A stretch of 63,289 nucleotides of DNA, counting the filler, from Octopus bimaculoides (lineage: Eukaryota): the NCBI RefSeq assembly GCF_001194135.2. It is 7 parts of 7 records of this genome, joined end to end, with 100 filler letters (N's around TTAATTAATTAA, not from the genome) between each part and the next. Parts side by side here need not be neighbours in the genome. Positions count along the whole stretch, not along the records: positions 53,025 to 58,545 come from NC_068985.1; 6 more parts are not named here. One strand, 5' to 3'. The notes beneath the pieces are model-generated. The model was not told where the DNA came from. It did no database searches and was given only the letters and a program-made list of their open reading frames with translations. Both the position numbers and the translations under genes were made by a program. This document shows, piece after piece, positions 1-63,289 of this stretch; positions within the stretch are counted from its first letter, which is position 1, and each line of letters opens with the position of its first letter.

Positions 1-44
<44 letters not shown>

Positions 45-712
45 GCACGAACAAACACACGTACGTTAACTCAAATGAAAGATTTATTCAGATGAATATA
101 TGTGAATTCATATTAATAAAATTAATATGAATATAAATATATGCGAGATGAATTTGACAAGTAAGAAGTTGCGGGAATCTATTCACGATCTTGTATACAT
201 ACACAATTGGAGAAATCTGTAAAACTATATACAAACTTGGATATGTAAAATATGTTTACCTATATAAACACACACACACACACACACACACAAATATACA
301 CACATATAGCAACAAAAATTATTAATACACACACATATGCACCGTTCGTAGACATGTAATACAAATATAAGTTTAGGCAGAGTTATGTACGCATGCGTGC
401 ACGTACATATACATATATAAAGACAAGAAACACACAAAGACAGACACAAGCATAAATATTTCATAGAAAAGCAAATAGTGGAGTGCTACATAAGCTGAAG
501 TATGTGAAAATGATACATTATCTTATGGTTAAAGGAGAAAACAAATAATAAAAAGCAAGCACATAGGTTACAAAATAACGATTTATTTGGTGATGGGGTT
601 GAGATATTGACGTGTTAATGAAAAGATAGTGGTGAAAAGTCAGGAATAAAATGAAGATTCAATGCGTGCGATTAACTATATTTACACTTATATGTTTATA
701 AAATTTGTCATA

Positions 713-1097
713 GGCGCAGGAGTGGCTCTGTGGTAAGTAGCTTGCTTACCAACCACATGGTTCTGGGTTCAGTCCCATTGCGTGGCACCTTGGGCAAGTG
801 TTTTCTACTGTAGCTTCGGTCCGAACAAAGTCTTGTGAGTCGATTTGGTAGACGGAAACTGAAAGAAAGCTCGTCGTATATATATATATATATATNNNNN
901 NNNNNNNNNNNNNNNNNNNNNNNNNNNNNNNNNNNNNNNNNNNNNNNNNNNNNNNNNNNNNNNNNNNNNNNNNNNNNNNNNNNNNNNNNNNNNNNNNNNN
1001 NNNNNNNNNNNNNNNNNNNNNNNNNNNNNNNNNNNNNNNNNNNNNNNNNNNNNNNNNNNNNNNNNNNNNNNNNNNNNNNNNNNNNNNNNNNNNNNNN

Positions 1098-1137
<40 letters not shown>

Positions 1138-1345
1138 TTGTGTGTCTGTGTTTGTCCACCACCCCAACATCGCTTGACAACTGATGCTGGTGTGTTTACG
1201 TCCCCGTAACTTAGCGGTTCGGCAAAAAGACCGATAGAATAAGTACTAGGCTTACAAAGAATAAGTCCTGGGGTCGATTTGCTCGACTAAAGGCGGTGCT
1301 CCAGCATGGCCACAGTCAAATGACTGAAACAAGTTAAACAGTAAA
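713..1345 (+). mobile_element. tRNA-derived SINE family A (CORE-like segment, internal microsatellite)
   Basis: Head GGCGCAGGAGTGGCT..TGGTAAG, then CCTTGGGCAAGTG, an internal (TA)n/(TG)n with a gap, and a 3' half ending GACTGAAACAAG. Many homologous copies in the window. Confidence 0.85.
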
Positions 1346-1409
1346 CAATATATATACATATATATATGCCAAATTTTATAAACATCTAAGTGTAAATATA
1401 GTTAATACG

Positions 1410-1521
1410 TGCAATTCATTGCATGTATTTCAACATACTTTCGATCCTCTCAGTTGCACTCACAAGACTTAGGCCAGCCCTAAACTATAGTAATATATTT
1501 ATTCAGTTATATATATAAGCA

Positions 1522-1559
<38 letters not shown>

Positions 1560-1610
1560 AGTGCAACTGAGAGGATCGAAAGTATGTTGAAATACGTGCA
1601 ATGAATTGCA
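1410..1610. repeat. 55-bp inverted repeat around a (TA)n spacer (MITE-like)
   Basis: 1410-1464 and 1556-1610 are reverse complements with 1 mismatch. Confidence 0.8.
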
Positions 1611-1976
1611 ACTGTAAGTAAAAAGGCCAGCTTCGTTACACAATGCTTTACTAATTCTACTTGGGAATTACGTTAAGGTACACTTTCGTGAGTAGTCATC
1701 ACTATAAACGATAGAAGATCCATTTTATACTATTCATATACATACATACATACATACTGAAGCTATCACTGGAACTGTAGAAATCTGTAAAACTTTGCAG
1801 AAGTTTATCATTCAAGTATATATGAGCATGTCTCGATATGAAAGTATATGCATGGAAAGACATGCCTAAAGCAAAACATACAACTCTGCACACATACTTA
1901 CACACAAACATACATACATACATACATACATACACGCACACATACATACATACGTACGTACACTCATACCCTGTTT

Positions 1977-2192
1977 TTGATGTTGAAATTCCAATGATGG
2001 AACCTTGGATCTAAGTTAGAAACCGGATCTTTCTTTATTGGCAGGAAATCTTGAAATAAAACTGAAAAATGACATACATAGATTCATACAAAATTACTCT
2101 GTTGCTGATGTTGAAATTCCAATGATAGAGCCTTAGATCTAGATTAGAAACCAGGTCTTTCTCTATTGGCAAGAAATCTTGAAATAAAACTT
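1977..2192. repeat. About 87-bp diverged direct repeat
   Basis: TGATGTTGAAATTCCAATGAT...GAAATCTTGAAATAAAACT occurs at about 1977 and 2107. Confidence 0.8.
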
Positions 2193-2197
2193 AATAA

Positions 2198-2312
<115 letters not shown>

Positions 2313-3974
2313 TACATACTTACATAAATACATATATACATGCATACGTATGCTGATTATTCTGAAGGTATTTTAACTACCTTTCTAAGATATACATACA
2401 ATATTTCTCTGTAAAACATGTAGTGAGCGATTCATTTCTCTCTCCACTACTGGTCAATTTATTTAGAAAAATCTATTAGGAAATCTGCTATATATTGCGG
2501 GGCTGAAAGTCCATAGTTGCAAAGTAGCTGAAGAGGTGAACAATTACCTCAATTACTAGTTGCTTCTCGAACGATAACGTATTTACGAATCATAGCAGCA
2601 GCGACCTGGGAGTACTGATGCCCTTTCAATAGTTCATGTGTATGAATTTACTACTACTTCTACTACTACTACTACTACTACTACCTCTGATGCTGCTTCT
2701 GCTGTTGCTATGTATCATTACTACACATACCATTGATAAAAACACAATTTAACCAAAGCAAGGTAAAGTGGAGTGAAACATATCTATCTATCGTATCAGG
2801 TCTTTCTTTCTTTCTGTATTTCTTTCTTTCTTTCGGTATTTCTTTGTACACACACACACAGAACAGACCACATAATTTTTTTCTAATATTTATTAGGATC
2901 ATATATTTATTTCTTTGCTTGGCTATCTTTATATTTGATTGTATTTTGCATCTCCAAGTTTCGATTGTCACTACAATTCAGATAGGATTTTATGAATTTC
3001 AGGATTTATCTCTACGTCTTTGATTTGTAATGTGGAAACAAAAACCAAAAACTAAAAAAGAAAACAAAAGAAAACAAAACAAACGAAAGAAAATACGTAT
3101 AAATGTCAAATCCACAAATAAATATCTAAAGTAACAAAATACATAAAATTAACCATCAAACAGAAAAAAAGTATATAAATAAAATAAATTTTAAAAATCT
3201 CCCCAATAATATTGCAACAACAAATGAAAAGATACAAACACGAAGGCAAAAAATAAATTTCCGAACAAATCGAATCTTTGTTAGAACAAAACTTACTCAT
3301 TGAAGATGTTTTCTTTATAGTTATTTCTATCGCTCATAAATCGTGTTTATTTCTTTCTTTTTATCCATCGTTAATTTATAATTTGTTTATTTATGTATTT
3401 TATTATCGATCAATTTATCAAAATCTTTTATTTTTGTCTCTATTATTTCAGATTTCGATTTGAATTAATTTTGGATTAAATTTCTCTGTGATAATTTTGA
3501 AGGTTGCCGTGACATTAAGGTTATTGGAATAAATCTAAAATTAGAGGGTGAAGCCAATGGCTGGAGTTATAGCAGTAGAACGTTGGACTAAAGGACTTAA
3601 GAGTATTAGAATTTCCCTCCTTGCCGCTACATATTTCTCTCATCTCTTGTAGCTCAAGCGTAAGATGAATTCAGTCCAGCAAGCGAATGTTATACCATTA
3701 TTTATACATACTTACAGTTGCTTCTAATTCTGCCGTAAATCCTGCCACAGTAGGCACTGAACTTCAATGTAATAAACTGAGAAAATAAATACCAGTAATA
3801 TATTGCTGGTTTCGCGTAGGAATCGGGCTTGACCACTGTGACAGAGTATTCCTTCTCCTAGACAGACTGCCAGCCAAGGCTCACGAGTTCTGTCTACCCA
3901 TTTTCGGAATGGCCATTGACTCTTTTAAGTTCCTACGCTCTTTACTGCGGGACAAACAAGAATGCCTAATAATC

Positions 3975-4365
3975 GACGAAAGAGAAAAAGTTGAGAAATA
4001 CTGAGAATTGAGATCGCTAAGATGTGGCAGCTACGAGAGTCGAACATAAAGGTTATCCCAATTGTCATCGGAGCATTGGGTTCAATACTACCCAATGTGA
4101 AAAAAAAAAGCATCTGAAAATCTTAGAAATACCCTACAATCTAGATGTATTGCAAAGGTTGGTATTACTTCGATCTGTACGCATATTGCGTACAATACTG
4201 TCTGTCTAAGGTCCTTGTTGTGATTTGACAAACAGTAAAAACGCCTGGTAGACACAATATCTTCAATCAACAACCTCACGATATTGTATATCGTGCGAAG
4301 TCTATAATAATAACGACGACAACAACAACAACAACAACAACAGCAACAACAACAACAACAACAAC

Positions 4366-4413
<48 letters not shown>

Positions 4414-4440
4414 TATTATTATTATTATCATTATTGAATT
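3975..4440 (+). mobile_element. R4/Dong-like 3' terminal fragment with (AAC)n(AAT)n tail
   Basis: LRIEIAKMWQL...KVIPIVIGALGS...VLQRLVLLRSVRILRTILSV* then UTR and microsatellite tail. Confidence 0.75.
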
Positions 4441-5060
4441 AAAATATAAATCTAAATAAAATCAACTCCTTTGCCTTTCTATATTGTAGTGTATTCTAAC
4501 ACCTTATGTGTGGAAATTCCATGGCTATTTTGAAAACTATGAAATTGTTGGAACTAATAGAAAAATCTAAAGAGGATTATTTCATTTTGAAACAGTATTT
4601 TCTCTGGAATGCTTTGATTCCTTGAGATGGTGTAATGTCAACGTAGCCAACACTAAGAGTTAGTCTTTGGAGAAAACATCATTGAAACGGTATACTTTGC
4701 TATGCACATATCACTTCTTTTAACTTCAAAGGTTTATCTTTACGTCAACGAGTAAACACTATTAGCTATGATGGAACGAAACAGAAGACACGAAATGTCT
4801 ATAAGAATTTTCTACTAGAGTACGTTTGTATCAGTAAAGCTTTGCAAAAGCTTAATATTCTATTCTGCATCTTTACTTTCATATAAAAGAATTTGCATAC
4901 GGATGGTGTTGAAACTCATAGTCACAGTGAGCAAAGTACCATTGAGCTGTGCATAACATATATCTATCTATCTCCCTATCTATCTATCTGTCTGTCTGTC
5001 TGTCTGTACGAGTGTGTGTGTGTGTGCGCTCGTGTATTTATTTATGTATGTATGTTTGTA

Positions 5061-5118
<58 letters not shown>

Positions 5119-5386
5119 GATATATATATTAAACAGGCAGGGCTGTCTTGTTGACAAATTCTTTTTCACAATCACATAGCTTCGGGGTCGGTCACTCAGT
5201 TTCTCTATGGACAAGTGTCTCCATTGTAGCCTTGGATTCACTAATATCTTGTGATGAAACGTTATATCGTTACCTTGTTAGTCCGAAAAACCATACGGAC
5301 GGCCATTGTATATCCTTATGCATGTACATGCTGATGTTTATATAAGTGTATCTATTATGTTTATATCGCAATAAACCTGTATGTTA

Positions 5387-5830
5387 AGGCGGTGAGCTGG
5401 CAGAAACGTTAGCACGCAGGGTGAAATGATTAGCGGTATTTCATCTCTCTTTACGTTCGGAATTCAGATTCCGCCGAGGTCGATTTTGCCTTTCATCCTT
5501 TCGAGGTCAATAAATAAAGTACCAGTTTCATACTGGGGGGTCGATCTAATCGATTGGCCCCCTTCTCCAAAACATTCGGGTCTTGTGCCTAGAGTAGATA
5601 AAAAAAACTTGTTTGTAGTTTTGTTCTAATATATTGCACACTCAAGGTGGCGAGTTGGTAGAATCCTTAGCATTTCATCCGTCTTTATGTTCTGAGTTCA
5701 AATTCCGCCGAGGTCGACATTGCTTTTCATCCTTTCGAGCTTGATGAAATCAGTACCAGTTGAAAACTGGGGTCGATGTGATCGAGTTACCTCCTCCCCA
5801 AATTGCTGGCCTTGTGCCAAAATTTGAAAC
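5387..5830 (+). mobile_element. Two tandem SINE family B copies (GGCGGCGAGCTGGCAGAA head, Meta-like CTTTCATCCTTTCG.GGTCGATAAA domain)
   Basis: Copies at about 5387-5600 and 5646-5830. Superfamily name is from memory. Confidence 0.8.
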
Positions 5831-6388
5831 CAGTATATTGAACACCCTGTATTGTATTGAATAATTAAATTTTTGTTCATACAGATCACACATTCACATG
5901 CATGCACAGGCTCACATATATGCACTTTTCTGAGACAACTATGCATATGATAGTTAAAGAGTGCATTCCCTATCGATTTGAAAGGTGAACACTCATGCGT
6001 TTGACCAAGCGTTTCTGCCTTGTGGAATTAGCGTCTTATTGGCTGACTATGCATTGATGCATTGATACATGTTTCTTAATGCAATTCTCGGATAGAATTA
6101 GCGTAACGCAATGTGTAGAAGCTAGAAAGAGAGAAAGAGAGAAAGAAAGAAAGAGAGAGAGAGAGAGTGAAAGAGTGAGTTTGGGTTACCACTGTTGGAC
6201 TGGTGTGGTTCTGAAGTGTATCAAACAAATCCTCTCAAGACCATTAAGTCGTCTTGAAAGTATGAAATAAATTGGACTCGGTGGAATTTGAAATTAACAT
6301 ACAGAACGATGGAAAGAACGGAACAAATACCACAAGGAACTTCTCATTCAACTCACTAACCAATTTTCCAAAGCTCCGGCTTGTTTTC

Positions 6389-6444
<56 letters not shown>

Positions 6445-6632
6445 ATGTTTAGNNNNNNNNNNNNNNNNNNNNNNNNNNNNNNNNNNNNNNNNNNNNNNNN
6501 NNNNNNNNNNNNNNNNNNNNNNNNNNNNNNNNNNNNNNNNNNNNNNNNNNNNNNNNNNNNNNNNNNNNNNNNNNNNNNNNNNNNNNNNNNNNNNNNNNNN
6601 NGTATACGTATATATTTACATACAGACATACA

Positions 6633-6713
<81 letters not shown>

Positions 6714-9700
6714 ATGTTTAGTAGGTAGTCAGTCGTAACATGACTGTTTAAGTTGTATTTAACTTTTTTCTCCCTTTCACTCTCTCAATACTCTCCCTTA
6801 TCCATCCACTCCTTCAATCTTTCGCCTCCCTCCCTCCCGCACTCATTCTCCTCCTTACATACCCACACACTGACAGCTGATACACGTTTAGTATGTAATT
6901 GATGTTAAGTTGAAATGGCTTTTCCTGGGTCATCAATAGAAAGATAGATCTCCATGCATCAACGCTGGACTTCTAAGAGGGTTAGCTTGTATGAATTTCA
7001 CTACAGTTTTGCTGTAAAACTCATGAAAGAATAGAAGATCAAAGCCTACGCTGTTTCCATATGAGCTGTCACTTAAATTTCATGATTCAGAAATTCTAAG
7101 TTTATAAACAGTTATATGTCTAATACTATTTCGTACTTTCACCTTCATAGCTATTTTCTTTATTTATTTGAACTAAAGTCTTTTTATCATCAAAATAAAT
7201 AATAATCAGTCTATAAAGTTAATGCTATGATGGAAAGAAATGCCAGCAACCAGGATTTAGTGAGCTACATTTATCTGAAAATAACAGTTACAAGTTAATG
7301 AAGACAGATGATGTTAAAGCAATATTACACTCGAAGATGGCACCTGAACAGCATAGAAAGTAACAGCAGACAGAGCATAACGAATTCGCTATTAAAAGAA
7401 GTAATTACTAATCGAAGGTGGGTCATCAAGTTAAATCTGAGACACGCCAATAAGATACCAGGCTACTGGCTAAAAAAAACCCGACAATTCTCGTGATCTG
7501 CCAATGCTGTACTGTGTTCATAAAGATATTTCACTCAATTCTACGACGAAATGTTATGCAAGTTGACCGTTCTAAGAACCCTCAGGCTTCTTAGAATGGT
7601 TAGCAGATGTATCCTTAGCTTGTTTCAAACAGCTCGAATCCTGTCTCTTTGTAGATAACTCGAAATCAACCTAGTGTTTTTATCATTCCATTTGAACATA
7701 TCATTTCACATACATTGGAATTTCATTTGTCTTCCAACGATTGAATTGTACGTGGTAAAATTACTTATTCATAATCAAATCCATAACATCCACTTGAGCG
7801 GTACCTCTCCAGTTTGCGTATGCGCATGTGTACATTGAACAATGTACAAGATATTTCTTTAATATTTCAATATTTACTCAAGTATAAAACAGATATCAAA
7901 TTTATAAATATCATAAAAATAGCTGTGAAGAGTCGATCATAACAAAACCTATAATTTCTTTCTATTTTGTTGTACAAAGATTTATTAAACAGAAAAATAA
8001 TTTACATGTTTATATGCATGATAGGGAGAAAATTCTAGGATTTAATGAGTGTATGGGATATAGGTAAAACACGTACTATATATTGGCTAAGATTCAAAAC
8101 AACCTCCATATCAAGTGTGTGTTTGCATAAATATTCCAATGGGAAGTTTGTACTTTAGTTTAAGGTAACTAATACAGGAATCTTTATATTAAGAGTTTTA
8201 TGGTTTACATCATACTGCTTTCGTATTTATACTTTCTCTGGTCTGAGTATTCTCATCTATCGTGTATCGCTTTGTTCAAAAAGGAAACCCACGTATTCGC
8301 CGTCTGATTCTACATTAATCAGCGATATAATATGAAAAAAATAGAATTGAAATTAATTTGGAGTGATCAACCTAGACAAATATTGTACAGTGAACTTTGT
8401 GATTATATAAATTTGTATCAGGTCGGACATGAGGAATATGACGTTTAAGGGGAGACCCTTCATCTGAGGAGAAAGAAATTTCAATGAAGAGGCTTAGATG
8501 GCAATTAAGATATATAAATAAGAGAATGTAAGGAGATGCAGGTAAATAATGTATGAATTAAATGTTGCTAAAGGGAAAAAGCAATTAATAAATTAATTAT
8601 TTGTAATGTCAACACAAAGGTTAGTGTCTTTGTCTGTGTATGTATACATGAGTTTGTGGTTGAGTGTGTGCGTGTAAATGTATGTATATGAGTGGTGTGT
8701 ACGCTTGTATATGTTTCTCCGTGCATGTGTTTGTGTGTATGCATGTACATGAGCGCATGTTTGGGTGTCCACTATAAATACAAGGAAATGGGTTTGTAGC
8801 TAGAAATCGTCGGACGTAGCTGATCAATGCTTGTTTGTATAGGCGTGTGTGATTATGTGTATGCGGCTATGTATCTATGTGTGTGCCAGTATCTGTATGC
8901 TAGAATGTGTGTGTGTGTGTTTGTGCGCGCACCTGCATGTGTATGCGCGCGGGTGGTGTTGCTCGTGTAGGAACGACGAAAATGATCGCACGTTTGTGCA
9001 TGAAAGTATATAAGCATAAAGTACCAAGTCTGCGTATGGAAATACCGAAGACATTTCTATGAGTGTGGAACTATAAAACCGGTGTGTCGAATATACCAAA
9101 TATATAATGTATTTTGTCTATTATTTAATGAAGGGTGCTATACTTTTATTAAAAATTAGTTCAAATTTCATTTTGTTATTTAAATGAAATGTAAATTTTA
9201 CTATTGAGTTTTGAATCAATAAGAATAGAGAGAAAATTACAAAGGAGCAGCTGATGAAAAAAATAACTGTACATTTTGTTGGTTCGTCCACCGACTCAGT
9301 CACTCACAGTCCACTGTGCATTCATATTTTAATTAGAATGCTCCAAACCACCAAAATATTCTGGGTAATGCAGGAATGCCACAAATTCTGAAAATCACCG
9401 TTGCCGACGAATTCAGACTTCACAAACAATTGCGGATAATTCTACACACACACACANNNNNNNNNNNNNNNNNNNNNNNNNNNNNNNNNNNNNNNNNNNN
9501 NNNNNNNNNNNNNNNNNNNNNNNNNNNNNNNNNNNNNNNNNNNNNNNNNNNNNNNNNNNNNNNNNNNNNNNNNNNNNNNNNNNNNNNNNNNNNNNNNNNN
9601 NNNNNNNNNNNNNNNNNNNNNNNNNNNNNNNNNNNNNNNNNNNNNNNNNNNNNNNNNNNNNNNNNNNNNNNNNNNNNNNNNNNNNNNNNNNNNNNNNNNN

Positions 9701-9898
9701 NNNNNNNNNNNNNNNNNNNNNNNNNNNNNNNNNNNNNNNNNNNNNNNNNNNNNNNNNNNNNNNNNNNNNNNNNNNNNNNNNNNNNNNNNNNNNNNNNNNN
9801 NNNNNNNNNNNNNNNNNNNNNNNNNNNNNNNNNNNNNNNNNNNNNNNNNNATGCATACGTTTATATCTATGTGTTCGCGTGCGCGTGTGTGTACACAG

Positions 9899-9940
<42 letters not shown>

Positions 9941-10170
9941 TTATATGTATATATATACACACCAATGTATGTACATATAGAAAAAGATATACACAGTGTT
10001 ATCTTATTTTGCATATCGACAGACTCGGTTTTAGCATAAAGATATATTTTCCTTTGTTGCATAGAGATGTGATATTATACAAAAGTTTTCCGCATTGAAC
10101 ACTGAGAGACAAAACAGATATACATGTAAGAGATAAGAAAGTAATAATAATAATACTCATAATAGGAAAA

Positions 10171-10212
<42 letters not shown>

Positions 10213-11149
10213 TTTCTTTTATTTCCCTCAGTGCCTAAATGTGATGCAAAACGTATCACACCAAGTGTGTGGGTGAGCACATTTACAACGAACAGAGTAA
10301 ATTAAAGTTGAAGCGGAAGACACTACAGAGAAGAATATTACAAATTTACTAAAACTTTTAAGGGAAACTACAATTACTAAGAGGCTGGAAGACACCATCC
10401 GTTTAGGGCAAGAATAGGCAACTGTTTTCCGAGAAGCGAACCGCATGAAACATGGCTGAACGTCACTGCTAAAAGACTCATGGTAACTTTTCATTATGGT
10501 TGCCGCCGCTTGTCCATGATGGATTTAAAGTCAAGGCAGCCTGCGGCCTCTGAGCTTTGTGTATTTTTGACCAAAATTCGAAATAGCCCACATCCTCTTG
10601 AGAGCATCTGAAGTGTAAAGGCTCCTAGTTTAGACACTATGTTATCTCCGAGGAATTCTATAAAAAAACACTTATATGGTTTTCTGTAAATTTGGTGATT
10701 GTGGCATTCGTCCATTTTCTATATTTCGTTCATCGTATGCGTCCTTGTATCTTCTTCTTTCATTCTACTGCAAGTCCGCTAGGCTCTTGTAAAAACAAAG
10801 AAACTTGCTTATAATTCCTTAACGTCACGCAATGTACTGAGGTGGATTTCAATTTCTGAGGGACTTCCAGCTTCCTATTTGACTTTTGTGCACATTCGTT
10901 TCTTTTCTTACTGTCCCCTGATTCTCATTTCCGTGTTTTAGCCCTCTTCCGATCGCTGCAGTGGCGAGACGATGGCATGGAACTATTGCTCGGAGACATT
11001 GGATACCTTTGTACTGGAGAAATAAATCTCTCTTCCTCCAGGTTCTCAATATTCTCCTTCGTGAGCAGCCTACGATACTAAGAAACGACAAGCGATGGCA
11101 TCAGCCATAGTTTTCGTCTACAGGAAAGACTAATCGAACTCTTAGAGTG

Positions 11150-11520
11150 TGTTTGTGTGTGTGTGTGCGTTTGTGTCTTTCTGTTTCTGTTTGTACCACC
11201 ACCACCACCGCTTGACAACCGGTGTTGGTATGTTTATGTCCCCGTAACTTAACAGGTCGACAAAGAGGCCGATAAAATAAGTAGTAGGCTTTAAAAAATA
11301 AGTCATGAGGTCGAACTATTCGACAAAAACACTTCAAGGCGGTGCTCCAGCCTGGCTGCAGTCAAATGACTGAAAAAAATAGATGAATGAAAGAATATTC
11401 TCTTGTATTCGAACTTAAACGCCCTTAACCTTTTATGGCTCTTCTACTATAGCTCTGGGCCAACTAAAGCTTTGTGAGTGGATTTCTATACGGAAACTGA
11501 AAGAAGCCCGTCGTATATGT
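11150..11520 (+). mobile_element. SINE family A fragments (3' half, then a piece of the 5' half)
   Basis: GCTTGACAACC...CCCCGTAACTT...AAGGCGGTGCTCCAGC; another fragment at about 12150-12290. Confidence 0.7.
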
Positions 11521-11598
11521 GCCTGGTGTACTGTTATTAGCCGTGTAATCATGATGGGTATATTGGGCATTGTATATTTTACTCCTGTGTCACGTAGA

Positions 11599-11641
<43 letters not shown>

Positions 11642-13303
11642 AACACGTAGTAAATAACTAACTCGCTTTGTGATCATGAGTGCACCAAACCTCGCGTATG
11701 CGTATGCTCACATTTTTGCTGATGCTTGTATGAGCGAGTGTACTCGTGCCATGCAGCTTTCTCGAGGGCCTTTATGCATCCATATCTGTTAACAATTATT
11801 TTCAATACTTTTCTCGCTGGATTACGTTTTCGTTTCTACTTTTGTCATGTGAAATTTTATTTTTGATCTTCTATATATAAGATTTTTCCTCCGTCTGTCT
11901 TTCTCTCCGTGCAAAACGGAAAGTTACCTTGTGGAACAGTCATTTTAACGAGTTGTTTTTATTTATTTATCACCCGACGAGATACATCTGCACCACCGGA
12001 TGCTCCTGAACCAGTTGTTGAGTGTCCCATCCATGAGGAATCGATGCTAGATGTGTCGAAACAATTGTCATGATTAATAATAAATTCTCGTATATTCCAT
12101 CTGCTGTCTTTCATTTGTTATATATGTATATCTGTGTGTGTCTGTGTGTGTGTGTGTGATAGAATAATAACAAGTTTTAAAAAATAAGCCCTGGGTTAGA
12201 TACATTCGATTAAGAATTCTTCAAGGCGGTACCCTAGTATGGCCTCAGTCTAATGACTGAAACAAGTAATAGGTCATAGATAAAAGATACGATCTTGAAA
12301 GGTTGCAAATCAAAATAGACATTATAAGGAATGTCAACAATCTATCCGCTCTGGAAAACCTCATTTTCTTGGAAAGTTTTACTTTTTAGGTAAGACCTTT
12401 TGTGAAGGCATATCAGTTAACATGAAACACATGCGCACGCGCACACAATAACTGATATTTTTTATGCAAACTGTGCAATGAAATAATAACAATAACAGTG
12501 ATGATGATGTTGATCGTGATGATGACGATGATGATGCACACAATAGAGGAAGCCATAATGTGCTGAAGAAAAAGATAAGGACTAAACTTATATTGATATG
12601 AAAATTCCAATAGCAAATTCTACTAGAGCTACGAATATAATTATATCAACACAAGCACATTAATTTGGAATAACTGCATCTTACACAACGCTTGTACACA
12701 TATACACACATCTATACACATAAACACAGGCATTACACACACATATGCATAAATACATGTGGACACATGCGTATGTTAATACATGTGTTACACGAATACA
12801 TTCACATACATGAGGAAATCTGTACATGTGCACATAAATTACTACACCCACTCACATGTAAAACGGTGAATTCACTAAGACACCTTCATGTAGCAAGCAT
12901 AACCATACATCTATATACACTCACAAATATTTATATATTAACATTAGCGTAAATATATCTACATATATGCAAATATNNNNNNNNNNNNNNNNNNNNNNNN
13001 NNNNNNNNNNNNNNNNNNNNNNNNNNNNNNNNNNNNNNNNNNNNNNNNNNNNNNNNNNNNNNNNNNNNNNNNNNNNNNNNNNNNNNNNNNNNNNNNNNNN
13101 NNNNNNNNNNNNNNNNNNNNNNNNNNNNNNNNNNNNNATACATACATACATACATACATATGCAAATGATAGACAGAGAGTGTTTAAAAAATCATTCCAA
13201 TTGAATGGTGTACATCACCGAAATGAAGTTCAGAACTGCAGTAGACTTACCTGCAAAAGAGAAGAAAATAAAGAATTAAGGAAATGCAATTCATATACAG
13301 AAA

Positions 13304-13365
<62 letters not shown>

Positions 13366-14099
13366 AGTTTGTCTGTGTCTGTCTGTATGTATATATAGGT
13401 GAGTAAGTATTTGTGTGCCTGACTGCGTGTATGTGCGCATGTAAAATGTGAGATCAAGAAATATCTAAAAGAAGGAATATATTTTAAAAAGTTTTATAAG
13501 TATAGTACTAGCCTAGAATAGGTTAACGTTTCGTACGTTAGTCCTTCTTCCGTAAGAGAAGTAGAGGTAGGGAATAATAGCGAGAATGTAAAATGTATAA
13601 AAATGTAAAAAAAAAAAATAAGATAAAAAATTAAAACACGACGAAACAAATTACTAAAAGGAGGAGGGAAGGAGCATTGTGAAGATCATGTGATGGACAC
13701 CGCAAGGAATTCTGGTATTCTAACTCTTCATAGGCAGATTTAAGAAGACAGTAGGTGCGAGCGTCTAGATGTATGACACAGATTGTTTCTATGTTGAGAA
13801 GCAGGTATGAAAGAGAGAACAGTGTAAGCATGTGTGCTGGTCGTGTATATATGTTTGTATACGTGTAGGAAGGAGGGAATATAGCATCATAAAGTAGTGG
13901 CTATACGCAAGGATATCAGTGTGTGTTTAAGGAGTAGAGTGAAAGAGTTTATGCAACGCTGTGAGGACGTGTGCGCATGGATGTCTTTGTGAATACAGAT
14001 GTCGCGGAAACAATATAGAATGGTACATGCAACTGTAAAACTGTAAAATACAAAACAGAAACACACTACATTGAGAGACTAACCTCAAATGACAACATA

Positions 14100-14900
14100 A
14101 CAGAGACAAAAATCAATATAAAAATAAAATCACTAAAGACACTGAAGGAGAAATGGAGAGAAAAATCACACCATCGCTAATACCCTGCAAGGCTTGTCAG
14201 AGAGGAAGTGAGCCTCAGTAAAAGTCAACACTGGCTAAAAAGTTCTGGACTAAAAGCTGAAACAGAAGCAATGATTCTCGCTGCAAAGGACCAATGCCTG
14301 ACTGCAAGTAATTATAGAATCAAAATAATGAAAACAGGCCCCAACACCAAATGCAGAATGTATAACTAGCACAATGAGACAGTTGACAACCTCATCTAGG
14401 GCTGCCCAGTCCTTGCTAAGTCTGAATGTATTTACAGAAACGACAAAGTAAGCAGTTATATCCAATGCTATAGAGCTGCTGTTATAAATATAACAGGTGG
14501 TATAAACATGTGCCAAATAAGGTCCAAGACAACGGCCAGTCCACAATCATCTGGGATACGCCGGTCACAAGCCAACAAAGGAATAAAGGCTAAACTCCCG
14601 ACATGATAATCAAGTATTGGGGAAAAGACATCTGCTTACTAATAGACATTGCAGTCCCTTCTGATTAAGATATTGTCAAAAAAGAAGTGCAGAAATTGTC
14701 CAGGTACAAAGATTTTGAAACTGAAGTATTCAAGATGTGGGGTATAAAGGTGAAAACAACACCTATAATAACTGCAACATTGGACATGATAAAAAACATG
14801 AACAAAAACGTATAAGCCATACCTGGATCCTCAACACTACACACTATCCAAAACATATCCCTGCTAGGGAGAGCCCACATTCTATGCAAGACTCTACCAA
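14100..14900 (+). mobile_element. Degenerate R4/Dong-like 3' fragment (zinc knuckle and REL region)
   Basis: With stops and frameshifts: WLKSSGLKAETEAMILAAKDQCL, KCRM...ETVDNLI.GCPVLAK, IIWDTP, IDIAVPSD, KLSRYKDFETEV. Confidence 0.75.
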
Positions 14901-17900
14901 TCCAATAATACAACCTAAACAACTCACAAACACAAGACACATTCTATACAGCAATTACCCAGTGAAATAAACTTCCACCAGTAACCTAGTTAATCAATGC
15001 ATTACACACAGAAAAATACTGCACCACACCTCAAGAGAAAAAATTAGCACAATACAGTACCGGGAAAAGTTTGCACACACCCCAGCAATACAGATGTGTA
15101 ACAGGTGATACAGCAGAAATTTGCCTCAACCTAATTTGCCTCAACGTTTGTGCGTGTATGTGTGTATGTGTTAGCATGAATTGTATATTTTATTATACAT
15201 TGAAGACCGGAGGACGTGTGACATTCTTGATTTCGTTATTGTTATTAGTTCGTATGTGGCATAAACACGTTTCAGCCTAGTCTGCAATGGCGTCGTAATC
15301 TTAGCTTGATGAATACTTGCTTAATCTACGTTTCTTTCAATATATATTTCTCATGTAAAAAGAAATTTTAGTTTCTAGTCATACATTCATAGACATTCAC
15401 AGTCACAGATATATGTAAATTAGAATATTAATGCCTCTTTGATGTTTTGTTAGTCTTCATCCAAAAAGAAAAAGATATATACAAATTCTAGTTTTGAAAA
15501 AAAAAACTGGCGTCAAATTCCGGTAGAAAGAACAATTTCTATACTTCAGCAAATGTTAAAAGAAATTACTGCTGGAATTGTAAATGGATTTAATTTTGTT
15601 AAAGAATTTACAAATACAGCCAGACATTACAGATTTCTTTATCTTATGAATCTTTTATTGTCTCTGTGGAAAGCAATTAAACAATAAGAAGAGAAGAGCG
15701 AAACAAAAACTAATTCAGTTATAAAAGCCATAAATAACATCTAAATACTTTTAATTCCAACAGATCGTTTCATTGGCAGCGGTTGTGAACGTATATGTAA
15801 ATGGTTGATATTGGCTCTTGAAATTATTATCAGTACGTCAGTAGCTTTGTGTTGTAATTATTGCTTACTAAGCAGAGTAGCAGATGGAAGTATGATTTTA
15901 TAACATAAATGTAAGAAGTTGAACAAGTATTGATAATATTGGATTTAGGCTCAGGGCCAAGACTTATATGATGTTAGAAAAGCCACAACTATTCTACAAG
16001 GGAAACAAAATTAAATGACTCTAATGAAGAAGTGAAAATATTTCAACAGCAGAATACTCGTATGTTGTATCTCAATTGCCTCTCAAACATGGATATTTGG
16101 ATCTATAATAAGTATTTGAGCATATTATCCATTAGAATTTTGAACTAAAATTGAACTTAATATCGATGTTTTTCACTGGAAACCGTTGCGCTTAACTTAC
16201 GAATGAAGCTGTTGAAACCTCATCATAACCAATAACATAACCTTCTTCATCCTCCCCCTCCTCCTCCTCATCATCATCATCGCTTTCATCATCCCTTGCT
16301 TCTTTGTCTCCTCCTCCTCCTTCTTCTTCTTCTTCTTCTTCTTCTTCTTCTTCTTCTTCTTCTTCTTCAACACCAGCACCTTTTTCTCCATCATCTTATT
16401 CATTTAATTTATTTCAACGGTGGTTGTCGAAATAAAACAAGTGTAAGAAGAAAACAAGAAAGGTTGAAGACAAAGCGAAAGAGAATTAGAAAAGAGAAGA
16501 AAGAAACGTTACGAGAGTTGTTTGTGTAGGACAAAAGGGGCAAAATTAGATGGACGACGATTTGAAAATGGAAAAGAATTAAAAAAAGAAAGTGGGGCAA
16601 AAAAGTTGAATGAGAACGGGGTGTAGCAGAATGAGAAGACAAAAAAGGAGAGTTAGAAAAAGAAATGTAAGCAGAAGTGGTTGCTGAAGAAGAAGAAGGC
16701 AACGAAGTAGAGGAGCTTTCAGAATTACTTCCGTGTGGATTGTCGTGAAAACGGCTCAAATGAAATCTGCTTCATTTTGTTTTTTTAGTCCTGTTTTTTT
16801 TTCTAACACACAGAAAACTCTTAAGTGTATTAATGAAAAATGTAATTGNNNNNNNNNNNNNNNNNNNNNNNNNNNNNNNNNNNNNNNNNNNNNNNNNNNN
16901 NNNNNNNNNNNNNNNNNNNNNNNNNNNNNNNNNNNNNNNNNNNNNNNNNNNNNNNNNNNNNNNNNNNNNNNNNNNNNNNNNNNNNNNNNNNNNNNNNNNN
17001 NNNNNNNNNNNNNNNNNNNNNNNNNNNNNNNNNNNNNNNNNNNNNNNNNNNNNNNNNNNNNNNNNNNNNNNNNNNNNNNNNNNNNNNNNNNNNNNNNNNN
17101 NNNNNNNNNNNNNNNNNNNNNNNNNNNNNNNNNNNNNNNNNNNNNNNNNNNNNNNNNNNNNNNNNNNNNNNNNNNNNNNNNNNNNNNNNNNNNNNNNNNN
17201 NNNNNNNNNNNNNNNNNNNNNNNNNNNNNNNNNNNNNNNNNNNNNNNNNNNNNNNNNNNNNNNNNNNNNNNNNNNNNNNNNNNNNNNNNNNNNNNNNNNN
17301 NNNNNNNNNNNNNNNNNNNNNNNNNNNNNNNNNNNNNNNNNNNNNNNNNNNNNNNNNNNNNNNNNNNNNNNNNNNNNNNNNNNNNNNNNNNNNNNNNNNN
17401 NNNNNNNNNNNNNNNNNNNNNNNNNNNNNNNNNNNNNNNNNNNNNNNNNNNNNNNNNNNNNNNNNNNNNNNNNNNNNNNNNNNNNNNNNNNNNNNNNNNN
17501 NNNNNNNNNNNNNNNNNNNNNNNNNNNNNNNNNNNNNNNNNNNNNNNNNNNNNNNNNNNNNNNNNNNNNNNNNNNNNNNNNNNNNNNNNNNNNNNNNNNN
17601 NNNNNNNNNNNNNNNNNNNNNNNNNNNNNNNNNNNNNNNNNNNNNNNNNNNNNNNNNNNNNNNNNNNNNNNNNNNNNNNNNNNNNNNNNNNNNNNNNNNN
17701 NNNNNNTATATATATATATATATATATATGTACATGCGCAAAATATTTAGACAAAGAAAAAACACCAAACATAGAGAAGTCATACATACAAGATATATGT
17801 GTGTGTATTTGTATCTGCGTCTGTGTCTCTGTGTGTGTGTATAAGAAAATGGCGTTATACGGAGAAACTTGAAACACAAACACCCTAAATATGCGTAAAA

Positions 17901-19189
17901 ACTCACTACATACACACGTAATAATTTCCCCACTAATATTAGATATATTTTCATATTTATCTCCCAGAATATCGCACTAACCTCTGCATAAATGTGCTGG
18001 CAAATGTACACATACAAGCCCGTGTACCATGTAACAGCATACATACATAAAAGTCGAACATACACACATATCCGAATAGTTCTCTCGTATAATAGTTTTA
18101 TTTTTTTTGTTTTAAAGAATACATATAAAACTGTGTTACAAAAATGTGTGCAAAATCATTCATATATATGCACATTTACTAAATATGAAGAATCACGTCC
18201 ATGCACACATTAAAAAAAAATAACACTGTAAAGTAGTTTTATTGCTTTGTTATGTTACACGAGAATTTACACAAAGAATCCCAAGAAAGAAAAGGATGAA
18301 AAAATAGAAGTAAAATAACATTCTATGAAATTTAAAAGAATATAAATCTTTCGAACAAGCACTATTTTCCTTTCGATATTGAAAACTATTTAGCAAATCC
18401 CAGCGTTTTCAGCCATCGATTATTCGTCCGTATGTGTATATGCTTGTGTGTTTAACGCAACCAGCAAGGAGATTGATAAACCAACCAACAGCGTCGATTG
18501 ATAAACTAACCAATGGGATTGATTACAGTTTCTCTCATATTCTTCACTTCAGAAAAACCATAAAATACACACATATACACAGAAAAAATATAAAATCTAA
18601 CCGCTTCATCAATTTTCTCTCGAGATCCACACTTTATCTTGAGCTATGTTGCCTTGTTCATTGTAATAAATCATGAGATATGAAAGCTAACATACGATTG
18701 CCGTGTAATTATAGAATTTACAGATATATCAAAATGCAGTTGTACTATCTTATTACATTCTACACAGCAAAAGATCACAGATATTTTAATGTGTTGTGTC
18801 TGAATATAAATTAACACACAGACATTTTCAGTCATACACACGCTCATACATAAACAACTAAGATATACAGTTATGTGTGCAAGCGAATTAAAAGGACACT
18901 TAACAAATAGCATTGAGGTTACGTATTTATATCAACTGAATGTGACTTAGATATGCATTACTCAAAGTTTCGTAGGCGTGAGAACCCTGTCGGAACGTTC
19001 GGACGTGCATTGTACATTTACAAAACTTTGACTAATAGAGCTCTAAGTTACATACTATTAAACATATATATAAATTATACACTGTCACTTAGATATGATG
19101 AAGGGTATCTTAATTTTTAATTAGTATTCTTACAGGGATAAAGGGTGACAAACAACATCACAACAACATGAATGATATAATCTCAAATT

Positions 19190-19606
19190 CAGAAACTTGT
19201 CACCACATTGCGTTTTGGATATTGAGTTGATAAGTGGTACACTGGCATGTAAGCCATATTCGAATTATCATACTGTGACGGCGTATGATAATTACAGGAT
19301 TTATGGGTTACCCATACGGATTGACCATACAATTGATGCGAGGAGAATAATGATCGTGGATAGACAGAAAACATTGTAAGAGACGCACGATTTTAAGGTT
19401 CAGGAGTTAGACAAAGTGATGAATGCATTGTGAATACCAGATTGAAGGATATTAGAATTGAGAAGTGATTTGTGAACTTGCAGAAAAGTACCATACACTA
19501 TTCTGCAAGAATCCTATCAAAGGTTCTGTTGATATGAGATAACATGTTGTCACTAAACTTCAGATAACTAAACGTGCTAATTAAATGAAGATGCAATAGC
19601 CATTAG

Positions 19607-19668
<62 letters not shown>
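19190..19668 (+). mobile_element. Older degenerate R4/Dong-like 3' end with (AAT)n tail
   Basis: Remnant LQKSTIHYSARILSKVL at about 19477-19530, followed by a short UTR and (AAT)n at 19609-19668. Confidence 0.5.
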
Positions 19669-20790
19669 TGATAGACAAAACTGTACTTAGAGACTGCAGA
19701 GGAGGAAAAGTAACTTAGCCATGTCATGGATCGACTATCGTCAGGCGTACGATATGATCGCGCATTGTTGGATTAAGGAGTGTATGAATCTATTTGGTAT
19801 TGCATCGAATGTTGAGCGATTGCATGGAAAAAGTATGGCAAATTGGAGGACGGACCTGACAGCATACGGAAGAAGTTTATGGACAGAAGAAATCAGGAGG
19901 GGCATCTTCCAAGGGGACTGCCTGTCCCCACTAATCTTTGTACTGTGCTTGATATCACTAACACTGATTCTGAGGAAAGCAAATGCTGTGTATGTATTCA
20001 AAAGCCGCCAGCAAGGAGTCAACCATTTGTTATTCATGGATGACCTCAGACTTTATGGTAAAGATGAATCCCATGTCAGTTCCCTCGTTGATACGGTGTA
20101 TACCTTCAGTGCTGATATCAGAATGGAGTTCGGACTGAGAGAGTGTGGTGTGTTACTCTTGAAGAGAGGCAAAGTCAAATGCATGGACGAGCTAACGATA
20201 CTGTTGAGGGAAGTTTTGAAGCAGATAGAAGAGACGGGCTATAAGTACTTGGGGATTTTGGAAATGGATAAATTGATGGAAAACGAAATGACAGAAAAAA
20301 TTAAGATGGAGTACTTGTGCATACTGAGACTGATCTTTAAGTCGAAATTAAAGGGACGGAAGCTATCAATACCTGGGCGGTTTCACTCCTTAGAAGGCAT
20401 CGTCGAAAATAGAAATGCAAAGATCTTATGGGATTTTATGATTCAGTGCGACAATGAGATAGAGAATAGGAAGCCGGATGTAGTCTTAATTGAGAAAGAA
20501 AACAAACTATGCTGGATCATTGATGTAGCATGCCCAGCTGACAACAAGGTATGCGATAAGGAAGAAAGAAAAGTAGAGAGATATGACAGGTTAGCTTGGG
20601 AAGTTAAGCAGTTGTAGTCGATGAAAAAGGTAGCAGTAGTACCAATAATTGTCGGAGCCCTCGGAACAGTGAGCAAAAATCTCGAGATGTGGAACAAATA
20701 GGGGCTGCAATAAGGGTGGAACACTTGCAGAAAACAGCACTACTTGGAACCACTCGAATACTCTGGAAGGTGCTCGAAAAATAAGAGGTG
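19669..20790 (+). mobile_element. R4/Dong-like non-LTR retrotransposon (RT plus restriction-like endonuclease), 5'-truncated and internally deleted
   Basis: ORF 19721-20617 has WIDYRQAYD, RGIFQGDCLSP, LFMDDL and YKYLGI, then KILWDF, RKPDVV, IDVACP and KVERY. After an in-frame stop come VVPIIVGALG and LQKTALLGTTRIL. It starts directly at an (AAT)n tract. Confidence 0.9.
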
Positions 20791-22463
20791 TTACTTTAGT
20801 TCAACCTAAACCTAATAGAAATAGCATTCAAATCTCTTTCAAATTATGTTGCCGTCTTACAAAAGAAATGACGCATTGCATGATGCAGTTCTAGTTACTT
20901 TATGTCAATAAGAGGAGGTCATGGACGGAATGCCTTTGACCGTAGGTTCGCATGGTCGGGGCAGATCTGTGTTTTAACAACAAAAGAACATTTTGAGAAA
21001 TGTATTCGAATAGAACACTTGTCGTTCTCTTATCACCTTTCTCTTCAAGTGACACCTGTAAAAGTTGAAAGCGTGACAACGGAGAAAAATTTCTGAGCTC
21101 AGATCTTTGTTAGCTGCGTCCGCCATATTACTTCATTTGTCAGAGCTACCACCACAGACAGGAAATCTACTTGATTTGCCTTGCCATTAAAAAGCAGTGG
21201 ACCAGTGTATGGGGCCACATATTTTGATAGAGAGCGGGGGGACAGAGAGTGAGAGAGAGAAAGAGAGAGAGAAGTAGAGAGCATAGGAAGAAAAGAGAGT
21301 GAGAGACAGAGATCGGAAGGAGAAAGTGAGAGTGAAAGAGAGATCAATCTGAAGAAGAAGGTTGACAGAGAGAGAGAAGGAGAGAAAGAGAGAGACAGCG
21401 CATAAGCGATTAAATGCAACCAGGTATTATACTGGTATGGACACAAGAAAATACCTCTAAGTCCTGTTTAAATTGCTGTTTCTGCCATGCCACCACGTTC
21501 AATAAAAGCCAAAAATAATGATTTCAAATTTAGGAAGAGGCCATGAATTTATGAGGATAAATCTATCTCTTATGTGGAGCCCGACATTGCCTGCTACTGA
21601 TCCTAATTTCGTTTCATCGAGAGGGATGAAAGCAAAGTCGACCTTAGGCAGAGTTTGGCTTCGGGATATAAAGGGAACATGGCAAAATACCGCTAGGCAT
21701 TTGTCGATTCACTATCGATTTTTCGACTCGATTACCTGCAGTAGCAGCAACAGGAGCAGTGGTTGGACTAGTAGTTGTAGTAAAGTAATAAACAAACAGA
21801 AAAATAAAAGAAATAAAATATTAAGAAGCAATAAAAAGAAAATCAAAGTAAAGATGACTGGAGAAAAAGACGAATAATGGAAAGAAGAAAATATAAGAAA
21901 ACAAATAGAAACAAATCTCAATAATTTTCCTCTCAACTAAATAAAAATTTCGTTACGCTTCATTTAATTATGCTTTTAGCAACAAAATAACTTGTATGGA
22001 ATAAAAAAAAACGCAACATCAAGAACCATACAAAAACAATAATATCTTCAAAAATATATATATTCTGCGAGAAGACAGATTGATAGATAGAAAGTGAGGG
22101 AGAGAGAAGGGGGAGAAGGAGAGATGGGAAAAGATAGAAAGAAAGTAAAAATAGGAAGAAGTAAAGAAAGAGCAAGGAAAAGAAAGAGAATTATAGAAGA
22201 GAGAGAGAGCGAGAGAAAAAAGATATACCGAGAAAAACTGACTGTTGCAAAAGAAAGTAGAAATATTTGTAATTGGAATTACTTTAGAAAACTATCAAAA
22301 CTGGATTCTTTGAATGTTTTAGAATTAACCATGCTTAACATATTAGAAAATAATGTCTTATGAGAACTTTTCCAAAGTCACTAGCAGACGAGTTTTGATT
22401 TATTACCTAGGTATGATGTAACAGTATATCAAAGGAGAATATATCACACACGCACGCGCGTGT

Positions 22464-22532
<69 letters not shown>

Positions 22533-22541
22533 CTGTAATAA

Positions 22542-22738
22542 GGAAGTCAAACCAAATAACCGAATAATGATATTTTGAAATGATTTAATACGTGTGTTTC
22601 AGAGGTCTGCTCAATATATAATAGGAAATGCATCCATTACGTAATGCCTTTGTCAGCTATTTCCTATTATGCATTACGCAGACCTGAAACACACGTATTA
22701 AATAATTTCAAAATATCACTATTGGGTTTAACTTCAAT
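22542..22738. repeat. Long imperfect hairpin (foldback)
   Basis: TGATATTTTGAAATGATTTAATACGTGTGTTTCAGAGGTCTGC pairs with GCAGACCTGAAACACACGTATTAAATAATTTCAAAATATCA, plus an inner ATAATAGGAAAT/ATTTCCTATTAT stem. Confidence 0.8.
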
Positions 22739-22901
22739 ACAACAACTTATACGACTCGATACCAATACGAATTAGCCAGTTTAGACTCCACATATACAGA
22801 TACCCTAACAATGACCCAGAGTAATTTGTTATATTTGACACGAGTCAAAATTTGTGGTATCGTGCACCGCTTCTTAACATAGTACAATATATATATCTAT
22901 A

Positions 22902-22959
<58 letters not shown>

Positions 22960-23252
22960 GTAGTAGTGAATTTTCCACTTGCTTTATACTATACTCTCTT
23001 AAAAAACAATGACATAGAAAATTTAAAATGTGATTAGTAAGGCTAGAACAACCTTAATAATAAGTCTATTTTGTTAAGCAGAATCGGAGTCCAGCAGCAA
23101 CAGCAACAAATGCAACAAGAACAATAGAAAAAGGAACAAGAAATTATGTGACAATCACATTTCTGGACAACGGAAAAAAAACTTGCACATTTGTGTGTAC
23201 CTTTCGTTTGTGCGTATGTGTGTATCTTTGTACTTGTTTGTGCGCGTATAAG

Positions 23253-23302
<50 letters not shown>

Positions 23303-25939
23303 AAGAGAGATAAAGAGAGAAAGAGAGATGCAGACAAATACAAGGAGGATACAAATTAACCTTATTATAAACATAACCAACAACATTGCGATCGATAAAC
23401 TGGAAAGCAGCCTGTAAGAAATAACAGGCAGTTGTTGTTGGCGCTGCTATAGCTAACGTTGAAAGTGAAGGACTTAAGACATAGAGACGATTGGTCAGAT
23501 ATAGGAGCACATACCATAGAGACACATTTTAGACGCCGTTACGGTTGGTCACCCCCCCATCTGTTTCACACGCGTAGCAACAGGCTTCAATTCTTATGTA
23601 CATGTGTATGTGACAACTCCTCATTGCAAAGTATAGACTTACTGAGTCGAAAATATCGGCTCGTATGACGTCACGAAGTAGAGATATTCTGGTTTTGCTT
23701 TCTTTTGTTTCTGTTTTAAATTTAATTCCTTTATTTCGGCCATAAAATTACAACCAACACTGAGTGTATAATCAGAGCCAGTGATAATGCATTTATAGTT
23801 CTGTGACAGGCAAACAATGGCACTAGGGTGTCAACGCCATTTGTTCTTCCTTACAAATGAACAAATAAAAACATCAACAATAGCAGCAAATTTCTAAATT
23901 ACAAAAATTATGAAAAATTCAGATTTAAAAAGCGGTAATTTATGGGATACAGGAAATATTGCGACACCATATATGACGATCCACCGACGACATTCTGAGC
24001 TGCCTATTTGTTTGTTAACACAGGTCTCTTTAAACAGTCTTTCTGAGTTAAAATAAATATTACAGTTATTGCCGTTGCTCGTTTGTATGGCCATTGTAAA
24101 TATCATACGTGTCGTTTTTTTTTTATTATATAAAGCTGTTTTAAGTTTGTATATTAATTTAGTTTACACGTCACTATCTTTCGCACAAATCAGTGAATGC
24201 TTTTTTTGCAGATTTCTGTCGCAGCAGATATTTTCCAATTTAGTTTAGAATGTCCACTGACGAGAAAAAAGGAGGTTGAAACATCATATCTGACGAACCA
24301 CTTTCGATAGTCTGAGCACGGTGTGCGATCTTTAGGAAAGAAGTCTCTGGGGGAGCTTTTGCGAGGTAAACTATTACAATAAGTTCTTTTCCACATTTGT
24401 AAATACATTTTACATGCTATACACAGTTATTTTAATGTAATCTATATCATGTAATTATATTTAGTGATAAGGTATAGATTGCAAAAGCTGGATAACTAAC
24501 TGTTTATTGCTTACAAACAACGAGTATTAGATTATTCAATGGACAAGAAGTAACAGAATCAATCAATCAATTAATCTAACTATTTTTCTACCTGTCTATC
24601 CGTCTATGTAGGTAATTTGCTCGCTTGCTAGCAATCTATTTGCACTACGTACATATATAGAAATATGGTATATACTAGTGTTTGCTTTTATATAAAGTTA
24701 CATATATAAAAAAATAGTAATTCAAATGGTCACTCAGTACGTTTTGGTAGAGTTCATACTTATTGGCATTCACAAGTAAAAATTTGACAGTGACGTCAGT
24801 TTCGGCTTACTAGCTGTCATGAGACAGCGATTTTCTTTAAACTTTCAGGTTTTATATATTATTTCTCTTGGTTGGTGAAGTTATGTAAATAAAAGTTAGG
24901 CGTGATGAAAGCAGAGAAAAGTGGTTGTATAAAAAGGGATGGTGGAAACAAGTTTTCTGGTTTGATACAGAAACTTCGTTATTATATGGGTTTTGTCAAG
25001 CATAAAGGAGGGTATCATAAGTAAACGTTTATATGAGTGCTCTGCGGCAGATATGTCTTATTCAGGCTACAATTTGCATTGGTTGGAAAATCTTCGTGTA
25101 TATGATGGTGTGTAGTTTTTAATTCGTAAGCTAAAAATAGCGACCCAATCTCTTTCAAGCCACACTTGATATCTTTAAAAACGAACAGACACATTAGATA
25201 TGGTTCCAGATATTCTGATGTTTGAAGCTAAATAAGACTGGAGAAAGATATGCTATATTTGACACTAAAAATAAATGGAATGGAATTGCTAATGCATAAA
25301 TGCTGTTGATCAAAGTATCGCTTTGAGTGATCAGGAGAAGTTTAAACTACAGTACAGAAATAAATACAGCTTGTGATGCTTTCACTTGTTCTAAAACATT
25401 ATTACTTATGTGTTTGTTCTGAGCGACCCAAAATACTATTACTTAACACTGTAGAAATAGAGTATGTTGTGGCGCAGGCATATTACTTCTTAAAGGACGT
25501 TAGTAGCGATAATAAGACGAAATAGCAATAACCAAAAATCGAAAGAGACATTGATTTAGTTTATCAATGTCTCTTGTTCCGCTTTGTTCGTCACAGTTGC
25601 AGAGAATGCTGATCGAATTTTGATGGCGGAGAAATGAAAGGAAAGAGAAATGATGAACGTTTAATAATCAATTTCGTTATACTTGTTGACCAGAATATTG
25701 TCTGTGAAGAATTTCAGAAAATTTACAAATAATCAATCCCTGGACTTAGAACAAACTCAAAAGAATGCGGGAGTATGTAGAAGCGAAACCTATGTTTGTG
25801 TTAAGCTAGTTGCAGCATTACTTTCGACTCCCAAGAGCATAGAAGGCCTTTATATAGGCGGTCGACCGAAATGAAATAGCAACCAAAACTCCATCAAATC
25901 ACAGCATACAATCTGAAGATGATCATAGCCGAAATGCCG

Positions 25940-26318
25940 TTGATCATCGTCGTCGTGGTACTCCATCGGTTACGACGATGAGGTTCCAGTTGATCCGATC
26001 AATGGAACAGCTTGGTCGTCAAATTAACGTGCAAGTGGCTGAACACTCCACAGACACGTAGTTTACAGGAAGATTCAGTGTGACACAGAGTGTGACAAGG
26101 CTGGCCCTGTGAAATACAGGTACAACAGAAACAAGAAGAAAGAGTGAGTTGTAGTGAAAGAGTACACTAGGGTTCGTCACCACCTCGTGCCGGAGCCTCG
26201 TAGAGCTTTAGGTGTTTTCATTCAATAAACACTCACAACGCCCGGTCGGTCTGGGAATCGAAACCGCGATCCTACGTCCGCGAGTCCGCTGCCCTAACCA
26301 CTTGGGCATTGCGCCTCT
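25940..26318 (-). mobile_element. tRNA-derived SINE family D
   Basis: Reverse head GAGGCGCAATG....GTGGTTAGGGCAGCGG...GGTTTCGATTCCCAGACC; homologous copy at 38732-38900. Confidence 0.75.
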
Positions 26319-26857
26319 ACACCGTTGATCTGGTCAGAGTATTTCTGGGTCTAAACAACAATAGTACACAAAAAAAAACTTTCATTCCGCTACAAACATC
26401 AAGAACATCACACAAATATATGAGACAGAATTATGCATTTTTAAAGACCTATTTATTATACTTCTGAAGTCAATTTTATGTTTCATGTTGTATTTGGCAT
26501 ATAATTCTAACATTGTGCACATCACAATAGAAAAATTAATAGGACTACTAATACTACTACTACTACTACTACTGGACAGCCCTCCTGACAGAGTAGACGT
26601 GATCAAAGGCGTTAAGCAAATGAACTTTACTAAGCATCAACTGAAAAGGGATTGCCGCATGCTTCTTCGTTTTCGTTTTCAATATCACCGCCAAAAACTT
26701 TAGGGTACCTTTAGCGGAGTCTATTCGGGCCATTTGTCCAGTTCCAGTATAAACGGAACTTCAGTTCCTGTAACCGGTCCTTCTTGACTGAAAGCTAAAA
26801 GGTTCCAGTTTCTCAGATTTGGTGTAGTTTATTAATATAATAAATACATCGACTTAA

Positions 26858-27070
26858 GACGGCGAGCTAGCAGAATCGTTAGTACACAGGAAAAAACGCT
26901 CTGAGACATTTCGTCCATCTTTACCTTCTGGTTTCAAATTCCGCCGAGGTTAACTTTGCCTTTCATCCTTTCGTGGTCGATAAAATAAGCGTTAATCGAG
27001 CGCTGGAGTCGAGGAAATCGACTTTCCTCCTTCCCCGAATTTGCTGTCCTTGTAACAAATTTTGAAATTA
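26858..27070 (+). mobile_element. SINE family B
   Basis: GGCGAGCTAGCAGAATCGTTAG...TTTGCCTTTCATCCTTTCGTGGTCGATAAAATAAG. Reverse copy at about 21590-21700; degenerate copies at 33500-34090. Confidence 0.75.
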
Positions 27071-27594
27071 ATATGATATATAGGTTTAAGACTATGATTG
27101 TAAGACACGGATATATTCGTTGAGTGGTTCTTCCCAGAAAATATGGAATTGAACGTCAACAATCAGACTATTCGGAATCAGACCGTAAAATTTCGCAGTT
27201 AAACACTGTTTAAAATATTATATGACTCTACTTCTAAAATGAATCCACTGTCGTTCTATAGGGAGATATTAATATCTAAAATAGTTACAAGACGTCAAAT
27301 GTGTGGTTTCCATAGTCGATTGGATCGCCCCAGTATTTGACGAAACGACGAACGTAAAAGTCATACTCAGTAAGATTCAACTTATGATACAAATTTTATA
27401 GTTTCATAAATATCTATTTATAACCATGAGGTTTCCTGTTCAGTCTCATTACATGGCTTGGGCAAATGACTACTACCTACCATAGCTCTGAACCTGGCTA
27501 ATGCTTTCTGAATAAATTTGGTAGATGGAAATTGTGCAGAAGCCCACTACCATCACCTGACAACCTGTGTTTACTTTTTTTACTTCCAGTAGGC

Positions 27595-27774
27595 CAGTGT
27601 TCCGCAACCGGTATACAGTGACACATTGGTGTACCATAAGACGTTGCTAGGTGTGCCGCAGTGTAGCCTGAAAATACTTTTTTCCCTTTTAGTTATATTT
27701 TTAGTTCAGGTGTACCGCCGAATTTTGAAAAGAATATAAGTGTACCGCAAGTGAAAAAAGGTTGCAGAGCACTG
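27595..27774. mobile_element. hAT-like MITE
   Basis: TIR CAGTGTTCCGCAACC / GGTTGCAGAGCACTG; degenerate 8-bp flanks CAGTAGGC / CTGAAGAC (5 of 8 match). Confidence 0.55.
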
Positions 27775-30658
27775 CTGAAGACTATCGGTTCGGCGAAAGA
27801 GACCAATAAAATAAGCACAAGACTTAAACAAAAAATAAACTGGTCTCGATTGTTTCAATAAAACCCTTCAATGTGGTACAGCAGCTCGGCTACAATACAT
27901 TGAGTGAAACAAGTAAAATATAAAAGAGAGATATTTCGCGAAATGTGGATATAATGCTGCCAATCCACTACACTTCCTTTGTGACATATTGGTTTTTAAT
28001 TCGTTGCAATAATTAACACCATTCATGGAGTGGATTTCATACAAGAACACCTGAGTCAAATGAAACAGTTTTTGTGTTGTACACTTTGAAACTATATGCA
28101 AATAGAATGTCTGACAGTTAACTAGATCTCTTTCAATTGGAATTAAATGCGGAAGATGGAGTCATGGAATGCGAAATGAACGCTTGGCTATTTGGAAACA
28201 CGTTGGAATTGCTGTTGAATGTAATCCACTTCTCTCACCTTTTAATGCTGTGGGTGAAAGTATGCACATTACAACATCTAGCTTCCTTACCGAACCCACA
28301 ACACACCCTTCTCAAAATAAATGGTGTTTTAGCTAAGACAGAAGACATTTTTATTTTCATTAACAAACATGAAATTGAAAAGAATAAAAAATATTAGTGA
28401 AACACTAGCGTAAAAAGGAAACAAATGGTATAAGCTGAGGTGGTAAATGAATTAACTATGCTACGTTTGAGTATAGCTGGCTTGTTTAGAAAATGAGATA
28501 TTTCTGCATTTTATTTTAAGAAACAATGCTTTTAAAACGGAATTCATTTTTGTTAAGTAACTCTTATAAATAAACAAAATAAGATATAAATGAACGACTA
28601 AGTGAATAAGTGATGAAAGTGCAAATAAAAACATACACACACACACACACACATACACATACACACGCGCGCGCACATACACATATAAATGTATACATGT
28701 ATATATAAACATATATATATAAACATCTAAATAAATATATATACACATACATACATCATACACACACACACATACGCGAACGCGCGCGCACACACACACA
28801 CATATATATACGTATACATATATATAAACGTGCGCGAGCGTGTATATACACGCGCGTAAGAATAAATATAGTCATACTTACAAGCACATTACGCTAAGTG
28901 AAACACACACACAAATTTGTGAACACGTGAGGCAAGCTGTGCATATTTGTGCGTATGTATGTGTGTGTGTGTGTATATTATCGAAAGCTTGAGGCAAAAA
29001 TACCAATATGAAGATAAATATAAAGAGAAGCTGAGACATTGATGTAAATAGATGAGAGTAATGAAATATTTTTAGATAAAAATATGCATAAAGACACATA
29101 GTTATAAATAATTTCTAATTGTGTAACGATGAAAGAATTTCTCAGAATAGAATTAAATGACTAAACGCGACTGTTCCTTGTGTAATTTTTGTTGAATACT
29201 TCCGGTCTGGTCTGATCTAATAAGCGTATGGTATGATCAAACTCGATCTAACCGCGACCATCTCATCTCTCTATCCCGTGTGTGTATGAGTATTGGAAAT
29301 AATAAATTTGAGAGAAATAACAATATAGATATGCATACATTCTATACTTTGATGTACAGGAAAAAGAGAGGGGAGGCAGTTTCTCGATAGATTGTTTTTT
29401 CGATTTGTTGACCAATTCTCACAAATGGCGCACCCTATTTCCATCTGCAATCAATAGTGTAGAATATTCACTAGTTATACAAAGGAGTCATATATTACGA
29501 GAGAGCGAGTAGTTAATCTACATAATTGAACTTTTGATAGCTCGTCTTAAATTTAATAACAGATATTTTATGCACATGACAGAATATATCAGAAGCTTTG
29601 AAATTAATTTACATATTTAAATATCTCGATGTGGGAGAAATGGGAATACAAACACACTACTTCTGTATTACAGAAATACGAGGAAAATAGTCGAGTGTCA
29701 GGCAGACTGGTTGGGGATTTATTAATTGCCCTTAGAGAGAAGACGCATCTGGTCTCCTTTTCTGATTAATGGTATAAGATTTTCAGCTAATATAAAGAGT
29801 ATGGAATGTTTTTACATTTATAATTTCTCACAGCTTGGATTTCTAATTCAGCTGTTTTAACTACAAAATGTATAGCACACACACACACACACACACACAC
29901 TTTCTCTCTCTCTCCCCCTCTCTCTCTCAATAAATGACATGATGAACATAACTAAAAGTGCTAAGTTCGCTGCACGTCAAGTCCTCGCCACAAATCTTTG
30001 TTTCTTAAGCAATTGAACTTCACGGTACAAACATCTGTCTATATGTAAGTTCTACTGGGTCAATAACCTGGAATGCGTTGTGCTAAAACACCTTTTTTAT
30101 TGCTATAACAGACTCTCTGACTGGTGTTTGCAGATGGTTTCCGTTTGATAACATATAAGGAAAATGAGGTAGCGGTTGATGAATGTTATTCATGGGTAGT
30201 GGTTTTCCTTTCTTTGTTAGCGCTTAATTGAAGATCGAACATGATCTTGTGGACATATGAGAAAAGAGATTTCTGCAGTCTATTTTAAATGAGCTTAGGA
30301 CCAGTCCGCCTGACACTCGACGATTTTTCATAACTACTCAATATTTTACACTATTGATTTCAGATGGAAATACGGTGCATTTTTTCTGAGAATTGATCAA
30401 TAAAGCGAAAAAACGATCCATCGAGAAAATGTCCCCACTCTCTTTTTCCTGTACATCAAAGTATAGAATGAATGTTTAGGACTATATAATCCAATGTATC
30501 CCTTAAGATTTTAAGACGGTTTGACCATTCATGAATCAGAACATTTGAGCGGTTAAACAATTATATCTACTTCTGGATATCCACTGGATAAAGAACAAAT
30601 GAATGTAAAATCTCTTTCGCTTACTCTCTCTTTCTCTCTCTCTCTCTCTTTACGCACG

Positions 30659-30692
<34 letters not shown>

Positions 30693-30926
30693 TGCCATAT
30701 ATGATGATTCATCCGAGATTCCTTAATTGTCTTCTTTTTCCTTCCCACAGATATTGAGGCCAAATAAGTTATAGACCATTATTCTAATATGCAATTAACT
30801 ACTGAATCCTTGCACTGAAAAATAAGGTCGTTTCTTAGATAAGTTCAGCTGTCTAGACTAAAACATGTTCATAAACGTTCTACATACATATATGTGTGTG
30901 AATACATACATACATACATACATACA

Positions 30927-30963
<37 letters not shown>

Positions 30964-31687
30964 GTTATATATTTCCAATTTCTCTTTTTATCAATTGTTA
31001 AATTTTATATCGTCGCAGATGTTTACTTAAGGGACATTCAACAGCCTCAGTAACGTAGTATTCATTCTCATATTTCATTCGTTCTGTTTGTTTTACATCG
31101 CGTTCGCTTTTATGGCCCAGATTCATAGTACGCATATAAGTATATGCGTTCTATCTATTATCTTTTACTTGTTTCGATCCTTAGACTGCAGTCGTGCTTC
31201 AAGGATAAAATCATTACAATTAATGAATTTTGTCAGGAGCCTGCATATTAGAAGATAAACTTTTAGGTAAAATTCATATATAGAGATATATAATTGCATG
31301 GAATACAATTATAATTAAGGTCACATAAACAACCCTGCTTATATGCTGAAAATAGAAGCCAAATACGTCTAGCCACTCAAAATCTTAGACGTATGAGGCG
31401 TCTATTGTCAACATATATACGTGGTTACTTCTGTACCCTTAATTGTACTTGCATTCTATACAATTATATATATCTGTCTTGTGTGATATATTCACCATTT
31501 GTCTACTCTCTACAACTCAGTAGATACAGAAATTTTTGTCACAATTCTAATTAATTTTAAATTATTTATTAAATTGTTTCAGAAAAAATAACTCGGTATT
31601 AGATTATTAAACGAGATAGAAATGTGTACTACAGAAGCGACTACCAATTATCTATATATACACACACATACACATTACAAACAGAGA

Positions 31688-31748
<61 letters not shown>

Positions 31749-31868
31749 GACTTTGTCTGTATATATGTCTATCCATCTACTATACATGTATGTAGATAAA
31801 TTGATAGATGTACATATATATATATAACGTGCACACTAATATGTGAGTGCTTAATATGCTGTTATATA

Positions 31869-31899
<31 letters not shown>

Positions 31900-33017
31900 N
31901 NNNNNNNNNNNNNNNNNNNNNNNNNNNNNNNNNNNNNNNNNNNTTAATTAATTAANNNNNNNNNNNNNNNNNNNNNNNNNNNNNNNNNNNNNNNNNNNNT
32001 ATGTGTTTACTTTGTGTGAAGGCGCATGGCTTAGTGGTTAACGTTAGAAGAAGAAGAAGAAGAAGAAGAAGAAGAAGAAGAAGAAGAAGAAGAAGAAGAA
32101 GAAGAAGGCTAGACTCCACTAGCACTGGCCTGCTACCTTATTGAACCCTGAAAGGATGAAAGTAGATCCCACCTCGTTGGGATTTGAGTGATGCCCCTAC
32201 GATTTTACCAGACGTTCAGGATCCACTGAAGAAAGAAATGATTTTAGGGATGTTTGCGAGCTTTTCATAACAGGTTGAGCAATCACGTAGAGACTCTTTC
32301 GCTGCTTTGTGAATATACATGTCCTGATAGCACCGCTTTTAATTTGAACTTTGAACTGAGAACGCACGAAGCCGGTGCAAATACGACAAGACATTCTGTT
32401 GGACACACGAAAACCCTTACCAGTTTGCCGCCTTTCACAAATTGCCTTTAATTAAAAAAAGGAGCTACATTATAAATGTACTTACAGATGCATTATAATT
32501 AGATGAAAGACGGAGTAGGAGTAGTCACAGCTAAAATATGTATAGTCAAAGGTTTCTTTAGTTAAAAGTCACCTGACTTTGAACCATATTTTGTATCTTC
32601 TATCTATTATTTGTTTTAGTTATTGAACTGTGGCTTCAAGGGTTTAGTCGGAGAAATCGCCTGCAGTACTTCTTTTATATTCTATTGGGCTAAGTTACGG
32701 GGTCGTAAACAAACCAGCACCGGTTGTCAAGCGGCAGCGTGGGAATGAACACAAAGACACACACATATAAATATATTTACACATATACATATAAGACGGG
32801 CTTCCTCAAAGTTTCGGTCTACCAAGTTTCGGTCTACTCACAAGGTATTGGTCAGTTCGAGGCAATAGTAACAGACACGTGACTAAGGTGCAGCACAGTG
32901 GGACTGAACCCAAAATCAAGCGGTTACAAAGCGAGCGTCTTAACCACGTTTGCGTCATTTTACGTAGAGTTTTATTATCAGCATTGGGACAAGACTGGCG
33001 ACCTCTCTCTTTACTCT

Positions 33018-33495
33018 TTACTCTTTTACTTGTTTCAGTCAATTGACTGCGGCCATGCTGGAGCACCGCCTTTTAGTCGAGCAAATCGACCGAAGGACTT
33101 ATTCTTTGGAAGCCTACTACTTATTCTATCGGTCTCTTTAGCCGAACCGCTAAGTTACGGGGACGTAAACACACCAGCATCGGTTGTCAAGTGATGTTGG
33201 GGGTGGGGACAAATACAGATACACAAACACATACACGCACATACATATATATANNNNNNNNNNNNNNNNNNNNNNNNNNNNNNNNNNNNNNNNNNNNNNN
33301 NNNNNNNNNNNNNNNNNNNNNNNNNNTATACATATATACGACGGGCTTCTTTCAGTTTCCGTCTACCAAATCCACTCACAAGGCTTTGGTCGGCCCGAGG
33401 CTATAGTAGAAGACACTTGCCCAAGGTGCCACGCAGTGGGAATGAACACGGAACCATGTGGTTGGTAAGCAAGCTACTTACCACACAGCCACTCC
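33018..33495 (-). mobile_element. SINE family A, near full length
   Basis: Reverse complement of the 713-1345 family. Another diverged copy is adjacent at about 32610-32945. Confidence 0.85.
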
Positions 33496-34681
33496 TGCTG
33501 AGGTTAACTTTATTTTTCGTCCCTTTCGAGGTTCATAAAATAAAGTACCAGTCAAGCACTAAGGCTGATGTAATCGGCTTATCCTCTATCCCTAAATTTG
33601 CTGAATCTGTACCAAAATTTCAAATCATTATTAGTAGTGACACAAACGCGGCGAGCTGATAGAATCGCTAGCACATCGGACAAGATGACATTTCGTCTGA
33701 CTCATTACATTCTGATTACCATATCCAGGTAATCACCGGGGTCGAAGCAATCAACTACCCCATATCCCCTAAAAAAAAGTTGTTGGTTTGTGTCGATATT
33801 TGAAACGATTACTCCAGTACTGGTTTAATGTTAGAGACAGATTAATGTTGCAAATAACTATTCGTAATGTTATAGGCCGGTAGATTAGCAGATCTTTAAC
33901 GTGTCCGGTAATAAGTCTTGCAGTGTTTGTTTCTAATCTTTACGTTCGGAGTTCAAATTTCACCAACGCCAACATTTGTCATATCATCACTCTGGGACCC
34001 ATAAAATAAAGGAGCAGTCAAGTACTGGAGTGATGGCGTTCACTACTCACTCACATTAAAAATTGATGGTCCTGTTCCTAAATCACAAACAATTATCACT
34101 ATCGATACGCTATCGAAGACTCAGTCTTTGGATTCTTATGTGTTGCGTTCTGCAAATACAATCGCCTACCTGCAGTTACATATAATTATTTATTTAGTCG
34201 ACACACTTCCTTACCATGGATTCCTGTTTATTTTTATATACTCATACATGCAAGCAGTTATTTATGAGCCTGAGGTTGCAATCAAATACAGCTGCTGTAA
34301 TGTAGGTATCAATGAATTGATATATATCTGCATACCTGTGTATATATATACATATATATGTTTATATATGTGTATGTATATGTCTGTATATGTGTATTAT
34401 GTGTATGTACATGTGTTTGTATGTGCATAAATGTATGTATATTCAGAGAAAGAGGGAGGAAGAGAGATTGTGCATCGAATATACATATACGTATATATAT
34501 ATAACATGAATAACTACGAGTATATACATATATATCGAATGTGCGTTAATGTATGTATGAGTATATGTATGTACATTCATATCCACATCTATTCGAACAT
34601 ATAAGTGTACGTGTGAGAGTGTGTGTATACATATGCATATACAAATACACACAGACACATATACATAAATGTCTACATATA

Positions 34682-34725
<44 letters not shown>

Positions 34726-35159
34726 GTATATGTATATATACATATATATATATATACACACATATATATATTTGTATATATATATTTGTGTGTGTGTGTG
34801 TATATATATATATGAATTAAATGTGTGTGCTATGTATGCATACCGCTAAGAATAAAATTCAATAGTTTCTATAAAGGGTAATTCAGGTATTGGAAATTTC
34901 AATAGATCTTGTTAATTGACTCCAGGCCTTCTCTTTACATACTGTGAGGTCTCGTTCGTTTTGCTTTGCTATGGGTGGAGTGTTGGGGGCTGGTCTTACT
35001 TTCCTTACAGTTTCTACCACATCGGAAGAGAACATTGCGAGCAAAAGTGTTTAACAGTCTCCACCAAATATTTGACACATAAATTCGAACTATAAGAAAA
35101 ATGTATTACGTTATATATGTGCATATGGATAAATATATATGCACATATATAGAAATATA

Positions 35160-36090
35160 CATATACAAAGTGTGGTGAATAAATTGTCGTCAAAATTACA
35201 CAAAAATGAAAATAACACTGTCATCTTATTTTAACAGATATATTTACCAAAATTGCATAAAAATATCTTGAAATATTAAAGAGTAAATGTTTTCAATAAA
35301 ATCGCCATTAGCTTCAACCACGGCCTCCCCTTTAATTCATCTTTGGTGTTCAAGGAGTTTTGTTGGTCTTTCGGTCAACTGCGCCTCTCACATAGTCAAG
35401 AGGGTTGCAGTTTGGGGAGTTAGTTGGCCAGATGTTAAGTGTGAAGTGGTCACAGAAATTGTCTGATAACAATGATTGGGTTCTCCTGCTTATATGGCAT
35501 GGTGCAGAGTGCTGTTGCTAGACACAGGGTCTTCCAGCTGCCACCCTCTTCAACCAGGGCAGCACTACCTCCCCCAGGCACTTAATGTAGGCCTCCGTGT
35601 TGAGTCTGAGACTGTATGGAAAGATGAATGGAGGCATAACATCGCCATCACTAACACCATTATGCTGACTGGATGTTTGATTTTTATCCCTCTCGAGACA
35701 TGTTTTGGGGACACGGCAAGCCAACGGTTTTTCTATGTGTTTACCATCTGATCCTGGTAGAAATTTTTCACGTCTAAGAAAAATCAAAGCATATTCGGTT
35801 TGAGGGAACGCTCGAATTTGTTCAAAAGCTTCGTAGTGCAGTTTCTCCTCTTGTCCTTGCTGGCTTGGGATGAAAATTGGCCCTTTCTCATTTGGTATGA
35901 GGAATACCGAATGTCTTCAGGCACTACCTGCCTGATAAAAAAACTCAAACACTTCCATGTCCCTGACACTGGGCCTTATTGACTTGGAGGGATCGTTGTA
36001 AATCATGACCTGGATCTCACCAAGACATTCAGGAGTTCTTTTCTTATCAGAACGATCAGAGTGAGTTTTCCAAGCTGCCGTACCTTAGGA
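35160..36090 (-). mobile_element. Tc1/mariner DD37D (maT)-type transposase remnant
   Basis: Broken frames give FFLDVKNFYQDQMVN, SDGDVMPPFIFP..LRLNTEAYIKCL.EVVLPW...AAGRP, QQDSAPCH and WPTNSPNCNPLDY. Confidence 0.85.
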
Positions 36091-36346
36091 GGACATGAGG
36101 AGGACACATATATACACACCCATACATACATAAATACATACATACATATATACATACATACATACATACATACATACATACATGGTATTCTTCCAGCAGT
36201 ATATCGGATAGATATTATCCCTTACANNNNNNNNNNATACATACATACATACACATATGTATACATAGACATTTCTGTACAGACATGTTCATTGGTACAT
36301 ACGCATTAGTTCGTATCGTCATAGTTCCAACAAAAATGTCCAAACC

Positions 36347-36377
<31 letters not shown>

Positions 36378-36984
36378 CCATCAAAAACCTATAGGGTACG
36401 TATGTATCAGTTATATTTGTAATGGAGGAATTTATACAATTAGTTTGTGAGAATTCTAACAATAATATCCAAACTTCTATAAACCTGTGATGAGTTACTC
36501 CGATGGTGTTTGTATATTGTTATTATTGTCCTTTTAGTAAACAAATAAACAAGTAAATTGACACAATACAATATCTGCAAGTTGATGAATACCACCTATT
36601 CCCCTCCATTTTTTTATTGCTATATAAATTAATGGTAAAATATCTTTTTACCCGCACCCATTTATTGCACTTGGTAATGCAATGAAAAACCACTAATGTA
36701 ATAAAAAATGGGTATTCTTCCAGCAGTATATTGGATAGATATTATCCCTTAGTGGGTTGGATTCACAACCCCTAACTTTCTTGGATATATAATATATATA
36801 TATTTATATGTGTGTACATTTATATATGTACATTNNNNNNNNNNNNNNNNNNNNNNNNNNNNNNNNNNNNNNNNNNNNTTAATTAATTAANNNNNNNNNN
36901 NNNNNNNNNNNNNNNNNNNNNNNNNNNNNNNNNNACACACACACACACACACACATACATATTCATATATATATATACATATAT

Positions 36985-37140
36985 ACGACGGACTTCTTTC
37001 AGTTTCTGTCTACGAAATCCACTCACAAGGCTTTGGTCAGCCCGAGGCTATTGTAGAAAACACTTGCCCAAGGTGCCATGCCGTGGAACTGAACCCTGAG
37101 CCATGTGGTTGGTAAGCAAGCTACTTACCACACAGCCACT
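36985..37140 (-). mobile_element. SINE family A, 5' half
   Basis: Near-identical to 33340-33495. Confidence 0.8.
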
Positions 37141-37145
37141 TATGT

Positions 37146-37189
<44 letters not shown>

Positions 37190-37396
37190 CCCTATTATAT
37201 CAACCCTGAAAGGATAACATAGTAACAGATTTCTGTAACCTTTCTGAAATAAGACCGTTAATGTTTAATTAGGACCATTATGTACTGTATTGTGAATATT
37301 GGATAATGATTTCCGAAATACAATGATCTACAACGTGAAATAAAAAAGTGCAAGCTAGATTTTTATATAATTAGACGAAACGGAAAAGGAATATTT

Positions 37397-37453
<57 letters not shown>

Positions 37454-37655
37454 TGCTTACTGTTTCGGCGGTTGTTGTGTGCGTCACAGACGTACTTGAA
37501 GTGAAAGCATAAAAAAGAAACGTGACATTAATAAAGCGCTTGATGGTAATGAAAATGATTTAATGCTTGAAGACAATTTTGGTGACCCAGATCCTATCGC
37601 AGAAAATTTTAGTGATATATCTGACACCAACAAGTAATATGATACCACTTATAGG

Positions 37656-37880
37656 GCGGCGAGCTGGCCGAAACGTTAGCACGCCGGGCGAAATGCTTAG
37701 CGGTATTTCATCTGCTGTTACGTTCTGAGTTCAAATTTCGCCGAGTTCGACTTTGCCTTTTATCCTTTCAGGGTCGATAAATTAAGTACCAGTTGCACAC
37801 TGGGGTCGATCTAATCGACTTAATCCCTTTGTTTGTCCCCTCTATGTTTAGCCCCCTGTGGACAATAAAGAAATAAATAT
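37656..37880 (+). mobile_element. SINE family B, young CpG-rich copy
   Basis: GGCGGCGAGCTGGCCGAAACGTTAGCACGCCGGGCGAAATGCTTAGCGG...GTCGATAAATTAAGTACC. Confidence 0.85.
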
Positions 37881-39800
37881 GATACCAACTATAAGAAAAA
37901 ATTTTCAGCCTTCGCCGTTTTTGATTTTACCTTCTGAATATGATGAGTTTTATCTCGGTTTTGTTCTTTTACTTGTTTCAGGCATGCCGGAGCACCACCT
38001 TAAAGGGTTTTTAAGTCGAACAAGTCGACTCCGGGACCTTTTTGTTTTAAGCCTAGCACTTATTCTATCACATCACCAAATCTGGAGATATTTTGATAGA
38101 TTACGTTAGTTGCTCTAATAATATTCACTCATGGTTTTGCTTCGAAATCCATTCTCATACTGAGTTCATTTTATGACATACACAGGCTACATCCTCTATT
38201 TCCTAATCTATCGATATAACAATATATTTTCTCTACGTTACCGATTTTTCAAAATGTTTCATGCATGTGTCGTTGGATTCAAAGATAAAAAAAAAGCCAT
38301 AACAATATTTGAAAAGCCGAGACTTGAATAATCTAGATGGTTAATAAAANNNNNNNNNNNNNNNNNNNNNNNNNNNNNNNNNNNNNNNNNNNNNNNNNNN
38401 NNNNNNNNNNNNNNNNNNNNNNNNNNNNNNNNNNNNNNNNNNNNNNNNNNNNNNNNNNNNNNNNNNNNNNNNNNNNNNNNNNNNNNNNNNNNNNNNNNNN
38501 NNNNNNNNNNNNNNNNNNNNNNNNNNNNNNNNNNNNNNNNNNNNNNNNNNNNNNNNNNNNNNNNNNNNNNNNNNNNNNNNNNNNNNNNNNNNNNNNNNNN
38601 NNNNNNNNNNNNNNNNNNNNNNNNNNNNNNNNNNNNNNNNNNNNNNNNNNNNNNNNNNNNNNNNNNNNNNNNNNNNNNNNNNNNNNNNNNNNNNNNNNNN
38701 NNNNNNNNNNNNNNNNNNNNNNNNNNNNNNNAAAGTTGTGGTGAAAAAAGTACAGCAGGGTTCGCCATCATCCCCTGCCGGAGCATCGTGGAACTTTAGG
38801 TGTTTTCGCTTCATAAACACAACGCCCGGTCTGGGAATCGAAACCGCGATCCTATGACCGCGAGTTCGCTGCCCTAACCACTGGGCCATTGCGCCTCCAC
38901 TCCCACGAGTCTATACGATTCGGGAAGGATCTTTACTCTTCTCCTTCCTCCCTCTCAACATCTTGTCTATGTAAGAAATCATTTCTCAAATTTTAAAGCT
39001 CATCGATTTGACAGAACTGGCAGAGCACGGATAAAATGTTTTGCACTATTCGATTACGAGTTTCTCGGTTTCTGCTTCAAAATGTTTCCTAATTAGCATC
39101 AATTGTTTTTTGTTCTCACAGGGTCGATTAAATTGAGCAGCGGCCAAATAATGGCGAAGATATAATCAACTAACAATTCTCCACAAATTTGCGGCTTTGT
39201 ATCTATACCAGAAACTAATTCATAGTTTCACCTCCTTCGACCATTTCTTTAAAATCTAACACGTACAATCGAGGGTTAGCGTGACCAATAAAACGAATAG
39301 GGGGTTGATAAGCAAAAGGCTCTTTCCTTAAACGTAAGACTTCAAGCCAACTTCTTATATTATCATATCAACTCAGGCGATAATGAACAACATACATCTC
39401 TGTTAAAAAGACATTCAACGGGACCGACAATTTGTACAGGATCATTCGTCTGCTAAAAATTGCAGCAAAACACCCTCAAATTACACGTTATTGGTTTAAA
39501 AAAGAAAAAAAAAAGAGGTAAGATCAGATCCTATGTTAGACAATGCAGTCTTAAACTCACAAAAAAATGAGACTAGATAGTTACTGTTGGACAACCTTTG
39601 TTCATATGTGTGTTTAATCCATTTGCGTACCTGAAACCTGTGCCGCTCGGGTCAGCACTTGAGTTTTCCGGGTCAACAGCACCGCACTCCCTATACAGAC
39701 CTACACACCATACCTAAAAATGCCGGCGTCATAAAAGCGCCAACCAGGTCGACGGCCCAAATTGCTCCATTCTTAGCAACGCCCAATTCGTGGAGGACAC

Positions 39801-39839
<39 letters not shown>

Positions 39840-39908
39840 TTGCACATACATAACACACACGCACCCATGCACACGCACAAATAGACTTATGTATTAAATT
39901 ACTATTGT

Positions 39909-40160
39909 GGAGACACGTGGCTTAGTGGTTAGGGTGTCAGCGTCATAGTCGTAAGATTGTGGTTTCGATTCCTGGACTGGGCTACGCGTTGTGTTCTTGA
40001 GCAAAACACTTCATTTCACATTGTTCCAGTCCACTCAGCTGGCAAAAATGACTAACGCTGCGATGGACTGGTGTCCCGTCCAGTTGGGAAACACATACGC
40101 CATTGAAACCGGGAAACCGGGCCCATGAGCCTGGCTAGGTTTTAAAAGGGCGCATTTATT
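39909..40160 (+). mobile_element. tRNA-derived SINE family C
   Basis: A/B-box-like head TGGCTTAGTGGTTAG...GGTTTCGATTCC, then GTGTTCTTGAGCAAAACACTT...CCACTCAGCTGG. Confidence 0.8.
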
Positions 40161-41616
40161 TATATTTATTTATTAAATTACTATGTATTAGATTAGCGAA
40201 ACTCAGAGTGACGGTTCTAAAAGCAATCAGAGGAGGATTAGGTGATTGAATCGATCCCAGTATTTGAGTGGCACTTTATTTTACTTTATTTTATCAATCT
40301 CGCATGNNNNNNNNNNNNNNNNNNNNNNNNNNNNNNNNNNNNNNNNNNNNNNNNNNNNNNNNNNNNNNNNNNNNNNNNNNNNNNNNNNNNNNNNNNNNNN
40401 NNNNNNNNNNNNNNNNNNNNNNNNNNNNNNNNNNNNNNNNNNNNNNNNNNNNNNNNNNNNNNNNNNNNNNNNNNNNNNNNNNNNNNNNNNNNNNNNNNNN
40501 NNNNNNNNNNNNNNNNNNNNNNNNNNNNNNNNNNNNNNNNNNNNNNNNNNNNNNNNNNNNNNNNNNNNNNNNNNNNNNNNNNNNNNNNNNNNNNNNNNNN
40601 NNNNNNNNNNNNNNNNNNNNNNNNNNNNNNNNNNNNNNNNNNNNNNNNNNNNNNNNNNNNNNNNNNNNNNNNNNNNNNNNNNNNNNNNNNNNNNNNNNNN
40701 NNNNNNNNNNNNNNNNNNNNNNNNNNNNNNNNNNNNNNNNNNNNNNNNNNNNNNNNACAGATAGAAAGCCATACACTGAAGCAGACATCCACATTAGTTC
40801 TAGTATTTCACGTTCTGATTTCAAATCCTGCCTAAATCAATTTCGCCTTTTGTCACTTCGATATCGATAAATACGCATGCGCATATCATAGAAGTCAAGC
40901 TGTAACCGAGTATGACTGCTTTTCTAAACTCAATTGGCTCGTGTAAACGATCGGAGAGTCTAAGATGTTCATAACCACCACCACCACCACCACTACCCCT
41001 ACCACCATCATCATCATCGTCATTTAACGTCCGCTTCCCATGCTGGCATGGGTTGGGAGATTCAGCAGTAGCTGGCAAGCTGGAGAGCCGCACCAGACAT
41101 CAATTGTCCGTTTTGGGGTTTCTCAGGTTGGATGTCCTTCCTAATGCCAACCGGTTTACAGAGCGTACTGGATACCTTTTACGTGGCACCAGCACCAGTG
41201 CTTTATACGAGGTACCAGCTCGGATGTTTTTTGCGTGGCACTTTACTTTGAGTGGGTAAAGTGTGGCACAGCGCTGAAATCCCTTTTAGCTATAAGACCA
41301 GAGGCACAGTAATAGTTGACATGACTAAGAAACCAAATGCTATCCAGGTTCTTTTGCTTTTTATGAGTTTATTTTTCCTGCAAGGAAATTATAACAAGAT
41401 CTAAGGGTCCTTCGCTCTCAGCGGTCCACTTACTATTTAATGCATTGGTGGGACCTTAAGAGGGTCTATTATTCCGGGTCAAAGTAGAGCTGGGGAAATA
41501 GGGACTAAGAAGTGGTTCCACATTCTTTAAAACTATGGAACTGTCGATCAAGGAATCCACTACTAGACGCAGTTTAAAGTCGTAGCCTGGATATGCACTT
41601 ATACATACGTACACAC

Positions 41617-41690
<74 letters not shown>

Positions 41691-42049
41691 NNNNNNNNNN
41701 NNNNNNNNNNNNNNNNNNNNNNNNNNNNNNNNNNTTAATTAATTAANNNNNNNNNNNNNNNNNNNNNNNNNNNNNNNNNNNNNNNNNNNNTAAAAAAAAA
41801 AAAAAAGGAAAAATGACGTTAGTCAAATTAAATATTTTTGTTTTCAGAACACTCCAAAAATATAATAGTGCAAACAGATGTTTTGGATAAAAGATTCAAA
41901 CTTACCGCCAGGCTGTTCCAAGAATTATGGCTAATTATAGCAGTTCTTGAGAACTGCTCTAGTTCCGGTCAGAACCAGCTAACAAAGAGATAGAGAAGTG
42001 GGGGCCATGCTATTATCAGAAAGCATTACTTCCTATGATAAATTTGTGG

Positions 42050-42410
42050 AATCACTGACAGAGAGTGGAAGGGGTACAAAATATATATGCTGGTCTTAGC
42101 ATATCTTTTGACAGGTCACTAAGAGAGAGAGAGAGAGGGGGTGGGGAGGAAAGAAGGACAAACTAACATAGATAGGGAGTTAGAGAGTGTCTATATGCTG
42201 GATTCTCATTGCATACCCTTCTCAAAGCTTTTCCTAGTCACTGAGAGAGGGGATGGGGAGATCGGTCCTAGCATATCATTTGACAGGTCACTAAGAGAGA
42301 GAGAGAGAGAAGGAAGGAAGGACAAACTAACATAGATAGGGAGTTAGGGAGTGTCTATATGCTGGATTCTCAAAGCTTTTACTAGTCACTGAGAGAGGGG
42401 AAGGGGAGAC
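42050..42410. repeat. Minisatellite-like tandem repeat (about 160-175 bp unit, 2+ copies)
   Basis: TAGCATATC.TTTGACAGGTCACTAAGAGAGA...GGACAAACTAACATAGATAGGGAGTTAG.GAGTGTCTATATGCTGGATTCTCA occurs twice. Confidence 0.8.
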
Positions 42411-42533
42411 AGCATATTTCGAAAACTGGACAGATTATTTTTTGCAAGAAAGTAACTATTTTATCTAATTTTCTGATTATATAACAAGACATGCGGCGCA
42501 TAGCTTGCATGGCTGAGACTGCACGCCACTGGT

Positions 42534-42787
42534 ATGTATATAGGTATGCATATATGGGTACAGGACGACACAAAACTCAAACAACATGAAATATGAAAAT
42601 AACATTGGGTACACAAAGAATGAGAAAAACAAATGGAAAACAAGACAAGTAACATAAAAAGCGACCCTTCATCAGTTTTCAGCTGTCCTTCTACTCCTTA
42701 TTTCAAGCAATGAACATTATTTTCGTATTTCATGTTGTTTACATTTTATGATGTCCTGTACCCATATATGCATACCTATATACATAC
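42534..42787. mobile_element. MITE with about 70-bp terminal inverted repeats
   Basis: TATGTATATAGGTATGCATATATGGGTACAGGAC...AAACAACATGAAATA.GAAAATAA is mirrored at 42717-42787. Confidence 0.75.
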
Positions 42788-42804
42788 ATATGTATGTATA
42801 TAGG

Positions 42805-43200
42805 TATGTGTGTTGGTTCCGGGTTCAGTCCCACTGCGTGGCACCTTGGGCAAGTATCTTCTACTATAGTCTTGGGCTGAACAAAGCCTTGTGAATGGAT
42901 TTGGTCAATGGAAACTGAAAGAAGCCAGTCGTATATATGCATGTATGTGTATGTGTTTGTTCCCCCAACATCACTTGACAACCGATGCTGGTGTGTCCAG
43001 GTCCCTGTAACTTAGCGATTCAGCAAAAGAGACCGACAGAATAAGTACTAGGCTTAGAAAGAATAAGNNNNNNNNNNCGATAGAATAAGTACTAGGCTTA
43101 GAAAGAATAAGTCCTGAGGTCGATTTGCTTGACTAAAGGTGGTGCTCCAGCATGGCCACAGTCAAATGACTGAAACAAGTAAAAAAGTAAAAGAGCAAAG
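42805..43200 (+). mobile_element. SINE family A with CpG decay
   Basis: Homologous to 713-1345. About 30 nt are duplicated across the 10-N gap at 43068. Confidence 0.85.
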
Positions 43201-43354
43201 AGTATATATATATTATCATCATCATAATCCTTTAATGTCTGTCTTCCACACTGCTATGGGTTGGACAGTTTGACAGAAGCTAGGGAAGCCAGAGGACTGC
43301 TCCAATCTCCAGTGTCTGTATGGTCCTTCCTAACGCTATGGGCTGATCACTTAA

Positions 43355-43515
43355 GGTGGATGGAACTTGTGAAAGAGGGAGACCCAGGAAGACATGGGAT
43401 GAAGTACTGAAGGCTGATCTCAAGACATTGAGCCTTACAAAGGAGATGACAAAGGACCGAGATATCTGGTGCCTAGCTGTACTCAAGAAGACTCGTCTGC
43501 CACAGAGGAAGTGAT
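43355..43515 (+). mobile_element. RTE-like LINE 3' fragment
   Basis: GTCERGRPRKTWDEVLKADLKTLSLTKEMTKDRDIW. A related copy lies on the minus strand at about 44715-44850. Confidence 0.7.
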
Positions 43516-43924
43516 ACTGGTGCTGGTGCCACATAAAAAGCACCCAGCACACTTGGTGGAGTGGTTGGCATTAGGAAGGGCATCCAGCCACAGAAACCAT
43601 GCCAGAACAGACAAAAGAGCCTGGTGCAGCCCCTAGCCTTTCCAGCTCTGGTCAAACTGTCCAACTTATACCAGAATGGAAAATGTCTGTTAAATGATGA
43701 TGATGATATATGTGTGTGGAAAGTGGGGTGTCTGCCCTCCCACCTTTGCTGCTTGACCAGATTAGCAGTTTTGGCAAAATAAACTGATAGAATAAGTACC
43801 AGACTTTCAAAAAGAAAAAAACAAGTGCTGAGTTGCCCCAGCATGGCTGCAGTTCAATGACTGAAACAAGTCAAAGAGGAATACAATTTACTGGTCTTAC
43901 ATTGTAAAATGTTATGGTACTTAC

Positions 43925-44110
43925 AAAGAGGACACCCTGTGGTGCAAGCATGAAGAGTTTTGAAAGCATCTGTGTCGTTTCATGGAAGGCCGTATAAATG
44001 TCTGTGTCCAAGAAGCAGAAAGGGGAACTGACAATTAGGTTGAAGCTCACGGCTGCTTCCATCTCGTTAATAAGTTTTAATGAGTAGACCTTGTGATTTA
44101 TTTCAGGTTC
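43925..44110 (-). CDS. DLEC1: DLEC1-like internal exon 4 (EPEINHKVYSLKLINEMEAAVSFNLIVSSPFCFLD...KLFMLAPQGVLF), ASH/PapD-like segment
   Basis: Long pyrimidine tract plus TACAG acceptor and TTT|GTAAGT donor; 186 nt, phase 0-0. Resembles DLEC1 HHLKLTNTTEIPHYFRLMVSRPF...KQLVLQAQENML. Confidence 0.8.
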
Positions 44111-44352
44111 CTGTAAATGTGAAAAGAAATGAAATGAGAAGAACACCTTTCTATATTTATGTAGAAAAGAATGAGGTTTTTCATCCTGGAGTATCTAAAC
44201 GAACCAGATCTGGCCCTGACCTTCTGCGCATACCCTACAATGTCATTCGAGAAAGAAACAATGAACAATATCAGCATTGAATTCGTGAAGTTACAATACA
44301 ATGCATGGTTAATTCAAAATATCATCATCACCATCTCCATCATCATCATCAT

Positions 44353-44387
<35 letters not shown>

Positions 44388-45623
44388 CCATCATCTCCAT
44401 CATCATCATCATCTCCATTATCATCATCATCATCATCATCATCAACATCATCCTTTAATGTTTGCTTTCCATGCTGGCATGGGTTGGACAGTTTGACCAG
44501 AGCTAACAAGCTGGAGAACGGCACCAGGCTGCAGCCTGATTTCACTTGGTTTCTATGGCCAGAGGCCCTTCCTAACACCAACCACTTTACAGTGTGAGCT
44601 CGGTGCTTTTAACGGGACACTGGCCTGAGTGCTTTTTACAAAGGACCAGCACAAGTCTCTTACTGACCAATCCTCTCACCCAGAGGGATGGCCTGAACAC
44701 TTTTGATGTGGAGGACAGGTCTTCTTGAGTACAAGTTATCAGACATCTTGGTCTTTTTTCCATCTCGTCTGAAAGGCTCAGTGTCCTGAGGTTGTCCTTC
44801 ACTACCTTGTCCTGGGTCTCCCTCTTCCATGAGTTCTATCCACTTTGAGAGATTTGGCCTTTCTGATGCATGATGAATATATATTATATTTGACGGAGTA
44901 AAGGGCTAAGTGAGGTACTCAGTCATATTTGTATAGAAAAGATGGGATGATTCATTGGGTACACAGTCACACTTGTTCGGAAAATACGAGACCCCGAAAG
45001 GGGTCTCAGGGAGTAGCATCCATGCCTCTTCCTGAACTAGTTTTCCAGCACATTTCTTAAAAGTTGTGGTAGAGGCTTTGGTCTTGGGACCACTCATGTC
45101 TAGAAACTGAGGTTGGTGGTGGTGGCGGTGGCGGTGGTGGTGGCAGTGGTGGTTTTGGTGGTAGTGGTGGTGGTAATGATGATGAGACAATGATTCGTTG
45201 ATAGTAGAAAAAACATGGGATGTTTATCACACTGATATCCACATTTTTGTATTGTTTCCTCTACCCTTCATCAAATTAACTATTTTCTGCCTAAAGCCAC
45301 CCGAGACTACATCTGGTTCTATGATATAAGACATACCTGTTTCCAAAGCACTTGATATTTAAATTAAAATCTTTTCCAACATATTTTTTAAATTTAATTG
45401 AATTAACTGAAAAACGCATGGTCATGAAAAACATGAAAGATAAGAGTAACTTTATGAACATCAAACATTTCAGGGGGAGAATCTATGTGGTTGATCAATT
45501 TGCAAGAAACAGCAGTCAAAATTAAATTAATTTACAAAAGAGATAACTTTGAGTCTATATTAATTTAAAATGTAGAAATTAAAGCAGGGTGGAGTAAGAA
45601 AGAACAGATTGCTTTTAGGTTAC

Positions 45624-45696
45624 CTGATCAAGGGAAAAAATTTCTCCAAGAGTTGCCTGTATGAATTGTTCATCAGTAGAAACTTCCACAGTTAGC
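45624..45696 (-). CDS. DLEC1: DLEC1-like internal exon 3 (LTVEVSTDEQFIQATLGEIFSLDQ)
   Basis: TCCAG acceptor and CAG|GTAACC donor; 73 nt, phase 2-0, which fits both neighbouring exons. Resembles DLEC1 LSVELDYGGSMEFQCQASDLIPEQ. Confidence 0.8.
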
Positions 45697-45722
45697 CTGG
45701 ACATGATAATAATAATAATAAC

Positions 45723-45753
<31 letters not shown>

Positions 45754-45759
45754 ACATAA

Positions 45760-46110
<351 letters not shown>

Positions 46111-46111
46111 A

Positions 46112-46680
46112 AGTGCTACATTGGAAACTGTGCGAAGGGTGGGGGCTGGAAAGAGGTAAGACGTAATATGAGCACAAACCACAGAGAGTGGTAGAGGAAG
46201 AGATTAGCAAAATCCTCTGGGATTTCCCAATCCAAATGGATCAGGTGCTGGAGTATAACAGACTGGACCTAGTGGTGGTGGACAAGGTGCACCACCTATA
46301 CTATATAGTTGATGTTGCATGCCCCTTTGACCCATAAATAGTCAAGAAGGAAGGTGAAAAGATAGATAAATACAACCCTCTTAAGTACAAAATAGCCTGA
46401 CTATGGAAAATGAAGAAGGTGAAGATGGTGCCAATTATTGTTGGGTCCGTGGGAATAGTACAAGAAGGCATCAAGGGGAATAGAAAGGAAATTGGAATAG
46501 AGTGTCCAGTAGAACTGTTACAAAAGGTTTTGTCTTCTTGGCATGGCCAGAATAATCAGGAAAGTATTAGAGAGCTGAAAAGAACGAATAGCATGGTACT
46601 GGAGACTTTAAGTAGCAAGTCCGCTATGCAAGCAAGACTCCAGGAGCTCCAACAAAACCTGTGATAAAGAGAAAAATAAT
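46112..46680 (+). mobile_element. R4/Dong-like REL-domain fragment
   Basis: LHWKLC...KILWDFPIQ...DLVVVDK...VDVACPFD...KIDKY...KMVPIIVGSVG...ELLQK; starts at the (AAT)n tail of the preceding fragment. Confidence 0.8.
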
Positions 46681-46683
46681 AAT

Positions 46684-46900
46684 AACCCTTTCTACTAAAG
46701 GCACAAGGCCTGAAATTTTGGGGGAGGCGACTAGTTGATGTAATCAACTCCAGTGTTCAACTGGTACTTATTTTATCGATCCCCCAAAGGGATGAAAGGT
46801 AAAGTCAACCACAGTGGAATTTGAACTTAGAATGTAGTGATGGGCAAAATACCGCTAAGCATTTCATTTGGCATGCTAATGATTCTGCTAGCTCACCACC

Positions 46901-46939
<39 letters not shown>

Positions 46940-48089
46940 TCTACTAAAGGCACAAGGCCTGAAATTTTGGGGGGAGGAGACTAGTTGATTACATTGATCC
47001 AGTGTGTAACTGGTACTTAATTTATCGACCCTGAAAGGATGAAAGGTAAAGAGGACCTCAGAACTGAGAACGTAACGACAGGTGAAATACCACTAAGCAT
47101 TTCATCCAATATGGTAACAATTCTACCAGCTTGCCACCTTAATTATAATAATAATAATAATGATAATAATATATTGGGTTTTGTATATTTGTACCCCAGT
47201 GTCACTTTGATGGCATGTGTGCTCTCTCACTAAATAATAATAATAATAATAATATTTTATAAAGACTGAGGTAACTCTTCACGAAGATAAGAAGAGCGTA
47301 ATGCAATTTATGAAAAAGATTTGAACGATATTTTGAAAGATCGTCTGTCTTCTTCGGGTTCAAAATGCAAAATGGAAACAACCACAGAGACACAGAAATT
47401 CAAAATTTGAGGAAATCCTGCATTACTTCTTCAATAGAATCACATCATTAGTTTTCAATTTTGTAAATGGTAAAAGGAAAAGGAAAGACAAAAAAGGAAA
47501 AGGAAAAAAGAAAGAAAAAATGATAATGATAATAATAATGATTTCTTTTATTGGCCACACGGGCCAAAGGGCCCAAGACATGCAAAACAATATCAAAGGA
47601 TGAGATACAACACAGAAAAACAGGTGAGGTTTACATTGATCAAAGGGAAACAATACAATATTCTTTTCTACTCTAAGCACAAGGCCTGAAATTTTGGGTG
47701 AGGAGTCCAGTCGATTCGATTGACCCCAGTATGCAACTGGTACTTAATTTATCAACCCCAAAAGGATGAAAGCAAAGTCGACCTCGGCTGAATTTGAACT
47801 CAGAACATAAAGTCACATGAAATACCGCTAAGCATTTCGCCAGCTTGCTAATGTTTCTTATTTCTTTATTGCCTACAAGGGGCTAAACACAGAGGGGACA
47901 AAGAAGGACAGACAAAGGGATTAAGCTGATTACATCGACCCCAGTGCATAACTGGTACTTAATTTACCGACACCGAAAGGATGAAAGGCAAAGTCGACCA
48001 CGGCGGAATATGAACTCAGAACGTAACAGCAGATGAAATACCGCTAAGCATTTCTCCCAGCATGCTAACGATTCTGCCAGATCGCCGCC

Positions 48090-48121
<32 letters not shown>

Positions 48122-48351
48122 CCATTCNNNNNNNNNNCAAGGGGCTAAACACAGAGGGGACAAAGAAGGACAGACAAAGGGATTAAGCTGATTACATCGA
48201 CCCCAGTGCATAACTGGTACTTAATTTACCGACACCGAAAGGATGAAAGGCAAAGTCGACCACGGCGGAATATGAACTCAGAACGTAACAGCAGATGAAA
48301 TACCGCTAAGCATTTCTCCCAGCATGCTAACGATTCTGCCAGATCGCCGCC

Positions 48352-48383
<32 letters not shown>

Positions 48384-48833
48384 CCATTCTACTAAAGGCA
48401 GAAGGCCTGATATTTTGGGGAGGGGACTAGTCAATTACATCGACCCCAATGTTTCACTGGTACTTAATTTATCGACCCCAAAGGGATAAAAGGCAAAGTT
48501 GACCTTGGCAGATTTTTAATCCAAAATGTGAAGATAGATGAAATACCGCTAAGCATTTCACCCAGCATGCTAACGATTCTGTCAGCTCACCACCTTAATA
48601 ATAATAATAATAATCCTTTCTGCTATAGGCACAAGGCCTGGAATTTTGGGGGAGAGGGGCAAGTTGATTACATCAGCCCCAGTGCTCAAATGGTACTTAT
48701 TTCATCAACCCCTGAAAGGATGAAAGGCATAGCTGACCTCAGCAGAATTTGAACTCAGAACATAAAAGATGGTCAAAATACCAAGCAGCATTTTGTCTGG
48801 TGTACTAATAATTCTGCCAGCTCGTTACCTTGG
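46684..48833 (-). mobile_element. Cluster of 7 co-oriented SINE family B copies, mostly separated by (AAT)n (one copy is an assembly duplicate)
   Basis: Copies start at about 46684, 46937, 47663, 47856, 48138, 48383 and 48614. Confidence 0.85.
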
Positions 48834-48899
48834 TTAATTAAAATAATAATCCTTTCTGATTGTCCAAAGTTCTGTCACATACACATACCTTCTATGTTT

Positions 48900-49220
48900 T
48901 ACTTGTTCCAGTCATTAGACTGTGGTCATACTGGGGCATTGCCTAGAAAAAATTTTAGTCAAACGAATCAATCCCTCCACTTATTATTCCTTAAGCCTGA
49001 TATTTATTAGTCTTTTACAGGGACATAAACATACCAACAGTGGTTGTCAAGCAGTAGTTGGGGACAAACAAACACACACACACACGAGGGGTTTCTTTAG
49101 TTTCGTTTTACCAAATTAACACGTAAGGCTTTGGTCAGCTTAGGACTATAGTAGAAGACACTTGCCCAAGTTGCCACACAGTGGGACTGAACCTGGGTCC
49201 ATGTGACTGGGAGGAAAACT
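48900..49220 (-). mobile_element. SINE family A, degenerate
   Basis: GACTGAACCTGG, ACACTTGCCCAAG, GGTTGTCAAG and CAGTCATTAGACTG segments in reverse orientation. Confidence 0.7.
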
Positions 49221-49242
49221 TCTGACTATGAAAATGCATGTT

Positions 49243-50000
49243 GGAAAAATTACTATTTTTAAAATCTCACAACGAGAGATATTCAGCAACAGTACTTTGT
49301 AGAAAAGATTGTTTGCCAACATAACATGGCAATCCTGGTTTAGGACTAATGTTGCTGTAATTTAACCCCAGGAAACATTGTCTCCAGCTGGCTATACGAC
49401 ATGATTTGTGTCCTTATATTTTCGAACAAATATCTAGCACCCCCACTCAGCTCAAAACAATATCTGTGTATCGCTATTTCCGGGTTATTTCCCTTCATCA
49501 GCACAGAATAATTGTTCGGCGAGAGGTAAAATCTTTATTAGGATCATTGAGATCAAAACATATATTGAAACAATGCAGGACAAACAATATACAAAAATGT
49601 TATGAGAGTTCAAATGAGACATCTTTTAAAAATTAAATATGATATGATTTAACAGAAATATTTTGGCTTACTTTTGCCTTTACATGAGAACATTTTTTTT
49701 AAAACCAGAAATCGGTTAGAGGTGGTGCTGCCAAATTCCTGTTCGAAATATATAGTTTTCAAAGTGACAACTAGTCACTGATTTATAAATTAGAAAAATT
49801 ACTATTTTAAAAATCTCACAACGAGAGATATTCAGCAACAGTACTTTGTAGGAAAGATTGTTTTCCAATATAACACGGCACTCCTGGTTTAGGACTAATG
49901 TTGCTGTAATTCAGCCCCAGGGGCTAAATTACAGCAACATTAATCCTTAACCAGGACTGCCATGTTATGTTGGCAAACAATCTTTACTACAATGCATGTT
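49243..50000 (-). mobile_element. Penelope/retrozyme-like non-coding repeat: about 130-bp direct repeats (period about 549 bp), an inverted terminal copy, and a hammerhead-like motif
   Basis: Direct repeats at 49243-49372 and 49792-49921; inverted arm at 49920-49985; motif at 49463-49507. Confidence 0.5.
49463..49507 (-). ncRNA. Candidate minimal type I hammerhead ribozyme
   Basis: 5'-TCTGTG CTGATGA AGGG AAATAA CCC G GAAA TAGCGA TA CACAGA-3': 6-bp stem I, core boxes, GGG/CCC stem II, near-palindromic stem III and an AUA cleavage triplet. The A.G pair at the base of stem II is non-canonical. Confidence 0.5.
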
Positions 50001-50176
50001 GGGGTTCACATGTAGAATATAACAAAGGAGATGGTAACAGGAAAAAAGGCAGACAGGGAATTTATCACAACAGAAAAACGGCTTTTGATCACTAGTCAAC
50101 AGAGTCAGGACAGACAGCAGATCAAACAACAATGATGACGACAATGACGATGACGACAAAAACAACAAGAACCTAC

Positions 50177-50268
50177 CTGGCAACCAAAACATCAGCTGTC
50201 AAATGAATCTTCAAAGGTTTTTTATCCCAACCTTCAGGTCTTATAATTCCTTTCTGAGAATCTATTTT
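50177..50268 (-). CDS. DLEC1: DLEC1-like internal exon 2 (KIDSQKGIIRPEGWDKKPLKIHLTADVLVAR)
   Basis: TTACAG acceptor and AG|GTAGGT donor; 92 nt, phase 0-2, open only in this frame. Resembles DLEC1 GKRHRLQDFAVGPLKLDLHSYVRPAQ. Confidence 0.8.
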
Positions 50269-51260
50269 CTGTAATTACAGGTAAACAGAGTTAGATCCAC
50301 AACACTTTTCTAATGATTGTGACATTGGTAAAACCATGAACACCACAACATCACATTTTACTGCAGAATTTTGGTTTAAACACCCCATATAACACCTCAT
50401 AACTTTTTTATTTTGGGGAAGTTCCAGAAATTTTGGGCAAATTTGTGTTTTGCATGTGGGAATTCATACAATTATACAACAACAACAAAATTGTGTGTGA
50501 TTTAAGGGTGATTTAACTGTTATTTTTAGCACATCTCATGGCCATCTGATACTTCCTTGTTTATTTGTCAATCTATATATAATATAATAATAATGAAATT
50601 ATTGTATACAGTGCTCAGGTGCACTACAACTTGTCAAAAGTGTGTATAAAGCATATGCAGTATTGTACAAATGTCTGGAAAGTGAACAGTGTATGAGTCA
50701 GACACATGCTTGCGTGTGTACGGAGGGGAGAAAATCAGGTGTAGTGTTGGCGAATCTCAGGAAGCATGGAAGTTTTGAAGGATGCAGGGCTCCGACAACT
50801 AACAACTGATGCCAACTTTAGAACATCTTTTCAGCATTTTTGATGAATTAATATTCATTAATTGTAGTATTTGTAGCTGTAATAGTAAATGATGTTGTCG
50901 CTGCTGCTGTTGTTCTTTCAATTGCTGTTGTTGCTGTTGTTGCAACTCAAGCATACCGGCCAACAATTTTTCCATAATTTTACGATTTTGTATACTGTAA
51001 AATTCACATAAAAAATTTTTGTGAGTTTCATAACACCTTGTGAGTTTATTAATTGCTCATCACCACTGTTGTAATGCCCACTCTGGTATAGCAGTATAAT
51101 TAGTAAAAACAAGTAAGCCCACAACTATCTATGACCATCTACTTCATACTCTCTACTCTTATTGACACTGACTGACAGTATTTGTAATGACTATGATATA
51201 CCACTTGTTACATGAGAGGGGTGTACCATTATTACTATTATCCCCATAACACACACCGAT

Positions 51261-51449
51261 CTCTCTCACCTGTACAATACACTTATCATATACCTGTCTC
51301 TCTCACCTGCACAATACAACTCTTACACACCTGTCTCTCTCTCTCTCACCTGCACAATACAGTTATCATACACCTGTCTCTCTTATCTGTAGAATGCAAC
51401 TATTATACACCAGCCTCACCTGTATTACACAAATATCTCTCACCTGCAG
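51261..51449 (-). repeat. Degenerate 35-45 bp tandem repeat, units carrying CAG|GTGAG(A/G)
   Basis: CTCACCTG occurs five times on the + strand (about 51265, 51302, 51345, 51415, 51439); the last is the real DLEC1 donor. Confidence 0.75.
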
Positions 51450-51572
51450 TTCATGGTCCAGACTGAAGAAACCACAAGCATAAGACAAGTAGCTGTATGG
51501 TTGGGTGGAAGTTTCATAAGCAGGGATGCTGTACATCACCACCAGAGATGCATCACTATTACCTTTGATAAT
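51444..51572 (-). CDS. DLEC1: DLEC1/CFAP81-like internal exon 1 of 4 seen (IIKGNSDASLVVMYSIPAYETSTQPYSYLSYACGFFSLDHELQ)
   Basis: Pyrimidine tract plus CAG acceptor and CAG|GTGAGA donor; 129 nt, phase 0-0. The peptide aligns to recalled human DLEC1 VVVPAGGSSTIYISF...CTGYALGFMSLD. Confidence 0.8.
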
Positions 51573-51779
51573 CTGATGAAAGAAGTCAGGAAACGGCAAA
51601 AGATTAAGAAGTTGTAACAGAGATTGGATGAGGATTAGAGATGGAAAGTTAGTCAAAAGCATCATCATTCATCACTGCCAACACCAACACCACCATTATC
51701 ATCATCATTGTCACCACCACCATCACAACCACCACCACCACCACCATCACACCACCGTCATCACCGTCACGCTCAGCAT

Positions 51780-52540
51780 CATCATCATGTTGATGGAATA
51801 AACATCGGAGATGCTTTGCCCCCGGCAGAAACTGCAGGAGTTACTCAGATTTATTGCAATCTCTTTTTCTGGACCCATTGTAATGTCAGAAACTCTTCCG
51901 GACCATCAGTAGGACCATCTCAGGGTCACAAAGTATTTTGCCCCTTAGCTTGTCCACTTCACTGGGACAATGAGGGCTGAATTAGTCTAAACCTGCAGAA
52001 GGCTACCACCTACGGTCTCTGGTCAACCTTAGCCACGTTGGTCTGGTTCCAGCTGCTAAGCCTGTCTCATTGATAGATTTCTTCAAGTGTCTCGGTTCCA
52101 GACCCGTCTTCTGCGGGGAATACCACACCAATCTCGCTAGAAAACTGCAGCAGCTGGCTTCAAAAGGGAATGAGGCAATGTGCCATTCTTTGACAAGTGC
52201 CTCGTCGACCAAGTCGTCTTCATAGTATCCTGGGGCAGCTATGCTTGAATTTGTCTTCACCTGTAAAATGGTTCCACCTGTGGTTTTTAGTCAGCCTTAG
52301 CCATGCTGAGCTGGTTCCAGATGCTAAGCCTGTCTCCTTGGCGTCTTTCTTCCGTTTCCTCGGTTCCAGACCAATCTTCTCCAAGAAGTACCACATCAAT
52401 CAAGCTGGGAAACAATAGCAGCTGACTTCAAAAGGGAATGAGGCAATGTTCCAGCCCTTGATAAGTGCCTTATCAACCAAGAAGGCTTCATAGCGTCACG
52501 GAGCAGCTATGCCTAAATTAGTCTTTGTCTGTGGAAATGG
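51780..52540 (-). mobile_element. HERO/NeSL-like REL retrotransposon 3' remnant, C-terminal segment present twice in tandem
   Basis: YEDDLVDEALVKEWHIASFPFEASCCSF...LKKSINETGLAAGTRPTWLRL resembles the recalled KYEDLVEEC..KGW...FP.EVGCRGF...WLW end. Units at about 51990-52265 and 52272-52535 are diverged copies. Confidence 0.55.
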
Positions 52541-52968
52541 CTCCTCTTGTAGAATTCATTTGCAAGTCAAAAGATGAGTGATTATGAAGTCAATCGATCT
52601 GTTAGAAAAAGCAGCTAAATCCTTTTCAAACTTCACCTGACATACATTGAATGTTGTAGTCTTAGAAAGACTAAGATGATGGTCGTTGCTGGAATGTGTT
52701 TTGATCATCAACTGGCTTGGCCAGGGCTGACCTGGGGCTAAACAGCAAAAAAAAAAAAAAAATTCAGTGTCATCATCATAAACTCTGCCATGACAACCAC
52801 CACGACAATCACCACCACCACCACCACAACCACAACTACTACCTCCAACACAACCACCATCACAACCACCACAACCAGCACCACCGCTGCCACCACCATC
52901 ACAACAACCACAGCCAAAATCATCNNNNNNNNNNNNNNNNNNNNNNNNNNNNNNNNNNNNNNNNNNNN

Positions 52969-52980
52969 TTAATTAATTAA
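52969..52980. other. Artificial six-frame-stop scaffold linker TTAATTAATTAA inside a 100-bp N block
   Basis: The same 12-mer, centred in 44 N + 12 + 44 N, also occurs at 31944, 36879, 41735, 58590 and 62205. Confidence 0.9.
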
Positions 52981-53024
52981 NNNNNNNNNNNNNNNNNNNN
53001 NNNNNNNNNNNNNNNNNNNNNNNN

Positions 53025-53414
53025 CCAAAATATTGTCGTCGCTTTGGGACTGCGACCTGTTCATTGATGCAGCATGGAATTTTGTCAGTGAACAGGTCGT
53101 GGTCTCAAAGCGACGAAAATATTTTGACAAATTAAATTTAAATGTTGAAGCACAGAATTTTGTCAGTGAACAGGTCGCAGTCTCAAAGCGACGAAAATAT
53201 TTTGGCAAATTAAATTTAACACACAAAAACCGTTAGATTCACTTCGACATTTAAATTTAATTTGCCAAAATATTGTCGTCGCTTTGGGACTGCGACCTGT
53301 TCATTGATGCAGCATGGAATTTTGTCAGTGAACAGGTTGTGGTCTCAAAGCGACGAAAATATTTTGGCAAATTAAATTTAAATGTTGAAGTGAATCTAAT
53401 GGTTTTTTGTGTGT
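53025..53414. repeat. Palindromic foldback units; the complete unit at 53219-53414 has about 90-bp arms
   Basis: ACACAAAAACCGTTAGATTCACTTCGACATTTAAATTTAATTTGCCAAAATATT... pairs with ...AATATTTTGGCAAATTAAATTTAAATGTTGAAGTGAATCTAATGGTTTTTTGTGT. Partial copies at 53025-53220. Confidence 0.85.
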
Positions 53415-53783
53415 TTCCTAAATGACTTATAAACACCTTCCACGCTGCAAATGTGAATGAATAAGCATTATATTCGACAGAATAATCTGAATGCTTAAGG
53501 GTTAGACCGGCCATACCTGGCCAAAATATATTCTACTTGTTTCCTGTTCAAGCCTGCCTGAGCCAGCCTCTCACACCAACTTACAATCCTACAATGTCAT
53601 TCTAAAAGCAAATAATCACATGTTTAAAGTCTTGAGGCTACGAGACAATGCATGATTAATTCAAAGCAGTGTAAATAAATATTACATTTGACAGACAGAG
53701 GAATCTGAATGCTAAAAAGTTAAGAACTTCACTTAACAACCACGTGGTTTCAGGTTCATTCCCACTGCATGACTACTTTGGGA

Positions 53784-54041
53784 ATGAAGTAGTTGTATGC
53801 TGTCAACTTAATATGACAGTCCCCTGAAGGGACTGTTGGTTAGACCTAGGATGACGAGCAAAGACTCAGAGACATGTCTCTGGATGCAGGCTTAGCTGGG
53901 TGGAGGTGCTTGTCTCCCCTTTGTAAACATAAGGACACAGGAAATGTGTCAAGGCCGACTGGAAGCGGTGCAATGATGAACAGTAGTATTATTCCCTTCA
54001 GGGGACTGTCACATTAAGTTGACAGCATACAACTACTTCAT
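53784..54041. mobile_element. MITE with about 49-bp terminal inverted repeats
   Basis: 53784-53832 and 53993-54041 are reverse complements with 1 mismatch. Confidence 0.75.
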
Positions 54042-54420
54042 CGTATCACTACTACATAAATCTCTCTGAGAGATTTAGAAATGTATTATTTCTACTTTGG
54101 GAATGTCCTTCATCATGGCCTCATTAAGCCCAAGGCCTTTTGAATGAAATCTGGTTGGTGGAAACTGTGTGGCACCCCTTCCCATAAAAAACACCCTCAT
54201 TAAAACTGGAGCAATGTGAAATGAAGTGTTTTGTTCAAGAACACAATACACCATCTGATTCAGGATTTGAAACCACAATCTTGCAATCATGAGTGCAACA
54301 CCTTAACCTCTAGGCCATGTACATTTACAGTAAAATAATAAAAGATGGGGGAGGGATCAAGATTTGAAAGTTGTTGCAAGTTTTATAATAATTGCGTGTT
54401 TGGTGATTTCCATTTTATAG

Positions 54421-54605
54421 ATTTTAGTTCCGATACTGGAGGGGAAGAAAATGAAGAACCTGAGAGTGCAGCAAAAAAGAGTAAGAAAAGTCCATCTAGA
54501 AGCAAGACCAAAGAAAACAGAGAGACGACAGATAAAAAAGAAACTAACCGGAACCAGAACAAGCGTGAACAGATTGTGGGATTACTGGGGAAGCTCAGCC
54601 ACACC
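54421..54605 (+). CDS. Probable upstream exon of the GTF2I-repeat gene: acidic then Lys/Arg/Ser-rich segment (DFSSDTGGEENEEPESAAKKSKKSPSRSKTKENRETTDKK...)
   Basis: TTTTATAG acceptor at 54420; purine-rich open frame; two GTAAGA donors, after 54480 (phase 1) and after 54605 (phase 0). The true end is uncertain, and an in-frame ATG at 54345 is an alternative start. Confidence 0.55.
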
Positions 54606-56402
54606 GTAAGATCCATTTCCATCATCATCATTATCATCATCAGTTAAAGCATTTGAATATTGCAATGTTTTTAAGAACCGCTTAGAATTATGTGATGAAA
54701 TAATTGCTTAACTGATTGAGTCCTGTTGTTACTGTTCTTGTTTATGTTTGTTCATTAGCCCCACTCAGTTCTGTTCTGTCGTAACAAATATTTTAGATGG
54801 GAACACTACTGCATTGTCCTGTTGCTGTTGTTTTGCATAAATCTTCAATGTTGTGGAACTGAGCTGATCTCAGATGTTCAAAACATTAAGATTTCTTTGG
54901 TCTTGGTGTTATGGACGTCTTAGACATACTACAGTAGCAGCAGGACAGTGCTGCCCTCTCCAGACCCATCATAGCAGTTGGTCACAGTGTTGTCAGCTAA
55001 TAAGTCATTTGTCACTTATATTCTATTATTGATGCTACTTACTGCAGTAATTTATTTTTTTATCTCATGGTAGCTATTTTCAGCTAAGGCAACTGATCAT
55101 TTGCGAGTTACACCTATCTTGAACATGAATGCCATGCTCTGCAGGTGGCTGGAAATGAACCACCAACCACCCTGCTGGTTGTTTGTTATCCTATCCACTT
55201 TGCCATCTACATTTTCATAAAAGAAATATGAACTATTACCCAGGGAATCCATGCAATGATCTTCTTTACCATTTATAACCAAAGTGCTTTACTATCTGAG
55301 CCAATTCCCCAACTGATAATGCTATACCATAGATGCACTAACACGAAACATAATCATACATATACTGATTCACTCAACTTTAGGATTGGTTTGTTTGTTG
55401 TTTTTGTTCCTGTTTCTTTCTACTTTTTTTTTTTTCATGTCTTCCTAATTAATTACTGAACTGTTCCTATTATAAATTATTTTTAGTGTTCATCATTGTC
55501 ATCTCTTGGTGTTGAAACTGCCTGTCTAGCTGTCAACAAACCAGTTGTTTTCACACTAGGTAGTAAATATGGTACAAACTTCCTTAAAAAAGAAAAGCAA
55601 TTACAGAACAAATTTCTTGCCTACTTAGGTTGGTATTCATTTAAGATACATTTTTTTTTCTTTTTGTTTTGTTTTTTCCTTGGATTGTAACAAAAGGACG
55701 AAGGAAGCATTTTTATGTGTATTCTAGAACAAACGCCACCTTTGATTTTGGAACTTGCACAAAACTAGAGTCATTAATTCTATGTGATATCTTCATTTCT
55801 TTTTTGTTGGTAATGGAGTAAAAGATAATAAAATGAAGCCTAGTTTTATGAACCTGTGGCTGAACCAGGATTCTTGACATTAGGAATAAGCATTTTATTT
55901 AGCTTCTTTTGTTGACATTTTTTTAATTATTGAGGTAAGAATATTTACTATTAAACTATTGATTATATATGCATAAGTTCAGATCTTACTGAAACCACTG
56001 TTACATACTCTAAGCAAGGCTTATAACTCTACTTCTCACAGTTAATCTGCTTCACAAAACCCTGTAGCTCACCATTTCAATTCCTCGGGCCACTGCCTCC
56101 ACCATCTACCATTATTGCCATTATTTTGTGTAACAATTCTTCAGTTTTTATCTTTCCTATTCACTGTTTTGTCTCTCAGAGAAAAGAGAAATATATCCAA
56201 AACATTGATGGCTTTACTTTTCCTTATTACAGAAATTTCCTTAAAAAAGAAAAACAATTAACTGCATTTATTTTTATTACTTATTTCCTTTGAATTATTA
56301 ATAAAATAGTTTGTTTCATACAGCTTTAGTTAATTAAATCACTCACACTATAAACTGTGATCTGTATAGACTGAAAATATTCTCTTCTTTTATTTGTTTC
56401 AG

Positions 56403-56480
56403 CCAAGGGCAAAGATCAGCCCAAAAACAACCGTAAGAAGCTTGCAGAAGAAGTGAAGGCCTTATTCAATGAGAAGTTTT
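56403..56480 (+). CDS. GTF2I-like repeat gene exon: basic linker plus first helix of the I-repeat (KGKDQPKNNRKKLAEEVKALFNEKF)
   Basis: TTTGTTTCAG acceptor and T|GTGAGT donor; phase 1-1. LAEEVKALFNEKF matches the I-repeat start [13 protein letters not shown]. Confidence 0.85.
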
Positions 56481-57224
56481 GTGAGTCCATTTTCATAAAC
56501 ACTTTGTTTCAGATTTATAAAAGAGCCACACCCACACACTCAAATTACATCTTATCATTTGAGGAGGGGAAAAAAAAAAGAAGGAAACATTACATGATGT
56601 TGCACTTGAGCTTGATGAATGCCCAGTTTGAGAAGCACTGAGGTAGAGGGTCCTTCTTTCGCTATGAACTGTGACTCTGATTACTGGAAGAGATCAAAAT
56701 TGTAAACTTGGTACTGGAATCCTTAAAGCAGTCTAGTGAATTCCCAGTATTACTCTGACAACTCCTGCATCTCAACACAAATACCAAACTGTATTAGAAC
56801 CTATCCTTTTAAATTACATCAGTGGTGAAGAGAGTATGAACCTATTTCAGTTTTCATTTAGGCATATTGAGTCATTTGATAGTAAAGTATGCTTATATTG
56901 CATTATTCTACAAGGCTGCATTACTAGTAATCACCAAAATACCTATTAAATTTGGTAGGTGGAGTCCAGTTTTAAAAGAGAAAACGTAAAAAATATTTTG
57001 GAAGGTAAAATAGCTCCATTTGAAATTTCTGATCTTGGCTTTCATACTTACTGAAATTGGTTCACCTTCATATTAATTTCTGGTTTCCCTCAACAGTATT
57101 TACACACCTAATAATCTTGGCAATATTCAACTTTTAAAACTGTTAATCTTCCACTTTCACTCTTCTCCTTATCTATATATCTATCTATTCTGCTTACTTA
57201 TTTTCTTATTCTTTTTGCTACCAG

Positions 57225-57402
57225 CTTTATGTTGCGGCAGTACTCGGACCATGCCATATGTTAAACTGGAAAAAGATCCTATGTTTATCGACATTGAAGG
57301 CTTCCCAGATGGCATTATCCTAAAAAGACCACAATCCTATGGAATATCGGATCTTCGGAAAATTTTAAATGCTTCTGAAAAAATCCAGTTTCACCTAAAG
57401 AA
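57225..57402 (+). CDS. GTF2I-like repeat (PF02946-type) core exon (SLCCGSTRTMPYVKLEKDPMFIDIEGFPDGIILKRPQSYGISDLRKILNASEKIQFHLKK)
   Basis: Pyrimidine tract plus CCAG acceptor and AA|GTAAGT donor; 178 nt, phase 1-2. Carries the I-repeat motifs PY, EG(L/F)P(E/D)GI, RP(S/Q)(T/S)YGI, L..IL.A.E.I.F..KK. Confidence 0.9.
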
Positions 57403-57834
57403 GTAAGTTATGCTGCTTAAAGAAATATTTACCAACATAATATTTGATGTTTGGAAGGGCATCCAACTGTAGAAACTATGCCAAAGCAGGTATTGGAGCT
57501 TGACACTGTATTCTGGCATGTTGGATCCTTTTGAGCCATCCAACTTATGTCAGTCTGAAAAATAGACATTAAATAACAATGACAACTACTACTACTATTA
57601 CAAACATCACCACCACCACTGCCACAGTTATTATTATAGTATCTTCAGTAAGAAAAGGTAGCAAGATTTGGGCACCAAATGTAGAAGTTCTGCAGTGTCT
57701 TGAGGGAAGTAATTTGTATATGATTCATTGTATAAATCTGACATGAGCGACCTTTTTCAAGGGGCCACATTAGAGGTGGCTCCACATTAGGCAGACCATG
57801 CTACTAAACAAAATTTAAGGTAATTTTTCATTAG

Positions 57835-58002
57835 GTGTACCATTCAGAGAGTCCTGTGAGCTGCAGTTTGTCTGTGACTGATGTAAATGTTAACTCACAG
57901 GAGAAACAAAGTGAAAATAGTGTGAAAAAATATTTAGTACTGACAGCATCAGCCAATGTGTCCAAGACAATCAGGTGCACTGATACAGACAATAAATGTT
58001 GA
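57835..58002 (+). other. Possible next or terminal exon of the GTF2I-repeat gene
   Basis: TTTTTCATTAG acceptor. A phase-2 join gives KCTIQRVL* (stop 57857-57859); the phase-0 frame is open for 55 codons; AATAAA at 57991-57996. No homology support. Confidence 0.3.
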
Positions 58003-58028
58003 AGAGTAAGCTCTTTATTTAATGTTGA

Positions 58029-58358
58029 AGGCGCATGGCTCAGTGGTTAGAGTGTCGAGCTTACGATCATTAGGTTGTGAGTTTGATTCCCGGACCGGGC
58101 TGTGTGTTGTGTTCTTGAGCAAGACACTTTATTTCATGTTGCTCCAGTTAACTCAGCCGTAGAAATGAGTTGTGACATCTCTGATGCCAAGCGGTATCGG
58201 CCTTTGCCTTTCCCTTGGATAACATCAGTGGTGTGGAGAGGGGAGGCTGGTATGCATGGACGACTGTTGGTCTGCCATAAAAAACCTTGCCCGGACTTGT
58301 GCATCGGAGGGTAACTTTCTAGGTGCAATCCTAGGGTCATTCATGACCGAAGGGGGTC
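58029..58358 (+). mobile_element. tRNA-derived SINE family C-related copy
   Basis: GGCGCATGGCTCAGTGGTTAGAG...GTTCTTGAGCAAGACACTT; reverse fragment at about 54190-54320. Confidence 0.8.
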
Positions 58359-58383
58359 TCCTCCTCCTTGTGGACAGTAGCGT

Positions 58384-58545
58384 TCATCATCATCATCGTT
58401 TAACGTCCGCTTTCCATGCTAGCATGGGTTGGACGATTTGACTGAGGACTGGTGAAACCGGATGGCAACACCAGGCTCCAGTCTAATTTGGCAGAGTTTC
58501 TACAGCTGGATGTCCTTCCTAACGCCAACCACTCAGAGAGTGTAG
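58384..58545. mobile_element. Dispersed repeat family E (CATCATC-TTTAACGTCCGCTTTCCATGCT...GGATGCCCTTCCTAACGCCAACC), SINE/RTE-tail-like
   Basis: Homologous segments at about 40990-41270, 43215-43340 and 44440-44680, and reversed at 43515-43700. Confidence 0.65.
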
Positions 58546-58645
58546 NNNNNNNNNNNNNNNNNNNNNNNNNNNNNNNNNNNNNNNNNNNNTTAATTAATTA
58601 ANNNNNNNNNNNNNNNNNNNNNNNNNNNNNNNNNNNNNNNNNNNN

Positions 58646-58679
<34 letters not shown>

Positions 58680-59569
58680 TAGAACCATGTGCCACTCACT
58701 CGAGGCCCTAAGCACTTAAAAGATTTTGGTGTCCCCCATAAAAGATTAAGTAATTCAAAATATAAACAATAACAAACCATGAAATGAATTTTTATTTTTC
58801 AAAACGAAACAAAACAGTAAGAGGGAAAATAATGTTTATTTTTGTATCCTTCTACTTCATTTATACTTGAAAAGTTTCCTCCTTCTTTTTTGAATTGCAA
58901 AGTCTTTGATCAGATCCTCAAATTTAATCTTAGGTAACACATAGAGATAAAGGCATCCCGAATATTATTCTAGCAAGTTTAATGTGATTTCTTTTGTGCC
59001 GTAAACCGTTTACCATTTCTGTGGTGCTCCCCACCCACTCCTTCTCTTGATGCCCTAAGCACATTGCTTATTTTGCTTAATGGCTAATCTAGTGTTGCTT
59101 AAGAGGTCAAGTAGTGGTTTCCAAACAAGGCAACTGTTATGGTGAGAGTCATTGACACTCCTGTGGGATTGGAAGAATGGACAGGCTGAACTTTTAGAAA
59201 GAGTAGTGTGTTTAGTGGAGTGATTTGAAGTATGTTGTGGGAACACAGTTGAGTCTATCCCCACATTCTGAAATCTGTATATCCAACATATAGAAAGATA
59301 TAAAAGCAATGAATTAAGATTGTCACCCCAAAAACGCTATGNNNNNNNNNNNNNNNNNNNNNNNNNNNNNNNNNNNNNNNNNNNNNNNNNNNNNNNNNNN
59401 NNNNNNNNNNGGGGGGGGGATTTGAACTCAGAATAAAGAGAGTTCGAAGGAGGAAAAGCAAATTTGATCTCAGAGTTAAGAGAGTCAGAACCAAATATGA
59501 GGAATTCTATTCCATCTTCTAACTATGTTATCAATTCACTGTCTCATTTGTTTGTTTGTATCAATTTAT

Positions 59570-59576
59570 CTGTGTA

Positions 59577-59607
<31 letters not shown>

Positions 59608-60600
59608 ATGCATATGTATGTGTGTTTGTGTGTGGTGCACATGTATGTATGCATGTTTGCATGCATGTATAAATGTATGAATGTATAATATAAAGTGCAT
59701 TTATGTATGTATGTATGTATGCATAAATGTATGTATCTATGACTCAATTTATCTGTGTGCGTATGTATGCGTGTGTGTATGAATATGTGTGCATGTATGT
59801 ATGTATGTATGTGTGCATGCGTGTGTATATGAATGTATGTATAAGTATGTATGTATGTTTGTATATATGTATGCATGTATGTTTGTATGCATGTATATAT
59901 GTATGAATGTATAATATATGTATGTATGCATGAATGTATGTATAAATGTATGTATGCATGAATGTATGTATGTATGTATGTATGTGTGTGCGTATGTATG
60001 TATGTGTGTGCGTATGTAATGTACACTCAAGCTTTAGCTTGTGAATCATGCAGAATGTTGCAACAATAGATTTTACTTCCAGGGACCTACTTGGTTAAGG
60101 TAATTAACTCTAAGTTATAAAATACCAAACTAACTTACTGGTCAAAGCATGTTCATTTACAATAGTGGTGGTAACAGTGATAATGGTGATAGTGGTAGTG
60201 GTGATGGTGGTGGTGGTGGTGATGACAGTAATAGCAATGGTAGTGGTACCAGCAGTGGTTCTGACAGTGATGTTTGGTAAAGGCAACGGCGGCAGTGGCG
60301 GTGGCAGCAGTGGTGGAGGTGGTGGTGCTGATAATGGTTACAGCGATGGCGTAGAAGTTGCCCTAGAGATTTTTGTTGAGATGGGGTTAGTGGTTGATGA
60401 TGGTGATGGTGATTGATGGCGATGGTGACTGATGGTGATGATTGCATTAGTTCTGAAGGGGGAGGTGGTATTTGTGGTGACAGTGGTGGAGTAGAAGTTT
60501 ATAGAGGTGATACTAATAATAGTTGTAAAGGTGACAGTGGTGTTGGTGGTGGTGTTGATGGTGGTTCTGGTGGTGGTAACAGTGACTTCTACTAAAGATG
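59570..60600. repeat. Low-complexity block: degenerate (TATG)n followed by degenerate (GGT/GAT)n
   Basis: Direct inspection. Similar blocks at 12690-12970, 28630-28860, 34290-34850, 52770-52925 and 62570-63120. Confidence 0.9.
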
Positions 60601-60829
60601 GACGAATTGCCACTGAGCAATTATGCTCAGTATGCTAAAAATTCTGGAAATCTTTAACATACCTCCAAAAGGCGGTCGCAGTCAAAATGTCTTTGATTAT
60701 TAGATTGAGGAAAATGTTTGTGTGCTGTGTTAAAATAATGCATTTTTTATATATTTTTGTGGTGTGTGTTTTCATTCAGTTCATGTCATGTTCATTGATG
60801 ACTCACTGTTGAAAAGTACCCAAGACTTG

Positions 60830-61162
60830 TTCGTGGAAAACGCGCTTTGTTTCAACAAGACAATGCAAAGCCACATACAGCCAGAAAGACCAGCAACAAG
60901 ACTGAAGAATTGGACGGTGTGGAAGTTCTGCCGCATCCAGCCTATCTATAGTCCAGACGTTGCTCCATCTGACTACGGTCTCTTCCGATCAATGCACCAC
61001 TTTATGAAAGGTCGCCGATTTGAGTCATTCGATGAAGCTGAAGAAGCCTGTCAAGAATTTTTCGATTCAAAGCCGAAGGATTGGTACTTTGATCAAATCC
61101 GAAACCTTGCAGATCATTGGCAGAAGGTCGTGGAAAAAGATGGCCTTTATCTTGAAGAATAG
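60830..61162 (+). mobile_element. mariner (DD34D-type) transposase C-terminal fragment
   Basis: YSPDVAPSDYGLFRSMHHFMKGRRF...FFDSKPKDWYFDQIRNLADHWQKVVEKDGLY; the N-terminal part is missing. Confidence 0.85.
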
Positions 61163-62121
61163 TTNNNNNNNNNNNNNNNNNNNNNNNNNNNNNNNNNNNN
61201 NNNNNNNNNNNNNNNNNNNNNNNNNNNNNNNNNNNNNNNNNNNNNNNNNNNNNNNNNNNNNNNNNNNNNNNNNNNNNNNNNNNNNNNNNNNNNNNNNNNN
61301 NNNNNNNNNNNNNNNNNNNNNNNNNNNNNNNNNNNNNNNNNNNNNNNNNNNNNNNNNNNNNNNNNNNNNNNNNNNNNNNNNNNNNNNNNNNNNNNNNNNN
61401 NNNNNNNNNNNNNNNNNNNNNNNNNNNNNNNNNNNNNNNNNNNNNNNNNNNNNNNNNNNNNNNNNNNNNNNNNNNNNNNNNNNNNNNNNNNNNNNNNNNN
61501 NNNNNNNNNNNNNNNNNNNNNNNNNNNNNNNNNNNNNNNNNNNNNNNNNNNNNNNNNNNNNNNNNNNNNNNNNNNNNNNNNNNNNNNNNNAGATGGGAAA
61601 CGGCAGAGATAGAAAATGCCAGCAAGTAAAAATTGACATTCAACTGATGGGGATAATGTATGTATATGGGTGATGTATGTATATGGGTGACGTGTAAGTA
61701 TGTATCTATGATATAAAGTGTACATGGATTTCTGTGTACATTTGTATTTATGCCATGAAAACTTGTTTTTACACACACAGACACACACATACACACGCAC
61801 ACTCATACATTAACATGAAAATACATTCACGTACATACAAATGCACATACATACATACACACATGCATACCTTCGTATATACATACATACACATGTACAT
61901 TTACATTCACCCTGTTTAGAATGTATCAAGGTTTTCATTGAAGTGTGGTCTTTTTGATCGTTTGATCATAACTATCTCGCCCTCACACATGTACATGCAT
62001 ACACATATATATATATATATACACACATATGGATGTGTGTGTGTGTGTGTGTGATGTGTGCATGAATGTGCATATGTATATATACATATATGCATATTTA
62101 TGAAAGTATATATATGTATAT

Positions 62122-62160
<39 letters not shown>

Positions 62161-62260
62161 NNNNNNNNNNNNNNNNNNNNNNNNNNNNNNNNNNNNNNNN
62201 NNNNTTAATTAATTAANNNNNNNNNNNNNNNNNNNNNNNNNNNNNNNNNNNNNNNNNNNN

Positions 62261-62570
62261 CTCAGCTCTTCAATGCCCTGCCAAAACATTTGAGAGACCT
62301 GCAAGACATGAATGCGGAGGTCTTCAATACAAAACTCGACACTTTCCTCTCCACGATACCAGACGAACCAATGGCTCGAAATGAGACGCAGTTTAGGGCA
62401 GCGATGTCAAATTCTCTTATACACCAGATGTGCCATCAAAACTCTCTTGATTGGACCATATCAGGTGGGGGAGAAGAGCCATGCAAGGAACGTGAAGAGA
62501 GCACAGCATAAAGACGGAAAATCACGGTGGTACTCCAGCATCACCGCAGCCACTTGGCTAAAATCCATAA
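62261..62570 (+). mobile_element. CR1/L2-like LINE 3' fragment
   Basis: QLFNALPKHLRDL...FNTKLDTFLSTIPDEP...RAAMSNSLIHQ, a typical LINE ORF2 C-terminus, followed by a microsatellite. Confidence 0.6.
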
Positions 62571-62800
62571 ATAAATACATATGTTTGTGTATATACTATA
62601 TATACCTGTGTGTATATATACATATATATGTGTATATATATTATATATATGTATATGCATATATATATTCACATTTATATGTATATGCATATATATATAT
62701 AAATATATATATATGTATATATAAATATATATATATATATGTATATATATACATAAATATATGTCTATATGTATGTATATATGTGTATATATATACAAAC

Positions 62801-62832
<32 letters not shown>

Positions 62833-62836
62833 TCAT

Positions 62837-62870
<34 letters not shown>

Positions 62871-62878
62871 TTATATAT

Positions 62879-62913
<35 letters not shown>

Positions 62914-63289
62914 CATATATTTATATATATACACACATATATATAGATAGATCCACACACTCACAAAGGCAGCCGCAAATAAACACAAACATTCACACAC
63001 ATTTATATATATATATATGCACACATACATACACATGTGTAATATATATGCATATAAATATGTACTCGTATATTTACAGGCGTATACATACATATTCATA
63101 TACATGTACAGAGACTTAATGAAAATTCGAAGTTACACTCGATTAAAATTATAATAAATATTTAACTCTACACATTTATTAACATATTAACAGTTATTCA
63201 GTCGATGACGCTTGTCGCTTTATGCACATATAAGCATTTATATTTAAGTATATATATATATACATACACACACACACACACATATATAT

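Follow-up and report, generated by a model that had tools for sequence, protein, structure and literature searches.

The genome of Octopus bimaculoides holds a single-repeat, chromodomain-bearing variant of the I-repeat family to which the vertebrate transcription factors TFII-I (GTF2I) and GTF2IRD1 belong. This variant is what is new here; it does not amount to a new mechanism and is to be seen as an evolutionary extension of the family. The gene is real, and we consider it very probable that its TFII-I-type module descended vertically from a bilaterian ancestor of the family; the product would be a nuclear, chromatin-linked regulator.

The window, which is the whole stretch of DNA that was analysed, comprises 63,289 nucleotides and joins seven parts of seven records of the O. 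bimaculoides assembly GCF_001194135.2. The piece at 53025-58545 (from NC_068985.1) is an internal segment of gene LOC106869674. It is AT-rich (30-50% G+C) and lacks long open reading frames. An exhaustive phmmer search with the peptide of one of its exons (exon B below) against 1.84 billion cluster representatives returned 65 matches, and over 58 residues the peptide is 100% identical to XP_014770978.1 (P0132), a protein of 1,242 residues annotated as "uncharacterized protein LOC106869674". The gene extends over 104.6 kb of a 127.5-Mb scaffold in GCA_001194135.2, and the piece is organized as follows:

53025-54420, plus strand: 3' part of the upstream intron, with repeat elements inside; AG acceptor at 54419-54420
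54421-54605, plus strand: exon of 185 nt, exact match to P0132 residues 680-741; donor CACACC/GTAAGA
54606-55486, plus strand: intron of 881 nt, phase 0, GT..AG; its splicing reproduces P0132
55487-55628, plus strand: exon of 142 nt, ending in phase 1, exact match to P0132 residues 742-788
55629-56402, plus strand: intron of 774 nt, phase 1; ACTTAG/GTTGGT ... TGTTTCAG/CC
56403-56480, plus strand: exon A, 78 nt, phase 1 to phase 1; TTTCAG/CC...TTTT/GTGAGT
56481-57224, plus strand: intron of 744 nt, phase 1, lying within the I-repeat; TTTT/GTGAGT ... CTACCAG/CT
57225-57402, plus strand: exon B, 178 nt, phase 1 to phase 2, P0132 residues 816-873; ACCAG/CT...AAGAA/GTAAGT
57403-58545, plus strand: 5' part of the next intron, phase 2, with SINE-like repeats inside; GTAAGT donor

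The splice junctions of all four exons reproduce the annotated P0132, and the neighbouring exons on both sides (..RKRKLSES.. upstream of 54421 and NPQPNKKK... after the last intron) are located outside the piece. The 185-nt exon starts in phase 1 (G/AT, Asp680 of P0132), ends in phase 0 and codes for a low-complexity acidic/basic linker, within which the start of a TFII-I-type N-terminal region appears from about 54561 (KREQIVGLLGKLSHT). The core of this region, which is of the TFII-I/GTF2IRD1 type, is encoded by the 142-nt exon (CSSLSSLGVETACLAVNKPVVFTLGSKYGTNFLKKEKQLQNKFLAYL), and the two exons together give ...NKREQIVGLLGKLSHT/CSSLSSLGVETACLAVNKPVVFTLGSKYGTNFLKKEKQLQNKFLAYL. Exon A codes for a basic linker (AKGKDQPKNNRKK) and, from about 56441, for the first helix of the I-repeat (LAEEVKALFNEKF), while exon B supplies the remainder of the repeat, (S)LCCGSTRTMPYVKLEKDPMFIDIEGFPDGIILKRPQSYGISDLRKILNASEKIQFHLK(N). 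A sequence-only reading of the window had spliced exons A and B in one frame into ...KKLAEEVKALFNEKF-S-LCCGSTRTMPYVKLEKDPMFIDIEGFPDGIILKRPQSYGISDLRKILNASEKIQFHLK (in its longer form KGKDQPKNNRKKLAEEVKALFNEKF-S-LCCGSTRTMPYVKLEKDPMFIDIEGFPDGIILKRPQSYGISDLRKILNASEKIQFHLK), and this holds true: the borders are AG and GT, and P0132 contains the exact junctions. The same reading had placed a phase-1 intron after KF/KY and a phase-2 intron in a final KK. Both phases are common with vertebrates, but the last intron interrupts a codon AA/x that stands for Asn (...FHLK-N-PQPNKKK) and not for Lys.

SINE- and MITE-like repeated elements are found in the introns and flanks of these exons. Upstream of 54420 the piece yielded no protein match, a tRNA scan of the piece found none, and the Rfam scan gave sub-threshold plant-miRNA hairpin matches only, on a palindromic repeat. 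Exact look-up of the ATG-started open reading frame of exon B returned no record. A word-indexed protein search with the 194-residue spliced peptide also returned nothing and is uninformative, as the same search missed the exact P0132 match; with I-repeat profiles the word-indexed search, which is blind to long proteins, gave fragments below 135 residues only.

Among the Octopus species, the exon-1 peptide DFSSDTGGEENEEPES agrees with O. bimaculoides and not with O. vulgaris or O. sinensis. Models from both of the latter species fall inside the 90% cluster of P0132. The O. vulgaris model is named "Chromo domain-containing protein" in UniProt, and the O. sinensis model carries the RefSeq name "probable serine/threonine-protein kinase ifkA", a name owed to low-complexity sequence. 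Three Octopus species have orthologous models, and so does a cuttlefish, Acanthosepion pharaonis (CAE1255533.1, 791 residues), whose exon B counterpart is 77% identical. The same identity in exon B was found for a Logan contig of 2,179 nt from a related cephalopod (L005, SRR27666059), which is intron-less and contains a single uninterrupted reading frame of 646 residues with both GTF2I and Chromo matches, and is therefore of transcript (mRNA) type. This contig is contiguous over the equivalents of all four exon junctions (4/4), as a relative's sequence and not as O. bimaculoides reads. Over 179 aligned codons between octopus and this contig pN amounts to 0.15, against a saturated pS of 0.76, which implies purifying selection.

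These data bear directly on the possibility that the octopus sequence is an artefact, i.e. vertebrate contamination, an assembly chimera or a decaying pseudogene. Nothing but the family's vertebrate-specific reputation speaks for such an origin, and we regard it as effectively refuted. The cephalopod source that the sequence-only reading had assumed is confirmed by the exon-1 peptide match and by the position of the gene inside a 127-Mb octopus scaffold, and contamination is thereby excluded. SINE- and MITE-like repeats in the introns and flanks, the orthologous models in four species, the open frame, the transcript-type contig of the relative and a pN far below pS point in the same direction.

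The match to the I-repeat goes far beyond what chance would give. The spliced peptide matches the Pfam model PF02946 (GTF2I-like repeat) with 63.7 bits and E 2e-17 over profile positions 2-75 of 75, the gathering cut-off being 27 bits, and full-length P0132 scores 56.6 bits; the repeat call of the sequence-only reading is in this way upheld. Searching the PDB chains with phmmer returned ten structures, all of them GTF2I domains, with 2dzq (GTF2IRD1) as the best match (E 1.4e-11). The gap of two residues relative to the vertebrate repeat, claimed earlier against a human GTF2I repeat, is present in 2dzq and the other PDB alignments (5/5 of those printed), and the human repeat as given in that reading recurs letter for letter in the database proteins P0015, P0129 and P0130. 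Compared with five solved repeats, the octopus repeat is 35-41% identical and keeps 12 invariant columns (L, V, LF, G, P, P, G.P, P, L, I). The AF2 model of the window-encoded module (mean pLDDT 84.3) predicts two sub-domains, one made of a helix, a beta-hairpin and two helices and the other being the I-repeat, and the exon A region is predicted as a helix at 71-93. For this model the top ten Foldseek hits in the PDB are all NMR structures of GTF2I domains (target TM 0.64-0.75, rmsd 1.5-2.1 A, 75-76 residues). The I-repeat fold, helices with a short two-stranded sheet, is accordingly predicted for the octopus repeat.

The region in front of the repeat is not covered by any Pfam model. In BLASTP it aligns to residues 27-87 of a vertebrate GTF2IRD1 (P0123) with E 9e-13, without gaps and with 36% identity over 61 residues. 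The hhalign comparison of the cephalopod alignment with seven vertebrate GTF2I and GTF2IRD1 N-termini gave a probability of 96.9 and E 1.8e-10. By sequence comparison the octopus N-terminal module is thus homologous to the vertebrate GTF2IRD1/GTF2I N-terminal region, which serves in vertebrates as a leucine-zipper/dimerisation region. From this module to the repeat there are 13 residues in octopus and about 45 in vertebrates.

For the gene structure, we mapped Takifugu GTF2IRD1 (P0200, XP_029703750.1) onto its own 9.5-kb gene (L006) and compared the intron positions with those of octopus:

Intron 1, phase 0: octopus ..GKLSHT/C, Takifugu ..SALDSV/C
Intron 2, phase 1: octopus ..FLAYL/A, Takifugu ..FYKFC/R
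Intron 3, phase 1: octopus ..NEKF/S, Takifugu ..TVLY/S
Intron 4, phase 2: octopus ..FHLK/N, Takifugu ..QFSVN/R

All four introns occupy identical columns of the protein alignment and agree in phase (4/4). By a rough estimate, in which three phases and a few introns for every 170 codons are assumed, the chance of four such exact coincidences is on the order of 1e-8. The exon of the N-terminal core is 142 nt in both species, with equal phases. For the I-repeat, the octopus exon of 178 nt compares with exons of 184 nt in R1, R2 and R3 of Takifugu, the difference of 6 nt being due to the two-codon gap. The internal phase-1 intron is also present in Takifugu R1, R2, R3 and R5; at a teleost-like locus (L001) it is found in R1, R2, R3 and R5 but not in R4, and the 184-nt exons of this contig have the same phases as in Takifugu R1-R3. 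On a mammalian-type contig, which encodes without any change the human GTF2I R2 peptide given in the sequence-only reading, the exon of GTF2I R2 is 184 nt as well, with phases 1 and 2. The 184-nt vertebrate exon that the sequence-only reading had named is therefore found in each of these genes. The octopus repeat shows the exon structure of the family: an intron in phase 1 follows the [KR][YF] of helix 1, and the exon has a phase-2 end, which sits in the codon after the final K as it does in vertebrates. The earlier argument that shared introns would speak for vertical descent is extended from two introns of one repeat to four introns shared with Takifugu GTF2IRD1, and the phase-1 intron is found in crinoid and annelid genes too.

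Sequence by itself gave no clear answer when we tried to assign the octopus repeat to one vertebrate repeat. Identities over the vertebrate repeats range from 26 to 43%, with the best values for GTF2IRD1 R3 and R2 (42-43%) and 32-34% for GTF2IRD1 R1. The octopus repeat corresponds to R1 by position and gene structure alone, while by sequence it is nearer to R3 and R2. The position is R1-like and not R2-like because the repeat directly follows the TFII-I-type N-terminal region. The basic stretch that had been likened to the one preceding TFII-I repeat 2 does exist, as the linker in exon A, but the likeness to repeat 2 does not hold for the position.

Related I-repeat genes exist in an annelid and in a crinoid. 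In the crinoid Anneissia japonica, the protein XP_033122800.1 goes under the name "zinc finger protein 665-like" and contains four I-repeats (112 bits in Pfam) followed by C2H2 fingers. In its gene (L007) a phase-1 intron follows ..KY in each of the four repeats (AAA TAT G/GTAAAT ... GCAG/AG), and the 3' exon border of the repeats lies about two codons earlier, in phase 1. The annelid Capitella teleta has a protein (ELT88798.1 / R7T6A0) that matches PF02946 with 80.7 bits, and at its locus (L008) units of three exons are arrayed in tandem. Here the phase-1 intron is placed 11 residues before a conserved [PS]Y, as in octopus, and a phase-0 intron falls in the register of the vertebrate M/C and the octopus T/C intron. 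Homology of the Capitella N-terminus to the vertebrate N-termini was considered and found not significant (hhalign E 0.014, probability 3%). No bivalve or gastropod homologue was found among the source-identified part of the 65 matches, the 59-residue query being too weak for single-repeat proteins much below 40% identity. The shared N-terminal module, the I-repeat fold, the four introns and the annelid and crinoid genes together imply that the family dates at least to the bilaterian ancestor.

One could argue that the module was instead acquired, by exon shuffling, by a transposon or by horizontal transfer from a deuterostome into a cephalopod chromodomain gene. Exon A is symmetric (phase 1-1), so that shuffling is possible; vertebrate GTF2IRD2 shows an I-repeat fusion with a transposase-derived domain, and a non-cephalopod mollusc is not seen among the source-identified matches. 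However, Octopus and cuttlefish share the architecture, the annelid and crinoid I-repeat genes have the same internal intron, an identity of only 26-43% to any vertebrate repeat speaks against recent transfer, and the kept introns exclude a cDNA-mediated origin. Such an acquisition is in our view highly improbable, and vertical descent is the reading that we follow below.

The module encoded in the window is one part of a larger protein. The N-terminal half of P0132 is long and rich in Ser, Asn, His and Gln; it is followed by an HTH-like stretch, the window module, a long low-complexity region and a C-terminal chromodomain. The HTH-like stretch is a conserved segment (RPVRKCSEFNETQLAFLESQW...ARVKRWIQEY) with a weak match to Pfam HTH_23 (E 0.008). 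Its likeness to the Anneissia N-terminus is apparent by eye, and BLASTP found it not significant. The chromodomain (PF00385), which lies outside the window, scores 44-45 bits in octopus, cuttlefish and L005 (45 bits in octopus). A chromoshadow domain or further HP1/Polycomb features were not found. The architecture with the chromodomain is shown to be conserved between octopus and cuttlefish, and it is present on one transcript-type contig; the chromodomain may be a gain in cephalopods or a loss in vertebrates. In the whole protein we counted one I-repeat, with a single PF02946 stretch each in octopus (P0132), cuttlefish and L005, in place of the several tandem repeats that mark the TFII-I family.

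This count matters for the question whether the octopus gene is a strict orthologue, that is an octopus TFII-I functionally equivalent to GTF2I, a signal-induced basal factor that binds Inr/E-box elements. Strict orthology would agree with what the gene has in common with the vertebrate family genes, namely the N-terminal module, the I-repeat and the four intron positions. Against it stand the one repeat versus five or six, the extra chromodomain, HTH-like stretch and very long low-complexity regions, and the module-repeat spacing of 13 versus about 45 residues, and repeat-by-repeat orthology is not seen. Thus it is unlikely that we deal with a TFII-I in this strict sense.

Descent of the module from a common ancestor, as preferred here, can be pictured as follows. 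An ancestral bilaterian gene very probably gave rise both to the octopus module and to the vertebrate N-terminus with its first repeat, with the four intron positions and phases kept. In cephalopods the module lies between the weak HTH-like stretch and long low-complexity regions, with the chromodomain at the protein end. Judged from domain homology, the protein would be a nuclear, chromatin-associated transcription regulator, in which the N-terminal module may provide self-association or partner binding and the chromodomain may read histone methyl-lysine marks. Single GTF2IRD1 repeats contact DNA or partner proteins, and the octopus I-repeat may do likewise.

It could be that the cephalopod, annelid and crinoid genes represent the pre-vertebrate state of the TFII-I family, with a chromatin-linked ancestor that had one N-terminal module and one or few I-repeats, and that vertebrates amplified the repeats and lost the other domains; we offer this as a tentative proposal which, on balance, we do not yet favor. 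If it is true, the 'vertebrate-specific' label would be overturned, and a complex-brained invertebrate would become available for study of the Williams-syndrome gene family. Of the Williams-Beuren genes, TFII-I and GTF2IRD1 have the closest ties to social behaviour and craniofacial development. The chromodomain architecture gives a hint of an ancestral connection with chromatin reading, and one repeat in a chromodomain-bearing protein offers a simpler system for the function of a single I-repeat.

In recent papers TFII-I is called vertebrate-specific (PMC10721858, PMC9900109), and a survey of transcription factors counted one member of the GTF2I family in a tunicate and none in amphioxus or C. 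elegans (PMC8122590). Our finding corrects the common statement that TFII-I is vertebrate-specific. Our literature search for an invertebrate or cephalopod I-repeat gene found no paper, and the public names of the proteins ("uncharacterized", "ifkA kinase", "myb-like protein V", "zinc finger protein 665-like") are uninformative or spurious and hide the relationship to the TFII-I family. The suggestion that a protostome branch of the family had gone unrecognised is therefore correct with regard to names and literature, but public databases already contain the gene models, with PF02946 hits precomputed for them.

Several known systems invite comparison. Members of the vertebrate TFII-I family have two to six I-repeats. 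GTF2IRD1 (BEN/MusTRD1; compared as Takifugu P0200 and as P0123) has in common with octopus the order of N-terminal region and I-repeat, all four introns (4/4) and the 142-nt exon; however, it has five I-repeats, a longer spacer to R1 and neither a chromodomain nor an HTH-like stretch, whereas the octopus protein has one repeat and a C-terminal chromodomain. GTF2I/TFII-I has the N-terminal region and the I-repeat fold in common with octopus, and its R2 exon measures 184 nt and has phases 1 and 2 at positions equal to those of octopus, but it contains six repeats, which are 26-38% identical to the octopus repeat, and a basic region with an NLS precedes R2. In GTF2IRD2, whose structure 2e3l is among the phmmer matches, I-repeats are joined to an unrelated C-terminal domain, and this combination is a precedent for I-repeat fusion proteins. 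The C-terminal part of GTF2IRD2 is, however, transposase-derived and not a chromodomain, the repeats are two, and mammals were the only source among the matches here. Among the invertebrates, Anneissia XP_033122800.1 has one phase-1 intron per repeat as in octopus, but combines its four I-repeats with about ten C2H2 zinc fingers and lacks a chromodomain. Capitella ELT88798.1 is a protostome PF02946 protein with the phase-1 and phase-0 intron registers of octopus; in contrast to the octopus protein it is short, its first repeat helix is indistinct and a chromodomain is absent. With chromodomain proteins of the HP1/CBX type the octopus C-terminus has PF00385 in common. The combination of one repeat with a chromodomain therefore marks the octopus protein as a relative of TFII-I with another architecture and not as a TFII-I look-alike.

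The octopus protein that carries the I-repeat (XP_014770978.1, the 1,242-residue product of LOC106869674) also carries a C-terminal chromodomain (PF00385, 45 bits) at residues 1202-1239, encoded outside the window. This domain is kept in cuttlefish as well, and it is encoded together with the I-repeat on the same transcript-type contig (L005, an intron-less Logan contig from a related cephalopod). No vertebrate member of the TFII-I family is known to combine an I-repeat with a chromodomain. Upstream of the TFII-I-like module, at residues ~600-665 and likewise encoded outside the window, we observed a helix-turn-helix or homeodomain-like stretch that is conserved in all the cephalopod proteins; in Pfam it matched only HTH_23, at E 0.008. 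Its likeness to the N-terminus of the crinoid protein with I-repeats and zinc fingers (Anneissia japonica XP_033122800.1) was seen by eye and was not significant by BLASTP.

Three divergent single-exon I-repeat ORFs (P0165, P0166 and P0172; PF02946 38-50 bits) were found on Logan contigs, with 36-39% identity to octopus in alignment A6. None of them matched a named vertebrate protein in this analysis, and they may come from other invertebrates. The annelid I-repeat locus of Capitella teleta (L008, KB311685.1; 3195-8345 in L008) consists of near-identical three-exon units in a tandem array. The public gene model at this locus joins the I-repeat exon in three copies, as the phase 1-1 symmetry of this exon allows. 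In teleost GTF2IRD1, the internal phase-1 intron of the other repeats is missing from repeat 4 (11450-11674 in L001, a second teleost-like locus, and 8805-9072 in L006, the Takifugu gene), which points to either intron loss or a different origin of repeat 4.

The window introns of LOC106869674 hold several repeat elements.

Repeat elements in the window introns of LOC106869674
53025-53410: array of palindromic MITE-like units, with direct and inverted repeats
53784-54041: compact element bounded by terminal inverted repeats of 49 nt, 98% complementary and 160 nt apart
54200-54340, minus strand: tRNA-derived SINE-like element, copy 2
58015-58150, plus strand: tRNA-derived SINE-like element, copy 1

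The palindromic array contains three copies of a 126-nt direct repeat and nested inverted repeats with arms of 43-83 nt and complementarity of 86-95%. Rfam returned only plant miRNA hairpin families for it, all below threshold, which we attribute to the hairpin shape of the array. The compact element resembles a miniature inverted-repeat transposable element. The two oppositely oriented SINE-like copies share ~77% identity over ~135 nt, and ARAGORN called no tRNA; 57444-57485 and 58487-58528 have another repeat fragment in common, inverted relative to each other.

When the AF2 model of the window-encoded module (md4ed8911616d) was searched with Foldseek, the NRF1 homodimer-DNA complex 8k4l followed ten GTF2I-domain matches (E 0.026, probability 0.8, TM 0.31). 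This modelled match is a weak hint that the octopus N-terminal module plus I-repeat might resemble the DNA-binding and dimerisation unit of NRF1.
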